NCBI RefSeq assembly: GCF_964213995.1 | Contig: NW_027590123.1 | Span: forward strand, 1,550,001 to 1,614,000 | DNA from: Mustelus asterias | Taxonomy: Eukaryota | Length of the DNA: 64,000 nucleotides | Direction: 5' to 3' | In this document: in pieces, positions 1 to 64,000 of the stretch | How positions within the stretch are numbered: the first letter of the stretch is position 1 | Layout: each line of letters opens with the position of its first letter | The notes under the pieces: generated by a model | Seen by the model: only the letters and a program-made list of their open reading frames with translations | What the model was told of the DNA's origin: nothing | Database searches by the model: none | Position numbers and translations under genes: made by a program

Positions 1-810
1 ACTCTCTCCTCAAGGTGCTGACTGTCTGTCGCGGTGCCCCAGTGTCCCCCTCAAACACTCTCCGCAAGGCGCTGTCTGTTCCGGTGTCCCAGTTTCCCCC
101 TCTCACAATCTCCTCAAGGTGCTGCTTGTCTGTCCTGGTGTCCCCCGCTCACAGTCTCCTCAAGGTGCTGCTTGTCTGTCCCTGTGTCCCCCTCCCATAC
201 TCTCCTCAAGGTGCTGCTTGTCTGTCCCGGTGTCCCACTGTCCTCCTCTCACATTCTCCTCAAGGTGCTGACTGTCTGTCTCGGTGTCCCAGTGCCCCCC
301 CTCTCGCACTCTCCTCAAGGTGCAGACTGTCTGTCTCGCTGCCCCACTGTCCCCCTCTCACATTCTGCTCAAGGTGCTGACTGTCTGTCCAAGTGTCCCA
401 GTGTCCCCCTCTCACACTCTCGTCAAGGTGCTGACTGTCTGTCCCGGTGAACCAGTTTCCCCTCTCACACTCTCCTCAAGGTGCTGCTTGTCTGTCCCAG
501 TGTCCAACTGTCCCCCTCTCACACTCTCCTCATGGTGCTGACTGTCTGTCCCGGTGTCCCAGTGTCCTCCGCTCACACTCTCCCAAAGGTGCTGCTGACT
601 CTGTTTAGGTGTCCCAATGTCCCCCTCTCACACTCTCCTCAAGGTGCTAACTGTCTGTCGCGGTGTCCCAGTGTCCCCCGCTCACACTCTCCGCAAGGTG
701 CTGACTGTCTGTCGCGGTGTCCCAGTGTCCCCCGCTCACACTCTCCTCAAGGTGCTGCTGACTCTGTTTCGGTGTCTCGGTGCCCTTCTCCCACACTCTC
801 CTCAACTCAC
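1..810. repeat. ~54-bp minisatellite (CTCAAGGTGCTGACTGTCTGTCCCGGTGTCCCAGTGTCCCCCTCTCACACTCTC), runs off left edge
   Basis: About 15 tandem copies; overlapping ORFs show 18-aa periodicity (SHSPQGADCLSRCPSVPL). Confidence 0.9.
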
Positions 811-884
811 TCTTGCCTCCTTACAACCTCACAATAGAAAATGCTGAGAAGGATTGATGTGAAGCTTCTTGATCAGGTTCTTCT

Positions 885-1070
885 GTACATAACACTGCGA
901 GATAGTTCTATCTGAGGCCTCAGATAGTACTGTAGGTAACACTGAGAGATATTTCTATCTGAAGTCTCAGATTGTGCCGTACATAACAGTAAGGGATAGT
1001 TCAATCTGAAGACTCTAGCTAAGACTGCACTGTACGTTATGCTGACAGATTGATCCGTGTGAAGTTCCTT
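885..1070. repeat. Degenerate ~47-bp tandem repeat
   Basis: Recurring GTAcaTAACAcTgagaGATAgTTCtATCTGAagtCTCagat, 3-4 copies. Confidence 0.55.
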
Positions 1071-1189
1071 ACTAAGGTGGTTCTGTAATGAGCTTTACAC
1101 AAGATCTGCTACAGCCTGGATTTAGCAATCTATATCAACGTTGATTAATGTTAACTTCATCTAAAAACTACGACCATGATACCCATAAG

Positions 1190-1985
1190 GCAATAAGGTA
1201 TAGGAACAGAATTAGGCCATTAGGCCCATCGAGCCAACTCCACCATTCAATTCTGGCTGATAAGATTCTCAAACCCATTTTCCTGCTTTCTCCCCGTAAC
1301 CCTTGATCACTGTAACAGTCAAGAACCTATCTAGCTCTTTCTTTCATACATTCAATTACCTGGCCTCCACAGCCTTGTGTGGCAATGAATTCCACAGATT
1401 CACCACCCTCTGGCTGAAGAAATTCGTCCTCGTCTCAGTTCTAAACTAAGACGTCTCACAACAGCAGGTTAAAGTCTCAGAGGTTTATTTGGAATCCCGA
1501 GCTTTTGGAACGCTGCTCCTTCATCAGGAGAGTGGCCAACTGGTGTTGTGAGACTTCTTACTGGGCACATCCCAGTCCAACGCCGACATCTCCACATCAC
1601 ATTTATAAAGGACCATCCCTTTCCTCTGAGTCTGTCCTCGGGTCCAAGTCTCCCCTACTAATGGAAACATCTTCCCCAAGTGCACTCTATCCAGGCTTTT
1701 CATTATTCTGTAAGTTTCAATGTGATCCCCTTCCTCATACTTCCAAACTGCATCGAGTATGGACCCCCAGTCCTCAGACGCTCATCATGTGTCAAGCCTT
1801 TAATTCCCCGGATCATTCTTGTGAACCTGCTCTGGACCCTCTCCAAGGCCAGCACATCCTTCCTTATATACGGGGCCCAGAATTACTGACAATATTCTGA
1901 ATGTGGTCTGATCAGAGTGTTATAAACCCTCAGCATTACACTCCTGCTTTTGTATTCTCATCGTCTCGAAATTAACGCTAGCAGA
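1190..1985 (-). mobile_element. CR1 LINE 3' fragment, interrupted by a Penelope remnant
   Basis: Clearly similar to the CR1 3' end at 9420-10100 (TAGGCCAT..GCCC.TCGAGCC; GAATTCCACAGATTCACCACCCTCTGG). Confidence 0.8.
1447..1600. mobile_element. Penelope-like element terminal remnant with degenerate hammerhead motif on - strand
   Basis: Same family as 49272-49490; minus strand reads CTGATGA-A-GGAGC-AGC-GTTCC-AAAA-GCTC. Confidence 0.65.
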
Positions 1986-2204
1986 GGGATCTCTGCTATA
2001 TGGGACTAATATTGAAAAAAATTACCGTATAACCCGACATTATTTCCAACTTTCCATGCCTCCCTGACCGTCAACATCCCACCTCGGCTGTAAATTTTCT
2101 ACTTTGGGTTTAAAAAGTGTTGGATTGAAGGGGGTTAAGTGAAGCTGTTTGTTTAGTGAATGTAATTGATGTGAGTCTCCATGGATCCGATTAGTGTGCC
2201 TGGA

Positions 2205-2228
2205 GGGATTTCCCTCTTCTATTAATAA
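2205..2228 (+). promoter_or_regulatory. NF-kB-consensus site (GGGATTTCCC) plus TATA-like element (TATTAATAA) upstream of GPCR gene 1
   Basis: Motifs at 2205-2214 and 2220-2228; same arrangement upstream of the paralogue at 41879-41902. Confidence 0.55.
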
Positions 2229-2292
2229 GGGGTTCCGTTCAATGTGTTGTCCCCTTGAGTCAGCGGGAGCGACAACTCCGACACTAACAGAG

Positions 2293-2506
2293 ATGAGCGG
2301 CTATGAAGAGAGAGGGAGGGAGAGGAGAGATCAAAATCTGGGAGAAATCGATTGGAATCTTCCAGTTAAGGACAGGAGTTTATTCCTGTGGATTTCTTTT
2401 TTTACTGCAGATGATTCGTGGTTGACATCAGTTGATCGGATTGAATATCTACTGCACGTGATTCAATGCTTTTACTATCCCCTCCTGGCGATTGTTGGTG
2501 TACCGG
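2293..2506 (+). CDS. GPR139-like GPCR gene 1, coding exon 1 (N-terminus and start of TM1)
   Basis: ATG 2293; ...RIEYLLHVIQCFYYPLLAIVGVP then phase-1 donor G|GTAAGT (intron from 2507); splices in frame to 7331. Start codon choice uncertain (a possible acceptor lies at 2410). Confidence 0.8.
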
Positions 2507-3008
2507 GTAAGTCCCTGGCTGGAATTGTACCGGCCCGACAGCCACGGGAATCGGAGCAGGCGAGGGGTGGAGCATGGGAAGGTCTGTTGAACACGGGTGG
2601 GATTTTGCAGCTTCAAGAAGAGTGAGGCTGTAAAGTCCCGTCCCCTGTGTCCAGTTCATAATTCTAGAAAGGCTGTTTCACTGTATTGATTTTCTTGTCA
2701 TTTTCTGTACTGGGTTTGCTGCTCTTGTTGTTTCTGTTGAATCTCTGTATCCAGTTATTAATTCGTTCAGCCACTGACATTGCCTCAGGGCCTATGGGCT
2801 AAGATGTCTTCTGTGTGCTGTGACTTCCCATAGACATGTGACCTCAAACGCTATTCCTTCGTGAGTAAAAGATTGAGACAGAATCCGTTTTACCCTCTAC
2901 AAATAACACCAGTTCTCTGGTAATCACCACCCAGTCACCAGAACGCAGAATCCATTTTATTGGTCATATGTGCACAGCAAGACCTCACAGAGAGAAAACA
3001 TGATTTGT

Positions 3009-3300
3009 AAAGTTTATTCATTCATGCCACAAATATGAGAACATTAACATTGCAATGAAGTAACTGTGAAAATCCCCAAGTCACCACACTCCAGCGCTTG
3101 TACACTGACGGAGACTTTAACATGGCCAATGCACCTAACCAGCACAACTTTCAGAGTGTGGGAGGAAACCGTAGCACTTGGAGGAAACCCACGCCGACAC
3201 AGGGAGAATGTGCAGTATCTGCACAGACAGTGGCCAAGCCTGCAATTGAAGCAGGACCTCTGGTGCTGTGAGGCAAAAATGCTATCCCCTGTGCCTCCAC
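3009..3300 (-). mobile_element. tRNA-derived V-SINE (HE1-like), AATAAACTT-tail type
   Basis: tRNA-like head, V-domain GGGTTTCCTCC..GTGCT..GGTTTCCTCCCACA; matches 42585-42870. Confidence 0.8.
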
Positions 3301-3529
3301 GAGCTCTCCGAGAGCAACAGGAACACAAACTCACAGACACACCCAAACGCACACACATTAATACACACATTTGTGGGTTAGATGGATTGGCCAGGATATG
3401 CTGGACTTAGTGTCAGGGAGAATTGCTTGGGTAAATGCATGGGGTTATGGGGATATCGCCTGGGTGGGATTGTGCTCAGTGCAGACTAACTGGGCCGTTA
3501 TAAGAATGATTCCTGTAATCTAAGGTTTT

Positions 3530-4015
3530 CCTCGTCAATATTTGCCACACCAGCAATTTTTGTATCATCTGCGAATTTACTGATCATACCTCACACATTC
3601 ATGTCTAGATCATCAATGTACACTACAAACAGCAAGGGAACAACATCGATCCCTTTGGAACCCCACTGAACACAGGCTTGCAGTCACAAAAGCAACCTTC
3701 GACCATCACCCTCTGCCCCCTGCCACTCAGCCAATTTTGAATCTGATTTACCAAATTGACCTGGTTCCAATCGGAATCACTTCCTTGTTCAGTCTCCCAT
3801 ATTTGTCAATAGCTTTTCTGAAGAACACGTAGACTACATCGACTGCACTTCCCTCATGTACTCATCCAGTCACCTCCTTAATATATTCCAGCGAATTATT
3901 AGACATGATCTCCCCCTGACAAAGGCATGCTGACTATTGTTCACAACTCCTTACCTCTCGAAGTGGAGATTAATTATGTCCTTCAAATTGTTTTCCAATC
4001 ATTTCCCTACCACGG
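3530..4015 (-). mobile_element. Decayed CR1 RT fragment
   Basis: Minus strand shows RT-like SGVPKGS and KFADDTK remnants. Confidence 0.65.
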
Positions 4016-4467
4016 ATATGGTGATGATGGTGTCCTGGGCGTGATCTTGGATATCTCCAGGGCACCTTGCAGGATGGCAGTATGGCACAGTGGTTAGCAC
4101 TGCTGCCTCACAGCATCAGGGATCCAATTTCAATTCCTGGGTTTCCATCAGCACTAGCGAAGCTTTTTTTTAAACTTTGTTCCATTCTCACATCTCGCCA
4201 GTTGGGATTTCTCCTATTACAAGAACGTGTGTTGTTCCTCTGGAAAGTATTCACTGTGAGCAAGTCCAGTTTCTCGCAGCTCCCCAATGTCCACATTCAG
4301 TCTTGTAAATTCAGTCTCGATCACAGCCGTCCTGTGTACATCATCAACCTGCATAAGTTCATTGGTATGTTTGTGCTGGTTGTGCTGATGTTTCAGCTTG
4401 AGATTCGAAAGACTTATTTGATTTGATTTGAATTGATTTGGTTTATTATTTCACATATAATAGATAT

Positions 4468-5076
4468 GTGATCCAAGCCAGGAATCGAACTCAGGTCTCC
4501 GTGAGATAGCAGTGCTAACCATTGTGCCATCGTTCTGCCTACTCAAGAACAGCTTCTTCTCTGCTGCCATCTGACGTTTTAGTGGACCCACATCGCATTA
4601 AGATGATCTTTTTCTACACCCTAGCTATGATTGCAACATTACATTCTGCACTCTCTCCTTCTCTCTGTACAGGGTTACAGTATTACAGAGTTCAGTGTTG
4701 GGCCAGGGAGATGGCGTCTGTGGACCTGTTGGGGAGGTAGGTGAACTGTAGTGTATCCAGGCAATCTGGGAGGCCGGAATTGATTCATGCCATGCCTAAC
4801 TTTTTGATCCATTTCATAACATTGGATATACAGTAAAAAGTGCTGTTGCTTGAGTGCCATACAGACAAAGCATACTGTACAAAGAGAAGGAGATAGTGCA
4901 GAATGTAATGTTGCAGTCATAGCTAGGATGAAGTAAACGATCATCTTAATGCAATGTGGGTCCATTCAAACGTCTGATGGCAGCAGAGAAGCTGTTCTTG
5001 AGTCGGCAGTATGGTGGCACAATGGTTAGCGCTGCTGTCTCACAGGAACCTGAGTTCGATTCCTGGCTTGGATCAC
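4468..5076. repeat. ~200-bp inverted repeat (4468-4671 / 4875-5076)
   Basis: Arms are reverse complements and both contain the Rex1-tail/SINE-head junction. Confidence 0.8.
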
Positions 5077-6410
5077 TGTCTCTGTAGACTTTGCACATTC
5101 CACCCGTCTGTGAATGGGTTAGCTCCGGACGCTCCGGTTTTCACCCACAGTCCAAAATGTGCAGGTTCGGTTGATTGGCCATGTTAACTGCCCATTAGCG
5201 TCCCGGGATATGTATGTTTGGGGGATGAGCAGGCTACATATGTGGGACTTTGGGGATAGGGTGGGATTGTTGTTGGTGTAGACTCGGTGGGTCAAATGGC
5301 CCCCTTCTGCACTCTAGTTTTTCTATGATTCTATGAGTCGGTTGGTCCATGTCCTCGCACATTTTTAATCTTTTTCTCTGTTGGAACAAGTGCGAAGAGT
5401 TTATGTCCGTGGTGCGCTATTCCTTAATTAGGCTGGTTGCTTTTGCGAGGTAACGGGCAGTTTAGACAGAGTTAATGAGTGGGAGGTTGATTTGAGTGAT
5501 GGACTGGTCTGCATTCACCAAGCTTTGAAGTTTCTTGCAGTCTTGGACAGAGCAGCAGCCATACCAAGCTAGAATGTTGTTTATGGTGCATCTGTAAAAG
5601 TTGGTGAGAGTCGCAGCTGACATGCCAAATGTCCGTAAACCTTTGAGAAAATAGAGGCGTTCGCAGGCATTTCTAATTATAGGGATGTCATGGAGGAACC
5701 AGGAAACGTTTTACGTGATCTGGACACTAAAATGTGAAGCTCTGGACCATTTCAACTTCATCCCATTGATGTAGATAGGGGCATGTACTCCACTATGCTT
5801 CCAAAAGTCGATTTGCTTTGTTGACATTGAGGAAGAGATCATTGTTGTCGCCCTTGTCTCTTCCTTGTTCTCTGTCTCATCGTTGCCTGAGATCCGACCC
5901 ACTGCAGGTGTCATCAGCAAACGTGGAAATCGAGTTGGAGGGGAATTTGGTCACACAGTCACGAACGTATAAGGAGTATAGTAAGGGGCTGAGGACGCAG
6001 CCTTGTGGGGCACCGCTGTTGAGGATGATTGTGAAGGAGATGTTGTTGATTGTCCTTAATTTTTCTGTCCATGGATTGGAAAGTTCAGGATCCAATTGCA
6101 GAGGCAGGAGCCAAGCCCAGGGCCACGGACTTTGGACATGTGTTTCGTGGGACTAATGGTGTTGCAGGCTGAGCTGTAGTCGATAAACACGAGTCTGTGT
6201 TCCAGGGTTCACTGTCGGGCCAGGGAGATGGCATTGTGGATCTGTTGTGAATGTCAATGAACTGTCGAGGATCCAGGCAATCTTGGAAGCCGGAACTGAT
6301 TCATACCATGGCTAACCTTTTGATGCATTTCATAATATTTGATATCACAGTCACCGGACGATAGTTATTAAGGCAGCCTGCTTGGCTTTTCCTTTGGTAC
6401 TGGCCTTTGT
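4830..6410 (-). mobile_element. Rex1/Babar-type LINE, decayed RT and 3' region
   Basis: ORF 5877..6095 LNSGAPQGCVLSPLLYSLY...FADDT, typical of Rex1 RT. Confidence 0.8.
5007..5333 (+). mobile_element. V-SINE (HE1-like, CR1-type tail) inserted in the Rex1 LINE
   Basis: A/B-box head TGGCACAATGG...GAGTTCGATTCC, (TTCTATGA)n tail, TSD TGAGTCGG at 4999-5006 and 5334-5341. Confidence 0.85.
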
Positions 6411-7032
6411 TTGAGTTTTACCTGAAGAATAGATTGGCAACCAAGAGAGGACTCATGCAGCTGCCCTGGTCCGAGAGAGGACTCATGCAGCTGCACTGGT
6501 CCAGTCCACCAAGGTGGGACAGCAGCAATCGCACTGAGTATTATGGATGATAGCTATTCCCTGAACCCTGAAGCTTTCTCCCACTCTTGAAAGCAAACAC
6601 TGGAAGTTGTGTTCTGTGCCAATCGAGTGTGAGATTCCTATTTCCTCCTGTGTTGTGCTAACAGTGGCCACAATGCTGGGATTTCCTCTCCAGGGTGCTG
6701 TTCTGTGTAAATATAATAGAGATTCTGTGCTGTCAAGGCATCAGGATCTCCCTCTGCCAACTGTTAGTATTGTCCAGAGGCAAGGGTCAAACGAGCCCTC
6801 TTTGGTATCAGCTCTGTTTCAGGGGTTGTCAGTAAACTGTCTGAGAGACGACAGATTACCAACTACAGGACTCCAGTCTGGATTTTCTGTCAGGGTTTAC
6901 TCCCTCATCCTTCTTACCCTCCAAATCCCCCACAAGGTACAGGGGCTATTTACTTGTAGCTGAGTGAGGGTCATTGTTGTGGACTCCCCGGAAAACTCTC
7001 TCCCAAATGTATACCACTGTGTTGCTACCATG

Positions 7033-7200
7033 GAGCAGCACGATCACAGTGGTTAGCACTGCTGACTCACAGCGTCAGGGACCTGGGTTCATTTCCACGC
7101 TTGGGTCACTGTCTGTGTGGAGTTTGGACCTTCTTCCCGTGCCTGCGTGGGTTTCTTCCGGATGCTCCACTTGCCTCTCACACTGCAAATGACGTGCTGG
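7033..7200 (+). mobile_element. V-SINE 5' fragment
   Basis: CACAGTGGTTAGCACTGCTG..TCACAGCG head plus V-domain. Confidence 0.75.
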
Positions 7201-7330
7201 ATTTTTAAAAAAAGATTTAAATGATTTTATGTGTGTACATTCTTGTTTATTTCAACCCTTCCTCAGTCCAAATCGTAACTTCTTTCCCGGAATCGTGTCT
7301 AATTCTATTCTTTATTTCCCTTCCTGACAG

Positions 7331-8232
7331 TGAACATAATCACAATTGTGACACTGACGAGCAGAAACTGTGGTCTGTCCAAATGTGTCACTCGTTACCT
7401 GGTGGCCATGTCAGCGGGGGATCTGCTGGTCGTTATCCTCGACCTGATATTGAGACACATTCCCAGTATTTATTGGATACAGTTTTATTTCCTGAGCTCT
7501 GTCCCCGTGTGTAACATCCACGCCGTCCTGCTTTATGCAGCCACTGACTGTTCTGTCTGGTTCACCGTCACTTTCACCTTTGATCGATTTGTGGCCATTT
7601 GCTGCCCCAAGCTGAAAAGTAAATATTGCAGTGAGAAATCAGCGGCTGTGGGTCTGGGAACAGTGACGGCGCTGAGCTGTTTAAAGAACATTTTCTGGTA
7701 TTTTATGTTATTAAATGAATATTCGCTGGCGAACGACCCCTGGTTTTGTGTTGCCACAATGGCTGTTACGGAATCTCCTGTCTGGGGAACAATCGAGTTC
7801 CTCCACTACATTCTAACCCCGACTGTCCCATTCATCCTGATTCTGCTTCTCAACGCTTTCACCGTCAGACACATTTTAGTGAGCAGCAGAGCCCGCAGGA
7901 GACTCCGGGCTCACAGCAGTGGGGAGAATCCCAGAGATCCAGAGATGGAGAGTCGCAGGAAATCGATCATTTTACTGTTTGTTATCTCAGCCAATTTCAT
8001 CCTCTTATGGTCGACATTAATGGTTTATTCTATATGGCGTCGGATGTATGGTTTGGGCTATCGGTCAGTAATGTTAGATTATTTCGTTATGGAATTTGGT
8101 TTCATGCTGCAACTCACAAGTTGCTGTACAAACACTGCCATTTATGCTGTGACACAGACTCAATTCAGACAGCAGTTGAAAAGTCTGCTGAAATGTCGTC
8201 TTCCTGCAATTCTTCAACTCATTAGACCGTGA
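7331..8232 (+). CDS. GPR139-like GPCR gene 1, coding exon 2 (TM1-TM7; spliced product ~371 aa)
   Basis: Acceptor TTCCTGACAG at 7330; NIITIVTL, YLVAMSAGDLLV, SVWFTVTFTFDRFVAICC, PFILILLLN, RRKSIILLF, CCTNTAIY; open to TGA. Confidence 0.9.
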
Positions 8233-8299
8233 GAGTAAACTGCAACCACAAGACCCCTGACTCTTCCTATTGGACATTCAAACTATAAATAACAAACAG

Positions 8300-8670
8300 C
8301 CTCACAGAGACAGAAAGAGTGACAGTTAGAGAGAGAGAGAGCAGTGAGAGCAACAGTGAGAGTGAGAGAGAGACAGAGATTGACAGAGAGAGGGAAGGGC
8401 ACAAATACATGGAGCGTGATAGATTTTGAAAGAGTTTCTAACAGATTCAGTGAAAGAAACAGAGAGAGCGAGAGAGAGACAGGCAGACAGAAAGGACAGA
8501 GACAGATAGGGACACTCACAGAGCGAGAGAAACAGGGATAGAGATTGTAGGAATTGGGGAGGGAGATGGACAGGGAATGAGAAAGGGAGACAGAGGGAGA
8601 CAGACGGAAGGATGTAATGAGAGAGGGAGACTAAGACGGAAAGGGAGATAGAAAGGGAGACAGAGAGAAA
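8300..8670. repeat. GA-rich simple repeat
   Basis: (GAGA/GACA)n purine tract. Confidence 0.8.
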
Positions 8671-8671
8671 C

Positions 8672-11600
8672 AGCTAAAAACGGAGGGAGCTCTGGAGGAG
8701 TACAAAGAAAGTGGGAAAGAACTCAAATGGGGAATTAGAAGGGCAAAAAGGGATCACGAAATGTCCTTGGCAGACAGGATCAAGGAGAATCCCAAGGCAT
8801 TTTATTCATACGTTAGGAACAAAAGGGTTGTCAGGGAAAAAATCGGACCTCTCAGGGACAAAAGTGGGGAATTATGCTTGGAGCCCAAACAAGTAGGGGA
8901 GATACTAAATGAATACTTTGCGTCGGTATTCACAAAGGAGAGGGATGTGTTGACTGGGAGTGTCTCGGAGGGGAGTGTTGAACAGTTGGAGAAAATCTCC
9001 ATTACAAGGGAGAAAGTGTTAGATTTGTTAGAGAATATAAAGACTGACAAATCCCCAGGGCCTGATGGAATCAATCCAAGGCTGCTCAGGGAGATGAGAG
9101 ATTAAATCGCTTGGCCTCTGACGCAAATCTTTGTCTCGTCACTGGACGCAGGTGAGGTCCTAGAGGATTGGAGGATAGCTAATGTGGTCCCGTTATTTAA
9201 GAAGGATAGGAAGAATAACCCGGGTAATTATAGGCCGGTGAGCTTGATGTCCGTGGTGGGGAAGTTGTTGGAGAAGATTCTTAGAGATAGGATGTATGCG
9301 CATTTAGAAAGGAATAAACTCATTAACGATAGGCAGCATGGTTTTGTGAGAGGGAGGTCATGCCTCACTAACCTGGTGGAGTTTGTTGAAGGAGTGACCT
9401 GAATGGTTGACAATGGAAGAACATAAGAACATAAGAACATAAGAAACATAAGAAATAGGAGCAGGAGTAGGCCATCTAGCCCCTCGAGCCTGCCCCGCCA
9501 TTCAATAAGATCATGGCTGATCTGACGTGGATCAGTACCACTTACCCGCCTGATCCCCATAACCCTTAATTCCCTTACCGCTCAGGAATCCATCCATCCG
9601 CGCTTTAAACATATTCAGCGAGGTAGCCTCCACCACCTCAGTGGGCAGAGAATTCCAGAGATTCACCACCCTCTGGGAGAAGAAGTTCCTCCTCAACTCT
9701 GTCTTAAACCGACCCCCCTTTATTTTGAGGCTGTGTCCTCTAGTTTTAACTTCCTTACTAAGTGGAAAGAATCTCTCCGCCTCCACCCTATCCAGCCCCC
9801 GCATTATCTTATAAGTCTCCATAAGATCCCCCCTCATCCTTCTAAACTCCAACGAGTACAAACCCAATCTCCTCAGCCTCTCCTCATAATCCAAACCCCT
9901 CATCTCCGGTATCAACCTGGTGAACCTTCTCTGCACTCCCTCCAATGCCAATATATCCTTCCTCATATAAGGGGACCAATACTGCACACAGTATTCCAGC
10001 TGCGGCCTCACCAATGCCCTGTACAGGTGCATCAAGACATCCCTGCTTTTATATTCTATCCCCCTCGCAATATAGGCCAACATCCCATTTGCCTTCTTGA
10101 TCACCTGTTGTACCTGCAGACTGGGCTTTTGCGTCTCATGCACAAGGACCCCCAGGTCCCTTTGCACGGTAGCATGTTTTAATTTGTTTCCATTGAGATA
10201 GTAATCCCATTTGTTATTATTTCCTCCAAAGTGTATAACCTCGCATTTATCAACGTTATACTCCATTTGCCATATCCTCGCCCACTCACTCAGCCTGTCC
10301 AAATCTCTCTGCAGATCTTCTCCGTCCTCCACACGATTCACTTTTCCACTTATCTTTGTGTAGTCTGCAAACTTCGTTACCCTACACTCCGTCCCCTCCT
10401 CCAGATCATCTATATAAATGGTAAACAGTTGCGGCCCGAGTACCGATCCCTGCGGCACGCCACTAGTTACCTTCCTCCAACCGGAAAAACACCCATTTAT
10501 TCCGACTCTTTGCTTCCTGTCGGATAGCCAGTCCCCAATCCACTTTAACACACTACCCCCAACTCCGTGTGCCCTAATCTTCTTCAGCAGCCTTTTATGG
10601 GGCACCTTATCAAACGCCTTTTGGAAATCCAAAAACACCGCATCCACCGGTTCTCCTCCATCAACCGCCCTCGTCACATCTTCATAAAAATCCAACATGT
10701 TCGTCAAGCACGACTTTCCCCTCATGAATCCATGCTGCGTCTGATTGATCGAACCATTTCTATCCAGATGCCCTGCTATCTCCTCCTTAATAATGGATTC
10801 CAGCATTTTCCCTACTACAGACGTTAAGCTGACCGGCCTATAGTTACCCGCCTTTTGTCTCCTTCCTTTTTTAAACAGCGGCGTAACATTAGCCGTTTTC
10901 CAATCAACCGGAAGGGTCGTGGATGTCGTCTATATGGACTTTAGTAAAGCGTTTGACAAAGTCCCTCATGGTAGGCTGGTGAAAAATGTTGGATGTCATG
11001 GGATAAAGGGGAAGTTGGCTAGATGGGTGGAGAACTGGCTTGGTCACAGATGACAGAGGGTGGTAGTGGAAGGGTCTTTTTCCGGCTGGATGCCTGTGAC
11101 TAGTGGTGTTCCGCAGGGCTCTGTATTGGGACTTCTGCTGTTTGTGATTCATATAAACGATCTGGAAGAAGGTGTAACTGGGGTGATCAGTAAGTTTGCG
11201 GACGACACAAAATTGGCAGGACTTGCAGATAGTGAGTAGCATTGGCAGAAGCTAGAGAAGGATATAGATAGGCTGGAAATTTGGGCAAAGAAATGGCAGA
11301 TGGAGTTCAATCCTGATGAATGCGAAGTGAGGCATTTTTGTGGAAATAATGTAGGGAGGAGCTATACGATAAATGGCAGAATCATAAAGGGTGTAGATAC
11401 GCAGTGGGACCGGGGTGTGCAAGTCCACAGATCTTTGAAGGTGACGTCACAGGTGGAGAAGGTGGTGAAGAAGGCATATGGCATGCTTGCCTTTTTAGGA
11501 CGGGGCATAGAGTATAAAAGTTGGGGTCTGATGTTGCAGATGTATAGAACGTTGGTTCGGCCGCATTTGGAATACTGCGTCCAGTTCTGGTCGCCACACT

Positions 11601-12095
11601 ACCAGAAGGACGTGAAGGCTTTGGAGAGAGTACAGAGGAGGTTTACCAGGATGTTGCCTGGTATGGAGGGGCTTAGTTATGAGGAGAGATTGTGTAAACT
11701 GGGTTTGTTCTCCCTGGAAAGACGGAGGATGAGGGGAGACTTAATAGAGGTGTATAAAATTATGAAAGGCATAGATAGGGTGAACGGTGGGAAGCTTTTC
11801 CCCAGGTCGGTAGTGACGTTCACGAGGGGTCATAGGTTCAAGGTGAAGGGGGGGAGGTTTAACACAGATATCAGAAGGACGTATTTTACACAGAGGGTGG
11901 TGGGGGCCTGGAATGCGCTGCCAGGCAAGGCGGTGGAGGCGGACACACTGGGAACGTTTAAGACTTATCTAGATAGCCATATGAACAGAGTGGGAATGGA
12001 GGGATACAAAAGAGTGGTCTAGTTTGGACCAGGGAGCGACACGAGCTTGGAGGGCCGAAAGGCCTGTTCCTGTGCTGTATTGTTCTTTGTTCTTT
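8672..12095 (+). mobile_element. CR1 LINE (5'-truncated ORF2, disrupted), split by a nested CR1
   Basis: ORFs 8761..9105, 9184..9402, 11300..12022 (KENPKAFYSY, NYRPVSL, RPHLEYCVQFWSP); (TGTTCTT)n tail. Confidence 0.92.
9420..10909 (-). mobile_element. Young 5'-truncated CR1 nested in opposite orientation; open RT ORF 9532..10806
   Basis: 424-aa RT ORF, (TTCTTATG)n tail, TSD GGAAG at 9415-9419 and 10910-10914. Confidence 0.93.
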
Positions 12096-12584
12096 GTTTT
12101 TGTTCACTTCCGACGCTGAGCAGGAGGAACCGGACCCAACATTGAAACTCCAAAAAAGGCTTCCAAGGCAGTCAGTCCTCGGCGGTTATTCAGACCTAAA
12201 GGGAGTGGGTGCAATGACTTCAATCAGTTTCATGAGTTGGACATGGGCAGATATAGACTACCGAACTGAGGCCTGTTAAATCTGCCCTCTCAGGGAGCTC
12301 CACAGAGTGCAAGCTGCAGACAGTGAAGCACTGAGAGTTGGGGTAAGTGTGGGAGTTTTGGGAAGTGGATGGAGATGTATTGCTGTGTCTTGTGTCTCTT
12401 ACTGCTAGGTCCAGTGCGGATCGGTGTCGACCAGACATTACAGTTCAGAAAGTGACGTGGGACCAATGGAAGCAGGGGTAAGGTGAGTAAGGTCTTGGAA
12501 GGAACACTGAGGGATTTTTCCGAGCAGCTCCTGCTGATGTCATATCTTCAGGAAAGGCTCCTGATGTTTCTTTTATGTTCTGGA

Positions 12585-12880
12585 GTACCAGGTTCGAATC
12601 CCGTTACGGCAGCTGCTGGAATTTGAATTCAGTAAAAAATACCTGGAATCAAAAATCTACTGTTGACCATAAAACCATTCTCCATTGTCGGAAAAACCCA
12701 TCTGGTTCACTAACGTCGTTTAGGGAAGGAAACCTGCCATCTTACCTGGTCTGGCCTACATGTGGTCCCAGAGCCACAGCAATGTGTTTAACTCTCAACT
12801 GCTCTCCAAGGTCAACTAGGGACAGGCAGTAAATGCTGGTCAGCCAGGGACACCCATGTCCTTCGAATGATTGAACAAAC
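12585..12880 (+). mobile_element. SINE of a second family (tRNA B-box head)
   Basis: GGTTCGAATCCC B-box; body AAAACCCATCTGGTTCACTAA...GGGAAGGAAA..TGCC; LINE-like 3' end. Confidence 0.6.
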
Positions 12881-12989
12881 AGGTTTGTGACACTTGCTCC
12901 CTGTGCGGACGGGGGCTATAAGGAGGCTGAGCAACTGAACAATAGCACGGGGGTTCAGGGAGCCATTCAAGAGGGAGGATAAAAGGGAA

Positions 12990-13180
12990 ATATAGTGATA
13001 AATGGGGATAGTTCGTCAGGGGAATAGACACCTTTCTCTGTGGCCAGGATTGGCAAGTCGAATTAAGGAAAACTCGAAGGCTGTGTTGCCTGACTGGTGC
13101 TCCGGTTCGGGACATTTCATCTGGGCTGCTGGGAAGCATGGAGCTGGAGGGGATAGATTCAGTTGCTGTTGTCCACGTTT
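12990..13180 (+). mobile_element. CR1 ORF1 SGNH-esterase remnant
   Basis: Frameshifted GDS.VRGIDT.LCGQD...LCCL.GA.VRDIS..L...VAVVHV. Confidence 0.6.
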
Positions 13181-13929
13181 TTGAATTTACTGCAGATTAA
13201 ATCTGAAATTGGAGTCACAATTATAGGACCTGAATGTGTATTTCCAGAGATGAAGAGTGTAACTATATCCCAGGAGAGAGTGGAACAGCCCGGAGAGAAA
13301 CTCTAACATTTGAAATTGAATAATTGAAAGGTCACAGACAGGTGAAGGATAACGCTGAGGCAACATGGGATCTTGAGAGTTGTGGTTTAGATGACAATAC
13401 CTTTGGTGGGTAACATGGCCTCCAATATTACAAATTAATTAATGTGATCAGCATTGTCCATTCTTTGAAGGTCAGCAATTCAATCTCAGAAATAAATATA
13501 TTCCACAACCTCAATCAATGTCGTCACGTGTTTGTTAATTTGAAGAAAATCGAAGATGAGCGATTTTGCAATGTCAGTATCCCAGAGGGGATACCACAGG
13601 GTACATATGAATGTCTTTGGGAATGTATCATCACGGAGTTAACACAGAGATCACCTGCAGAGCGAAGGGACACATTACTTCACGCTGAAAATGTATCAGG
13701 AATTTCAAATGGTGAAGAAAATATACCACCTGATCCATGGAGGTATTGGCGTTCCTGGTAAGTGAACATTATCATTGTAGTTGTCTAAATCTGCGTGTGA
13801 GCTGCTCTATGCTGTTACTCTGTGACTGATCTACATGTCAGCATTTTACAGGCACATGATCAGTGATAAGATACACTGATCCCAGTGAACCTATCGTCAG
13901 CACAGCGGAAGTTGGAGCTGGAGGATTTA

Positions 13930-16165
13930 TCAATGATTTCATAACTCAGCACTTGGAAGGCAGTAGGAAAATCAGAAAAAGTCAGCATGGATTTACAGAG
14001 GGAAAATCTTGTTTGAAGAATCCATTGGAATTTATTGGAGGAGTGAATTGGAAGGAGGTATTCTCGGAGAAATCTACTGAAGAGAGGTGGCAGCTTTTCA
14101 TGGAATGTCTGTCTAGGGTTCTACAGGACAATGTTCCGAGCAGACAGTGAGGAGTTGGTAGGTTAAAGGAACCGTGGTGCACGAAAGCTGTGTGGGACCT
14201 AGTCGAAAAGAAAAGGAAAGCGTACAAAAGGCTCAGAGAGTTTGGCGAAGATAGTGATCTCGATGAGTATGCGGCTTGGAGGAAGGGACTAAGGAAGGAA
14301 ATTAGGAGAGCCAGAAGGGGTCACGAGAAGGCCTTGGCAAGTAGAATTCAGGAAAACCCTCAGGCGTTCTATAAATATGTGAAAAGTAAAAGGGGAGACG
14401 TGAAGGAATAGGGCCTATAAAAGGTGAAGGCGGGAAAATCAGTACGGAACCAGTAGAAATGGCAGAGGTGCTTAATGAGTATTTTGCCTCGGTTTTCACA
14501 GGGGAGAAGGACATGGGTGGATGTACTGTGGGCTTGCAGTGGACTGAAAAGATTGAGTATATGGACTTTAACAAAGTGGTTGTGCTGGAATCTTTGAATG
14601 GCTTCAAGATAGATAAGTCGCCGGGTCCGGATGGGATGTACCACAGGTTACTGTGGGAGGCGAGGGAAGAGATTGCAGAGCCTCTGGCGATGATCTTTGT
14701 GTCGTCGATGGAGACGGGAGAGGTGCCGGAGGATTGGAGGATTGCGGATGTGGTTCCTACTTTCAAGAAGGGGAATAGGGATAGCCCAGGAAATTACCGA
14801 CCAGTGAGTCTAACCTCAGTGGTTCGTAAGCTGATGGAGAAGATCCGGAGGGACAAGATTTATGAGCATTTAGAGAGGTTTAGTATGCTCAAGAATACTC
14901 AGCATGGCTTTGTCACAGGCAGAACGTGCCTTACGAGCCTGGTTGAGTTCTTCGAAAATGTGACTGAACACATTGACGAAGGAAAAGAGGTAGATGTGGT
15001 TTATATGGATTTTAGCAAGGCTTTCGATAAGGTCCTCCATGCAAGGCTTCTCGAAAAAGTGAGAGGGCATGGGATCCAAGGGGCTGCTGCCCTGTGGATC
15101 CAGAACTGGCTTGCCCAAAGGAGGCAGAGAGTGTGTATAGATGGGTCATTTTCTAAATGGAGGTCGGTCACCAGTGGTGTGCCCCAGGAATCTGTTCTGG
15201 GACCCTTGCTGTTTGTCAATTTCATAAATGACCTGGATGAGGAAGTGGAGGGATGGTTTGGTAAGTTTGCCGACGACACGATGGTTGGTGGGGTTGTGGA
15301 TAGTCTGGAGGGATGTCAGAAGTGACAGAGGGACATAGATAGGATGCAAGACTGGGCAGAGAAGTGGCAGATGGACTTCAACCCAGATAATTGCGTAGTG
15401 GTCCATTGTGGCAGGACAAATGGGATGAAGGAGTGCAATCTAAAGGGACAGACTCTTCGTACGGTAGATGATCAGAAGGACATTGGGGTCCGGGTCCATA
15501 GGACTCTAAAATCGGCCCCGCAGGTGAAGGAGGTGGTTCAGAAGGCGTATGGTGTGCTGGCCTTTATCAATCGAGGGATTGAGTTTAGGAGTCCGGGCAA
15601 AATGATGCAGCTATAGAAGGCCCTCATCAGACCCCACTTGGAGTACTGTGCTCAGTTCTAGTCGCCTCATTACAGGAAGGATTTGGAAAAGATTGAAGGG
15701 GTGCAGAGCCGATTTACAAGGATGTTGCCTAAATTGAGTGGCATGCTTATGAGGACAGGTTGAGCGAGCTCAGTCTTTTCTCCTTGGAGAGACGTAGGAT
15801 GAGCAGAGACCTCATAGAGGTATATCAGATGTTGAGAGGCATAGATCGGGTGGACTCTCAGAAGCTTTTTCCCAGGGTGGAAATGGCTGCTACGAGAGGA
15901 CACCAGTTTAAGGTGCTGTGGGGTAGGTACAGGGGAAATGTTCGGGGGAAGTTTTTCACACAGAGGGTGGTGGGCGAGTGGAATCGGCTGCCGTCAGTGG
16001 TGGTGGAGGCAAACTCAACAGCGTATTTCAAGAGACTCCTGGATGAGAACATGGGACTTAATAGAATGGAGGGTTATAGGTAGGCCTAAAAGGTAGGGAT
16101 ATGTTCTGCACAACTTGTGGGGCCGAAGGGCCTGTTTTGTGCTGTAGTTTTCTGTGTTCTATGTC
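13930..16165 (+). mobile_element. CR1 LINE ORF2 (disrupted)
   Basis: ORFs 14459..15325, 15344..15616, 15760..16083 with RT motifs SGVPQESVLGP and FADDT; TGTTCTA tail. Confidence 0.92.
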
Positions 16166-16607
16166 CCATGTTCTACAACAGAAAATGTTTGCAATTAATT
16201 CATTTGAATTCCAAAGTGTCTAAACTGTATTTAGCAAAGATCTGAAGCAATATTTCATAAACTATTACAATGAATTTTAACAGAAGACCAGTATTGTGAA
16301 AGCACGAGTGGAAAATATCAATATCAGTGGGGCTGCCCTGGGATTACTTCATGGACAGTGATGGGAACGTGTTTTATACCGAAGGTATACGTCCCTGTTA
16401 TCATCCCGTTTGAATTGGCAGTGCAGCAAGACTATGTACTTTACCCAGTGCTGTCCCTCTCTTGGAAAGGTCAAATGAAAGCGCAATATATTGTAATCCA
16501 ATGGCAAATTCAAAATCCTGGTTCAGAATGTGGTTCGAAACAGAGTAAACGCGCTTTGCAGTGAACTATTCAATGGGACACTGAAGAGTGAGCTTTGCTC
16601 TGTATGC

Positions 16608-17730
16608 ATAGAACCATAGAACATTACAGCACTGAAACAGGCCTTTTGGCCATTCTTGGCTGTGCCGAAGCATTTTTCTGCCTAGTCCCACTGACCTGCA
16701 CCTGGACCATATCTCTCCACACCCCTCTCATCCATGTACATGTCCAAGTTTTTCTTAAAAAGTTAAAATTGAGCCCGCATTTACCACCTCATCTGGCAGC
16801 TCATTCCACACTCCCACCACTCTCTGTGAGAAGAAGCCCCCCTAATATTCCCTTTAAACTTTTCCCCCTTCACCCTTAACCCATGTCCTCTAGTTTTTTT
16901 CTTCCCTCGCCTCAGTGGAAAAAGCCTGCTTGCATCCACTCTATCGATATCATCATCATTTTATACACCTCTGTCAAATCTCCCCTCATTCTTCGACACC
17001 CCAGGTCATAAAGTCCTAACCTATTCAACCTTTCTCTGTAACTCAGTTCTTCAAGTCCCGGCAACATCCTTGTAAACCTTCTCTGCACTGTTTCAACCTT
17101 ATTAATATCCTTCCTGTAATTAGGTGACCAAAACTGCACACAATACTCCAAATTCGGCCTCACCAATGTCTTATACAACCTCACCATAACATTCCACTCC
17201 TATACTCAATACTTTGATTTATAAAGGCCAACGTACCAAAAACACTCTTTGCGACCCAATCTACCTGTGACGCCACTTTAAGGAAATTATGTATCTGTTT
17301 TCCAAGATCCCTCTGTTCTACTGCACTCTTCAGTGTCCTACCATTTACCTTGTATGTTCTACCTTGCTTTGTCCTTCCAAAGTGCAATACCTCACACTTG
17401 TCTGCATTAATCTCCATCTGTCATTTTTCAGCACATTTTTCTAGCTGGTCCAAATCCCTCTGCAAGCTTTGAAAACCTTCCTCACTGTCCACTTCACGTC
17501 CAAACTTTGTATCATCGGCAAATTTTCTGCTCCAATTTACCACATTGTCATCCAGATCATTGATGTAGGTGACAAACAACAATGGACCCAGCACTGATCA
17601 CTGTGGCACACCACTAGTCACAGGCCTCCACTCAGACAAGCAATGCTCCACCACCACTGTCTGGTTTCTTCCATTGAGCCAACGTCTAATCCAATATATT
17701 ACCTCTCCATGTATACCTAGCGACTGAACC
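16608..17730 (-). mobile_element. CR1 LINE 3' part, ending exactly at the ERV LTR
   Basis: ORFs 16912..17187 and 17181..17417 (RPNLEYCVQFWSP). Confidence 0.88.
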
Positions 17731-18213
17731 TGATAATCTCAATTTACACTCTATCCAGCTTGGTTCGACAACAAATCGATTCAACTCCAGATGTTTAATT
17801 AACCTCTTTATTTCATTTAGTTCATTATGTCGGGTCAGTCTTCCGTAATGATGCAGGCTAACAAAGCCTACCAGCTATAGCCCCAATATACTCGTTACCA
17901 ATCAAAGGATAATAATACTTCGTGCACTCCTCGTGCTGACCTTCACTGGCCAGTCACATTCTGTGCACGTATGCTGCAACACAGAACATTTGTGTGATAA
18001 CAAGTGATCGCAGCTGCATTCCGCTTATCTTAGCAGGCAGTTTTCTGCAGAAGAAGGCCATACCATCACATGACCTCACCCAACCGCCAGGAGGCAGGCA
18101 ATGGTTTATACTCACTTATACTATAATACTGTAAGCATTAGATTATTAATAGTTTCTACAATCAAGGAAGACATCACGATCCAAGTATCACTACACATAT
18201 ATCCACATCCACA
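17731..18213 (-). repeat. ERV 3' LTR (483 bp)
   Basis: TGATAATCTC...ATCCACA; AATAAA on - strand at ~17807; PPT-like AAAACGGAGGAA adjacent at 18214-18225. Confidence 0.9.
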
Positions 18214-18273
18214 TTCCTCCGTTTTATTACTCTGTGATAACCATTGACATTGTCGTGGCTTGTTCAATTCAGG

Positions 18274-19642
18274 TTACAATTGTATTTTCATCAAGTCCAA
18301 TATTACTTTATCTCTCTCATCCTCCGCATACAATTCTGCCTCCACTTCTCGCCGGGTTTCCTCCAGCACCTTGCCGTCCAGTATGGGTTTGTATTCCTTG
18401 TCCTCTTCCTCCTCACTCATGGAGAACATCATCGGTTGAGTCGTTCGTGACCCTATCGATTCCAAGCTGGTCATCACCCATGTGATGAGACCCTTTACAA
18501 TGCCAATTCCAGTACTTATACACAGAGCCAAGAATATGGCATGTAACCCCACTTTCCTGAACCAACCAAGCCATCCTGACAGTTCCCATTCCCCTAATCC
18601 CTTGCCCTCTCTAATAGACCCTAGTTGCTGGTCAATTTTGTTCAGATAATTAGTGAGAATAGTAGTGACCGCATCTCGTCCCAGTATGCAGTGATCCTTC
18701 ATTATGGCACACAGGCCTCCTTGTCGAGCCAGCACGTAATCCAAGGCATATCTATTCTGCTGGGCATACAGACTGAGTTTCTCTAGTTGGGCGGTAATGA
18801 CCCGGAGGACCCCTTTTGTAGCGTTCCGCAAGGTGGTAAGGCCGCAAGCAATGTAATTACGATTATCTGCAGCCATTCGCCCTGGGACGGCTCCAAAGGA
18901 AAAGGAACCCGCCGCTCCATAGCCAGCAGCCTGACCAGGAGTGAGGGCAGTTATTTTCTTGTCGGCAGCGCAAAAACCCCCCGATAACTCCCGCTCTGGA
19001 CTTCTATGGTGATGACGTGAGGGCCCCCAATGGCTCGGACAAGAAACCATGCTGGGAAGTATGGCCCCTATTGCCACTGCCTGGGGGTAAGGGTAGGACA
19101 AATAATTGGTGGCCGTACCATTGAAAAAGAAGAAATACCCTGTTTCAGTGTACATGGTCTCTGAACACTTTTGCGATGTCCTGTCGGCTCGAACCCGGTA
19201 ATAGGTATTATCGGTTTCCAAAATTCTGGGATCCGGAACCTGTACATGCTGGTGCCGACCCTCTTCCTTCTGCATTAATCAGTACTATCGAAAAGTTCCT
19301 CCTGTAAGCATGAAGGTGGGTGCCATTCATATGGCCACAAATTAGATGTTCCCCTTTGTCCAATTCTCTACAGGTAGAATGCAAACACTTGCAGATTACC
19401 TCATTTCTCTGAGCTTCGTACCACATTTATGCTGATGGCAATGCTTACTCAGGCAGGGGTGATCCTGGCACACCTAAACTGTGGAGCATCCACAACCCCT
19501 CCCTTCTTACAACACAGAAAACCAAGCTGATGAGCCCCAAGAGTATTTTTGCCGATTGCATGCTGGTTTGTCCACACTTGATCACCAGCTGGAGGGGACA
19601 AAAACATAACGACAAGCACAACAACCACAGAGTAAAGAACAT
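18274..19642 (-). pseudogene. env: ERV env (gamma-type TM); 5' part has stops and a frameshift, 3' part open 18274..19275
   Basis: ISD QQNRYALDYVLARQGGLC-x6-C, TM helix GLHAIFLALCISTGIGIV, hydrophobic leader near 19642. Confidence 0.85.
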
Positions 19643-19733
19643 GTCACCCAGTACCGCCTCTCATACTAATCACCCGTAAGATCCTCGTCCCTGCCATCCT
19701 CAATTCCCCCCTTTTTGGGATCGGCTTGCCCGA

Positions 19734-20650
19734 TCAATTTACAGTGGTGGAGGTGGACCCAAGCATCGCGTCCCGCCACCTGAGCCGGTGTAGGGGTGGT
19801 TCACAAGACTTGGAGGGGCCCTCCCACCGTGGCTCCAAATGCTTGCGAGTCCAATTTTTGATGAGGACAAATGAGCCCGGTTTTACATTAGTGGGATTGG
19901 ATAAGGTAGGTGATTTACCGTAAGCAGGCCGGACTTGCGAGTGGACGTGGCGCAAGGAGTGAGTAAGAGAGAGGATATATGAGGTAATTTCATCCGTCAT
20001 ATGATGGAAATGAACGGGCGTCTTTGAGCCATCATTCCAACGGTTCCGCAGGGGTCGACCATACAAGACCTCCGCGGGCGAGAGATGGGGCCGTCCTGCA
20101 GGGTTAGTTCGTATTTGAAATAAAGCTACAGCGAGCAGTCTGTCCCAAGACAGACCTGAAGTTTCTACATGTTTAGCCAGCTTGGTTTTGAGCGTTTGAT
20201 TGGAGCGTTCAACTACACCAGAAGCCTGGGGATGGTGAGCACAATGGAGTCGTTGGCGAATATTCAGCTGGGCGCACAGCTCCTTATTGACCGATGCAAT
20301 AAAATGTGGGCCATTGTCAGAACTCAGGCAGGTCGGGACGACAAATCGAGGCACAATTTCGCGCAGTAAAATCCTGACGACAGTTGTTGCTTTCTTATCC
20401 GATGTACGATACGCTTCAATCCACTTACTCAAGACATCCACGATTACTAAGACATATTTATACCCCTGACATCTCTGCAACTTCATGAAGTCCATCTGCA
20501 GGGTCTCGAAGGGGCCTGCCGGCAGGGGAGTCTTACCCAGATCACAGGGCGCACTCTTGCCCGGATTATGCTGTTGGCATATCAAACAGCGGAGGCTTAG
20601 ACTTTGTGCAATGTCTTGTGGGCGAGGATGCCACCAGGAAGTGAGGAGTC
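19734..20650 (-). pseudogene. pol: ERV integrase (frameshifted)
   Basis: CxxC, GPFETLQMDF, YVLVIVD, SSDNGPHF, PQASGVVERSN, PRWEGP. Confidence 0.9.
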
Positions 20651-21643
20651 AATCCCTAAGAGACCTTGCACCACAGTGAGTTGCAAAGTGTACACAATCA
20701 ATTACCCAGAGAGCCAAAGTATCAGACATACAGGTTTGGTTAGCAGGGGTGATCCAGACTCCGGATTCTGGGTCCACCCTACAGCCCAATGCATTCCATA
20801 AATCTTTATCACGAGGCAAGGCTTCCTGGTGCAATCTGAGAACATAGATGGTTGGCATAGGTTTCTCAGAGGCAGGGCCATCCGCGTCCGGGCTTTTCCC
20901 CCGCCTCATCATTCGGGGCACAATCATCTGACAAGTTTTAGAAACCAATTTGGCCGCCTCATCTGCCCTATGATTACCTAAAGTGACAGGGTCTTTACCA
21001 GCGGTATGGGCGGCGCACTTAATCACTGCAATGCGTTCAGGCAGAAGAAGGGCCTGTAGTAAGTCAGACACCAGTTGTTTGTGTGAAATAGGGGCGCCGG
21101 ATGATGTAAGGAATCCTCTATTCCTCCATAGTTGTCCAAAGTCATGGACAACTCCAAAGGCATATTGGGAGATCGTGTAAATGTTAACATTCAAACTCCG
21201 ACCCAGAACACAAGCTCTGATGAGGGCAAACAGTTCGGCTTGCTGAGCTGAGAAAGGGGTCTCAAAAGCTGCTGACTCCAAAATAACCCCCTGGTCATTC
21301 ACAATAGTGTACCCTGAGAGCCGATGGCCTCTCTCATCAATGGAGGCACTGCCATCGGTGAACATAATGAGGTCGGGGTTCGTCAGGGGAATATCAGAGA
21401 GATCGGGGTGCACAGTGGTATCTTCCCTAAGAAGGACGGAGCAGTCATGTGGAGGGGAATCAGCAACCTGGGGTGGGGGGGGGTGGGGCGCGTGGGTCAG
21501 GAAATTAGCTGGATTAATAACAGTGCAATGCTTAAAGGTAAGCTGAGGATTATTAAGCAAATAAATCTCATATCGGTTCTGTCTAGCCGCAGTCAGATGT
21601 TGAGTCTGTAACTGGCCTAACAGTGCTGCCACTATGTGAATGG
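20649..21643 (-). pseudogene. pol: ERV pol connection and RNase H domain
   Basis: INPANFL, MFTDGSA, SAQQAELFAL, YAFGVVHDFG, GNHRADEAAK. Confidence 0.9.
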
Positions 21644-22405
21644 TCAGTTTGTTGGGCGTTGGGCGTTGGGGCTGGGACAGTTGGGACTGAGACTGGTGAC
21701 CTTAATTACAATTGGGGTCTGCGAACCTAACATGCCAGGGAGAGGGGGGTACAGGGTCAAGTGTTGTCCCTGGTACAGGGGAGGCGCAGTTTTACCCTCA
21801 GGAGAAGGGGCAGTTGGACCAGGGATCTCTTCCCGTGTATCGGCGTCCGCAATAGATGCCGCCGGGGGTGGTTCAGCTAAGGGCTGCTCTTGAGGCGGGT
21901 GAGGCAGAAGAGGTGTAGTTGCCCGCGTCATCCAATGGTGTAAATCCTCACCTGTATCATTATCAGTGACCTTAATGCCATCCATCATGTTCTCTATCTC
22001 AGAAGCCTCACAATCCTTGAGAGAACGTTTCTTACGTAAGCATTCCCTTTTCAACACCTCAACCGGTTTCAGAGCCCCTCCCTCCATTAATTCTATTCCC
22101 AACTTAACAGCACTGTCCTGCCAACTGGTTAGGAGACTCTGCTCCTTTAACTCCAGACAACGTTGCAACCATAACCCTATAAGTTCCTTCGTCTTCCTCC
22201 CCGTATTCTTTCGCCAAATTTGTTGCTGCGCAGCTTTAACAAGTTGGATATTTTTGGTCCCTCCTGGGGGCCATTCGGATGTCCCTAATTTATGGGTCAA
22301 TGCCCCCGACAATTGTCTCAATTTGGTGGCTTTATCCGGATATTTCTCGCAAAGCATTTGTAAGGTTGAATTTGTCTGATTGGTTGTATCCAAGTAGTTC
22401 CCCAT
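21644..22405 (-). pseudogene. gag: ERV gag N-terminal part (MA and late-domain region); CA/NC/PR/RT deleted
   Basis: MG start at 22405, WPPGGT matrix motif, PTAP/PPLY/LYPPL motifs, joined directly to pol connection domain. Confidence 0.75.
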
Positions 22406-22816
22406 TTTAAAACAAACTGTTGTATTCACTCAATACCCCGGTAAATTCAATTCGTGCTCTAACAATTCTATCACCACCTCACCAGTTCCCTGGTGACCCT
22501 CGCCGATCAACGGCGACCCTCAGTGAATTACGGTTCTGCTCATTTATTCACTGACTACTTATTTTATACCTCACCGTTTTCACATTGACCCAATAACAAC
22601 CGACCTGGAGTTGCACAAGCTGATGAAATCACAGGCTATTCCGTCGGGGCGGCTGGCGACAACAAACGAAAGGTCAACAAACACCAGAATGACAGGGCAG
22701 AGGAAAACCAAGTGATTGTATCAACGGTACTCACGCACTTGGGTGGCCAATTCCTCAGTCCCGGACTCGGTGCTGCTCAGTCTAACGCCGTTTTCTGTCG
22801 TCTGCCGACCGTTGGA

Positions 22817-22834
22817 ATCCCACTTCTGACACCA
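22817..22834 (-). promoter_or_regulatory. Primer binding site complementary to tRNA-Leu(CAA) 3' end
   Basis: Minus strand TGGTGTCAGAAGTGGGAT, 2 nt from 5' LTR; plus strand ATCCCACTTCTGACACCA equals the Leu-CAA 3' terminus. Confidence 0.85.
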
Positions 22835-22836
22835 AA

Positions 22837-23416
22837 TGATAATCTCAATTTACACTCTATCCAGCTTGGTTCGACAACAAATCGATTCAACTCCAGATCT
22901 TTAATCAACCTCATTATTTCATTTTGTTCATTATGTTACGACATCGGGTCAGTCTTCCTTAATGATGCAGGCTAACAAAGCCTGCAGTCCTCAGGGGAGA
23001 CTGAACACACTTCTTTGTTTTGGTACAATGCAAATACTTTTTTTCTAACGCGTGCAAGCGACCCGATAGCCTACCAGCTATAGCCCCAATATACTCGTTA
23101 CCAATCAAAGGATAATAATCCTTCATGCACTCCTCGTGCTGACCTTCACTGGCCAGTCACATTCTGTGCACATATGCTGCCACACAGAACACTTGTGTGA
23201 TAACAAGTGATCGCAGCTGCATTCCGCTTATCTCAGCAGGCAGTTTTCTGCAGAACAAGGCTATACCATCACATGACCTCACCCAACCGCCAGGAGCCAG
23301 GCAATAGTTTATACTCACTTAGACTATAATACTGTAAGCATTAGATTATTAATAGTTTCTACAATCAAGGAAGACATCACTATCCAAGCATCACTACACC
23401 TATACCCACATCCACA
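22837..23416 (-). repeat. ERV 5' LTR (580 bp)
   Basis: Homologous to 17731-18213 with ~97 extra bp. Confidence 0.9.
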
Positions 23417-25980
23417 AAGGTGCTCTGATAAGTGGGGTCAGTATGTCAGGACACAGGGATAGGGACTGGGTAAATGTACTCTGTTGAGTAGTGGGGTCAG
23501 TATGTCAGGGTACAGGGATAGGGCATGGGAAAATATATTCTGTTGAGTGGTGGGGTCAGTATACCAGGGCTCAGGGATAGGGCCTGCAGAAAGGTGCTCC
23601 GTTGATTTGTGGGGTCAGTATGTCAGGGTATAGGGATCGGGCCTGGGAAAACATACTCTGCTGATGGGTGGTGTCAGTATTTAGTGGTACAGTGATAGGG
23701 CCCGGGTAAAGGCGCTCTGTTGATTAATGGGTCAGTGTGTCAGGGTACAGGGATAGGGCCTGGGTAAAGGTGCTCTGTTGATTAGTGGGGTCAGTCTGTC
23801 AGGGGACAGGAATAGGGTATGGGGAATGTTGCTCAGATTAGTGGGGTCAGTATGTAAGGGCACAGGGATAGGGCCAGGGTAAAGGTGCTCTATTGATTAG
23901 TTGGGTCAGTATGTCAGGGTACAGGGATAGGGCCTGCGTTAAGGTGCTCTGTTGATTAGTGGGGTCAGTCTGTCAGGGTACAGGAATAGGGTGTGGGGAA
24001 TGCTGCTCTGATTAGTGGGGTCAGTATGTCAGGGGTTAGGGATAGGGCCTGGGTAAAGGTGCTCCAATTAGTGGGGTCAGTATGTCAGGACACAGGGATC
24101 GGGCCTGGGTAAAGGTACTCTGTTGATTAGTGGGGTCAGTGTGTCAGGGTACAGGGATAAGGCCTGGGTAAAGGTGCTCTTTTGATTATTGGGGTCAGTA
24201 TGTTGGGGTACAGCGATTGGGCCTGGGTAAAGGTGCTCTGTTGATTATTGGGGTCAGTATGTTGGGGTACAGGGATTGGGCCTGGGTAAAGGTGCTCTGT
24301 TGATTAGTGGGGTCAGTATGTCAGGGTACAGGGATAGGGCCTGGGTAAAGATGCTCTGTTGATTCATGGGTTCACTATGTCAGGACAAAGGGATAGGGCC
24401 TGGGTAAAAGTGCTCTGTTGATTAGCGGGGTCAGTATATCAGGGCACAGGGATCGGGCCTGGGCAAAGGTGCTCTGTTGATTCATGGGGTTCAGTATGTC
24501 AGGACACAAGGATACGGCCTGGGGAAAAGTTTTCTGTTGATTATTGGGGTCAGTATTCAAGGGTACAGGGATAGGGCCTGCGTAAAGATACTCTGCTAAT
24601 GGGTGGTGTCAGTATGTCAGGGTGCAGGGATCGGACCTGGGAAAAGGTGTTCTGTTCGTGCGTGAGGTCAATATGTCAGGGGACAGGGATAGGGCGTGGG
24701 TCATGGTGCTCTTTTGATCAGTCGAGTCAGTATGTCAGGGCACACGGATAGGGCCTGGGTAAAAGGGCTGTGTTGATTAGTGGGGTCAGTATGTCAGGGT
24801 ACAGGGATAGGGCCTGGGGAATATTGCTCTGATTAGTGGAGTCAGTATGTCACGGTACAGGGATCGGGCCTGGGTGAAGGTGTTCTGATTAGTGGGGTCA
24901 GTATGTCAGTGTCTAGGGATTGGGCGTGGGTAAAGGTGCTCTGTTGATTAGTGGGGTCTGTCCGTCATGGCACAGGGATAGGGCCAGGGGAATGTTGCTC
25001 TGATCAGTGGGGTCAGTATGTCAGGGGACAGGGATAGGGCCTGGGTAAAGGTGTTCTGTTGATTAGTAGGGTCAGTATGTCAGGGTACAGGGATCGGGCC
25101 TGGGTAATGGTACTCTGTTGATTAATGGGTTCAGTATGTCAGGGCCCAGCGATAGGGCCTGGGGAATGTTGCTCTGATTCGTGGGTTCTGTATGTCAGGG
25201 TACAGTGATAGGGCCTGGGTAAAAGTGCTCTATTGATTAGTGGGGTCAGTATGTCAGGGCACAGCGATAGGGGCTGGGGAATGTTGCTCTGATTAGTGGG
25301 GTCTGTATGTCAGGGTACAGTGAAGGGCCTGGGTAAAAGTGCTCTGTTGATTAGTGGGGGTCAGTATGTCAGGGCACAGGGATACGGCCTGGGGAAAGGT
25401 GCTCTGTTGATTAGTGGGGTTAGTATGTCAGGCAAGAGGAATAGTGACTGGGTAAAAGTGTTCTGTTGATTAGTGGGGTCAGTATCTCAGGGGACAGGGA
25501 TAGGGCCTGGGTCAAGGTTTTCTGTTCATTATTGGGGTCAGTATGCCAGGGTACAAGGATAGGGCCTGGGTAAACGTGCTCTGTTTATTCGTGGGGTCAG
25601 TCTGTCAGGGTACAGGGATAGGGCCTGCGTACATGTACTCTGCAGATGGGTGCTGTCAGTATGTCAGGGTAGCGGGATAGGACCTGGGAAAAGGTGCTCT
25701 GTTCATTCGTGAGGTCAGTATGACAGGGGACAGGGGTCAGGTCTGGGGAAAGGTGCTCTATTGGCCAGTGGGGTCAGTATGTCAGGGTACAGGACTAGGG
25801 CCTGGGAAACGATGCTCTGATTAGTGGGGTCAGTATTTCAGGGTGCAGGGATAGGGCCTGGGTAAAGGTGCTCTGTTGATTAGTGGGGTCAGTATGTCAG
25901 GGTACCGGGATAAGACCTGGGTAACGGTGCTCTGTTGATTAGTGGGTTCTGGAGTCAGTATGTCAGGGGATTAGTGGGGT
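23417..25980. repeat. ~59-bp satellite (AAAGGTGCTCTGTTGATTAGTGGGGTCAGTATGTCAGGGTACAGGGATAGGGCCTGGGT), ~43 copies
   Basis: Direct tandem periodicity; shorter variant units with GGGGAATGTTGCTCTGATT. Confidence 0.95.
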
Positions 25981-26445
25981 CTGGAGTGAAAGTGATCTGA
26001 AATGATGCAACAGAAACAGAGAGGGTGACCAGCGAATTAAAAATTCCTGATATCTATTCTGGAAGTCTCATGGTCAGGATTCGACGCCACGGAGTGAATA
26101 ACTTCTTATCTAATTCTTCATTAAATCAAAATACGCCTCACAGTGTCTGTTCAGGGAGAAACAACGTTGATCTTTCAGCTGATTGAACTTGTATCAGACT
26201 GGAAAAGTTAGAGATGAAACATCAGCAATGAACTCTGAAGAAGAATCACACAGCAGACACACGGCAGACATTTATCACAAAAGGAACTGACACATGTCAA
26301 ATTCTGTCTCTTTCAAGTCACATCGATCTCGTCCTTCCCCATTCAGACATTTCCACATCCGTCAGATATCACCCACCTGAAAATCCAGCCTGTTCCTCGT
26401 TCCGCTGATGATGATACACTAACTCCGTGCTGAACCCAGCAATTG

Positions 26446-26470
26446 GCTCCATAGCTCAGTGGGTAGAGGA
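26446..26470 (+). pseudogene. tRNA-Thr 5' fragment
   Basis: GGCTCCATAGCTCAGTGGGTAGAG; flank is an inverted copy of 48573-48680. Confidence 0.55.
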
Positions 26471-27242
26471 GATTGGGTGTAATGTTGGAAAGTGACAAGA
26501 TGTTTTCTTGTTGGTAAGCGAGGAAAGAGCAAAGCATGTTTGAAAATGTGAGCTGATTTCTCAGTGTTGATGTTCAAAATGACTTGGGTGCTTTTGTAAA
26601 AGGAACGCGGGACATTAGAGTGCAGGTGCAGCCGATAATTAGGAAGGCAAATGGAAGTTTGGTCTTTCATGCAAACAGATTGGAATACAAGAATAAGAAA
26701 AAAACTTGCTACAGTTTTATGGGGTTTCACTGGGGCCACATGTGGCACAGTGTGTGCAATTTTGATATCCACATTTACAAAAGAATAGCATTGCACTGGA
26801 AACAGTGCACTAAATGTTCACCAGATTAGTCTCTGGGATGAGAGAGTTCTCCTGGGATGAGAGTTTGTGTAAACTGCGCTGAAATTACCTGAAGCTAAAA
26901 AAAAGTGAGAGGATATCTCATTGAATCCTGCTGAATACCGAGACATTGTTTGCACTGGTCGGGAAATCTAAACCAGTCTCAAGATGAGCACCCCTCGGCG
27001 AATTGACACAAGAGCACTTACAGACATGACTCTTATTAGATTCTAATTCTTAACTTTCTTAACATATTTGAAATAAATATATTGATGCATGTATTATGTA
27101 TGGAATTAATATTTATTACATAAATAATGTTGGTGACAACGGATAACAGTAGAGACGACAACACTTGAGAAATATTTTTCATTTTGCCCACGGTCCCAGG
27201 CACTCTGTCACAATGAGTGCTGATGGGGAAAAATAGAAAACT

Positions 27243-27316
27243 GTTGGTGGATTGGTGTCGAACCACCAACCTATCTGTTAATAGTCGAATGCGCTGACCA
27301 ATTGCGCTTAACAGAC
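27243..27316 (-). pseudogene. tRNA-Asn pseudogene
   Basis: GCGCAATTGGTCAGCGCATTCGACTATTAACAGATAGGTTGGTGGTTCGA; broken acceptor stem, anticodon mutated. Confidence 0.7.
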
Positions 27317-27999
27317 TGGCATAAACTGAGCCGACACTATATGAGAGTGTCAGCGAGTGCTGGATATAATCTAACGTAATTCTGTTTTGTATAAAACAAG
27401 AGTTTAGTGTTTAATTCAGCGAGACATTACCTTTTAATTTGACCAAAATTTGGATCCAGATCTTGGAGATATCTGTGTCAGTGGAAATAATAAAACCAAC
27501 CCCATTGCCACACAGATTTCATCTTGTGTCACAATCTTTACCATCAGCTCTTTGCAGCCTATTGTTCAACTTCACTATCTGTGTTTATTCTTGGCCTATT
27601 GCCCATACGACCTTTCCAATACGGATAGAAATCGAGAAAGCTCATTCCACTGATTGTGACAGCGCTGTTTTCGATCAGGTTTGTTAAACGGATTCTCAAA
27701 AAGATTAAATCTTAGTATATCGAAGCCGTGACCCTGAAAACTCAGATTTCTAACCACTTGACTATCAGAATCTCATCTTCCTGATTCTCCCAGATATTCA
27801 TGACAGGAATGAGCACAGTGTCAATTACCCACAGTGACACTCATCTTTCTGTCCTATGCACGCTATTAAGCTTTAAAAATATTTATATTTCCACACGAGC
27901 TTCCAGCGTGACGAACGCCGAACTGTGATCAGCTGATGTTGTTCAACAGATTTACAGCAGTAAGGTTTATAACAGGTCGATGCTCACATTGTTCTTTGA

Positions 28000-28940
28000 A
28001 TGTATAAATGATTTGGAAGAAAGTGTAATCAGCAAGTTTGCGGATGACACAAAGATGGCTGGACTTGCGGATAGCGAAGAGCATTGTCGGGCAATACAGC
28101 AGGATATAGATAGGCTGGAAAATTGGGCGGAGAGGTGGCAGATGGAGTTTAATCCGGATAAATGCGAAGTGATTAATTTTGGAAGAAATAATGTAGGGAG
28201 GAGTTATACAATAAATGGCAGAGTCATCAGGAGTATAGAAACACAGAGGGACCTAGGTGTGCAAGTCCACAAATCTTTGAAGGTGGCAACACAGGTGGAG
28301 AAGGTGGTGAAGAAGGCATATGGTATGCTTGCCTTTATAGCATGGGGTATAGAATATAAAAGCTGGAGTCTGATGATGCAGCTGTATAGAACGCTGGTTA
28401 GGCCACATTTGGAGTACTGCGTCCAGTTCTGGTCGCCGCACTACCAGAAGGACGTGGAGGCGTTAGAGAGAGTGCAGAGAAGGTTTACCAGGATGTTGCC
28501 TGGTATGGAGGGTCTTAGCTATGAGGAGAGATTGGGTAAACTGGGGTTGTTCTCCCTGGAAAGATGGAGAATGAGGGGAGATCTAATAGAGGTGTACAAG
28601 ATTATGAAGGGTATAGATAGGGTGAACAGTGGGAAGCTTTTTCCCAGGTCGGAGGTGACGATCACGAGGGGTCACGGGCTCAAGGTGAGAGGGGCGAAGT
28701 GTAACTCAGATATCAGAGGGACGTTTTTTACACAGAGGGTGGTGGGGGCCTGGAATGCGCTGCCAAGTAGGGTGGTGGAGGCAGGCACGCTGACATCGTT
28801 TAAGACTTACCCTGGATAGTCACATGAGCAGCCTGGGAATGGAGGGATAGAAACGATTGGTCCAGTTGGACCAAGGAGCGGCACAGGCTTGGAGGACCGA
28901 AGGGCCTGTTTCCTGTGCTGTACTGTTCTTTGTTCTTTGT
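28000..28940 (+). mobile_element. CR1 3' fragment (RT C-terminal ORF 27980..28819)
   Basis: ISKFADDTK...RPHLEYCVQFWSP; close relative of 11150-12095. Confidence 0.92.
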
Positions 28941-29339
28941 AGTGAGTTACAATGAAATTTAATGCGGGAGAAGGTAGCTTACTCATTTTGACAGGGTAAT
29001 TGAGGGGATTGTAGAATGGGTCTGGTTATTCTCCCTGCTGTTTAAACTGGCACAAGGACCAGGACCGTTGAGGAAGTAATTTCAGCTTCCCTGAAGCCCA
29101 GCGCTGCACGAGAGCAAAAAACGATCATTACCTGACAGGGAATCGATCCCTCGTCAACCTGCCATAATTATTTCACCTCAGTGTCGATTTCATGCTGCAG
29201 CTGAGACCAATCAGTGCTCTCCTTAGCTGAACGAGGGTCGGTGTTCCAGCTCAACATGGCATTTTGTCCGACAAACATGTCTTAGGTACTTTAAACATGC
29301 TGAGGTTGATAGGTGAGGTTGAAATCCTTGCAAGTATCT

Positions 29340-29410
29340 TCCTTGGTAGCCCAGTGGTTAGGTTTCAGCGCTTTTACCGCCGCAGCCCGGGTTCTTTTTC
29401 AGTCAGGGAA
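29340..29410 (+). pseudogene. tRNA-Glu pseudogene
   Basis: TCCTTGGTAGCCCAGTGGTTAGG...CCGCCGCAGCCCGGGTTC...GTCAGGGAA; T-arm and anticodon altered. Confidence 0.75.
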
Positions 29411-30356
29411 TAAAAATTCATTTCTCCGGCACGGGGCATGAATTAAGAGGAGCTGAAATAACTTCCTGATAGGACACGGGGGATTTTCAAAAACATGGAG
29501 AAAATATCCGTCCCTTAGCACAACCACGTCAATTTCCCGCATCAATTTATAGTTACATTGCCTCTGCTGGTCCCTCCTGTCAAATTGGGCAACCATACAT
29601 TCTATTGCATTAAGTCTGAGCCCAAAAAAAGTGTTCGATCGAAAGTATTTCATGAAGTTTAAATGAAATCAAAGGTTTTAACAAAGGAACCCACGTCCTC
29701 CAAAAAGCTGCCAGCTTGATTGCAGTGCCTTAGGCCAGTGATCAACCTTACTGACATAATCATTTGTTGACAGATCTGGATTGCCATTCAATAGAATCAA
29801 TGGAGTGGGATTGGATCACATGTCCCATTGAGCCTCCTCTACCACTGAATAAGTTCAAGGTGGGTCCACAGGCTAAGTACCGATTTCCAACCCGACCCAA
29901 TAGCCCTTCATTCCTTTAAGTCTCGCGATCTCTCCATCTCATCCGTCAGATATCTCCCTCGACTGAGAATCCACAGACATCTGGTTTATGGAGTTACACG
30001 GATTCACAAGCCTTTGAGTGAAGAAATGTCTCCTCACCTCAGTCCTAAATGGCTGACATTATCCGGAGAATGCGAACGAGTTCCAGGCGCTTCAGCCAGG
30101 AAACAAACAGCCTCCAGTATGTAGATAAAAAGACATTACTCTGAGTGCTGAAATCTGAACCAAAAATGGAAACTGCTGGATAAAGGCTGCAGGTCTGACA
30201 GCAGCGGTGGAGCGAGAAGGGAACTACCGTTTCGCGTCTGGATGTATCTAACAATGAAACTCATCCATGAAAAACTGGTGTATTGTGCTTGTGAGCTGAA
30301 GTGAGGCAGTGTGTAAACTCATGATAGTCAGCTAATTGCAGCAGCTAATGTCAGCT

Positions 30357-30425
30357 ACCTTGGTGGTCTCGTGGTTATGATTAAGTGTTTTCGCCGTTGC
30401 GGCCCGGAATTGATTTTCGGGTAGT
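30357..30425 (+). pseudogene. tRNA-Glu pseudogene
   Basis: CCTTGGTGGTCTCGTGGTTATGATT...GCGGCCCGG. Confidence 0.6.
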
Positions 30426-31914
30426 TTTATTATACTGGTTTGCACACCATCACAATGAGCTTTTTCAGCGTCTGTGGCGTGAGAGACAAAGTTAATCTTC
30501 CAACTAATTGATCTTTCAGCAGAGCTCGAAAATCGGAGATAAAACAGGTGGAAAACAAATCCTTGGCTATGATCACGAGTGATTCCAGAATAAATATGCT
30601 TTTTGTCATGTTCTAACTCGGTCCCAGTACCACTCAGGACAATAGTTACCGCACGTTTTTAAGAGGAAGAGGGGCCGATCCCTTATCTCGCCCATGCCAA
30701 TGATTACTGCTATTACTGAATACCCTCAAGTTAGGACGACCTCTCCAAATAACAAGACTGTGTTCAAGCCGTAAACCATGTCCCCTCCCCATGTTATCTT
30801 TAGATCATTTAGTTCTCCAAACAGCTTCACATTTGTTTACAATCTGTGAGGATTGACATCTATGATGTTTTTGCCTGAGAACTAGCAGCCAGTTTTGTGC
30901 CCTTGAGTACTGTCCCGCAGCTAGCAGTGTACAGGACGTTTTTGCTGAACTACGTCTTTTAGCACTTTTGCTGAAGATGGTTATTAGTGTGGCTACTTAC
31001 CCCCTTCACGCTGCATCACCGTAACCTTTTCTCTTCTTTTCTCGTCAAGCACGGACACAATGTGTATAAAGACGGCAAAGATTAAGAAAAAATAAACTCT
31101 ATGCCATAATAGGTTTGTGTTTTCAATATTCATAGAATCAGAGTGAAATTTGGTCAATTGTTTTGGAAAACTTAAAACAAAATCTTTAGCATGTTCCAGT
31201 ATGTAAGATTAATGTCTGGCAGAGGAATTACGGAGTGCAAAAACGTTTACACACTCCCATTCTGAAGGGGGTTAGTGTCTGATAGCTGCACCAGATGTAC
31301 AAATTACAGTTTGATAGAACCCCAATTTCAATCTCCATGTGGTATCCCGTGTGCTGGTAATATTGTTCAGTAGTCACACTTCAGCAACCGGTTCCCAAGC
31401 GCAGGCATTGAGTTACTGAGACTCACGACGTCAAACGCATGCAGTAGCTGCGGGTCGCCAGCAGATGGGGATATTGTATTACTTCAACAGTACGATAGTG
31501 AAACTGATCTGAGGAGATTTTTTAGGGGAAATGAAAGCACCGGCATCCATATCTATGAAAGTGGAATTCAAAGGGAAATATTGTCCGACGTTTGTGAATT
31601 CATCACTTTCATTGATAGTTGCATTCCTACTGATGGAATTGAATGTTTGCAAGTAATCATTTCATTACATTCTATTCTCATTGCTTTTACGAATTCATTG
31701 TTTTTATCACCAAGACTTTGGTAAATATTATTAATCATAGCTGGACAGATATGAATCTGTCCCTCAGTTTTCCACATTCCAGCCATTTTGTTCGAGGTCC
31801 CATCACAAATCTAGTCCAATTCTGCTTCGATCCAGGTCGGCGTATATTAAAAGTGTGTTTCCTTATTTGAAATTTCCACTCCAGGACATTTATTGCCCGA
31901 AGTCATTCTGACAC

Positions 31915-32570
31915 ATAGAACACAGAAAGGAACAAAGTAAATTATAGCACAGGAACAGGCCCTCCAATCCTGCACCGACCATGCTGCCCAACTTAACTAA
32001 AGCGCCTCACCCTTCCGGGGACAATATCCCTCTATTCCCGTTCCATTCATGTATTTGTCAAGACGCCCTTTAAAAGCCACCGCCGCATCCGCTTCCACTA
32101 CCTCCCCCGGCAGCGAGTTCCAGGCACCCACCATTCTTTGTGTGAAAAATCTGCCTCGCACGTCTCCTTTAAATCTTGCCCCTCGCACCTTAAACCTGTG
32201 CCCCCGAGTAATTGACTCTCCCACCTTGGGAAAAAGCTTCTGACTGTCCACTCTGTCCATCACTCTCGTAATCTTATAGACTTCTAATAGCTCGCCCCGC
32301 AGCCTCCATCGCCCCAGTGAGAACAAACCAAGTTTCTCCCACCTCTCTTCATAGCTAATGCCCTCCATACCAGGCAACAACTGAGGTTATATAAAGCTGC
32401 AACATGACTTGCCAATTTTTAAACTCAATGCCCCGGCCGATGAGGGCAAGCATGCCGTATGCCTTCTTGAGTACCTTCTCCACCTGCGTTGCCACTTTCA
32501 GTGACCTGAGCACTTGTACACCCAGATCTGTTTGCCTATCAATACTCTTAAGGGTTCTGCCAATTACTGT
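31915..32570 (-). mobile_element. CR1 3' fragment
   Basis: ORF 31997..32380 MLPGMEG.SYEER...FFTQR.VGAWN. Confidence 0.88.
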
Positions 32571-32829
32571 ATAATGCTGGAAATTCCATGGGAGTTTTGG
32601 AATGATTTACTGGCCACGTCTTGGCATTGTTAGCAAATTGTACCAAATGCTTTGCCGAATGCTCGAATTGTCTAAAGGAAGAGAACAATATTTCCATTCT
32701 GAAAACCCTGCCTTCAAATCGTATTTGCTGAATTATAATCGAACATAAACGTTCCATTGGAAAACCATATCGGTATAACATTAGAGGCATAAATAATCAA
32801 CTTACATTTTCCAAGTGTAAAGTCATCAG

Positions 32830-34220
32830 GAGTCTGTGTTGGGATGGGGCGGCGGTGGAGGGTTCGGGTTGGGTGAATGGTAAAGAGTGGGATGTTGGAG
32901 TGGATGGTGGAGGTTTGTTGTTGATTAGAATGACGGGAGTTTGGTGAAGGAGTTGTCTGAATGGTGGGGAGATGGAGTGGATGGTGGGAAGGGCGGTGTT
33001 GAGTGGCATGGTGGGAGTTTGGGGGAGGAGTTGGAGAGGATGGTGAATGTTGGGGAGTTGGAACAGACGGTGGAGGTGTGATTTGGTTTGAATGGTGGGT
33101 GATTCCGGGAGGTGTTAAGGTGGATGGTGAAGGGTGGGAAGATGGAATGCATGGTGGGATTTGTGGGGTTGTCGTGGAAGGTGGGAGTTTCGTGGAGGAG
33201 GTGGAGTGGATCGTAATGGATGGGGAGTTCGAGTGAATGATGGGAGTTGTGGGGTTGGGTTGGATGGTGAGGGTTTGCGGGAGCAGTTGGGATGGAAGGT
33301 GAAGTGTGGGGATGTGGAGTGGATATTGGGAGGTGTGGGGTCCGGTTGGATGTTGGGAGTTTGGGGGATGAGTTGGGGTGGATGGTGAATTGTGGGGAAT
33401 TGGAGTGGATGGTGTGTCGTTGGGTTAGATGGTACTAGTTTGGTGACGGGTTCGGGTAGAAGGTGAAGGATGTGGAGCTGGAGGGGATGGTTGAAGGTGT
33501 GGGGTTAGGTTAGATGATGGGGGTTTGGTGGAAGAGTTGGGGTGGATGGTGTATGGTGTGGATTTGGAGTGGATGGTCGAAGGTATGGGGTTGTGTTTGA
33601 TGGTGGGAGTTTGGTGTAAGTGTTGGTGTGGATGGTGAAGAGTGTGGAGTTGGAGTGGATGGCATGAGGTGTGCGTTCGGTTGGATTGTGGCTTTTGAGT
33701 GGAGGAGTTGAGGTGGATGGTGAAGGGTGGGGAGGTGGACTGGGTAGTGTGGAGGGTGTGGAATTGGGGTGCATAGTTGGATTTGTGCGTATCGTTTGGA
33801 TGATGTCTGTTGAGTGGAGGAGTTGGGGGTGATAGAGAAGGGTCGTGAGTTGGAGTGAATGGTGGGAGGCTGTGGGGTTGCATTGGATGGTGAGAGTTTG
33901 GGGGATGAGTTGGGCTGGGTGGTGAAGGGTGGGGAGTTGGGGTCGATGAAGGATGGCGTGGATTTGGCATGAACGGTGGATGGTGTCTGGATGGGTTGGC
34001 TGGTAGGAGTTTTTGGCAGGAGTTGGGGTGGATGGTGAAGGGTGGGGAGCTCGAGTAGATGGTAGGACGTGTGGGGTTGGGTTGGATGGGAGGAGTTTAG
34101 CGGATGAGTTGTGGTGCATGGTGAATAGCGAGGATTTTGTGTGGATGTTGGGGGGTGTGGTATTGTTTGGATGGTAGTTGTTTGGGGGAGGAGTTGGGCT
34201 GGATGATGAAGCGTTGATGG
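32830..34220. repeat. G/T-rich degenerate tandem repeat (~27-bp core GGGAGTTGGGGTGGATGGTGAAGGGTG)
   Basis: Strong strand asymmetry, recurring GAGTTGGRGTGGATGG. Confidence 0.8.
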
Positions 34221-34518
34221 GACTGAGGCCAAAACAGAGTTCTCTTTCTTTTGGAGCATGGAGGTAGGTTGGAGCTCAAGCAAAATGCTGCACCCAGTGT
34301 CCCCCTCCCAAACGAAGAGGAGAATCGATTCTAGAAATCAATGTGTCCTGTCCGTGCTGAATGCGAGGATTTACCTGATTGAAATCCAGATTAAAATGTT
34401 TCGACATTCTTTTTCAAATTGTAAATCCGTCTCCATCACTTAATCTGGTTGATGAATGAAAAAGTGACACCACGGCGAGATGGCTTTATTCAAGTAAGCG
34501 AGCTATAATGACTGACTA

Positions 34519-35426
34519 TCAGATCACTGTTTTAATGAACTGCACAATTCCAGTAAATGGAAGTTTCACCACATTCTTCAGATCCTCTCTGAATTGTGCC
34601 TGGGTCACGGCATAAATGCATGTGTTGGTGCAGCAACTCAGGAGTTGCAGCATAAATCCCAGTTCCTGCACAAATTCGGGCAAAATTGCACTAATAAATT
34701 TGATACGGTCCAATCGGCTATAAAACGAATAGATGAGGAACACTGACCATAACAAGATGAAATTTCCCGATATTGCAAACAGTAAAATAATGGATTTCCT
34801 TCTCTTTTCTATCTCTGGGTCACTTTCACTTCCCCCACTCTTGTGGCTCCGAAGTCTCCTGCGGACTTTGCTCGACACTAAAATGTGTTTAACGGTTATA
34901 ACATTGAGCAGCATAATCAACAAGAAAGGAACAAATGGAGTTAAAATATAATGCACAATTTCAACTGCTGCCCACACTCCTGATTCTGTAACAGCATAAT
35001 GTACATAACAAAACCAAGGATTATTTCCGAAAAAATATGTATCCCCACACATGAAGTACCAGAAAGTGTTCTTTAGACTGAACACCACACTCACTGTTCC
35101 GAGAACCACAGCTGCCGTTTTCTCAGTGCAGTGTTTTATTTTCAGTTTCTGACAAGAAATGGCCACGAAACGATCAAAGGTGAAAGCGACAGTGAACCAG
35201 ACAGAACAATCAGTGACTGCGTAAAGCAGGACAGCATGGATATTACACACTCTAATGTGAGCCATGAACAGAAATTGACGAAGAAAACGGATAGGAATTT
35301 GTCTCAGTATGAGATCTATTATAACGACCAGTAGATCTGCCGCTGACATGGAAATTAGGTAACGTGTGATACATTTGGAAAGCCCACACCTTCCTCGTGC
35401 TAGGATAAGAATCGTCAGTAAGTTCA
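34519..35426 (-). CDS. GPR139-like GPCR gene 2, coding exon 2 (spliced product ~334 aa)
   Basis: Acceptor CTTCCTGACAG; NLLTILIL, YLISMSAADLLV, SVWFTVAFTFDRFVAISC, RRKSIILLF, CCTNTCIY; open to stop. Confidence 0.9.
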
Positions 35427-36054
35427 CTGTCAGGAAGAGAGGCACAATTAATTCATATTTCAGACTGAGAACAGGGGCAGTGATCTATCAGGATCCTGTG
35501 GAACATTTGCTGCTTTTTTTTTAGAGTCCAGCCTCAGAATAGAATGACTTCACCTGTGACCTTTCTTTCAGCTGGAGACAGAGGTTAAAGCAATAAAACA
35601 CCGCATTAATGTAGCAAGAAATACAATTAACCAACAGATGTAATCTATTTGCTGTCTTGTGCAGAATTTCCCTTTGGGAGACACAATACGTTTGGCTGAA
35701 ATGCTACACAAACGTGTTTCTGGTGCTAGACACTGCTGTGTCTGTGCTAAAAACTGTCCATTTGTACATCTTGGATAAGTTGCTTTGGACTTGCTTGTGA
35801 ATCGCGAAGCTGGGCTTTTTTTTAGCTGATGTTAAACTATTTTGTCACTTCGACGGGAAGTGTCAAAGTGACAGTCGGGGATAGAGGGGTGGGGGGAGTA
35901 GCTGGCTGCTGGGTGTCTGGAGAAGAGCGGGGGGCTTTTCGGGACAGGTGCGGAGGGCGGGGGTCGGAAGTTACTGGAGCAGCTAACGGTGCTTTCAAAG
36001 TGGGCGGATTACGTGACGGAGCTGCAAAAGAGCCTGACTATTCTTGCGAGTTTG

Positions 36055-36152
36055 TGCATGTTTGTGTGTGTGTATCTGTGTGTGTGTGCGCGCGCGTGTG
36101 CGTGTGTGTGTGTGTGCGAGCGCGCGTGCGCCCGTGTGTGCCTGTGTGTATG
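36055..36152. repeat. (TG)n/(CG)n alternating purine-pyrimidine microsatellite
   Basis: Direct sequence. Confidence 0.85.
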
Positions 36153-38170
36153 TCATAGAGTAATCGAGTCAAAGTGTTTTGCAGCATGGCCATTTGGCCG
36201 AATTTGTCTACGCTGCTTTGTTTTTACCATTAACCTGGTACTAACTATCCCTCGACACCACTCTGACCCATGTAACTTTCTCAATGGTTTTTCACAGACA
36301 AAATTGTACTCGCCTCTACAACTACCTCTGGCAGTTTGGTCCAGACACTCCCCGCCCTCTCTGAGAAAAATCGACCCTCTGGACCCTTTTGTATCTCTCC
36401 CCTCTCATCTTAATCTTATGCCCTTTTCTTTCAGACTCCCCTACATTTGGAAAAATACGTTCACTACCGACACCATCTATGCCCCTCATTATTTAAGAGA
36501 CCTCTATTAGATCATCCCTGGGCGGCACAATGGCACAGTGATTGGTATTGCTGCCACATAGCGCCATGGACCTGGGTTCGATTCCCAGCTTGAGTCACTG
36601 CCTGTGTGGAATTTGCACATTCTCCCCGTGCCTGTGTGTGTTTCCTCTGGGTGCTCAGGTTTCCTCACACAGTTCAAAGATGTGCAGGTTAGGTTGATTA
36701 GACATTGTAAATTACCACTTAGCGTCAGGGGGACTAGCATGGTAAATGCTGAGGGTCACGGGAATAGGGGCTGGGTAGGATTGTGTTCGGTACAGACTCG
36801 ATGGGCAAAATGGCCTCCTGCTGCACTGTAGGGATTCTATGATATAAGCCTCCTCTGATCCAGGGAAGAAATGTCGCAGCCTATCCAGCCTCTGTTAATA
36901 ACTCAAACCATCAAGTCCCGGTAGCAACAGACTATATTTTCTTTGCATTCTTTCCAGCTTAATAATTTTTTTTCGTATAATAGGGTGACTACAATTGGAC
37001 ATCATATTACATGTGTGGCGTTGCCAATATTTCGTGCAACTTCAATGAGACGTCCCAACTTCTGCATTCAATTTTCTGACCAACGAAACCAAGAATGCCG
37101 AATGCCTTATTCATCACTCTGTCCACCTGTGACTCCACTTTCAAGGAGATATATAGCATGAGATATATTTGTTCTATGACTCTCTCAACGCCCTACAATT
37201 TACTGAATACATGCTGCACAGGTTCGATCTACGAAAATGCATCACCTCACATTTATCTAAATTAAACTCAATCTGCCATTCATCATCCCATTGGTCCAAC
37301 TGTTCAAGAGCACGTGGCAATCATAAATAACTTACATTGTCAACTGTACTACCAATTTTGCTGTCTGCTGCAAACGTACTAAATTCTCATCCAATTCATT
37401 AATATAAATGACATACGCCAGTGGACCCAGCATAGATCCGTGAGGCACAGCGTTGGTCACAGGCGTCCAGTTTGAAAAACAATCTTGTACAACCACCCTC
37501 TGCCTTCTGTCTTCAAGTTAGTTTTGTATCCAATTGGCTACCTCACCCTGCATCCATTGAGATGAAACTTTATGCACCAACCTATCATGCGGTACCCTGC
37601 CAATTGCCTTGTTAAAATCCAAATAGACATCATCGACTGCACTGCCCTCCTTCTCGATAATATGTGCACTCCACAAGACATCGATATTTATTTCCCCAAG
37701 TTCCCTAACAGCCATGCCTTTCTCAGTAGCAGATACTGATGAGAAATATTCATTTAGGATCTCAGCCATCTCTTGTGGCTCCACACATAGATGACCTTGT
37801 TGATTCTTAAGGGGCCCTATTTTCTCCCCAGTCACTCTTTTGCACGTTGTGTGTTTGTAGAAGCTCTATGTATTTCCTTGACGTTATCTGCCAAAGCAAT
37901 TTCGTGTCCCTTTTTTGTTCTCCTGATTTACCTCTTAACTTTACCCCAACACCCTCTATACAATTCAAGGGATCCAGTTGATTCCAGTTGCCTATGCTTT
38001 TTGCTTCTTGACCAGGGCCTCAAGATCCCGAGTCATCCAGGGTTCCCTATTTCTACCAGCCTTGCTCTTCACCCTGAAAGGAATGTGCTTACCCTGAACC
38101 TTTGTTAACACACTGTTTAAAGACTTCCACTTACCAGACGTCAATTTGCCTGCCAATAGACTCCCCCAAT
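36152..38170 (-). mobile_element. Decayed CR1 LINE with nested SINE
   Basis: ORF 37518..37835 IGPLK...MAEILNEYFSSV, VYLDFNKA. Confidence 0.8.
36520..36843 (+). mobile_element. Full-length V-SINE (HE1-like)
   Basis: GGCGGCACAATGGCACAGTG head, GGTTCGATTCCC, V-domain, GACTCGATGGGC..AATGGCCTCCT tail. Confidence 0.85.
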
Positions 38171-38439
38171 CTAGAGATTGATTGTGCATTTGTGGGAGAC
38201 ATTGTGCGTGAACGCGAGAGTATGTGCCAGATTGTTTTTAAGAATTGTGCGTGTGCGAGAGATTGTTTGTGAGAGAGAGTGATTGCGTGGGAGAGATATA
38301 TACGTATCATGTTAGAGGAATAGAGTGGGGGTTGTGTGTAAGAGAGATTGGTCGTGTGTATTTTGGTGGTGGGAAGTGGTTTCACTTCCAGCATCAGATT
38401 TCATACAGCCTCACTGCCACGCACCAATACGCCCACATT

Positions 38440-38612
38440 TCAGTGTTTCCTCTCACAATCCGAAAGACATGTTGATTCGGTGCATTGGCCATGCTAAATT
38501 CTCCCTCAGTGTACACAAACAGGCGCCGGAATGTGGTGACTCGGGGACTTTCACAGTAACTTCATTGTAATGTTAATATGTCTTCATGTGACAGTAATAA
38601 ATAAACTTAAAA
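38440..38612 (+). mobile_element. V-SINE 3' half
   Basis: GCATTGGCCATGCTAAATTCTCCC...AATAAATAAACTT. Confidence 0.7.
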
Positions 38613-39068
38613 CTTAAATAAACTATTCCTCCTGAGACCTGAGTCATCATAGCGAACATTGTACAGCTAACCCATTTCCCTTCGGATGATGCTTCGACGA
38701 ATTTGAACGAATTGGGAACAGGAAAAGTTGTTGACCCTGGCAATTGGCCAGTTTGAGAGCTGTCGACCTGCACAGCAGATCAAGTCGCTCCTTAAGGCTA
38801 CCTGCTAAGTTGCTGTGAAATGAAAGTGATGAAACCTCATACATAAAGTCAACCATCAACATGTATTAAGGATAAATGGAAAATTGTATCCGTGGGACAT
38901 TGAGAGAAGCCGATATTACATCTCAAATATTATACAGCCGTTAGAAGCTAATGCAAAAATAAAACTTTTGCATTAAAGAACGACACAGAAATGACGTTAC
39001 CAACGATCATTGAATAAAACAGTATAATATTTCACAGACTTATAATACCGATTCAAAACTGTCTCCAT

Positions 39069-40489
39069 TGAAACAGCACTCGCAGAAATTTCCATAATAA
39101 ATTCAGCCTGAGAGGACATGGCGTGAATGATATTTTGATTCATTGTTTAACCCTGGGATGGTGCATTTGATAAGAACATTACTTTGACTCTCAGAGTTTA
39201 CAGACATCACGTGTTGGAACATCATAATCATAACGGGACATCTAAATGCATTATCCGATCAGCAGTAGGATATCTATTGAACCCCTGATGCCCTGTGAAC
39301 TCATGGGTATATCAGACCGATTATCTCATATAACACAATGGATTGTTTACAAGCCTAGTAACAGTTCAGATTTTGATCACTACTTCTAATCCACAGCTAA
39401 TGTGGAACCACAATACATCTCAACAGCCATAAATGCGGGATCAGAATAATACAATCATCACATCTCCATATTCGCTTTTCATTGTCCTGACATGTTACAT
39501 TGTTCACTTAAGCTCTTCCAGTCCCTTTATTGCTACACAGTCGGTGGACAATACAAGCCAAAACCATCGCCTGGTGAGTTGCTGCACTAACACAATCCTC
39601 CCGTTACTCACTTATGCCTTCGGCCTGAGTAATCACATACCTCTCTGCTCCCAAATAAGTGTGGAATTAACAGATAGTCTAATCATATATTGTTAAAAAT
39701 ATATTTCTGAGCTATTTAAAGTATTGCTGGCATGGCAGAGGAACAACAGATAATTGGAAATATAAATTCAACTCGTTCCTTCGCAACTGGACATTTAAAA
39801 TAATACGAATCGGGTAATCAAGGTGAGTCAGAAAATTGCCAGGCGATTTTCACATGCAGTGCGAATGGTGAGAAGCGAACAGGCCTGAAGTTTGACCCAG
39901 ACTTCAATAATTCACAAATCAAATTATGAATTTAGCAACTCATTTTTGAGTGGTAGCAACACAATGAAGTCCCGCATTGATGTTGTTGTCATGGGAACAG
40001 CCTGGAAGAAGGATAACCCAGACTCAAAACGTTTCCTCTATTCTTTCTCAACAGATGCTGGCAGACCAGACCAGTTGAATTGGTCCATCATTTCTTGCTT
40101 TCCTCCAGACTTCAATATCTTTATTCCCGGCAAAGCAACTGAAATAATCATCCTGAACAATGGTGACGATATCAAGAAAACTGACTGCCTGCATGAAGAT
40201 GGATCCAAATATCAATTGGACTGCCACTTTGCATAAACCGTTGAAACAGCGCTAAATAAATTCACCCTGAGAGGACATAACTTGAATGATATTTTGATTC
40301 ATTGTTTCGCACTGGGATGGTGCATTTGATAAGAACATTACTTTGATTCTTAGAGTTTACAGACCTCACTTGTTGGAACGTCATCATCATAACGGGACAT
40401 CTAAATGCATTATCCAATCAGCTGTAGAATATCTATTGAATGCCTGATGCCCTGTGAACTCATGGGTAAATCAGACCGGTTATCTCATA
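39069..40489. repeat. ~250-bp direct repeat (39069-39330 / 40241-40489)
   Basis: Shared TGAATGATATTTTGATTCATTGTTT...GAACTCATGGGTA.ATCAGACCG.TTATCTCATA. Confidence 0.85.
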
Positions 40490-40579
40490 TTATCCCTGCT
40501 CGAAATCAAGTTATAAAAGGAACAAGGAACAAAATGTCTGTTCGTTTGTAGGATATGATTTGTCCTCACCTCATTGAGT

Positions 40580-40845
40580 CTTTGGATGTATGGACTGCTC
40601 AACACTCGCAGAAGTAGTGTGCTGTTCCAGACCATCTTTATTATGACTGATAGTGCACAACACGAATTGGCCAAATGGTTTTGCGAGGAGCTACAAACAG
40701 ATCTGAGCAAGTTTCCCACAAACACACTGAAGGATCCATCAACATTTCCAACATCTCACAGCACCTGCATATCGAAAGCAATTCTGTGTTCATGCATCGA
40801 TCAATATTGTCAGCTTGTTCACAAATGTACCACTCAAGGGAGTCA
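40580..40845 (+). mobile_element. Penelope-like RT remnant
   Basis: MYGL...SAQHELAKW...LKD, then IVSLFTNVPL in a shifted frame. Confidence 0.7.
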
Positions 40846-41692
40846 AAACCTTTTGCTGACATGGTGGTCTAATGAATCTTCATTAATTGAAATTAAGAAT
40901 GTAGCAAATCGTTTGTGTGAGGTAGGGACACAATTGAGACCTGAATAGATGGTGTTGCCAAAGATCATTCCAGGCTCAGCTCCTGCAAAAATCTTTATCA
41001 GTTTAAATCTCCACCCGTCAGAGTCTACTTGCCAACCAATCAACTCTATCTTCTCAAATAACCTGAAATATTGTTCTCGTGTTAGAGTTGGTCATTTCTT
41101 TAAAGGTCTCTTGCAATGCATAAGTCTAAAAGAATGGTAAAACGTTTCCTTTTCAGCAATAATCTGGAATTGAAATAATAATTTCACTGGAACAGTGTTT
41201 TTGTTCCAGTTCTATACTGCTATATAGATTCCATAATGAGGACGCAGCGCAGGAAAATGTGAAGTGCATTGGAAATTGCTGCATATATCGGAGTTTATTT
41301 TCGGTATATCTGCCAGCGCTACTTTTCACAGATCAGCAACATTAACAACATACAGCAAGGTTCAAAAGCCTCTTGCTATACTTTTTCCTGGTTCCTACTG
41401 TGATTCTGTCTGGAAAGCAATCTGCGTCTTCCCATGAAAGGGAACTGAAGGTTGAATATATTTTCAATGATTATCTCCACATTTATTCAAACCTAAAGCA
41501 AAATAACTGTAGCCATGCATGTTGGCTGCTTCAAACTATTTGTGGAGCTGCGACCATTGAGCCTGCTAGAGATCAAATATTATATGAAATGTTCCCAGTG
41601 CATTCGCAGATACAGGCTATTAAGGTTACACAGAATGCTGTCCGTAACTGCATCTCATGGACCGGGTGATAAATCAGTGAAATATAACTCAC

Positions 41693-41789
41693 CAGTGACA
41701 CCAACTACAGCGAGGAGCGGATAGTAAATTTTTTGGATATCGTAAAGTACCCATTGAATACGAAGATCAAGTGGAATAATCCATAACAT
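41693..41789 (-). CDS. GPR139-like GPCR gene 2, coding exon 1
   Basis: MLWIIPLDLRIQWVLYDIQKIYYPLLAVVGVT + G|GTGAGT phase-1 donor; homologous to gene 1 exon 1; 97+908 nt = 335 codons. Confidence 0.85.
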
Positions 41790-41878
41790 GGTGAGAGTGC
41801 CTTTGAGATTCAATGATCGCTCTTTCTACTGGTAACTGCGCTCACTGAAATATTACAACACACAATGAAATCATTCCC

Positions 41879-41902
41879 TATTTATAGAGTGAGGAATGTC
41901 CC
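41879..41902 (-). promoter_or_regulatory. NF-kB-consensus site (GGGACATTCC) plus TATAAATA upstream of GPCR gene 2
   Basis: kB-like 41893-41902, TATA 41879-41886, ~90 nt upstream of ATG. Confidence 0.55.
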
Positions 41903-42584
41903 CAGCGAAACAATTAAACTATGTGCTGACCGACATTAATAACAATCGCTGAATACACGAGATAATTCAGCATTTCTTGCGAAATGCATGTTTATTGAAA
42001 ATGCTTTGCACTCATGTTGGACGATTGCGCCAATGCCATATGAATCCAAACAATTTTTTGAAATGAAGAATATTGAATCGCACAGTTACTGATCTGAAGT
42101 GAAATAAAATCAGAATTAATATCCCTGTTGATAAATGTCAGTCTACAATTTCAAAATTTCAATCCGTGTATAAGTGTGAGTTTACTAGAGATTGTGGAAA
42201 TAATGTTGATCTATCAGTTGATACATGAGACATGTCAGAGGCAGGATGATTGCAAATATTACACTGCTGCTATTCAGCAAACTCGAGACATAAACCCTCG
42301 AAATCAAGGCACTGAACCTCACATTCATCATTGTTTTCAGGAGATTTCTTCGAAAGTAAACTAAGTCACCTCTCCAACCTGCTTTGCAAACACATCTCGA
42401 TATTCTTTGCATTATTGGTGATCAGTGGGAAAGTGCCATGTATACCAGACTCAGCATCAAATCTTCTAAACCATACATTTCTCCTTTCAGTGAGTGTGGA
42501 AGCAATTCTATCGATCCAGAGGTATTTTCGACAGCAGATTTAAGTGGGTATCATTTGACTCTCCACTGTCGACCCGTTTATTAT

Positions 42585-42870
42585 TTAACGTTTATTGATT
42601 AGTCACAAGTCGGCTTACATTAACACTGCAACGAAGTTACTGTGAAAATCCCAGAGACACCACATTGTGACGCCTGTTCGGGAACAGTGTGGGAGAGTTT
42701 AGCATGGCCAATGCACCTAACCAGCACGTCTTTCGGACTGTGGGAGGAAACCAGAGCATCCAGAGGAAAACAACCCTGACATGGGGTGAACCTGCAGACT
42801 CTGCACAGACAGTGACCCAAGCCTGGAATCGAAACCGGGTCCCTGGCTCAATGAGGCATCAATGCTAAAT
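42585..42870 (-). mobile_element. V-SINE
   Basis: Same family as 3009-3300. Confidence 0.8.
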
Positions 42871-42989
42871 ATCAGTCAAGCCTGCTTGTCTTCCGAGTAA
42901 ACAAACATCAGCAGTTTGTTTAACTGTTATCAGAATCCGAATACATTCCTAACGCTACGTCAGTTTTGCTGGACAGTGATGAAACCTGG

Positions 42990-43995
42990 GTTAATGCCAG
43001 GAATGGATGGGTTGTGTTACAACAAAATATTGCACAGTTTAGGCTTGCATCCACCGGAGTTTAAAAGAGGAAGAGGCAACTTGATTGAAACTTTTAAGAT
43101 TCTGAGAGTTCTTAATAGTGATGTGCAGCCAATGTTTCCGTTTGTTGGAGCAAGTAGAACTAAAGATTGCAGTTACATAATGAGGATTCGTGCATGTAAG
43201 ACAGACATGAGAAATTATTATTTTTCTCAGAAATTCTTGAGTCTTTGCAACTCTTCCTCAGAAGGCATTGGAAACAGAGTCTTAGTTTTTTTTAAATGCT
43301 GTGCTCCATAGTTCATTGATTAAAAAGTAGTGAAAGGTTATGTAAAGTAAGGAGGGATGTGGCATCCAAGATATTATCAAATCAGCTGCGGCCTTATTGA
43401 ATGGTGGAGCAGGCTCGAAGGGCCGAGTAACCTATCATTTCTCCTAATACGCTATGTCCCTAGGTTTAAAATTCCACAATAACATAAGTCATTTTATCAA
43501 TTCAATCAATCTGTCCTGTATAAATAAAAACGAATCAATGCTTACAAGTGACACCAGTCAAGGAAGCACTGTAAAATATGAGGAGAACCAACACAGAACT
43601 TCAGAACTGCAAAGACTAGTGGCTGGAATGGGCGGATAGTTGGAACAATGACTGAATAATTATTTTGTTCAGTGACAGTTCTCCAGATCCCTGTGGCCCA
43701 CAGTGGGGACAGCCTCAGGCTAAAGGGACGATCCTTTAAAACAGAGATGAGGAGGAATTTCTGCAGCCAGAGAGTGGCGAATCTGTGGAACTCTTTGCCG
43801 CAGAAGGCTGTGGAGGCCAGGTGATTGAGTATCTTTAAGACAGAGATAGATAGATTTTTGATTAATAAGGGGATCAGGGGTTATGGGCAAAAGGCAGGAG
43901 AATGGGGATGAGAAAAAAATCAGTCACGATTGAATGGCGGAGCAGACTCGATGGGCCGAGTGGCCTAATTCTGTTCGTATATCTTATGGTCTTAT
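42990..43995 (+). mobile_element. Two CR1 3'-end fragments (42990-43460; 43700-43995)
   Basis: MPGMDGLCY..., RRNF.SQRV.NLWNSLP, CR1 3' UTR tails. Confidence 0.75.
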
Positions 43996-44849
43996 AGACG
44001 AGCCAACTCCCCCAGATAGGTGGAAATTTAGGATTATGAACATTGAAGTCTTTAGATAATTCCTGTCATATAATCCCTCTATAAATTTTTGATCTGTTCA
44101 GTTCTTACAAGCAGGGCGGAGATTGAAGAATAACACTGCTCCATAAGTGTTAACACAATTATTGAAAACTTCCTGAGCCATCTGAGATTTATTTATCATA
44201 TGATCACTGTTTGAAGTCTTAATCAATTTGTTAAGAAAATATTTATATTGCACTTTCAATGTTCTCATCCAAAGTGCGTTGGTTGTGAAGGTTCAGCTGT
44301 CAAAAAATAATCCAAATTGTGGATAATATTCTTTGGGGACGGACATTACGACATTGACCAACACGTCCACATCTTCATCACAGCCTCGCTCTCCCTTTCT
44401 GGCCTCTGGTTCTATTCTATCTCTGCAGTGACCAATTCTCCGTCCCGATATCCAGACACGTTCTCCACCCCATGCATTTACTTCATTCATCCTTCTGTCC
44501 GCAAAAGCCATTTCACTCATTCTGCATTCACAGCCTCATCCCACGCTTAACTGTGGATGAGCCTTCTGAAAGCATGGGTGAATTCGGCAGCGTTTGTAAT
44601 ATTTTGTTTCGGGTGACCTTGATGATGTTCATCCTAAGGAGGGAAATGCTGAATTGTGGCTGTTCAGATTGGAGCGGACATCATTGAGATACCACAGCAT
44701 TTTTCATTCAGGGACAGCGGCTGGTGATCTGCAGAACTAGGTTTCAGTCAAGAACTGAAGGAAATACTGGAAGAATTGTGGCTCAAGCTGCTAAATGCAA
44801 CTTTCGGCTTTGAAGGATTGGGCAGAGTGAAGTGTGACAGTCAGTTACA

Positions 44850-45800
44850 CTCGGAGGAAAGGTCTAATTAGGGCTCATTTTGGTCAGTCCTGTATAGAGG
44901 GTGGTTAGGTGGGTTACTGCAACTAGGTTTCGGACAGAGAACTATGGAATGGAGCCCTGTGGTTAACCATGGGATAAAGAAGTGTTAGATGCGGTATTGC
45001 AATTTTGCCTGGGGAAGGGACATTTGGTTTGGGTCAGTATTTATTGGCCTGGGACAGGACTGTTGAAATTGGAATGCTTACTTTATCTCGGAACAGGGGC
45101 TACTAAGGTGATTCAGTGTGGTGCATTCAGGGCGAGGGACCGATGATGTGAGCAAGTCTAATTGAGTCAAGGGCCGAGGCAATTCAAGGGACTGTGTGTT
45201 ATAATCTAGTTCGGGGAGCGACGAGGTGGCAAAATGTGGGTCTATAATTGACAGAAATATGTGAGGTTGGATAGTAGGTTTCGGTGTCAGGATGGGATTG
45301 GTGAGATGGGACAGTGTGGTTCTGTCTAGAAAAATGTGTCGTATTGTGAGACAGGCTGGTTAAATCGGGGACAGCGACATATCAGGTGAAACATTATGGA
45401 TCAGATTGGGAAAGGGACTGATGAGACGGGACAATATTTATAAAACCAGGCCAGCTTCCCATGGGGTATTTCACATTGTGAAATGGAACAGACAGTTGGA
45501 GTAATGTGATTGATTCTAGAGCATTGACCAATGAATTGGGACAGTTTGGCATTGACTGGTGAATTCTGACAGTGTGGTGTATTTTGGGGCAGGGTAAGTG
45601 GAGTTCCGCTGGTGAAACTTGGACTAGTGCAAGGCCTGGTGAGGAGTTACCGTGTGATTCAGTGTGAGACAGGGAAGGACACTGTCAATGAATATCACTG
45701 TGTAATCTGCGAAGTGTGACATTATTGTTCAGTCCGGGATAGGGGCTGATAAATTGGGGCAGTGACGTTCAATCTGGGAATAGGAAAGATTTGCAGGGGT
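44850..45800. repeat. Highly decayed G-rich minisatellite
   Basis: Recurring GGGACAGGGACTGgTGAgaTgGGaCAGTgTG-like units. Confidence 0.45.
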
Positions 45801-46819
45801 GGATATTTGCAGGAGGGTAGAGCTTTACAGTGGAGAGTTTTGCAGTCGGTTAGTTTTCATGCACAAGTGATTATGCTTTCTCCTGAGATGGTATATTGAA
45901 ACCCTGTCTTGATAATAAGAATGTATTAACTGCAAATCATGTCATCTGAACTTTTAAAACAGGAGTTTTAACAGGTGGGGAAACTACATGTATCCTGTTG
46001 CACTGGGGAACTGCGCTGTTGTGTATGTAAACAGGATGACTGAGTGAAGCATTTTCCACTTTCAGCTGGTGAGCATTATTTTCACAGAGTTTGTTTTTGT
46101 CGCTGAATTTCCTGCTGATCTCAATCCCTGTCGTGATGGGTTCCATATTCATAACATTCTCCAGGTAAATAAATGAAATACTGCAGATCTTGAACATCTG
46201 AAATAACAACAACAGAAAACACTACAAATGCTCAGCAGATCTGGTAATGCCTGTGGAGGTAGAGAACAAAAAAACAATTTCTGATGTTGATCCTCCTCCA
46301 TTCATAAGTGAAAATATTTTTTTCTTTTTTATCCTGTCACCCATCTCACAGGCCACAATCAGATCATGTCAGCCCCCATTCCCCAAATAAAACACATTCG
46401 GGCTATAGAATCGTTCCTTGATGGCATCGCCTGCCACACTATAGCGGACGAGTTTTGAAAATATTTTGCTCAGTTTTGAACCTCTGTTGGTGCCCACGAC
46501 GCTACAGATGTCCTGCGACGCAAAGAGACCAATTCATTTTATAGAACGAAAGGGGAAGATCTGTGATTGAGAGCAAGGCATGATTAACTCACACAAGGAA
46601 TGGCGAAGAAAGCAACTTTGAGCTGGCGATGGCAGATCCCGGGTGGTTTAGTGTTTCAGAGTCAATGTTTTCAGGACCATGGCATGGGCTTGAAGGTAGG
46701 TCACAAATAGGGAACTAAACAGAACATTTTTAATGAGAAATCTGTCTGTGTGACGGACCAGAAGAAAGGCAATAGCTAAAGTAATGATGGCAAGTTGATT
46801 GGCGAAGTCATAGTCTGCT

Positions 46820-46891
46820 TCCCTGTTGATCCATTGGTTAGGATCCGGAACTTTCATCACTGTGGCTTGGATTCAATCCCTGGCCAGAGAG
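46820..46891 (+). pseudogene. tRNA-Glu(TTC) pseudogene
   Basis: TCCCTGTTGATCCATTGGTTAGGATCCGG..CTTTCA...GATTCAATCCCTGGCCAGAGAG. Confidence 0.65.
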
Positions 46892-47136
46892 TACCTATTT
46901 TGTGTTGCTGTGTGAACTGACAAATTTGAAGTGAATCCCTCATTCAGTTAAACTCGATCTGGCAGCATCCATGGAGTGGGAAACAGAGTGAATCTTCCAG
47001 CTGGATGATGCTTCATCAGAGCTGGAAAAGTCAGATATAAAACAGATGGGAAATAAGTCCTTGTCTGTGTTTCGAAGATATTATGAGAGAGTCGATGGGC
47101 TAGAAGTTCTATTCCTAACCTGTTGCGTGTTCTAGT

Positions 47137-47219
47137 AGTAGCGTGGCTGAGAAGTCTAGTGCACTAGATTCAGGCTGTAGTTTCGAAAGCAAGCGTGTGT
47201 TCACATCCCACCACTGCCC
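47137..47219 (+). pseudogene. tRNA-Leu pseudogene
   Basis: GTAGCGTGGCTGAG...GATTCAGGCT...TCCCACCACTGCC, long variable arm. Confidence 0.7.
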
Positions 47220-48504
47220 CAAGTTTCTTCTCCTTTAGCTGTTCAGTGATTGGCATCGTGGTAAGAACAAAAACCGATGGTGCGTGCTGATTTTAGGGTG
47301 AACTCGTCCGGCCGAATGTTCCTCTTTGTTGCTGTAACTGTTCTATGATTTCGTATGAGTGACACTAACTCATTAACTCGTTGACGTGCTGTCCAAGTGA
47401 TTTTGATAATGGATCTAATATCCATTGTTGTTTTCCGAGGAAGATTTGAACAGCACCCACTGGGATGCTCAGCTTCCATTCTCTTCGGTACTCCAGAATT
47501 CGTTCAATAAAATCAAAACCTTCCAAATATTCAGGCCCATTTTCCCTGCTTCAAATCCGCATTCCTTCATTTCTATTCATCAACGAGAATTTACCAAATC
47601 TCCAGCCGGAAATGGATGAAAACTGAATCCAATTTGGTGACATCTTGATTGATGGGTGTTTCCGATTCCTCGGGCCTTTGTCACTCTCGGTGTCTGCGTG
47701 TGTCCCTCTTTGTCCATCAATATGATTCAGTTCCCCGAAAGGGTGAACACATTGTTACCATCTGCATTCACTTATTTGATGAATCTTCATGGTAAATGGT
47801 ACAAAAAATCACAAGATGTTTGAAAATTGGGAGACAGATTATCACGTTCTCTTTTACTTTCGAGTGGATATTGCTTATTGGCTCAGTGCCCGTATGTTAC
47901 ACAGTGGAGGATTGTTGAAACGTTCACTGAGCAACATTTAAGCAGACAGCGGATTCACTCGGCGTGATGCTGGGTTCCAGTTCTACATATGCAATCATAC
48001 ATTCAATTTATGTCAGTTACTGTTAACCCATTTTGTCTAATAGTTTGTAATTATCCACGCCCTTGATCCCAGGGATCAACCTAGTGAACATTCCCTGTAC
48101 CATTTCCAATGAAAGGATATCCTTCTTTAAATGTGGATATTAAAACTGCACAGAATGTTCCACATGTGGTCCCCGCAAAACCTTGTACAGCTGCAGCAAC
48201 AATTCGTTATTCTTGTTCTCCAGTCTACCGGCAACAAAGGCAAAAATGTAATTCCCCCTTCCTAAATGTTTGCTGCAACTCATCGCTAGCTTTATGCATT
48301 CCATCTACAAATACACCTCGGATTATTTGAATATCAGCACCAACGTTCCCACCTTTTCAAAAATGTTCTGCTCTTTCTATGTTTACGAAAAGGTGAATGC
48401 CTATTCACTGTCCAAAATTGAACCCGCCCTTATCTGTGCATTAAAACTTGCCATATGGCCAGTCTCGCTGCCTTGTCCCTACAGATCAGATGTGTTTTAA
48501 GCTG

Positions 48505-48572
48505 AAGCTCCAGCGAGAACTCACGAGCCCAGGCTTACAAAACCAACCATCTAATCACTGAGCTATGGAACC
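48505..48572 (-). pseudogene. tRNA-Thr(TGT) pseudogene
   Basis: GGTTCCATAGCTCAGTGATTAGA...TTGTAAGCC...TCGTGAGTTC..TCGCTGGAGCT. Confidence 0.7.
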
Positions 48573-49271
48573 AATTGCCATTAAGAGCGCAGAGTGAGTG
48601 CCTCATTATCAGTGAAGTGAGGAACAGGCTGAATTTTCAGGTGGGTGATGTTTGATAGATGTGGAAATGTGAGATGGGGAGCAGAGTTAAAAGATGCAAC
48701 TTGATAGCGGCAGAGTGTGTCCTTTACTTTAACTGAAGAATGAATGCCATGGTATCCTTCTTTAGAGCTCAACTCTGAAATTTCCAGCTCTGGGACAAGT
48801 TCATCCAGCTAAAAGATTAACCGTGTTACACCCTTCACAGACACTGTGAGGCCTGTTTTCATTTAATGAAGAAATCAACAAAAAGTTATTCACTCCATGG
48901 CTGAGAATCAAATCTGCTACATGTCACTGAAGCCATACCACTATACCCCCAAGGAAGCTGATGTGAGACATTGGAAATTAGATGATCATTACCATTGTAC
49001 CTAATACTTCAAGTTAAATAACATTCATGAAAGCTTTGTCACACTGACATTTTAACATCTTATAAACAATTGCATCAAAATGCGTTATTTCCGCTTGTGT
49101 TCACGTTATTTCACTTCCTGGGACTGAGCAATTTCCATCTTCAAATTGTGTTGTTCAGTTAACCGTTTGTCATCAGTCCCGGGCTCTGGCGCTGAAACCA
49201 TTGACTCTCAAACACTGAACCACCCGGGCTCCACTATCACCTGCTCAATTTTGCCCTGTCTATCATTACTT

Positions 49272-49490
49272 GTAAGAAGTTTAACAACACCAGGTTAAAG
49301 TCCAATAAATTGAGTTTGTGACTTTATATGCTCTGTTTGTGAACAGAATTCCCACTCACCTGAAGAAGGGGCTTGGAGCTCCGAAAGCTTGTGTGGCTTT
49401 TGCTTCCAAATAAACCTGTTGGACTTTAACCTGGTGTTGTTAAACTTCTTACTGTGTTTACCCCAGTCCAACGCCGGCATCTCCACATCA
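49272..49490 (+). mobile_element. Penelope-like element 3' remnant with inverted tail
   Basis: Perfect 34-bp inverted repeat 49272-49305 / 49419-49452; absent from the paralogous site at ~57345. Confidence 0.75.
49357..49393 (+). ncRNA. Minimal type I hammerhead ribozyme motif (Penelope-associated)
   Basis: CAC-CTGAAGA-A-GGGGC-ttgga-GCTCC-GAAA-GC-TT-GTG: conserved core, stem II, palindromic AAGCTT stem III, stem I CAC/GTG. Confidence 0.65.
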
Positions 49491-49660
49491 TTCCTTGTGT
49501 CAGTTAATCCATCCTTTCTTACTCTTTATCCTGGATCCCCCTTGTGTTTTTTTTTTACGGCGTGGTTCCTGATGATCATAAAATGCTGGAAATACTCAGC
49601 AGATCAGTTAATGTTTAGTGACAAAAGAGAATAATTCTGAAATTAACAGCATTCTGAAAA

Positions 49661-49733
49661 GTCCCTGCCCGGTTTCGACGCTGAATCCTTTCACGTATGA
49701 GGAGAATTTGATAACCACCACACGATAGAAAAA
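49661..49733 (-). pseudogene. tRNA-Val pseudogene
   Basis: GTGTGGTGGTTATCA...TGAAAGG...TCGAAACCGGGC. Confidence 0.65.
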
Positions 49734-49945
49734 TGACGATATTCGAAATGGAAGCAGATCTGGGTTTCTGGAGGAGCAACTAAACTGGTTCTGCAAGCCC
49801 TTGAACTCCTCACATCAATTTACATTTGCATTGCTTTTGCTGGTTCCTTCTGTCACAATTCATATTATGCATTCCAATGCATTAAATTTTTGTGGATCAC
49901 ATGTTCGGGCAAAGGTATTTCATTACGTTTAAAGTCAGCAGGATA

Positions 49946-50030
49946 ACTGACAGAGGTGGGATTCGAGCCCATTCCTCCACAGATACCTTTTCCCTAAATT
50001 CAATAGTTTAAATTTCTCATGATCGCTAAC
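49946..50030 (-). pseudogene. tRNA-Leu remnant
   Basis: GGAGG..TGGGCTCGAATCCCACCTCTG 3' half. Confidence 0.5.
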
Positions 50031-50699
50031 AGTGCAAAAGATGGTTGTCATCTCTGGCATTGCCAGTGAACAGAATAAATGGAGCAGCGTTTAGTCAAAT
50101 GTCCAACTATGAACATCCTCCAGCACTTAGTAAAATGTTGGCAGATCCCGAGACTCAACATAAATTACCCACCCTTTCTCGAAAGCCCTTAATTCCCTTA
50201 GATTCCAAAAGACACTCTATCTCAGCCTTCAATGTCCTAATCATTGAGGATTCACAGAACGCTGGGCCAGAGAATTTCAAAGATTCACACATCTTTGATC
50301 GAATCAGTATCTCCTTGTCTCTATACTAAATGGCTGATACGTGAGCAGGCATTTTGCAAAGTCTCATTCAAAATTTGAAGAAGTGCAAATATCACATGAT
50401 TGTGAGATAACGTAATCCCTTAATATTTAACAACAAACGGGAATGAGACAACTTTTCCTCACACTGAGAGTTCACTGATTTTTAATAATAATGTCTTGCA
50501 CTTTTCGAAAAGGTGAATGCAATAACCGTCACACTTCAGAAACAAATTACAGATGAAAGCGGCAGAAATTGATGTGTGCCGGTTACTTTCAGCGATAAAT
50601 ATCTGTTCTGTGTTACCTTGTAAATTTCACAGGATCAACAGAGGTGAGATTGGTGGGTCCTGAAATTTGGAAGTTACACATGAACAGATTGTGGGGCTA

Positions 50700-52818
50700 T
50701 TGTGGGGCTACCGTCAGGGAAAGGCACGAATGAAAAGTGGAACTTTTTCAAGGAACAAATACTGGGTGTCCTTGATATGTATGTCCCTGTCACGCAGGGA
50801 GGAAATGGCCGAGTGAGGGAACCATGGTTCACGAAAGAGGTGGAATTTTTTGTGAAAAGGAAGAGGGACGCCTATGTAGGGATGAGGAAACAAGGTTCAG
50901 ATGGCTCGATTGAGGGTTACAAGTTAGCAAGGAACGAGCTGAAAAAGGGGCTTAGGAGAGCTTGGAGGGGACATGAGAAGTCCTTGGCGGGTCGGTTCAA
51001 GGAAAACCCCAAGGCTTTTTACTCTTATGTGAGGAATAAAAGAATGACCAGGGTGAGGTTAGGGCCGGTCAAGGACAGTAGTGGGAACTTGTGTATGGAG
51101 TCAGTAGAGATAGGCGAGGTGATGAATGAATACTTTTCTTCAGTGTTCACCAAGGAGAGAGGCCATGTTTTTGAGGAAGAGAAGGTGTTACAGGCTTATA
51201 GGCTGGAGGAAATAGATGTTCGGAGGGAGGATGTCCTGGCAGTTTTGAATAAACTGAAGGTCGATATGTCCCCTGGGCCTGATAAAATATATCCTCGGAT
51301 ACTTTGGGAGGCAAGGAATGAGATTGCAGAGCCTTTGGCTTTGATCTTTGGGTCCATACTGTCCACGGGGATGGTGCCAGAGGACTGGAGAGTGGTGAAT
51401 GTTGGTCCTCTGTTTAAGAAAGGGAATAGAAATGACCCCGGTAATTATAGACCGGTTAGTCTTACTTCGGTGGTTGGTTAATTGATGGAAAAGGTCCTTA
51501 GGGATGAGATTTACGACCATTTAGAACGATGTGGATTAATCCGGGATAGTCAGCACGGATTCGTGAAGGGCATGTCATGCCTCACAAACTTGATTGAATT
51601 TTTTGAGGAGATAACTAAGTGTGTTGATGAAGGTAGGGCAGTTGATGCCACATACATGGATTATAGTAAGGCGTTTGATAAGGTCCCCCATGGTCGGCTT
51701 ATGATGAACGTGAGGAGGTGTGGGATAGAGGGAAAGTTGGCCGATTGGATAGGTAACTGGCTGTCTGATCGAAGACAGAGGGTGGTGGTGGATGGAAAAT
51801 TATCGGATTGGAGGCAGGTTGCGAGCGTAGTGCCACAGGGATCAGTGCTTGGTCGTCTGTTCTTTGTAATTTTTAATAATGACTTAGAGGAGGGGGCTGA
51901 AGGGTGGATCAGTAAATTTACTGATGACACCAAGATTGGTGGAGTAGTGGATGAGGTGGAGGGCTGTTGTAGGCTGCAAAGAGACATAGATAGGATGCAA
52001 AGCTGGGTTGCAAAATGGCAAATGAAGTTTCACCCTGATAAATGTGAGGTGATTCATTTTGGTAGGACTAATTTAAATGTGGATTACAGGATCAAAGGTA
52101 GGGTTCTGAAGACTGTGGAGGAACAGAGAGATCTTGGGGTCCATATCCACAGATCTCTAAAGGTTGCCACTCAAGTGGATAGAGCTGTGAAGAAGGCCTA
52201 TAGTGTGTTCGCTTTTATTAACAGGGGGTTGGAGTTTAAGAGCCGTGGGGTTATGCTGCAACTATACAGGACCTTGGTGAGACCACATTTGGAATACTGT
52301 GTGCAGTTCTGGTCACCTCACTATAAGAAGGATGTGGAAGCGCTGGAAAGAGTGCAGAGGAGATTTACCAGGATGCTGCCTGGTTTGGAGGGTAGGTCTT
52401 ATGAGGAAAGGTTGAGGGAGCTAGGGCTGTTCTCTTTGGAGTGGAGGAGGCTGAGGGGAGATTTAATAGAGGTTTATAAAATGATGAAGGGGATAGATAG
52501 AGTGAACGTTCAAAGACTATTTCCTCGGGTGGATGGAGCTATTACAAGGGGGCATAACTATAGGGTTCGTGGTGGGAGATATAGGAAGGATATCAGAGGT
52601 AGGTTCTTTACGCAGAGGGTGGTTGGGGAGTGGAATGGACTGCCTGCAGTGATAGTGGAGTCAGACACTTTAGGAACATTTAAACGGTTATTGGATACGC
52701 ACATGGAGCACACTAGGATGATAGGGAGTGGGATAGCTTGATCTTGGTTTCAGATAAAGCTCGGCACAACATCGTGGGCCGAAGGGCCTGTTCTGTGCTG
52801 TACTGTTCTATGTTCTAT
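50700..52818 (+). mobile_element. CR1 LINE ORF2 (ORFs 50702..51481 and 51482..52741, one in-frame stop)
   Basis: Complete RT motif set, (TGTTCTA)n tail. Confidence 0.93.
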
Positions 52819-53287
52819 TTCACCTCACTATCGATTTCATGTTACAGAAAACAGCAATAGCTATTATTATTTGTTGAAAAATCATTTGTGTTCTAATTCA
52901 GCATGTCAAGTCACATCTGATGAGAACCTAAGTAAATGAAATTAAAAGGGAATGGTTTCACGGTTACGCCAGGATAATTATGTACCTATCTGGTGAGATT
53001 GAGGATTGATGGGAAGCGGACAGGAAAGGATTTGAACTTCAGTTGGAAATTCCCAAAGCATCAGTGGGCCGGTTTTCAATCTTTTGTTTATACTGGCAGT
53101 CATTCAGCCTATGTTCCTTTGTGCGCTCTTTAAAGGAAAACTCCATTCCTTCCGCACACGTTCCTTTCCCCTAACGGCTGGGACTGCTTCGCCTCGTTGT
53201 TCCTGCCAGAAACGACACGGCTCACACTCTTTCATTCAAGATGAGCTGTCAGACTTTAGATGGAAGGACCAAAACCCAAGTTAATTC

Positions 53288-53356
53288 TGGCAGTGGTGGG
53301 ATTTAAACCCATGTCTCCGCTGAGATTGGAACCTTAGACCGCTCGGCCTCGCGTAC
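53288..53356 (-). pseudogene. tRNA-Leu pseudogene lacking most of the anticodon arm
   Basis: GGCCGAGCGGTCTAAGG...GGGTTTAAATCCCACCACTGCCA. Confidence 0.7.
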
Positions 53357-54559
53357 AGACGTTGTAATCATGTAATTTACTGATATAGTTAGTGAAATAA
53401 TTTAGAAGGAATGGAGATGGGAAGGGCCAGCAGAAATCTCCAACCTAATTTTTCATTGAATCTGGTCATCATGAAATGTGCAACAAACAGAAATCATCTC
53501 CAGTCAGAAAAAACAATGAGCTGCATTTAAGGGTCGGCACCATTTAAACTGTCCTCAAACTCGTCTGGTTCCCAATCTCCTGCCAGAAATTACAACAAAT
53601 CTTTCTGCTGAATTTGCTCAGGGTCTTTATTTCGGAAAGGACAGGGCACAACGCGAGACTGAGATTTCTATGCATTTCCAGGAAATAACTTATTTGGTTT
53701 CACGGTTTGGACGAGAGCAGCAAATCTTCATTTTCTGATCTGCAATCAAAAGAGCAGTATCCAATTTCTAACCACCAAGTTACAGCGTGTTTTACAATTT
53801 GCTTCATCCGCGCTCCTTTTGTTATTGTAATTTTCACTCCGGACGACTTTCACGACAAACAAGATTCTCCTACAAAATGGCACGTTGTGATTCACTACCA
53901 ATGATGTGTCCGGCCAATGACAACATGCCGCAAATACTCCACGACTGTTATCACTTTCGTTTCCGACGGTTCAAACCGGACTGAAATATTTCGAAATGTT
54001 TTTCATTGAAGAGTGAGGGCTAAATTTCATAATTCAGTGCCAGTGTACATGGCAAAATCTGACCCATTGCCATCCAGATTTTTCCTTATATCACCAGCTC
54101 TATTGGCAGCGTTTTGCAGCCCATTACTGTCCTTCTCTTTCAGTGTTTTTCCATGAACATTTGCACTTGTGATATTTCCAATGAAGTAAACTTGAAAATA
54201 TCACTCGACTGAATTTAATAGATCCGCTTCCGATCAGAGAGTAAATCGGATTAGTTCTAACAGTCTTGCCAGAGCAGTAATTATTTTCCTGAGAGAGAAT
54301 TGAACCGAAACCTCACGAGCAGAGTGTGGAACACAAAACACTGGACTCCAGGGCAACTAGTGAACTATAGTTTCTCAAACCGATTGACCTCATATTCCTT
54401 TGCTCATTATTTTCATCTCAGATTTGTTTTACCATCGACAAGTTGCTCCTTCAACATGTCCTGTTTGGATGGTACATAAGTGCCTCCTTCAGCCAACGAC
54501 AACACGGATTGAGTTCGCTGCATCATGAAATTGACAGTGAGGTGAAATAGTCCCACAAG

Positions 54560-55195
54560 ATGCTGAAGTTTAGAAGGATGAGAGGAGATCTGATCGAGGC
54601 AATCTCGGCCTTTTGGCTAAGATCAAGTGTAGCATGGAGAGGATGCTGCACTTGGTTGAGGTCATTAGGTTACGCTGAAGCTTCATATGTTTCATATGAA
54701 GCAATTTTTAAAAGCGGCATTTCGGCCTTTTGGCTAAGATGCAAATGAGCCCAAGTCTTGGAGGAGGAACCTCCCCCTTCTCCAATCAGCTTGGCTCATG
54801 TAGATCGGGCCCAGGACAGGGTGGTTTGGTCGCTTGCCCTGTCTTGTCAACCTGGATCTGAAATGTCTCAACTTGTTGAGACTCTGAATTGGATTTGATT
54901 TGATTGAATTGGAAAAGTATTTTAAAAAAATAAATAAATAAAAATAAAATTCTAAAAGGGATTGATTGATTAAACGTAAACCATCCCGAACAAGAGGTCA
55001 CAGGTATAGATTGAGAGGCGGTGGATTTAAAAGTGAGATGAGAAGGAAGTACTTCCCGCAGAGTGTGGTGAATTGGTGGAACTCGCTGCCCCATAGCACG
55101 GCGGAGTCTCAATCGCTGGATGATTTCAATAAGGAGATAGATATATTTCCAACTTAAAAAACTAGTTAAAGGGATATGGAAAACAAGCGGGGATT
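54560..55195 (+). mobile_element. CR1 3' fragment hosting the U2-headed insertion
   Basis: FRRMRGDLIE | ILKGID...RGHRYRLRGG.FKSEMRR.YF.QSVVN.WNSLP. Confidence 0.8.
54598..54949 (+). mobile_element. U2 snRNA-headed, A-tailed retroposon (SINEU-like or non-autonomous U2-targeting element)
   Basis: U2 nt 7-36 at 54603-54632, second U2 5' motif at 54722-54740, non-U2 structured body, A-rich tail, interrupts CR1. Confidence 0.7.
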
Positions 55196-55375
55196 TAAAG
55201 AGCAGCGAAAGATGAAATTAAAAAAAAAACATTGCTGATGCAGGCATCTCTCGCCAGAGACTCAGAAAAGTGCAATGTAGTAGAAGTTGAACTGGCTGAC
55301 AAATTCCACCTTTGTAAGGAATTTAAACAAAAGTTCCTTCGACAAATCAATCCTCAACAATGGCAAATAAGAGCA

Positions 55376-55440
55376 AGGATCCACCTAAATTTAGACGCAG
55401 TTTGCTGGGTTCAGAGTGCTCACCATTAGACCAGAGAACC
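55376..55440 (-). pseudogene. tRNA-Gln pseudogene
   Basis: GGTTCTCTGGTCTAATGGTGAGCACTCTG, with a deletion. Confidence 0.65.
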
Positions 55441-55563
55441 TATAACATCGCAGCCGGTTGCAAATGGTCACTCAAAGCATTTGACCCACTTACTGTTGCT
55501 GCCACATTGAATGAAAAAGGTCACATGCTTTGAGTGACCATTTGCATCGGGCGGCTCTGTTCC

Positions 55564-55635
55564 TGTTTCTCTGCTGTGATGGTGAGCACCCTGGACTCCG
55601 AATGCAGTAATCGGAGTTTAGAGCTTGGTAAAAGA
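55564..55635 (+). pseudogene. tRNA-Gln pseudogene
   Basis: GATGGTGAGCACCCTGGACTCCGAATGCAGTAATCGGAGTT. Confidence 0.6.
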
Positions 55636-55974
55636 TTGTTTTTTTTGCTAAAGCAGATAATGGGTTTGCTGAAGGGAATTTAATTTTAAATTCTCAGTAA
55701 GTGGAAATTTCAGCAAATTACACCGCAACCACGGATGCTGCAGCGAATGATTCTACTGGCGTCATTGCATCAACCCCAGAGAACGATTGCTCAAGAATAC
55801 AAAACGCTGAGAGGTAGGGAAGCTACAGTGGGCATTGTGTCCACCTGGACGTGTAATTCACTCTGTTATCTGTCTCAATCTAAACAAAAGTTAGGCGGTG
55901 AGAGGCCAGAGTGCGACACGTTACCCGTGGAATCAACAGCAATCTGAAGGAAGACAGTAGACTTTTATCCCAAA

Positions 55975-56040
55975 ACACACACACACACACCCTCTCTCTC
56001 TCGCTCACACACACACACCACACACGCTCAGGCACACACA
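55975..56040. repeat. (CA)n/(CT)n microsatellite
   Basis: Direct sequence. Confidence 0.85.
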
Positions 56041-56300
56041 CTTGCTCAATAATTGCCAGACTCCAGTCGAATTGTTATTGTGTGACACCAACCACTTCTT
56101 TTTTTCAAAAAAGGAGTTGAAGGACAGCGAAAAGATGAAAAACACTAACGTTGCAGGGATCTGGCGCCTGAGGCTCAGCAATGTGCATTGTAATAGCAGT
56201 TGAACTGGCTGACAAATTGTCCTCTCTCTTCGTGCTTTGTGAGAAATTGAAACGAAGCGCCCTTCAGCAAATCAATCATCTGCCTTTGCAAATTAAAGCA

Positions 56301-56372
56301 AGGCTCTGCCGAGATTTGAACTCGGATTGCTGGATTCAAAGTCCAGAGTGCTCACCATTACACCACGAAACC
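56301..56372 (-). tRNA. tRNA-Gln(TTG), near-intact
   Basis: GGTTTCGTGGTGTAATGGTGAGCACTCTGGACTTTGAATCCAGCAATCCGAGTTCAAATCTCGGCAGAGCCT; one acceptor-stem mismatch. Confidence 0.8.
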
Positions 56373-56786
56373 CAACTCACGACAGCCATCTGAAAATCGT
56401 CGCTCCATACTTATGCCAATTTGAACAGCAGGGCGAAATATCAGTCCCGTTGCACAATCCCGTCAATTACCCACAGCAATTCATATTTACATTGCTGGTT
56501 CCTCCTGTAAAAATGAGTTGGTTACCTTCAACTGCATTAAATTTCACTGCAGCTGATCACATTCAAAGAGCAATGTTAGCATCGAACAGATATCAACCTT
56601 ATTGTGGAAACGTTACTGAACAACATCAGCTGATCAGAGCTCTGCTTTCATCACACTGGAAGCCAATGTGAAAATATGAAGAATTTCAAATCTTAACAGA
56701 CAGAAAGGAGTGTGTGACTGTGGACAATTGGCGCTGTGCATATTCCGGTAATCAGTCTCTAGGAAAATCAGGCAGATGGGATCCTG

Positions 56787-56845
56787 GTGGTCTCGTGGTT
56801 AGGATTCGGCGCTTTCAGGGTCGCAGGCTGCGTTCGATATATTAA
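56787..56845 (+). pseudogene. tRNA-Glu(TTC) 5' portion
   Basis: CCTGGTGGTCTCGTGGTTAGGATTCGGCGCTTTCA; inverted paralogue at ~27715-27775. Confidence 0.7.
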
Positions 56846-57529
56846 GACTTAATGATTTTTATAAACAAACCAGCAATACTTCCTGGTCCAAAGCAGCTCT
56901 GCCAGAATCGGTGGAGTGAGATTTGCATTTTTACGTCCGAGTTGGAAATGTCACACGTGCAACAGGTCAAGAACAAACACAAATAGTGAAAAACAGTGAT
57001 ATGATGCAAAACGCTGCCGATAGAGATGGTGATACAAGGTAAAATCTGGGTGGTAATGGGTCAGATTTAACCGTTTGCATTGACAGAAATATCACTCATT
57101 TCTGGATAACATTCTCGGGCTAAATTACAAGAAAACCTCTCCATGAATGAAACACTAAACTATTTGACTTCGACTGATTGCAAGCAAGTTTCATTCAGAA
57201 AGCAGTAATTGTGAAATTTACAAAGCGGGATGGAGAAAGACTCAGTTTCAGCGGTGACACTGCGGGAGGAATGGAGAGCTGGAGTACACTAAGAAAAGCA
57301 GCAAAGTTTAAACATAACCGGAACCAACCAATGTTGCCCTTGACCGTTATTCCTTGTGTCAGCTAATCCATCCTGTCTTGCTCACTGTCACAGACCTTCC
57401 CTTTTATATTCTTTACTGAGTTATTTCCGCCTGAAATGCCGTAGAAAGCTCAATAGTTCAACTAATGTTTCGTGATAAACGAGAATAACTCTGTAATCTG
57501 AACCATTTTGAAACAAAGCCATCTGGAAA

Positions 57530-57602
57530 TGTTTCTGCCTGGCTTCGAACCGTGGACTTTCTAGATGCAAGGCGAGCGTGATAACCAATACACTGCAGGA
57601 AC
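57530..57602 (-). pseudogene. tRNA-Val pseudogene
   Basis: GTTCCTGCAGTGTATTGGTTATCACGCTCGCCT...GGTTCGAAGCCAGGCAGAAACA. Confidence 0.75.
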
Positions 57603-58399
57603 ATACCAACGTACGTACTTGATGCAGCTCCGATTTACTGGTAGAGCAACTAAACTCGTCCGGCAAGCCCGTCAGTTGCTCACTTTAACCAAAAGAGAAA
57701 ACTCTGGAAAATCACATTATGTCTGGCAGCATCTGTAGAAGAGAAAAGAGTTGACGTTTCGGTCCGGATGACCCTTTGTCAAAGTTTTCTGTGACACATT
57801 TGCTTTCAGACTCCAGCATCCACAGTAATTTGCTTTTATCCAGTTGCTCACTCTCTGCTGGTTCCTCGAATCAAAATGAATGATGATTCATTCGACTGCA
57901 TTACATTTTAGTGATCACATGTTCGACCAAAGCTGTTCATAACGTTTATAGTAATTTAAGTGAAAATCGAACAGTGGGAGAATGTGATCCCCCTCCTTCA
58001 TAAATATCATATCCTAAATTTAGTGTCTCAGATTTCCCATCAAGGACACCAGCAGAAGTCATTGCTGTCAGAGCTGGTATTGGCAATGAACCAAATGAAT
58101 GGAATTGGATGAGATCACATGTCCCATTGAGTCTCCTCCCCCACTTTAAATCAAATCCGAGCTCAACAACTGCCTCATTTCAGGAATCAATTCAGTTAAA
58201 TTTGGTTCCACACAGACAGGGAGAGAAGAGAAGGAACAAAAACAAAAAAGGGGAATGGTTAGTTAGACTGAGAGAGGGAAGGACTGAGGCAGATCTACAG
58301 AGAGAAAAGAAAAAGAGCAAGAATGGGGTAGACACTGAACAGAACAGATACACTTCACTGTTCCATACCGTTTCAAGAAAAAAAAAACTTGAAGGCATT

Positions 58400-58660
58400 G
58401 GAAAGAGCAAATGCTACGGCCCTGAAAAATATTCTGGCAATGGTGCTGAAGAATTGCGCTTCAGAATTTGCCGCAGCTTCAGCTAAGCTGTTCCTAAACT
58501 ACAACACTGGCATCAACCGCCAATGCTACAACTTGCCCAAGATTGCCCGGTTTACAATCATCAGGTCAAATCCAATGCCCCACATTACTACCAGTCTACT
58601 CTTGATCATCAGTAATGTGACGGAAGGGGCAATAAACAATGGTATCAAGAGGCATTCCAA
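58400..58660 (+). mobile_element. Old non-LTR retrotransposon RT fragment
   Basis: ATGPEN/ILAMVLKNCASEFAAASAKLF..YNTGI resembles the KATGPDNIP.VLK.CA.ELA RT lead-in. Confidence 0.55.
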
Positions 58661-59387
58661 TGCAAACTGGAGGAACATCCCCCGATGTCACGATTCGGAT
58701 CTTACTGCATTCCAGACTTAACACTGAGTTCAACAATGTCAGAGCATCTCCTTTCCTCCATCTTCACCCCATTTCCATTTATTTTGTTTTATTTAATTTG
58801 ATTCTAATTATTTTTATTAATTAATATTTTTTCTTTTATATCGATGTTTATTTTTTGAGTTCCATGTTTTGCACTGTTTATTTAAATCTCACTTTCCATC
58901 TTGTTGTCCCCTCTCCCTCCATCCCGCTCGGGCCAAATCCTACATTTCCTTTGTTCTGCCATTTGCACATTCTGATCTCGAAATGCGCAGCCTGCAGCAC
59001 CCTTCTCAGCCATGGTCACCACCATTTAATTTGCCTTTTTGTTTTTCTTGATTGATATGTGACACCTTTGCCACCAACCCCTCACCCATATCCCTCACCA
59101 TTACAGTATAAATCTCGTCCACGTTTCTTTGTCTTCAGCTCTGACGAAGGTCATCCTGACTTTGAACGTTAGCTCTATTCTCTCTTCACAGAGGCTTTCA
59201 GACCTGTTGAGATTTTCTGGCATTTTTTGACCTTGTTTCAGATTCCAGCATCCGCAGGAAATTTGTTTATATCAAGAGGCTCTTGTCAGACGGATTTGTC
59301 CCTGGAATACAAAAAAGCCCCGCTGAAATTGAAAAAAATGCGCCAAGTTACCATAGATAGGCGAGATTAAAACCATTGCAGGCAGCT

Positions 59388-59458
59388 TCCCTGGTGGTCA
59401 ATGGTTAGGATTTGTTGTTTTCACCACTGCGGCCCGAGTTCGATTCCCGGTCAGAGAA
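59388..59458 (+). pseudogene. tRNA-Glu(TTC), probably pseudogene
   Basis: TCCCTGGTGGTCAATGGTTAGGATT...TTTCACC...GAGTTCGATTCCCGGTCAGAGAA; anticodon-stem mismatches. Confidence 0.75.
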
Positions 59459-59662
59459 TGGCAATTTATTGTTTTCTTACAGAACATGATGTAAGTGGAG
59501 TTGGAATTACTTCTTGATCGAAAGCATGAGTGATATTCCTGCCAGTTTCAAAAGCAGAGAGAAAAATCCGCCCCATTCCACAAACTCGTCAATTACCTGC
59601 AGCAATTTATATTTGCATCGCTTCTTTTGGTTCCTCCAGTCAAAATGAATAATGACACATTC

Positions 59663-59964
59663 TTGTAGAATCCCTACAGTACAGAAGGAGGCCGTTTGGC
59701 CCATCGGGTCCGCACTGACATCAATCCCACCCACGCCCTATTCCCGGAAACCCGCATATTTACCCTGATAATCCCGCTGACAGGCGGGTCAATTTAGCAT
59801 GGCCAAGCAACCGAAATCGCACATCTTTGGAAAGGAAACCGGAGCACACGGAGGAGACCCACGCAGACAAGGTGCAAACTCCGCACAGGCAGTGACCTGA
59901 GGAATTTAACCTGAGCCAATGGCGCTGTGGGGCATCATTGCTAACCACTGTGCCACCATGCCGT
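59663..59964 (-). mobile_element. V-SINE (HE1-like)
   Basis: GGCATGGTGGCACAGTGGTTAGCA head, V-domain, CR1-type tail. Confidence 0.85.
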
Positions 59965-60293
59965 CCTTTTCTACTGCATTTAATTTTACTGCAGTGTTAG
60001 TATCAACCTGCGATAAACCGTCTTGTGGCAATTCTGCTGAACAACATTAACTTATCACTGTTAATGGACATGGGTTCCAACCCCAAGTTGGGCGCCACTG
60101 TTTTTAAACTTTGCTGCTTTTCTGGGTGAAATCCAGCTCTCCATTTCTCCGGCAGCGTCACCACTCAAACTGACACCAGATGACAGTACAGCCGGTAAAA
60201 CTTGAGAGCTATTTTTACTGACGCCCACGGACCCATTGCCAACCCGCAACTGTTTGCTTTTGAAGGATCATGGTAAGGAAACAGTACTAGCTC

Positions 60294-60380
60294 CGTCCCT
60301 GGGTGGTCTGGACCCACCAACCTTTCGGTTAACAGCCGAGCGCGCTGACCAATTGACCAATTACTGAGCTCCACAGGGAC
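60294..60380 (-). pseudogene. tRNA-Asn(GTT) pseudogene with D-arm insertion
   Basis: GGTCAGCGCGCTCGGCTGTTAACCGAAAGGTTGGTGG...CCACCCAGGGACG. Confidence 0.8.
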
Positions 60381-61315
60381 TGATACAGCAGCTGTTAACA
60401 ATTTTTCAATCCAGGGTGTCAATGATCACAATTCTATTTCTGCAAAACATGTTCCAAAACTACAGCATGACCGCACCGTTTACAAGTCTACACAAGTCTC
60501 TTTGTTTATTTCGATCCCGTCGTATTGCTGTGATGTAGCGGTTATTCACTTTCTCCTATGAACGTGCAGCTAAAATGAATCCATGTCTCTGGTCAGAGGG
60601 AGGAATTCAACGGGAGGGAAGGGAACTGACCACCAGCAGCCCAAGGATCCAATAATTTCGATACAATCATCAATAACACCATTCACAACTGCACCTCCTT
60701 CCAATATTTTGTTCCGTTTCCCTCAGGATTTGTTCCAAAATTTAATATTTTCCTTGTTTTCTCCTCATTTTGAAATGACAGGCGCTTCAATATACAACAC
60801 AAACACAACCTGACGGACAAACAATGGGAGACAGGTCTCTGGGTAACACAAGTCCCATGGTGCTCATTTTCAGATTCACAGCAGTCAGATTTTCAGTCAA
60901 ATGAAGAAATTTATCACTGAAACCTTTTGGAAAGTTGCTGTAAATGTTGTTTGTGACTCGCTCGCGTATTGTGCAAACGCTACTCGAATGTTCAGTGAGT
61001 GGGCGATAATCTAGCTGAGATTTGATGAGTCTCTAATCGGTATATTGTGACGTTTTACCTGGGCTGGAGTGTTCTGTGTCCCTGGGATGGGCAGTAACCC
61101 CCTGATTGAAGCTGCAGTTGCCACTTATCACTTTCTGCTGTCAGTGGGCGATTGGAGAGTGCGGGGTAAGATCCTGCTGCCTGTCCCTGTCTTAGTCATT
61201 GTGGAAGAGAGAATTTTTGATGGGTTTGTTCCTCTCTCTGAAATGCGGCGTCAAATGACTGCTATTTATGGAGGTGACGCCTTTAATATTCTGACACAAA
61301 TCCGTAGGGCGCAGT

Positions 61316-61410
61316 GCCCCAGTGGCGCAATCGGTTAGCGCCTGGTATTTATACAGCAGTGCGTCCTGCGGGCTATGCCGAGGTTGTAAATTCGAGCCTC
61401 ATCTAAGGCG
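61316..61410 (+). tRNA. Intron-containing tRNA-Ile(TAT), several substitutions (possibly pseudogene)
   Basis: GCCCCAGTGGCGCAATCGGTTAGCGCCTGGTATTTATA-intron-ATGCCGAGGTTGTAAATTCGAGCCTCA. Confidence 0.75.
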
Positions 61411-61479
61411 CAAATGCTTTAGGTGGGACGAGTTATCGCTCGACCAGCTAACATTCTGGGGACCGCCAGGACAGCTGGT

Positions 61480-61612
61480 GGGATTTGAATACAATACGAA
61501 AAATCTGGAATTGAGAATCCATTGATGACCGTGAAAATAACAATACTAGCGAGCTAACGATCATGAACGCACTGATTTTCGACAGCGCCGTGTATTTCTG
61601 TGCCATGGAGCC
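61480..61612 (+). pseudogene. 5'-truncated TCR alpha/delta-type V segment remnant
   Basis: SIDDRENNNTSELTIMNALIFDSAVYFCAME followed by an RSS. Confidence 0.75.
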
Positions 61613-61652
61613 CACGCTGCTACAGGGATATATCGAACGCGGTACAAAAACC
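61613..61652 (+). promoter_or_regulatory. Recombination signal sequence, 23-type (CACGCTG - 24 nt - ACAAAAACC)
   Basis: Consensus nonamer, CAC heptamer directly after the YFC-A-x-x motif. Confidence 0.75.
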
Positions 61653-61827
61653 CCACACAGGCAGTTCCAGTTATTACCCAGCAGGGTGCGCTCACACACG
61701 AGCGGCTAATTCAGTTTCCACAGAGTGACGGAGATTCTCAACATTGCAACACAAAAACAACACTCCAAAACTGCAACTGGTGTGGTCCAGTTGCACAGTT
61801 ATATTAATTAATGATCGTAACTTACAG

Positions 61828-61975
61828 TTGTAGAATCATAGAATCCCTACAGTGCAGAAGAAGGCCATTCAGTCCATCGAGTTTGCGCCGACCACAAACC
61901 AACCCAGGCCCTTTCCCGTAACCCCACTGATCCCCCTTACACGAGGGTTAATTTAGCATGTCAAATGAACCTAAT
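61828..61975 (-). mobile_element. V-SINE 3' fragment
   Basis: TAGAATCCCTACAGTGCAGAAGAAGGCCATTC. Confidence 0.7.
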
Positions 61976-63123
61976 TGATATAAGATTGTTCAATCGATCT
62001 GAGATACATTAAATGGTTTTCCACACCTTTCTCTGCCTATTTGTTCCTGACTGCTCTTGTCTTTACTGATTTATGAAAATTATGCCCATTTCCATTCCCA
62101 GTCTTAAACGCAAACATTGAATGCTTTTTTTGTTACCTTGTACATTAATTCAGAACCTCTCCAATCTGCTACTCAGCTATTCGGTCCCGCTTTCCATCCA
62201 CATGACTGGTGAAGATTTCGCGTTGTATTGAATCATTTACAAACCCTAACACTCTTGTTGCGAACCTACCGGTCCGCAGTATGGAATGAAAATTGAGCTG
62301 CCGCTCTTACAGAGAGGGAGAATTATAGAATTTCCAACGTGACGTTGCTATTGAGCTCAGCTCTTTGCAGATAAATCCTACCTTTGACCACGCTGCCGAT
62401 GGCAGCTCCCACCCACAGCTTTCCTGTGCTGTTCTAACTGATCAGCCTCACATGTGCTGTTTTGTTAGAGATTTTATTGTAGATATTCAGCTTTGCTGCT
62501 TTATCCTGTTTGGCACTCTTTGGATCAGCACTCCAATGGGGGGGGGGGGGGGGGGGGGGAGGGGGGGGGAGTTTTCTTCCACTCTGAAAGAGGATTTCAC
62601 ACACTGCAGAGTTTCAAATTGAGGGAACATCATAAGGAAATATCTCAGACCATTCATTATTCTATCACGTCTTATCAAGTAGATGTTCCAACTAAAAAAA
62701 AATCATCCTCTCCCGCACCACTCCTGCTATCCCAAACATGATTAATAACAAACTGCTTCTCATGTTGCTGTAAGGATGGACATTGTCATTCTCCAGGTCA
62801 GAACAGAGCCATCAAGAGTCGGGATCAGTCTGTTGCTGGAATGCAGTTGAAGAGGAAAGTAATCCCCTTTCGTTTGATGTCCAAATTCCCTTTGCTCCTT
62901 TCATCTCTCCGCCAATAGGATGAATTGCAGATAAAGGAGCTGCGAGATCATTGGTGCATTGAAGAACAAAAGAACAAGAAGCCGATAGGATGTCATCTGA
63001 TGACGTTTTCAGTAAATCAATAAACAGTGACCTGGATGTGACTCAACTTCTTCCCAACACTTGACTAAAACAATTTCAGCTTCAACCCCCTCTGGTCAAA
63101 TCCGCCGCGAGCTCTCTGCAAAC

Positions 63124-63951
63124 ATGTCTCCTGTTACTCTGTATTTATTCCTCACAGTGGCAGCTCTTTTAACCGGTAAATTCACAAGTTGCTCAACTCT
63201 GTGTTACACATCGTAACCACTCAGTATATTCTGCCGGGCAGTTCGCTCACTGCAAGGGGGAGGGATTAGGTTAATGTCCCCCTGGGAATGAGAGAGAATG
63301 AGTTGGGCTGAGATTCAAGCTCCTCTGATACCAGTAAATGACTTTGGCAAACATCAAACTTCAAACACACAAACAGTGAGCAGTTTCCAATTATAGGGAC
63401 TGAAGGTGAGGACCTGACCTCGTTAGAAAGAATAGAATATTTACGATTGAAGTTTTATTTAATTACCACAAGCACCTCCCGCTCCAGCCGCTGAACTGTG
63501 TTATTTCTCTCTGCGGTTATTGTTCAAGCTGACGGCTGATTCAGTTTTTTTGGGCGGTGGGAGGGGGCGTGGGGGGGGGGGGGGCGGCGGGGGTGATGGT
63601 ATGGGGACACAATGAAGTCTTTTTATTTAGTTTAATATTTCTTTGGGTTCATACAGAACATTGTGGAGGAGATTCTGTTTCACAGGCACCGGCAGCGGTC
63701 ACAGTCACTGAAGGAGATGATGTTCAGTTGTTCGGTAATTAATTCAACTTCAAGCAACACTCCTTACTTATTCTGGTCCGTCCGTAATCTTGTGGCTCCT
63801 TGGAGTATCTACTGTTGAGATATAGATACAGCGAGGACACACAGAGATCGCCAGGGGACCGATTTTCACCGGAGCTCAATGATACTGTCCCGCTGAAAGT
63901 TTCTAAAACAGAGCTGGCAGACTCCGGGGTGTATTACTGCGCACTGAGTCC
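63124..63951 (+). pseudogene. TCR alpha/delta-type V pseudogene: leader exon 63124-63175, V exon 63657-63951
   Basis: Leader MSPVTLYLFLTVAALLT + G|GT; acceptor CATACAG; GDSVSQAPAAVTVTEGDDVQL, YLFW, LEYLLLR, DRFS, ELADSGVYYCALSP; first Cys lost, stop and frameshifts. Confidence 0.85.
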
Positions 63952-63990
63952 CAGAGATACACAGAGCAGGGCTGAACCGGTACAAAGACT
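63952..63990 (+). promoter_or_regulatory. Degenerate 23-RSS (CAGAGAT - 23 nt - ACAAAGACT)
   Basis: Spacer exactly 23 nt; heptamer has lost the essential CAC. Confidence 0.65.
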
Positions 63991-64000
63991 CTCAGAATCT

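What the first reader, a model, noticed from the sequence alone, without database searches (positions are those of the whole stretch)
54598..54949. Dimeric U2-snRNA-headed, highly structured retroposon that hides the U2 branch-point-recognition sequence
Seen: a ~350-bp insert splits a CR1 reading frame (GDLIE | ILKGID). It starts with 30 nt identical to U2 snRNA nt 7-36 (54603-54632), repeats the U2 stem-loop I motif at 54722-54740 (both copies preceded by GGCA) and ends in an A-rich tail. The rest is not U2 and forms many stems. CAAGTGTAGCAT/ATGCTGCACTTG (54624-54654) pairs over the GUGUAG branch-recognition segment. GCTTCATATG/CATATGAAGC (54680-54702) is a perfect hairpin, followed by an Sm-like AATTTTTA. 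Further stems: ATGAGCCCAAG/CTTGGCTCAT, TTGGAGG/TCTCCAA, CAGGACAGGG/CCCTGTCTTG, TCTCAAC/GTTGAGA. Known: snRNA-headed SINEs (SINEU) are described from crocodilians, and Keno (Tx1) and Utopia (NeSL) retrotransposons insert in U2 close to this position. Inference: this is either a shark U2-derived SINE family or a non-autonomous passenger of a U2-targeting LINE. Masking the branch-recognition sequence could limit interference with splicing. No clear TSD.
Basis: partly seen in the sequence, partly recalled or inferred. Interest (0 to 1): 0.82.

Follow-up and report, generated by a model that had tools for sequence, protein, structure and literature searches.

The report
Shark U2-headed SINE-like retroposon copy
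A roughly 345-base mobile-element copy in a shark genome begins with a piece of the U2 spliceosomal RNA and resembles the snRNA-headed SINEs that, in the papers I could search, are described only from crocodilians.

Summary
A ~345-bp insert (54598 to ~54943) splits a decayed CR1 3' end between GDLIE and (Y)KILKGID. It opens with 30 nt identical to U2 snRNA positions 7-36. A second U2 stem-loop-I module follows 117 nt later. The non-U2 body folds far better than shuffles (z -5.66). The insert ends in an A-rich tail carrying four AATAAA, with no target-site duplication and 3-5 nt of CR1 lost.

The host is a shark: 120 of 120 listed best hits of a neighbouring receptor ORF are shark proteins.

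My best reading is a copy of a SINEU-type, Pol II-dependent non-autonomous retroposon moved by a Keno-like Tx1 LINE. The strongest new point is that the U2 head stops at U2 position 38/39. That is the published Keno/Utopia insertion point in U2 genes, so the head looks like carried-along upstream target.

Family status was not shown directly. Sampled words of the element occur in 20 runs from 11 studies.

This scan noted U2-headed elements before on other DNA of the same genome (36 unchecked notes). The idea that the stem masks the branch-point sequence to protect splicing is untested. "Dimeric" applies to the heads only.

The parts
54483..54600 (+). Left part of the host, a 5'-truncated, decayed CR1 3' end that finishes with ...RRMRGDLIE
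   Evidence: One search finds similarity to other CR1 copies from about 54483. One search gives the translation with one stop. One search gives the empty-site comparison.
54598..54636 (+). U2-derived head, module 1. It is identical to U2 positions 7-36, mismatches at position 37 and matches at 38-39. The first few nt are not canonical U2.
   Evidence: Rfam U2 alignment; read by eye. The end at position 38/39 equals the Keno/Utopia junction in PMC4640811, section 6.
54624..54654 (+). Hairpin A: a 12-bp stem (11 Watson-Crick pairs and 1 G.U) with a 7-nt loop. Its 5' arm is U2 positions 28-39.
   Evidence: The head's single departure from the U2 consensus, at position 37, makes a G-C pair where U2's own letter would give G.U.
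54680..54702 (+). Hairpin B: a perfect 10-bp stem with a 3-nt loop
   Evidence: I2, 100% complementary.: -12.6 kcal/mol, z -5.0, 0 of 200 shuffles as good.
54704..54712 (+). Sm-site-like A-T5-A motif. It is also a T5 run that would stop RNA polymerase III.
   Evidence: One search places the T run at 54705-54709. One search shows the Rfam U2 model placing its Sm region here.
54717..54751 (+). U2-derived module 2. GGCA is followed by U2 positions 7-26 (19 of 20 matching the consensus) and then by a decayed continuation that I aligned by eye to about U2 position 36.
   Evidence: D1, 95%; U2 positions 7-26, 13.6 bits, E 1.6. The extension to position 36 is my own reading by eye.
54745..54799 (+). 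Hairpin C: an outer stem enclosing a 10-bp inner hairpin. Its 5' arm overlaps the decayed end of module 2.
   Evidence: -30.1 kcal/mol, z -5.66, 0 of 200 shuffles as good. Also.
54812..54846 (+). Hairpin D
   Evidence: I5, 90% complementary; z -2.1, 6 of 200 shuffles as good.
54865..54882 (+). Hairpin E: 7 bp, the last stem before the tail and a candidate recognition stem for the reverse transcriptase
   Evidence: z -2.8, 1 of 200 shuffles as good. Also. The proposed function is inferred.
54885..54919 (+). Short direct repeats (TGAATTGGA, two copies) ahead of the tail
   Evidence: D5
54920..54943 (+). A-rich tail with AATAAA repeats. The end of the insert is ambiguous by about 3 nt because it merges with the A-rich CR1 target.
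   Evidence: (73% A over 54920-54949; AATAAA at 54929, 54933, 54937 and 54943)
54944..55200 (+). Right part of the host CR1 3' end, (Y)KILKGID..., decayed with stops and deletions

Best explanation
This is one retroposed copy of a non-autonomous, non-coding retroposon of the SINEU type in a shark. I propose four steps.

1. TRANSCRIPTION (inferred). [quoted passage not shown] The most economical source is a master sitting at the Keno insertion point of a U2 gene. Its transcript would start in U2 and carry U2 nt 1-38 as a 5' cap of target sequence. Read-through from other flanking promoters is the alternative.

2. BINDING (inferred). The RNA, with its 3' hairpin and A-rich tail, is taken in trans by the reverse transcriptase/endonuclease of a Keno-like Tx1 LINE.

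3. NICKING (junctions shown, enzyme inferred). The endonuclease nicks the bottom strand in the A/T-rich CR1 motif GTGTATA|AAAT. That motif resembles the U2 target around positions 31-39. Reverse transcription is primed on the tail.

4. COMPLETION (shown). The copy is full length. The top strand was cut 3-5 nt upstream, so there is a small target deletion and no duplication.

The second, more decayed U2 module records an earlier head. A newer head plus about 80 nt was later added in front of it, as in the recurrent 5' additions of crocodilian SINEU-1. Since both modules arrived in one insertion, their differences arose in the source lineage. The source was therefore an evolving element rather than a fresh chimera.
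For: - Retroposed insert in a CR1 frame, with an A-rich tail and a 3-5 nt target deletion.
- U2 head identical over positions 7-36 and ending at 38/39. PMC4640811, section 6, states that U2 downstream of Utopia starts at nt 39, that the upstream fragment expected is nt 1-38, and that Keno has the same 3' flank.
- Two U2 modules that are 21 of 22 identical. Both are preceded by GGCA and share a non-canonical start. Module 2 is further from U2.
- No polymerase III A or B box within one mismatch. There are three T runs of 4-5 in 54637-54949 and a fourth in the head loop. Four AATAAA lie in the tail.
- No Rfam family explains the body.
- The body is strongly structured.
- Sampled 31-letter words of the element occur in 20 of 22 listed runs, from 11 studies and at least nine coded organisms, at shares of 0.06-0.62.
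- The host is a shark.
- Published parallels in crocodilian SINEU (PMC4494074, Results and Discussion read): U2 heads, recurrent 5' additions, polyA tails, oligo-T inside, both TSD and truncation, target preference shared with the Keno-related Tx1-Mar LINEs, and Tx1 families that carry U2 heads.
Against: - Only one copy was seen. The 64-kb window has no other.
- No other copy was found in any collection.
Copy number, shared ends, target preference and the LINE partner are therefore all untested.
- The word shares could also come from orthologous single-copy loci in related, slowly evolving sharks.
- The head does not begin at U2 nt 1, which a transcript started by a U2 promoter would predict.
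- snRNA promoters normally couple to 3'-box processing and not to polyadenylation (recalled). A U2-promoter master with an AATAAA tail is therefore not a clean fit.
- The likeness of the CR1 site to the U2 target is only GTGTA plus TA and was noticed after the fact.
Confidence: 0.62

Rival explanations
1. It is an internally deleted, non-autonomous derivative of a Keno-like Tx1 LINE, made of the LINE's U2-capped 5' UTR joined to its 3' UTR. It would not be a SINE of independent origin. It would move in the same way as in the best explanation, but its body would be LINE sequence.
For: - The head ends at the Keno junction (PMC4640811, section 6).
- About 80 nt of structured non-U2 sequence follows the head.
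- Kojima reports Tx1 families with U2 heads almost identical to SINEU heads, and discusses non-autonomous LINEs such as Bov-A (PMC4494074, Results and Discussion).
- An unchecked note of this scan (s1-892088) speaks of a full-length Keno-like LINE with a U2 cap in this genome. This is a lead only.
Against: - No LINE with matching ends is in the window.
- The internal second U2 module is not expected in a simple 5'+3' deletion derivative.
- Kojima found no LINE matching the SINEU-1 3' half.
Confidence: 0.3
2. It is a one-off chimeric retrocopy. A LINE reverse transcriptase copying some polyadenylated RNA switched template to U2 snRNA, twice, and inserted the product once.
For: - snRNA chimeras made by template switching are known (cited in the PMC4494074 Discussion).
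- Only a single copy is in the window.
- An unchecked note (s1-894106) reads a similar element as template switching.
Against: - The two U2 modules share the same non-U2 prefix and a non-canonical start. They also differ in their distance from U2, although they arrived in one event.
- Both modules stop near the same U2 position (module 2 by eye).
- Words of the body are held by 20 runs in 11 studies.
Confidence: 0.1
3. It is, or encodes, a functional U2-like small RNA that mimics an snRNA: stem-loop I, an Sm-like site between hairpins, and a masked branch-point-recognition segment. It would use snRNP biogenesis for stability or nuclear import.
For: - U2 stem-loop I is intact twice.
- An A-U5-A motif lies between two hairpins, where the Rfam U2 model places its Sm site.
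- The fold is strong.
- The one change in the head strengthens the masking stem (by eye).
Against: - The Rfam score is below the U2 gathering score (34.4 against 46).
- The body gives no U2 signal beyond positions 7-26.
- The Sm-like motif lacks the usual G (consensus recalled).
- It lies inside a dead CR1 with no snRNA promoter context.
- No run on record as RNA holds it, which is weak evidence.
Confidence: 0.07
4. It is a classical SINE transcribed by RNA polymerase III, with the U2-like part acting as an internal promoter.
For: Its size and layout are SINE-like, with a small-RNA head, a body and an A-rich tail.
Against: - No A or B box within one mismatch.
- T4-T5 runs start inside the head loop.
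- U2 genes use external polymerase II promoters (PMC4494074, Discussion).
Confidence: 0.03

Closest known systems
SINEU (SINEU-1, -2, -3) of crocodilians (Kojima 2015, PMC4494074)
   Same: - A short non-coding retroposon with a 5' head taken from U2 snRNA.
- More than one snRNA-derived piece stacked at the 5' end.
- A polyA or A-rich tail, and oligo-T inside, so not polymerase III.
- Both target-site duplication and truncation occur.
- A link to Keno-related Tx1 LINEs.
   Different: - The host is a shark rather than a crocodilian.
- The target here is a CR1 3' end and not Mariner-N4_AMi.
- The body is a chain of strong hairpins, a property the parts of the paper I read do not report for SINEU.
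- Sequence relatedness to the crocodilian consensus sequences could not be tested, because Repbase and Dfam were not available.
Keno (Tx1 clade) and Utopia (NeSL clade) LINEs that target U2 genes (PMC4640811; PMC4494074)
   Same: The U2 head ends at position 38/39, the shared insertion point of both lineages. The head therefore equals the upstream target flank.
   Different: - This element encodes no protein.
- It lies in a CR1 and not in a U2 gene.
- The downstream flank is CR1 and not U2 nt 39 onward.
snRNA/LINE chimeric retrocopies made by template switching (for example U6/L1), as cited in the PMC4494074 Discussion
   Same: An snRNA piece is fused 5' to unrelated retroposed sequence carrying an A tail.
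   Different: Those are independent single events with canonical snRNA sequence. Here the two modules share derived features and differ in age.
Genuine U2 snRNA (Rfam RF00004)
   Same: Positions 7-36 are identical, stem-loop I is intact, and an Sm-like motif lies between hairpins.
   Different: - The score is 34.4 bits against a gathering score of 46.
- There is no U2 stem IIa/IIb, III or IV sequence.
- It has an A tail and sits inside a CR1.

Membership tests
SINEU (snRNA-headed SINEs) | 5' head derived from U1 or U2 snRNA | tested here: met
   identical to the U2 consensus at positions 7-36; second module covering positions 7-26.
SINEU (snRNA-headed SINEs) | Short (under 500 bp), non-coding, with a 3' polyA or A-rich tail | tested here: met
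   About 345 bp. Only short ORFs of 46 aa or less lie wholly inside it. The tail is 73% A.
SINEU (snRNA-headed SINEs) | No polymerase III promoter, with oligo-T inside | tested here: met
   no A or B box within one mismatch (consensus motifs recalled). T runs at 54705-54709, 54728-54731 and 54920-54923.
SINEU (snRNA-headed SINEs) | Many copies with the same composite structure, that is, a transposing unit rather than a sum of chimeras | tested here: inconclusive
   No second copy in the window. Words are held by 20 of 22 listed runs from 11 studies. No other copy could be fetched. The scan's 36 notes are unchecked leads.
SINEU (snRNA-headed SINEs) | Target preference shared with a Tx1 partner LINE | not testable with these tools
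   One filled and five empty CR1 sites of this kind lie in the window. No partner LINE was available.
SINEU (snRNA-headed SINEs) | Sequence similarity of the body to the SINEU-1, -2 or -3 consensus | not testable with these tools
   Repbase and Dfam are not on hand, and the papers' supplements are closed.
Keno/Utopia-type U2-gene insertion | Upstream junction at U2 nt 38 | tested here: met
   the U2 likeness stops at model position 38/39. PMC4640811, section 6.
Keno/Utopia-type U2-gene insertion | Downstream flank is U2 from nt 39, that is, the element sits in a U2 gene | tested here: not met
   The downstream flank is CR1.
Keno/Utopia-type U2-gene insertion | Encodes a reverse transcriptase and endonuclease, or shares its termini with a LINE that does | not testable with these tools
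   The element has no such ORF, and no LINE was available for comparison.
U2 snRNA gene (RF00004) | Reaches the Rfam gathering score with the 3' domain present | tested here: not met
   34.4 against 46 bits. Without the head, only positions 7-26 match, at 13.6 bits.
tRNA-, 7SL- or 5S-headed polymerase III SINE | Head matching one of those RNAs, with internal A and B boxes | tested here: not met
   no such Rfam match in the element; no boxes.

The most novel reading that the evidence does not exclude
The element may be more than a passenger and may act as an snRNA mimic. Its U2 stem-loop I, its Sm-like U-run set between hairpins, and its 5' end could let the retroposon RNA enter the snRNP pathway (Sm-ring loading, cap hypermethylation, snurportin import) and so get back into the nucleus. 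The 12-bp stem would keep the branch-point-recognition letters from titrating introns. The same layout, with the U2 28-38 segment as the 5' arm of a stem, recurs in the second module.
Probability: 0.07. Interest if true: 0.85.

Novelty: new member of a known kind. Interest (0 to 1): 0.5.

Why it matters
If the family is confirmed, it would extend snRNA-headed SINEs from crocodilians to cartilaginous fish. That points either to an ancient origin or to repeated birth of such elements wherever Keno-type LINEs live.

The head boundary at U2 position 38/39 also offers a concrete, testable origin for such heads. They would be upstream target sequence carried by transcripts of masters lodged in U2 genes, rather than random template switches. 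This bears on the question Kojima left open of how SINEU is transcribed.

A reused CR1 site that resembles the U2 target would be a natural case of relaxed target specificity.

Tried and rejected
OTHER COPIES IN THE WINDOW. blastn of the element against all 64 kb gave only the self hit, the internal 22-nt repeat and weak A/T-rich hits (at most 31.9 bits).

I therefore have no depth profile, no empty-site joints and no RNA evidence.

OTHER COPIES THROUGH PROTEINS.
- The 108-aa antisense ORF spanning the element's 3' part and the CR1 flank found no candidate in the search for homologous proteins.
- The same ORF found no relative among metagenome contigs. 592 stretches matched a pattern, and none was confirmed.
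- The 46-aa sense ORF of the body, searched against 1.84 billion representatives, gave 2 hits at E ~3e-7. Both are translated tandem repeats unrelated to the element.

OTHER COPIES THROUGH DNA. One 24-mer of the body had 0 exact matches in the metagenome, bacterial/archaeal genome and viral contigs. These collections are unlikely to hold shark DNA, so the blanks say little. The findings search by sequence was blank.

ORIGIN OF THE BODY. Rfam run on 54637-54949 with permissive filters gave nothing credible. The best match was SNORD94 at 20.9 against 60 bits. An HDV-ribozyme-like match at 12.4 bits, E 7.7, is noise.

REJECTED READINGS.
- A genuine U2 gene: below threshold, with no 3' domain.
- A polymerase III SINE: no boxes, and T runs inside.

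LITERATURE. Searches found no paper describing a U2-headed SINE in sharks or anywhere outside crocodilians. Repbase Reports, Dfam and subscription journals are not covered, so 'not in print' holds only for this library. Supplements of PMC4494074 (figs S1-S6) and PMC4640811 (S1 Fig) were not opened. They may hold the exact U2 coordinates of the SINEU heads and the Keno junctions.

Full report
WHAT IS THERE. Reading 54000-55600 shows a stretch of about 345 bp that interrupts a CR1 3' end. The left flank translates to ...MLKFRRMRGDLIE and the right flank to ...KILKGID followed by a decayed CR1 C-terminus with stops. Five uninterrupted CR1 copies in the same window, at 11735+, 28577+, 52457+, 16983- and 9831-, read RGDLIEVYK(I/M)MKGIDRV or close variants through this point. 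Their DNA is close to GGAGAT..ATAGAGGTGTATAAAATTATGAA. In the interrupted copy GAGG is followed by the insert, and CR1 resumes at about ATAAAATT. The insert therefore runs from 54598/54600 to about 54943. Three to five CR1 bases are missing and there is no target-site duplication. The host fragment is short and old, with similarity to other CR1s starting near 54483.

THE U2 PARTS. Rfam's U2 model aligns to 54597-54790 at 34.4 bits (E 3e-4 in a 6-kb search), below its gathering score of 46. The score comes almost wholly from the 5' end. The window equals the consensus at model positions 7-36 (30 nt), differs at 37, agrees at 38-39, and then diverges.

A second module at 54719-54740 is 21 of 22 identical to 54602-54623. 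Alone it aligns to U2 positions 7-26 (13.6 bits, E 1.6). Both modules are preceded by GGCA and share a non-canonical start. By eye, the second module continues in decayed form to about U2 position 36. Nothing else is shared between the two 'units', so the element is two-headed and not dimeric.

THE BODY. With the head left out, 54637-54949 folds to -110 kcal/mol against -80.6 +/- 5.2 for 100 shuffles (z -5.66, none as good). The single hairpins give these values:
- 54680-54702: z -5.0, 0 of 200 shuffles as good.
- 54745-54799: z -5.7, 0 of 200.
- 54812-54846: z -2.1, 6 of 200.
- 54865-54882: z -2.8, 1 of 200.

I checked the stem that covers the branch-point-recognition letters (54624-54635 with 54643-54654) by eye only. 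It has twelve pairs, one of them G.U. The head's single departure from U2, at position 37, gives a G-C pair where U2's own base would wobble. In the second module the corresponding decayed segment is again the 5' arm of a stem (hairpin C).

No Rfam family explains the body. There is no polymerase III A or B box within one mismatch. T4-T5 runs lie at 54705-54709, 54728-54731 and 54920-54923, and another sits in the head loop. The tail is 73% A with four AATAAA.

HOST AND SURROUNDINGS. A 300-aa 7TM ORF at 7330-8229 (Pfam 7tm_1) has 1948 relatives at E <= 1e-20. All 120 listed are named shark proteins, with the top identity, 87%, to Mustelus asterias. The window is therefore from a shark, probably a carcharhiniform, and not from a crocodilian. 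The window also holds CR1 reverse-transcriptase ORFs and retrovirus-like ORFs. It holds a tRNA-Gln gene 1.4 kb downstream of the element.

IS IT A FAMILY? This is the weak point.
- The window has no second copy.
- The look-up of sequencing runs listed 22 runs. Twenty hold part of the stretch, three hold at least half of its 34 sampled words (best 0.62), and they come from 11 studies and at least nine coded organisms. None is on record as RNA.
- That result fits a repeat shared by several sharks. Orthologous single-copy loci in slowly evolving relatives could give similar shares.
- Several holders are small runs (60-150 million letters). If those numbers are read totals of DNA libraries, that would require a high copy number. 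I could not confirm what the numbers count or what kind of libraries they are.

There is also internal evidence. The two modules arrived in one insertion yet differ in their distance from U2, and they share derived letters. The source RNA therefore already had a history as an element.

This scan has 36 notes in the same genome that speak of U2-headed SINE-like elements. They include elements of 331-360 letters, reuse of one CR1 site, a TSD-flanked two-headed copy, and a full-length Keno-like LINE with a U2 cap. These notes are unchecked. I used them as leads only.

COMPARISON WITH WHAT IS KNOWN. For Kojima 2015 (PMC4494074) I read the abstract, Results, Discussion and passages. The paper reports the following for SINEU:
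- Heads taken from U1 or U2, with recurrent 5' additions of U1 or U2 pieces.
- PolyA tails.
- Oligo-T inside and no recognisable promoter.
- Both TSD and truncation.
- A preference for one Mariner family, shared with Tx1-Mar LINEs that cluster with Keno.
- Tx1 families that carry U2 heads.
- The statement that no SINEU was detected outside crocodilians.

For Kojima and Jurka 2015 (PMC4640811) I read section 6 and passages. Utopia and Keno share the same 3' flank in U2. The downstream U2 starts at nt 39 and the expected upstream fragment is nt 1-38. Weakly specific families land at U2-like motifs such as TGTAGTATCTG.

The head here ends at 38/39. The CR1 site GGTGTATA|AAAT shares GTGTA and, with one gap, TA with the U2 site. 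With that alignment the nick falls where the A-rich tail meets CR1. I noticed this likeness after the fact and it is short, so I count it as a hint.

MECHANISM. See Best explanation. The shown steps are the retroposed nature of the insert, the junctions, the small deletion, the U2 boundary, the lack of polymerase III features and the strong fold. The inferred steps are polymerase II transcription of a master (possibly in a U2 gene), the Keno-like Tx1 partner, target choice through a U2-like motif, and any role of the hairpins. For the hairpins I think recognition by the partner's proteins and RNA stability are more likely than protection of splicing.

NOVELTY. Searches found no paper on snRNA-headed SINEs in sharks or outside crocodilians. 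One review passage (PMC5381603) and two passages of later Kojima papers mention SINEU only by citing the 2015 paper, and the review names crocodilians as its hosts. Repbase and Dfam could not be checked. I file it as a probable new member of a known kind.

LIMITS. After I kept the named places out of all tools. For that reason no full-length fold and no further search of the head were made.

Noticed in passing
window 55455-55550: A near-perfect long hairpin of 96 nt: MFE -47.8 kcal/mol, z -8.4, 0 of 200 shuffles as good. Its only matches are weak, sub-threshold microRNA-family hits (mir-3145, 34.8 against 98 bits). It looks like a foldback or MITE-like repeat just downstream of the host CR1.
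   Followed up: partly
window 56300-56373 (-): A tRNA-Gln(UUG) gene (59.2 bits) lies 1.4 kb downstream of the element. An unchecked note of this scan (s1-891042) describes a U2-headed element beside a tRNA-Gln gene 485 kb away, so the two loci may be paralogous.
   Followed up: no
window 59387-59459 (+): ARAGORN calls a 73-nt tRNA with anticodon TCA as tRNA-SeC. It is too short for a genuine selenocysteine tRNA (recalled), so it may be a mutated tRNA gene or a tRNA-derived repeat.
   Followed up: no
window 7330-8229 (+): An intact 300-aa GPR139-like 7TM receptor ORF. It belongs to a very large shark-specific expansion, with 1948 relatives at E <= 1e-20 and all 120 listed coming from sharks.
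   Followed up: partly
window 18277-22429 (-): Retrovirus-like ORFs in a row: an envelope-like ORF (TLV_coat), an integrase core and an RNase H. This is an endogenous retrovirus, which I only observed and did not analyse further.
   Followed up: no
window 11735, 28577, 52457 (+); 16983, 9831 (-): Five CR1 copies with the uninterrupted RGDLIEVYK site, usable as empty-site references. The ORFs at 9535-10806 (-) and 51482-52738 (+) still carry long reverse-transcriptase frames.
   Followed up: yes
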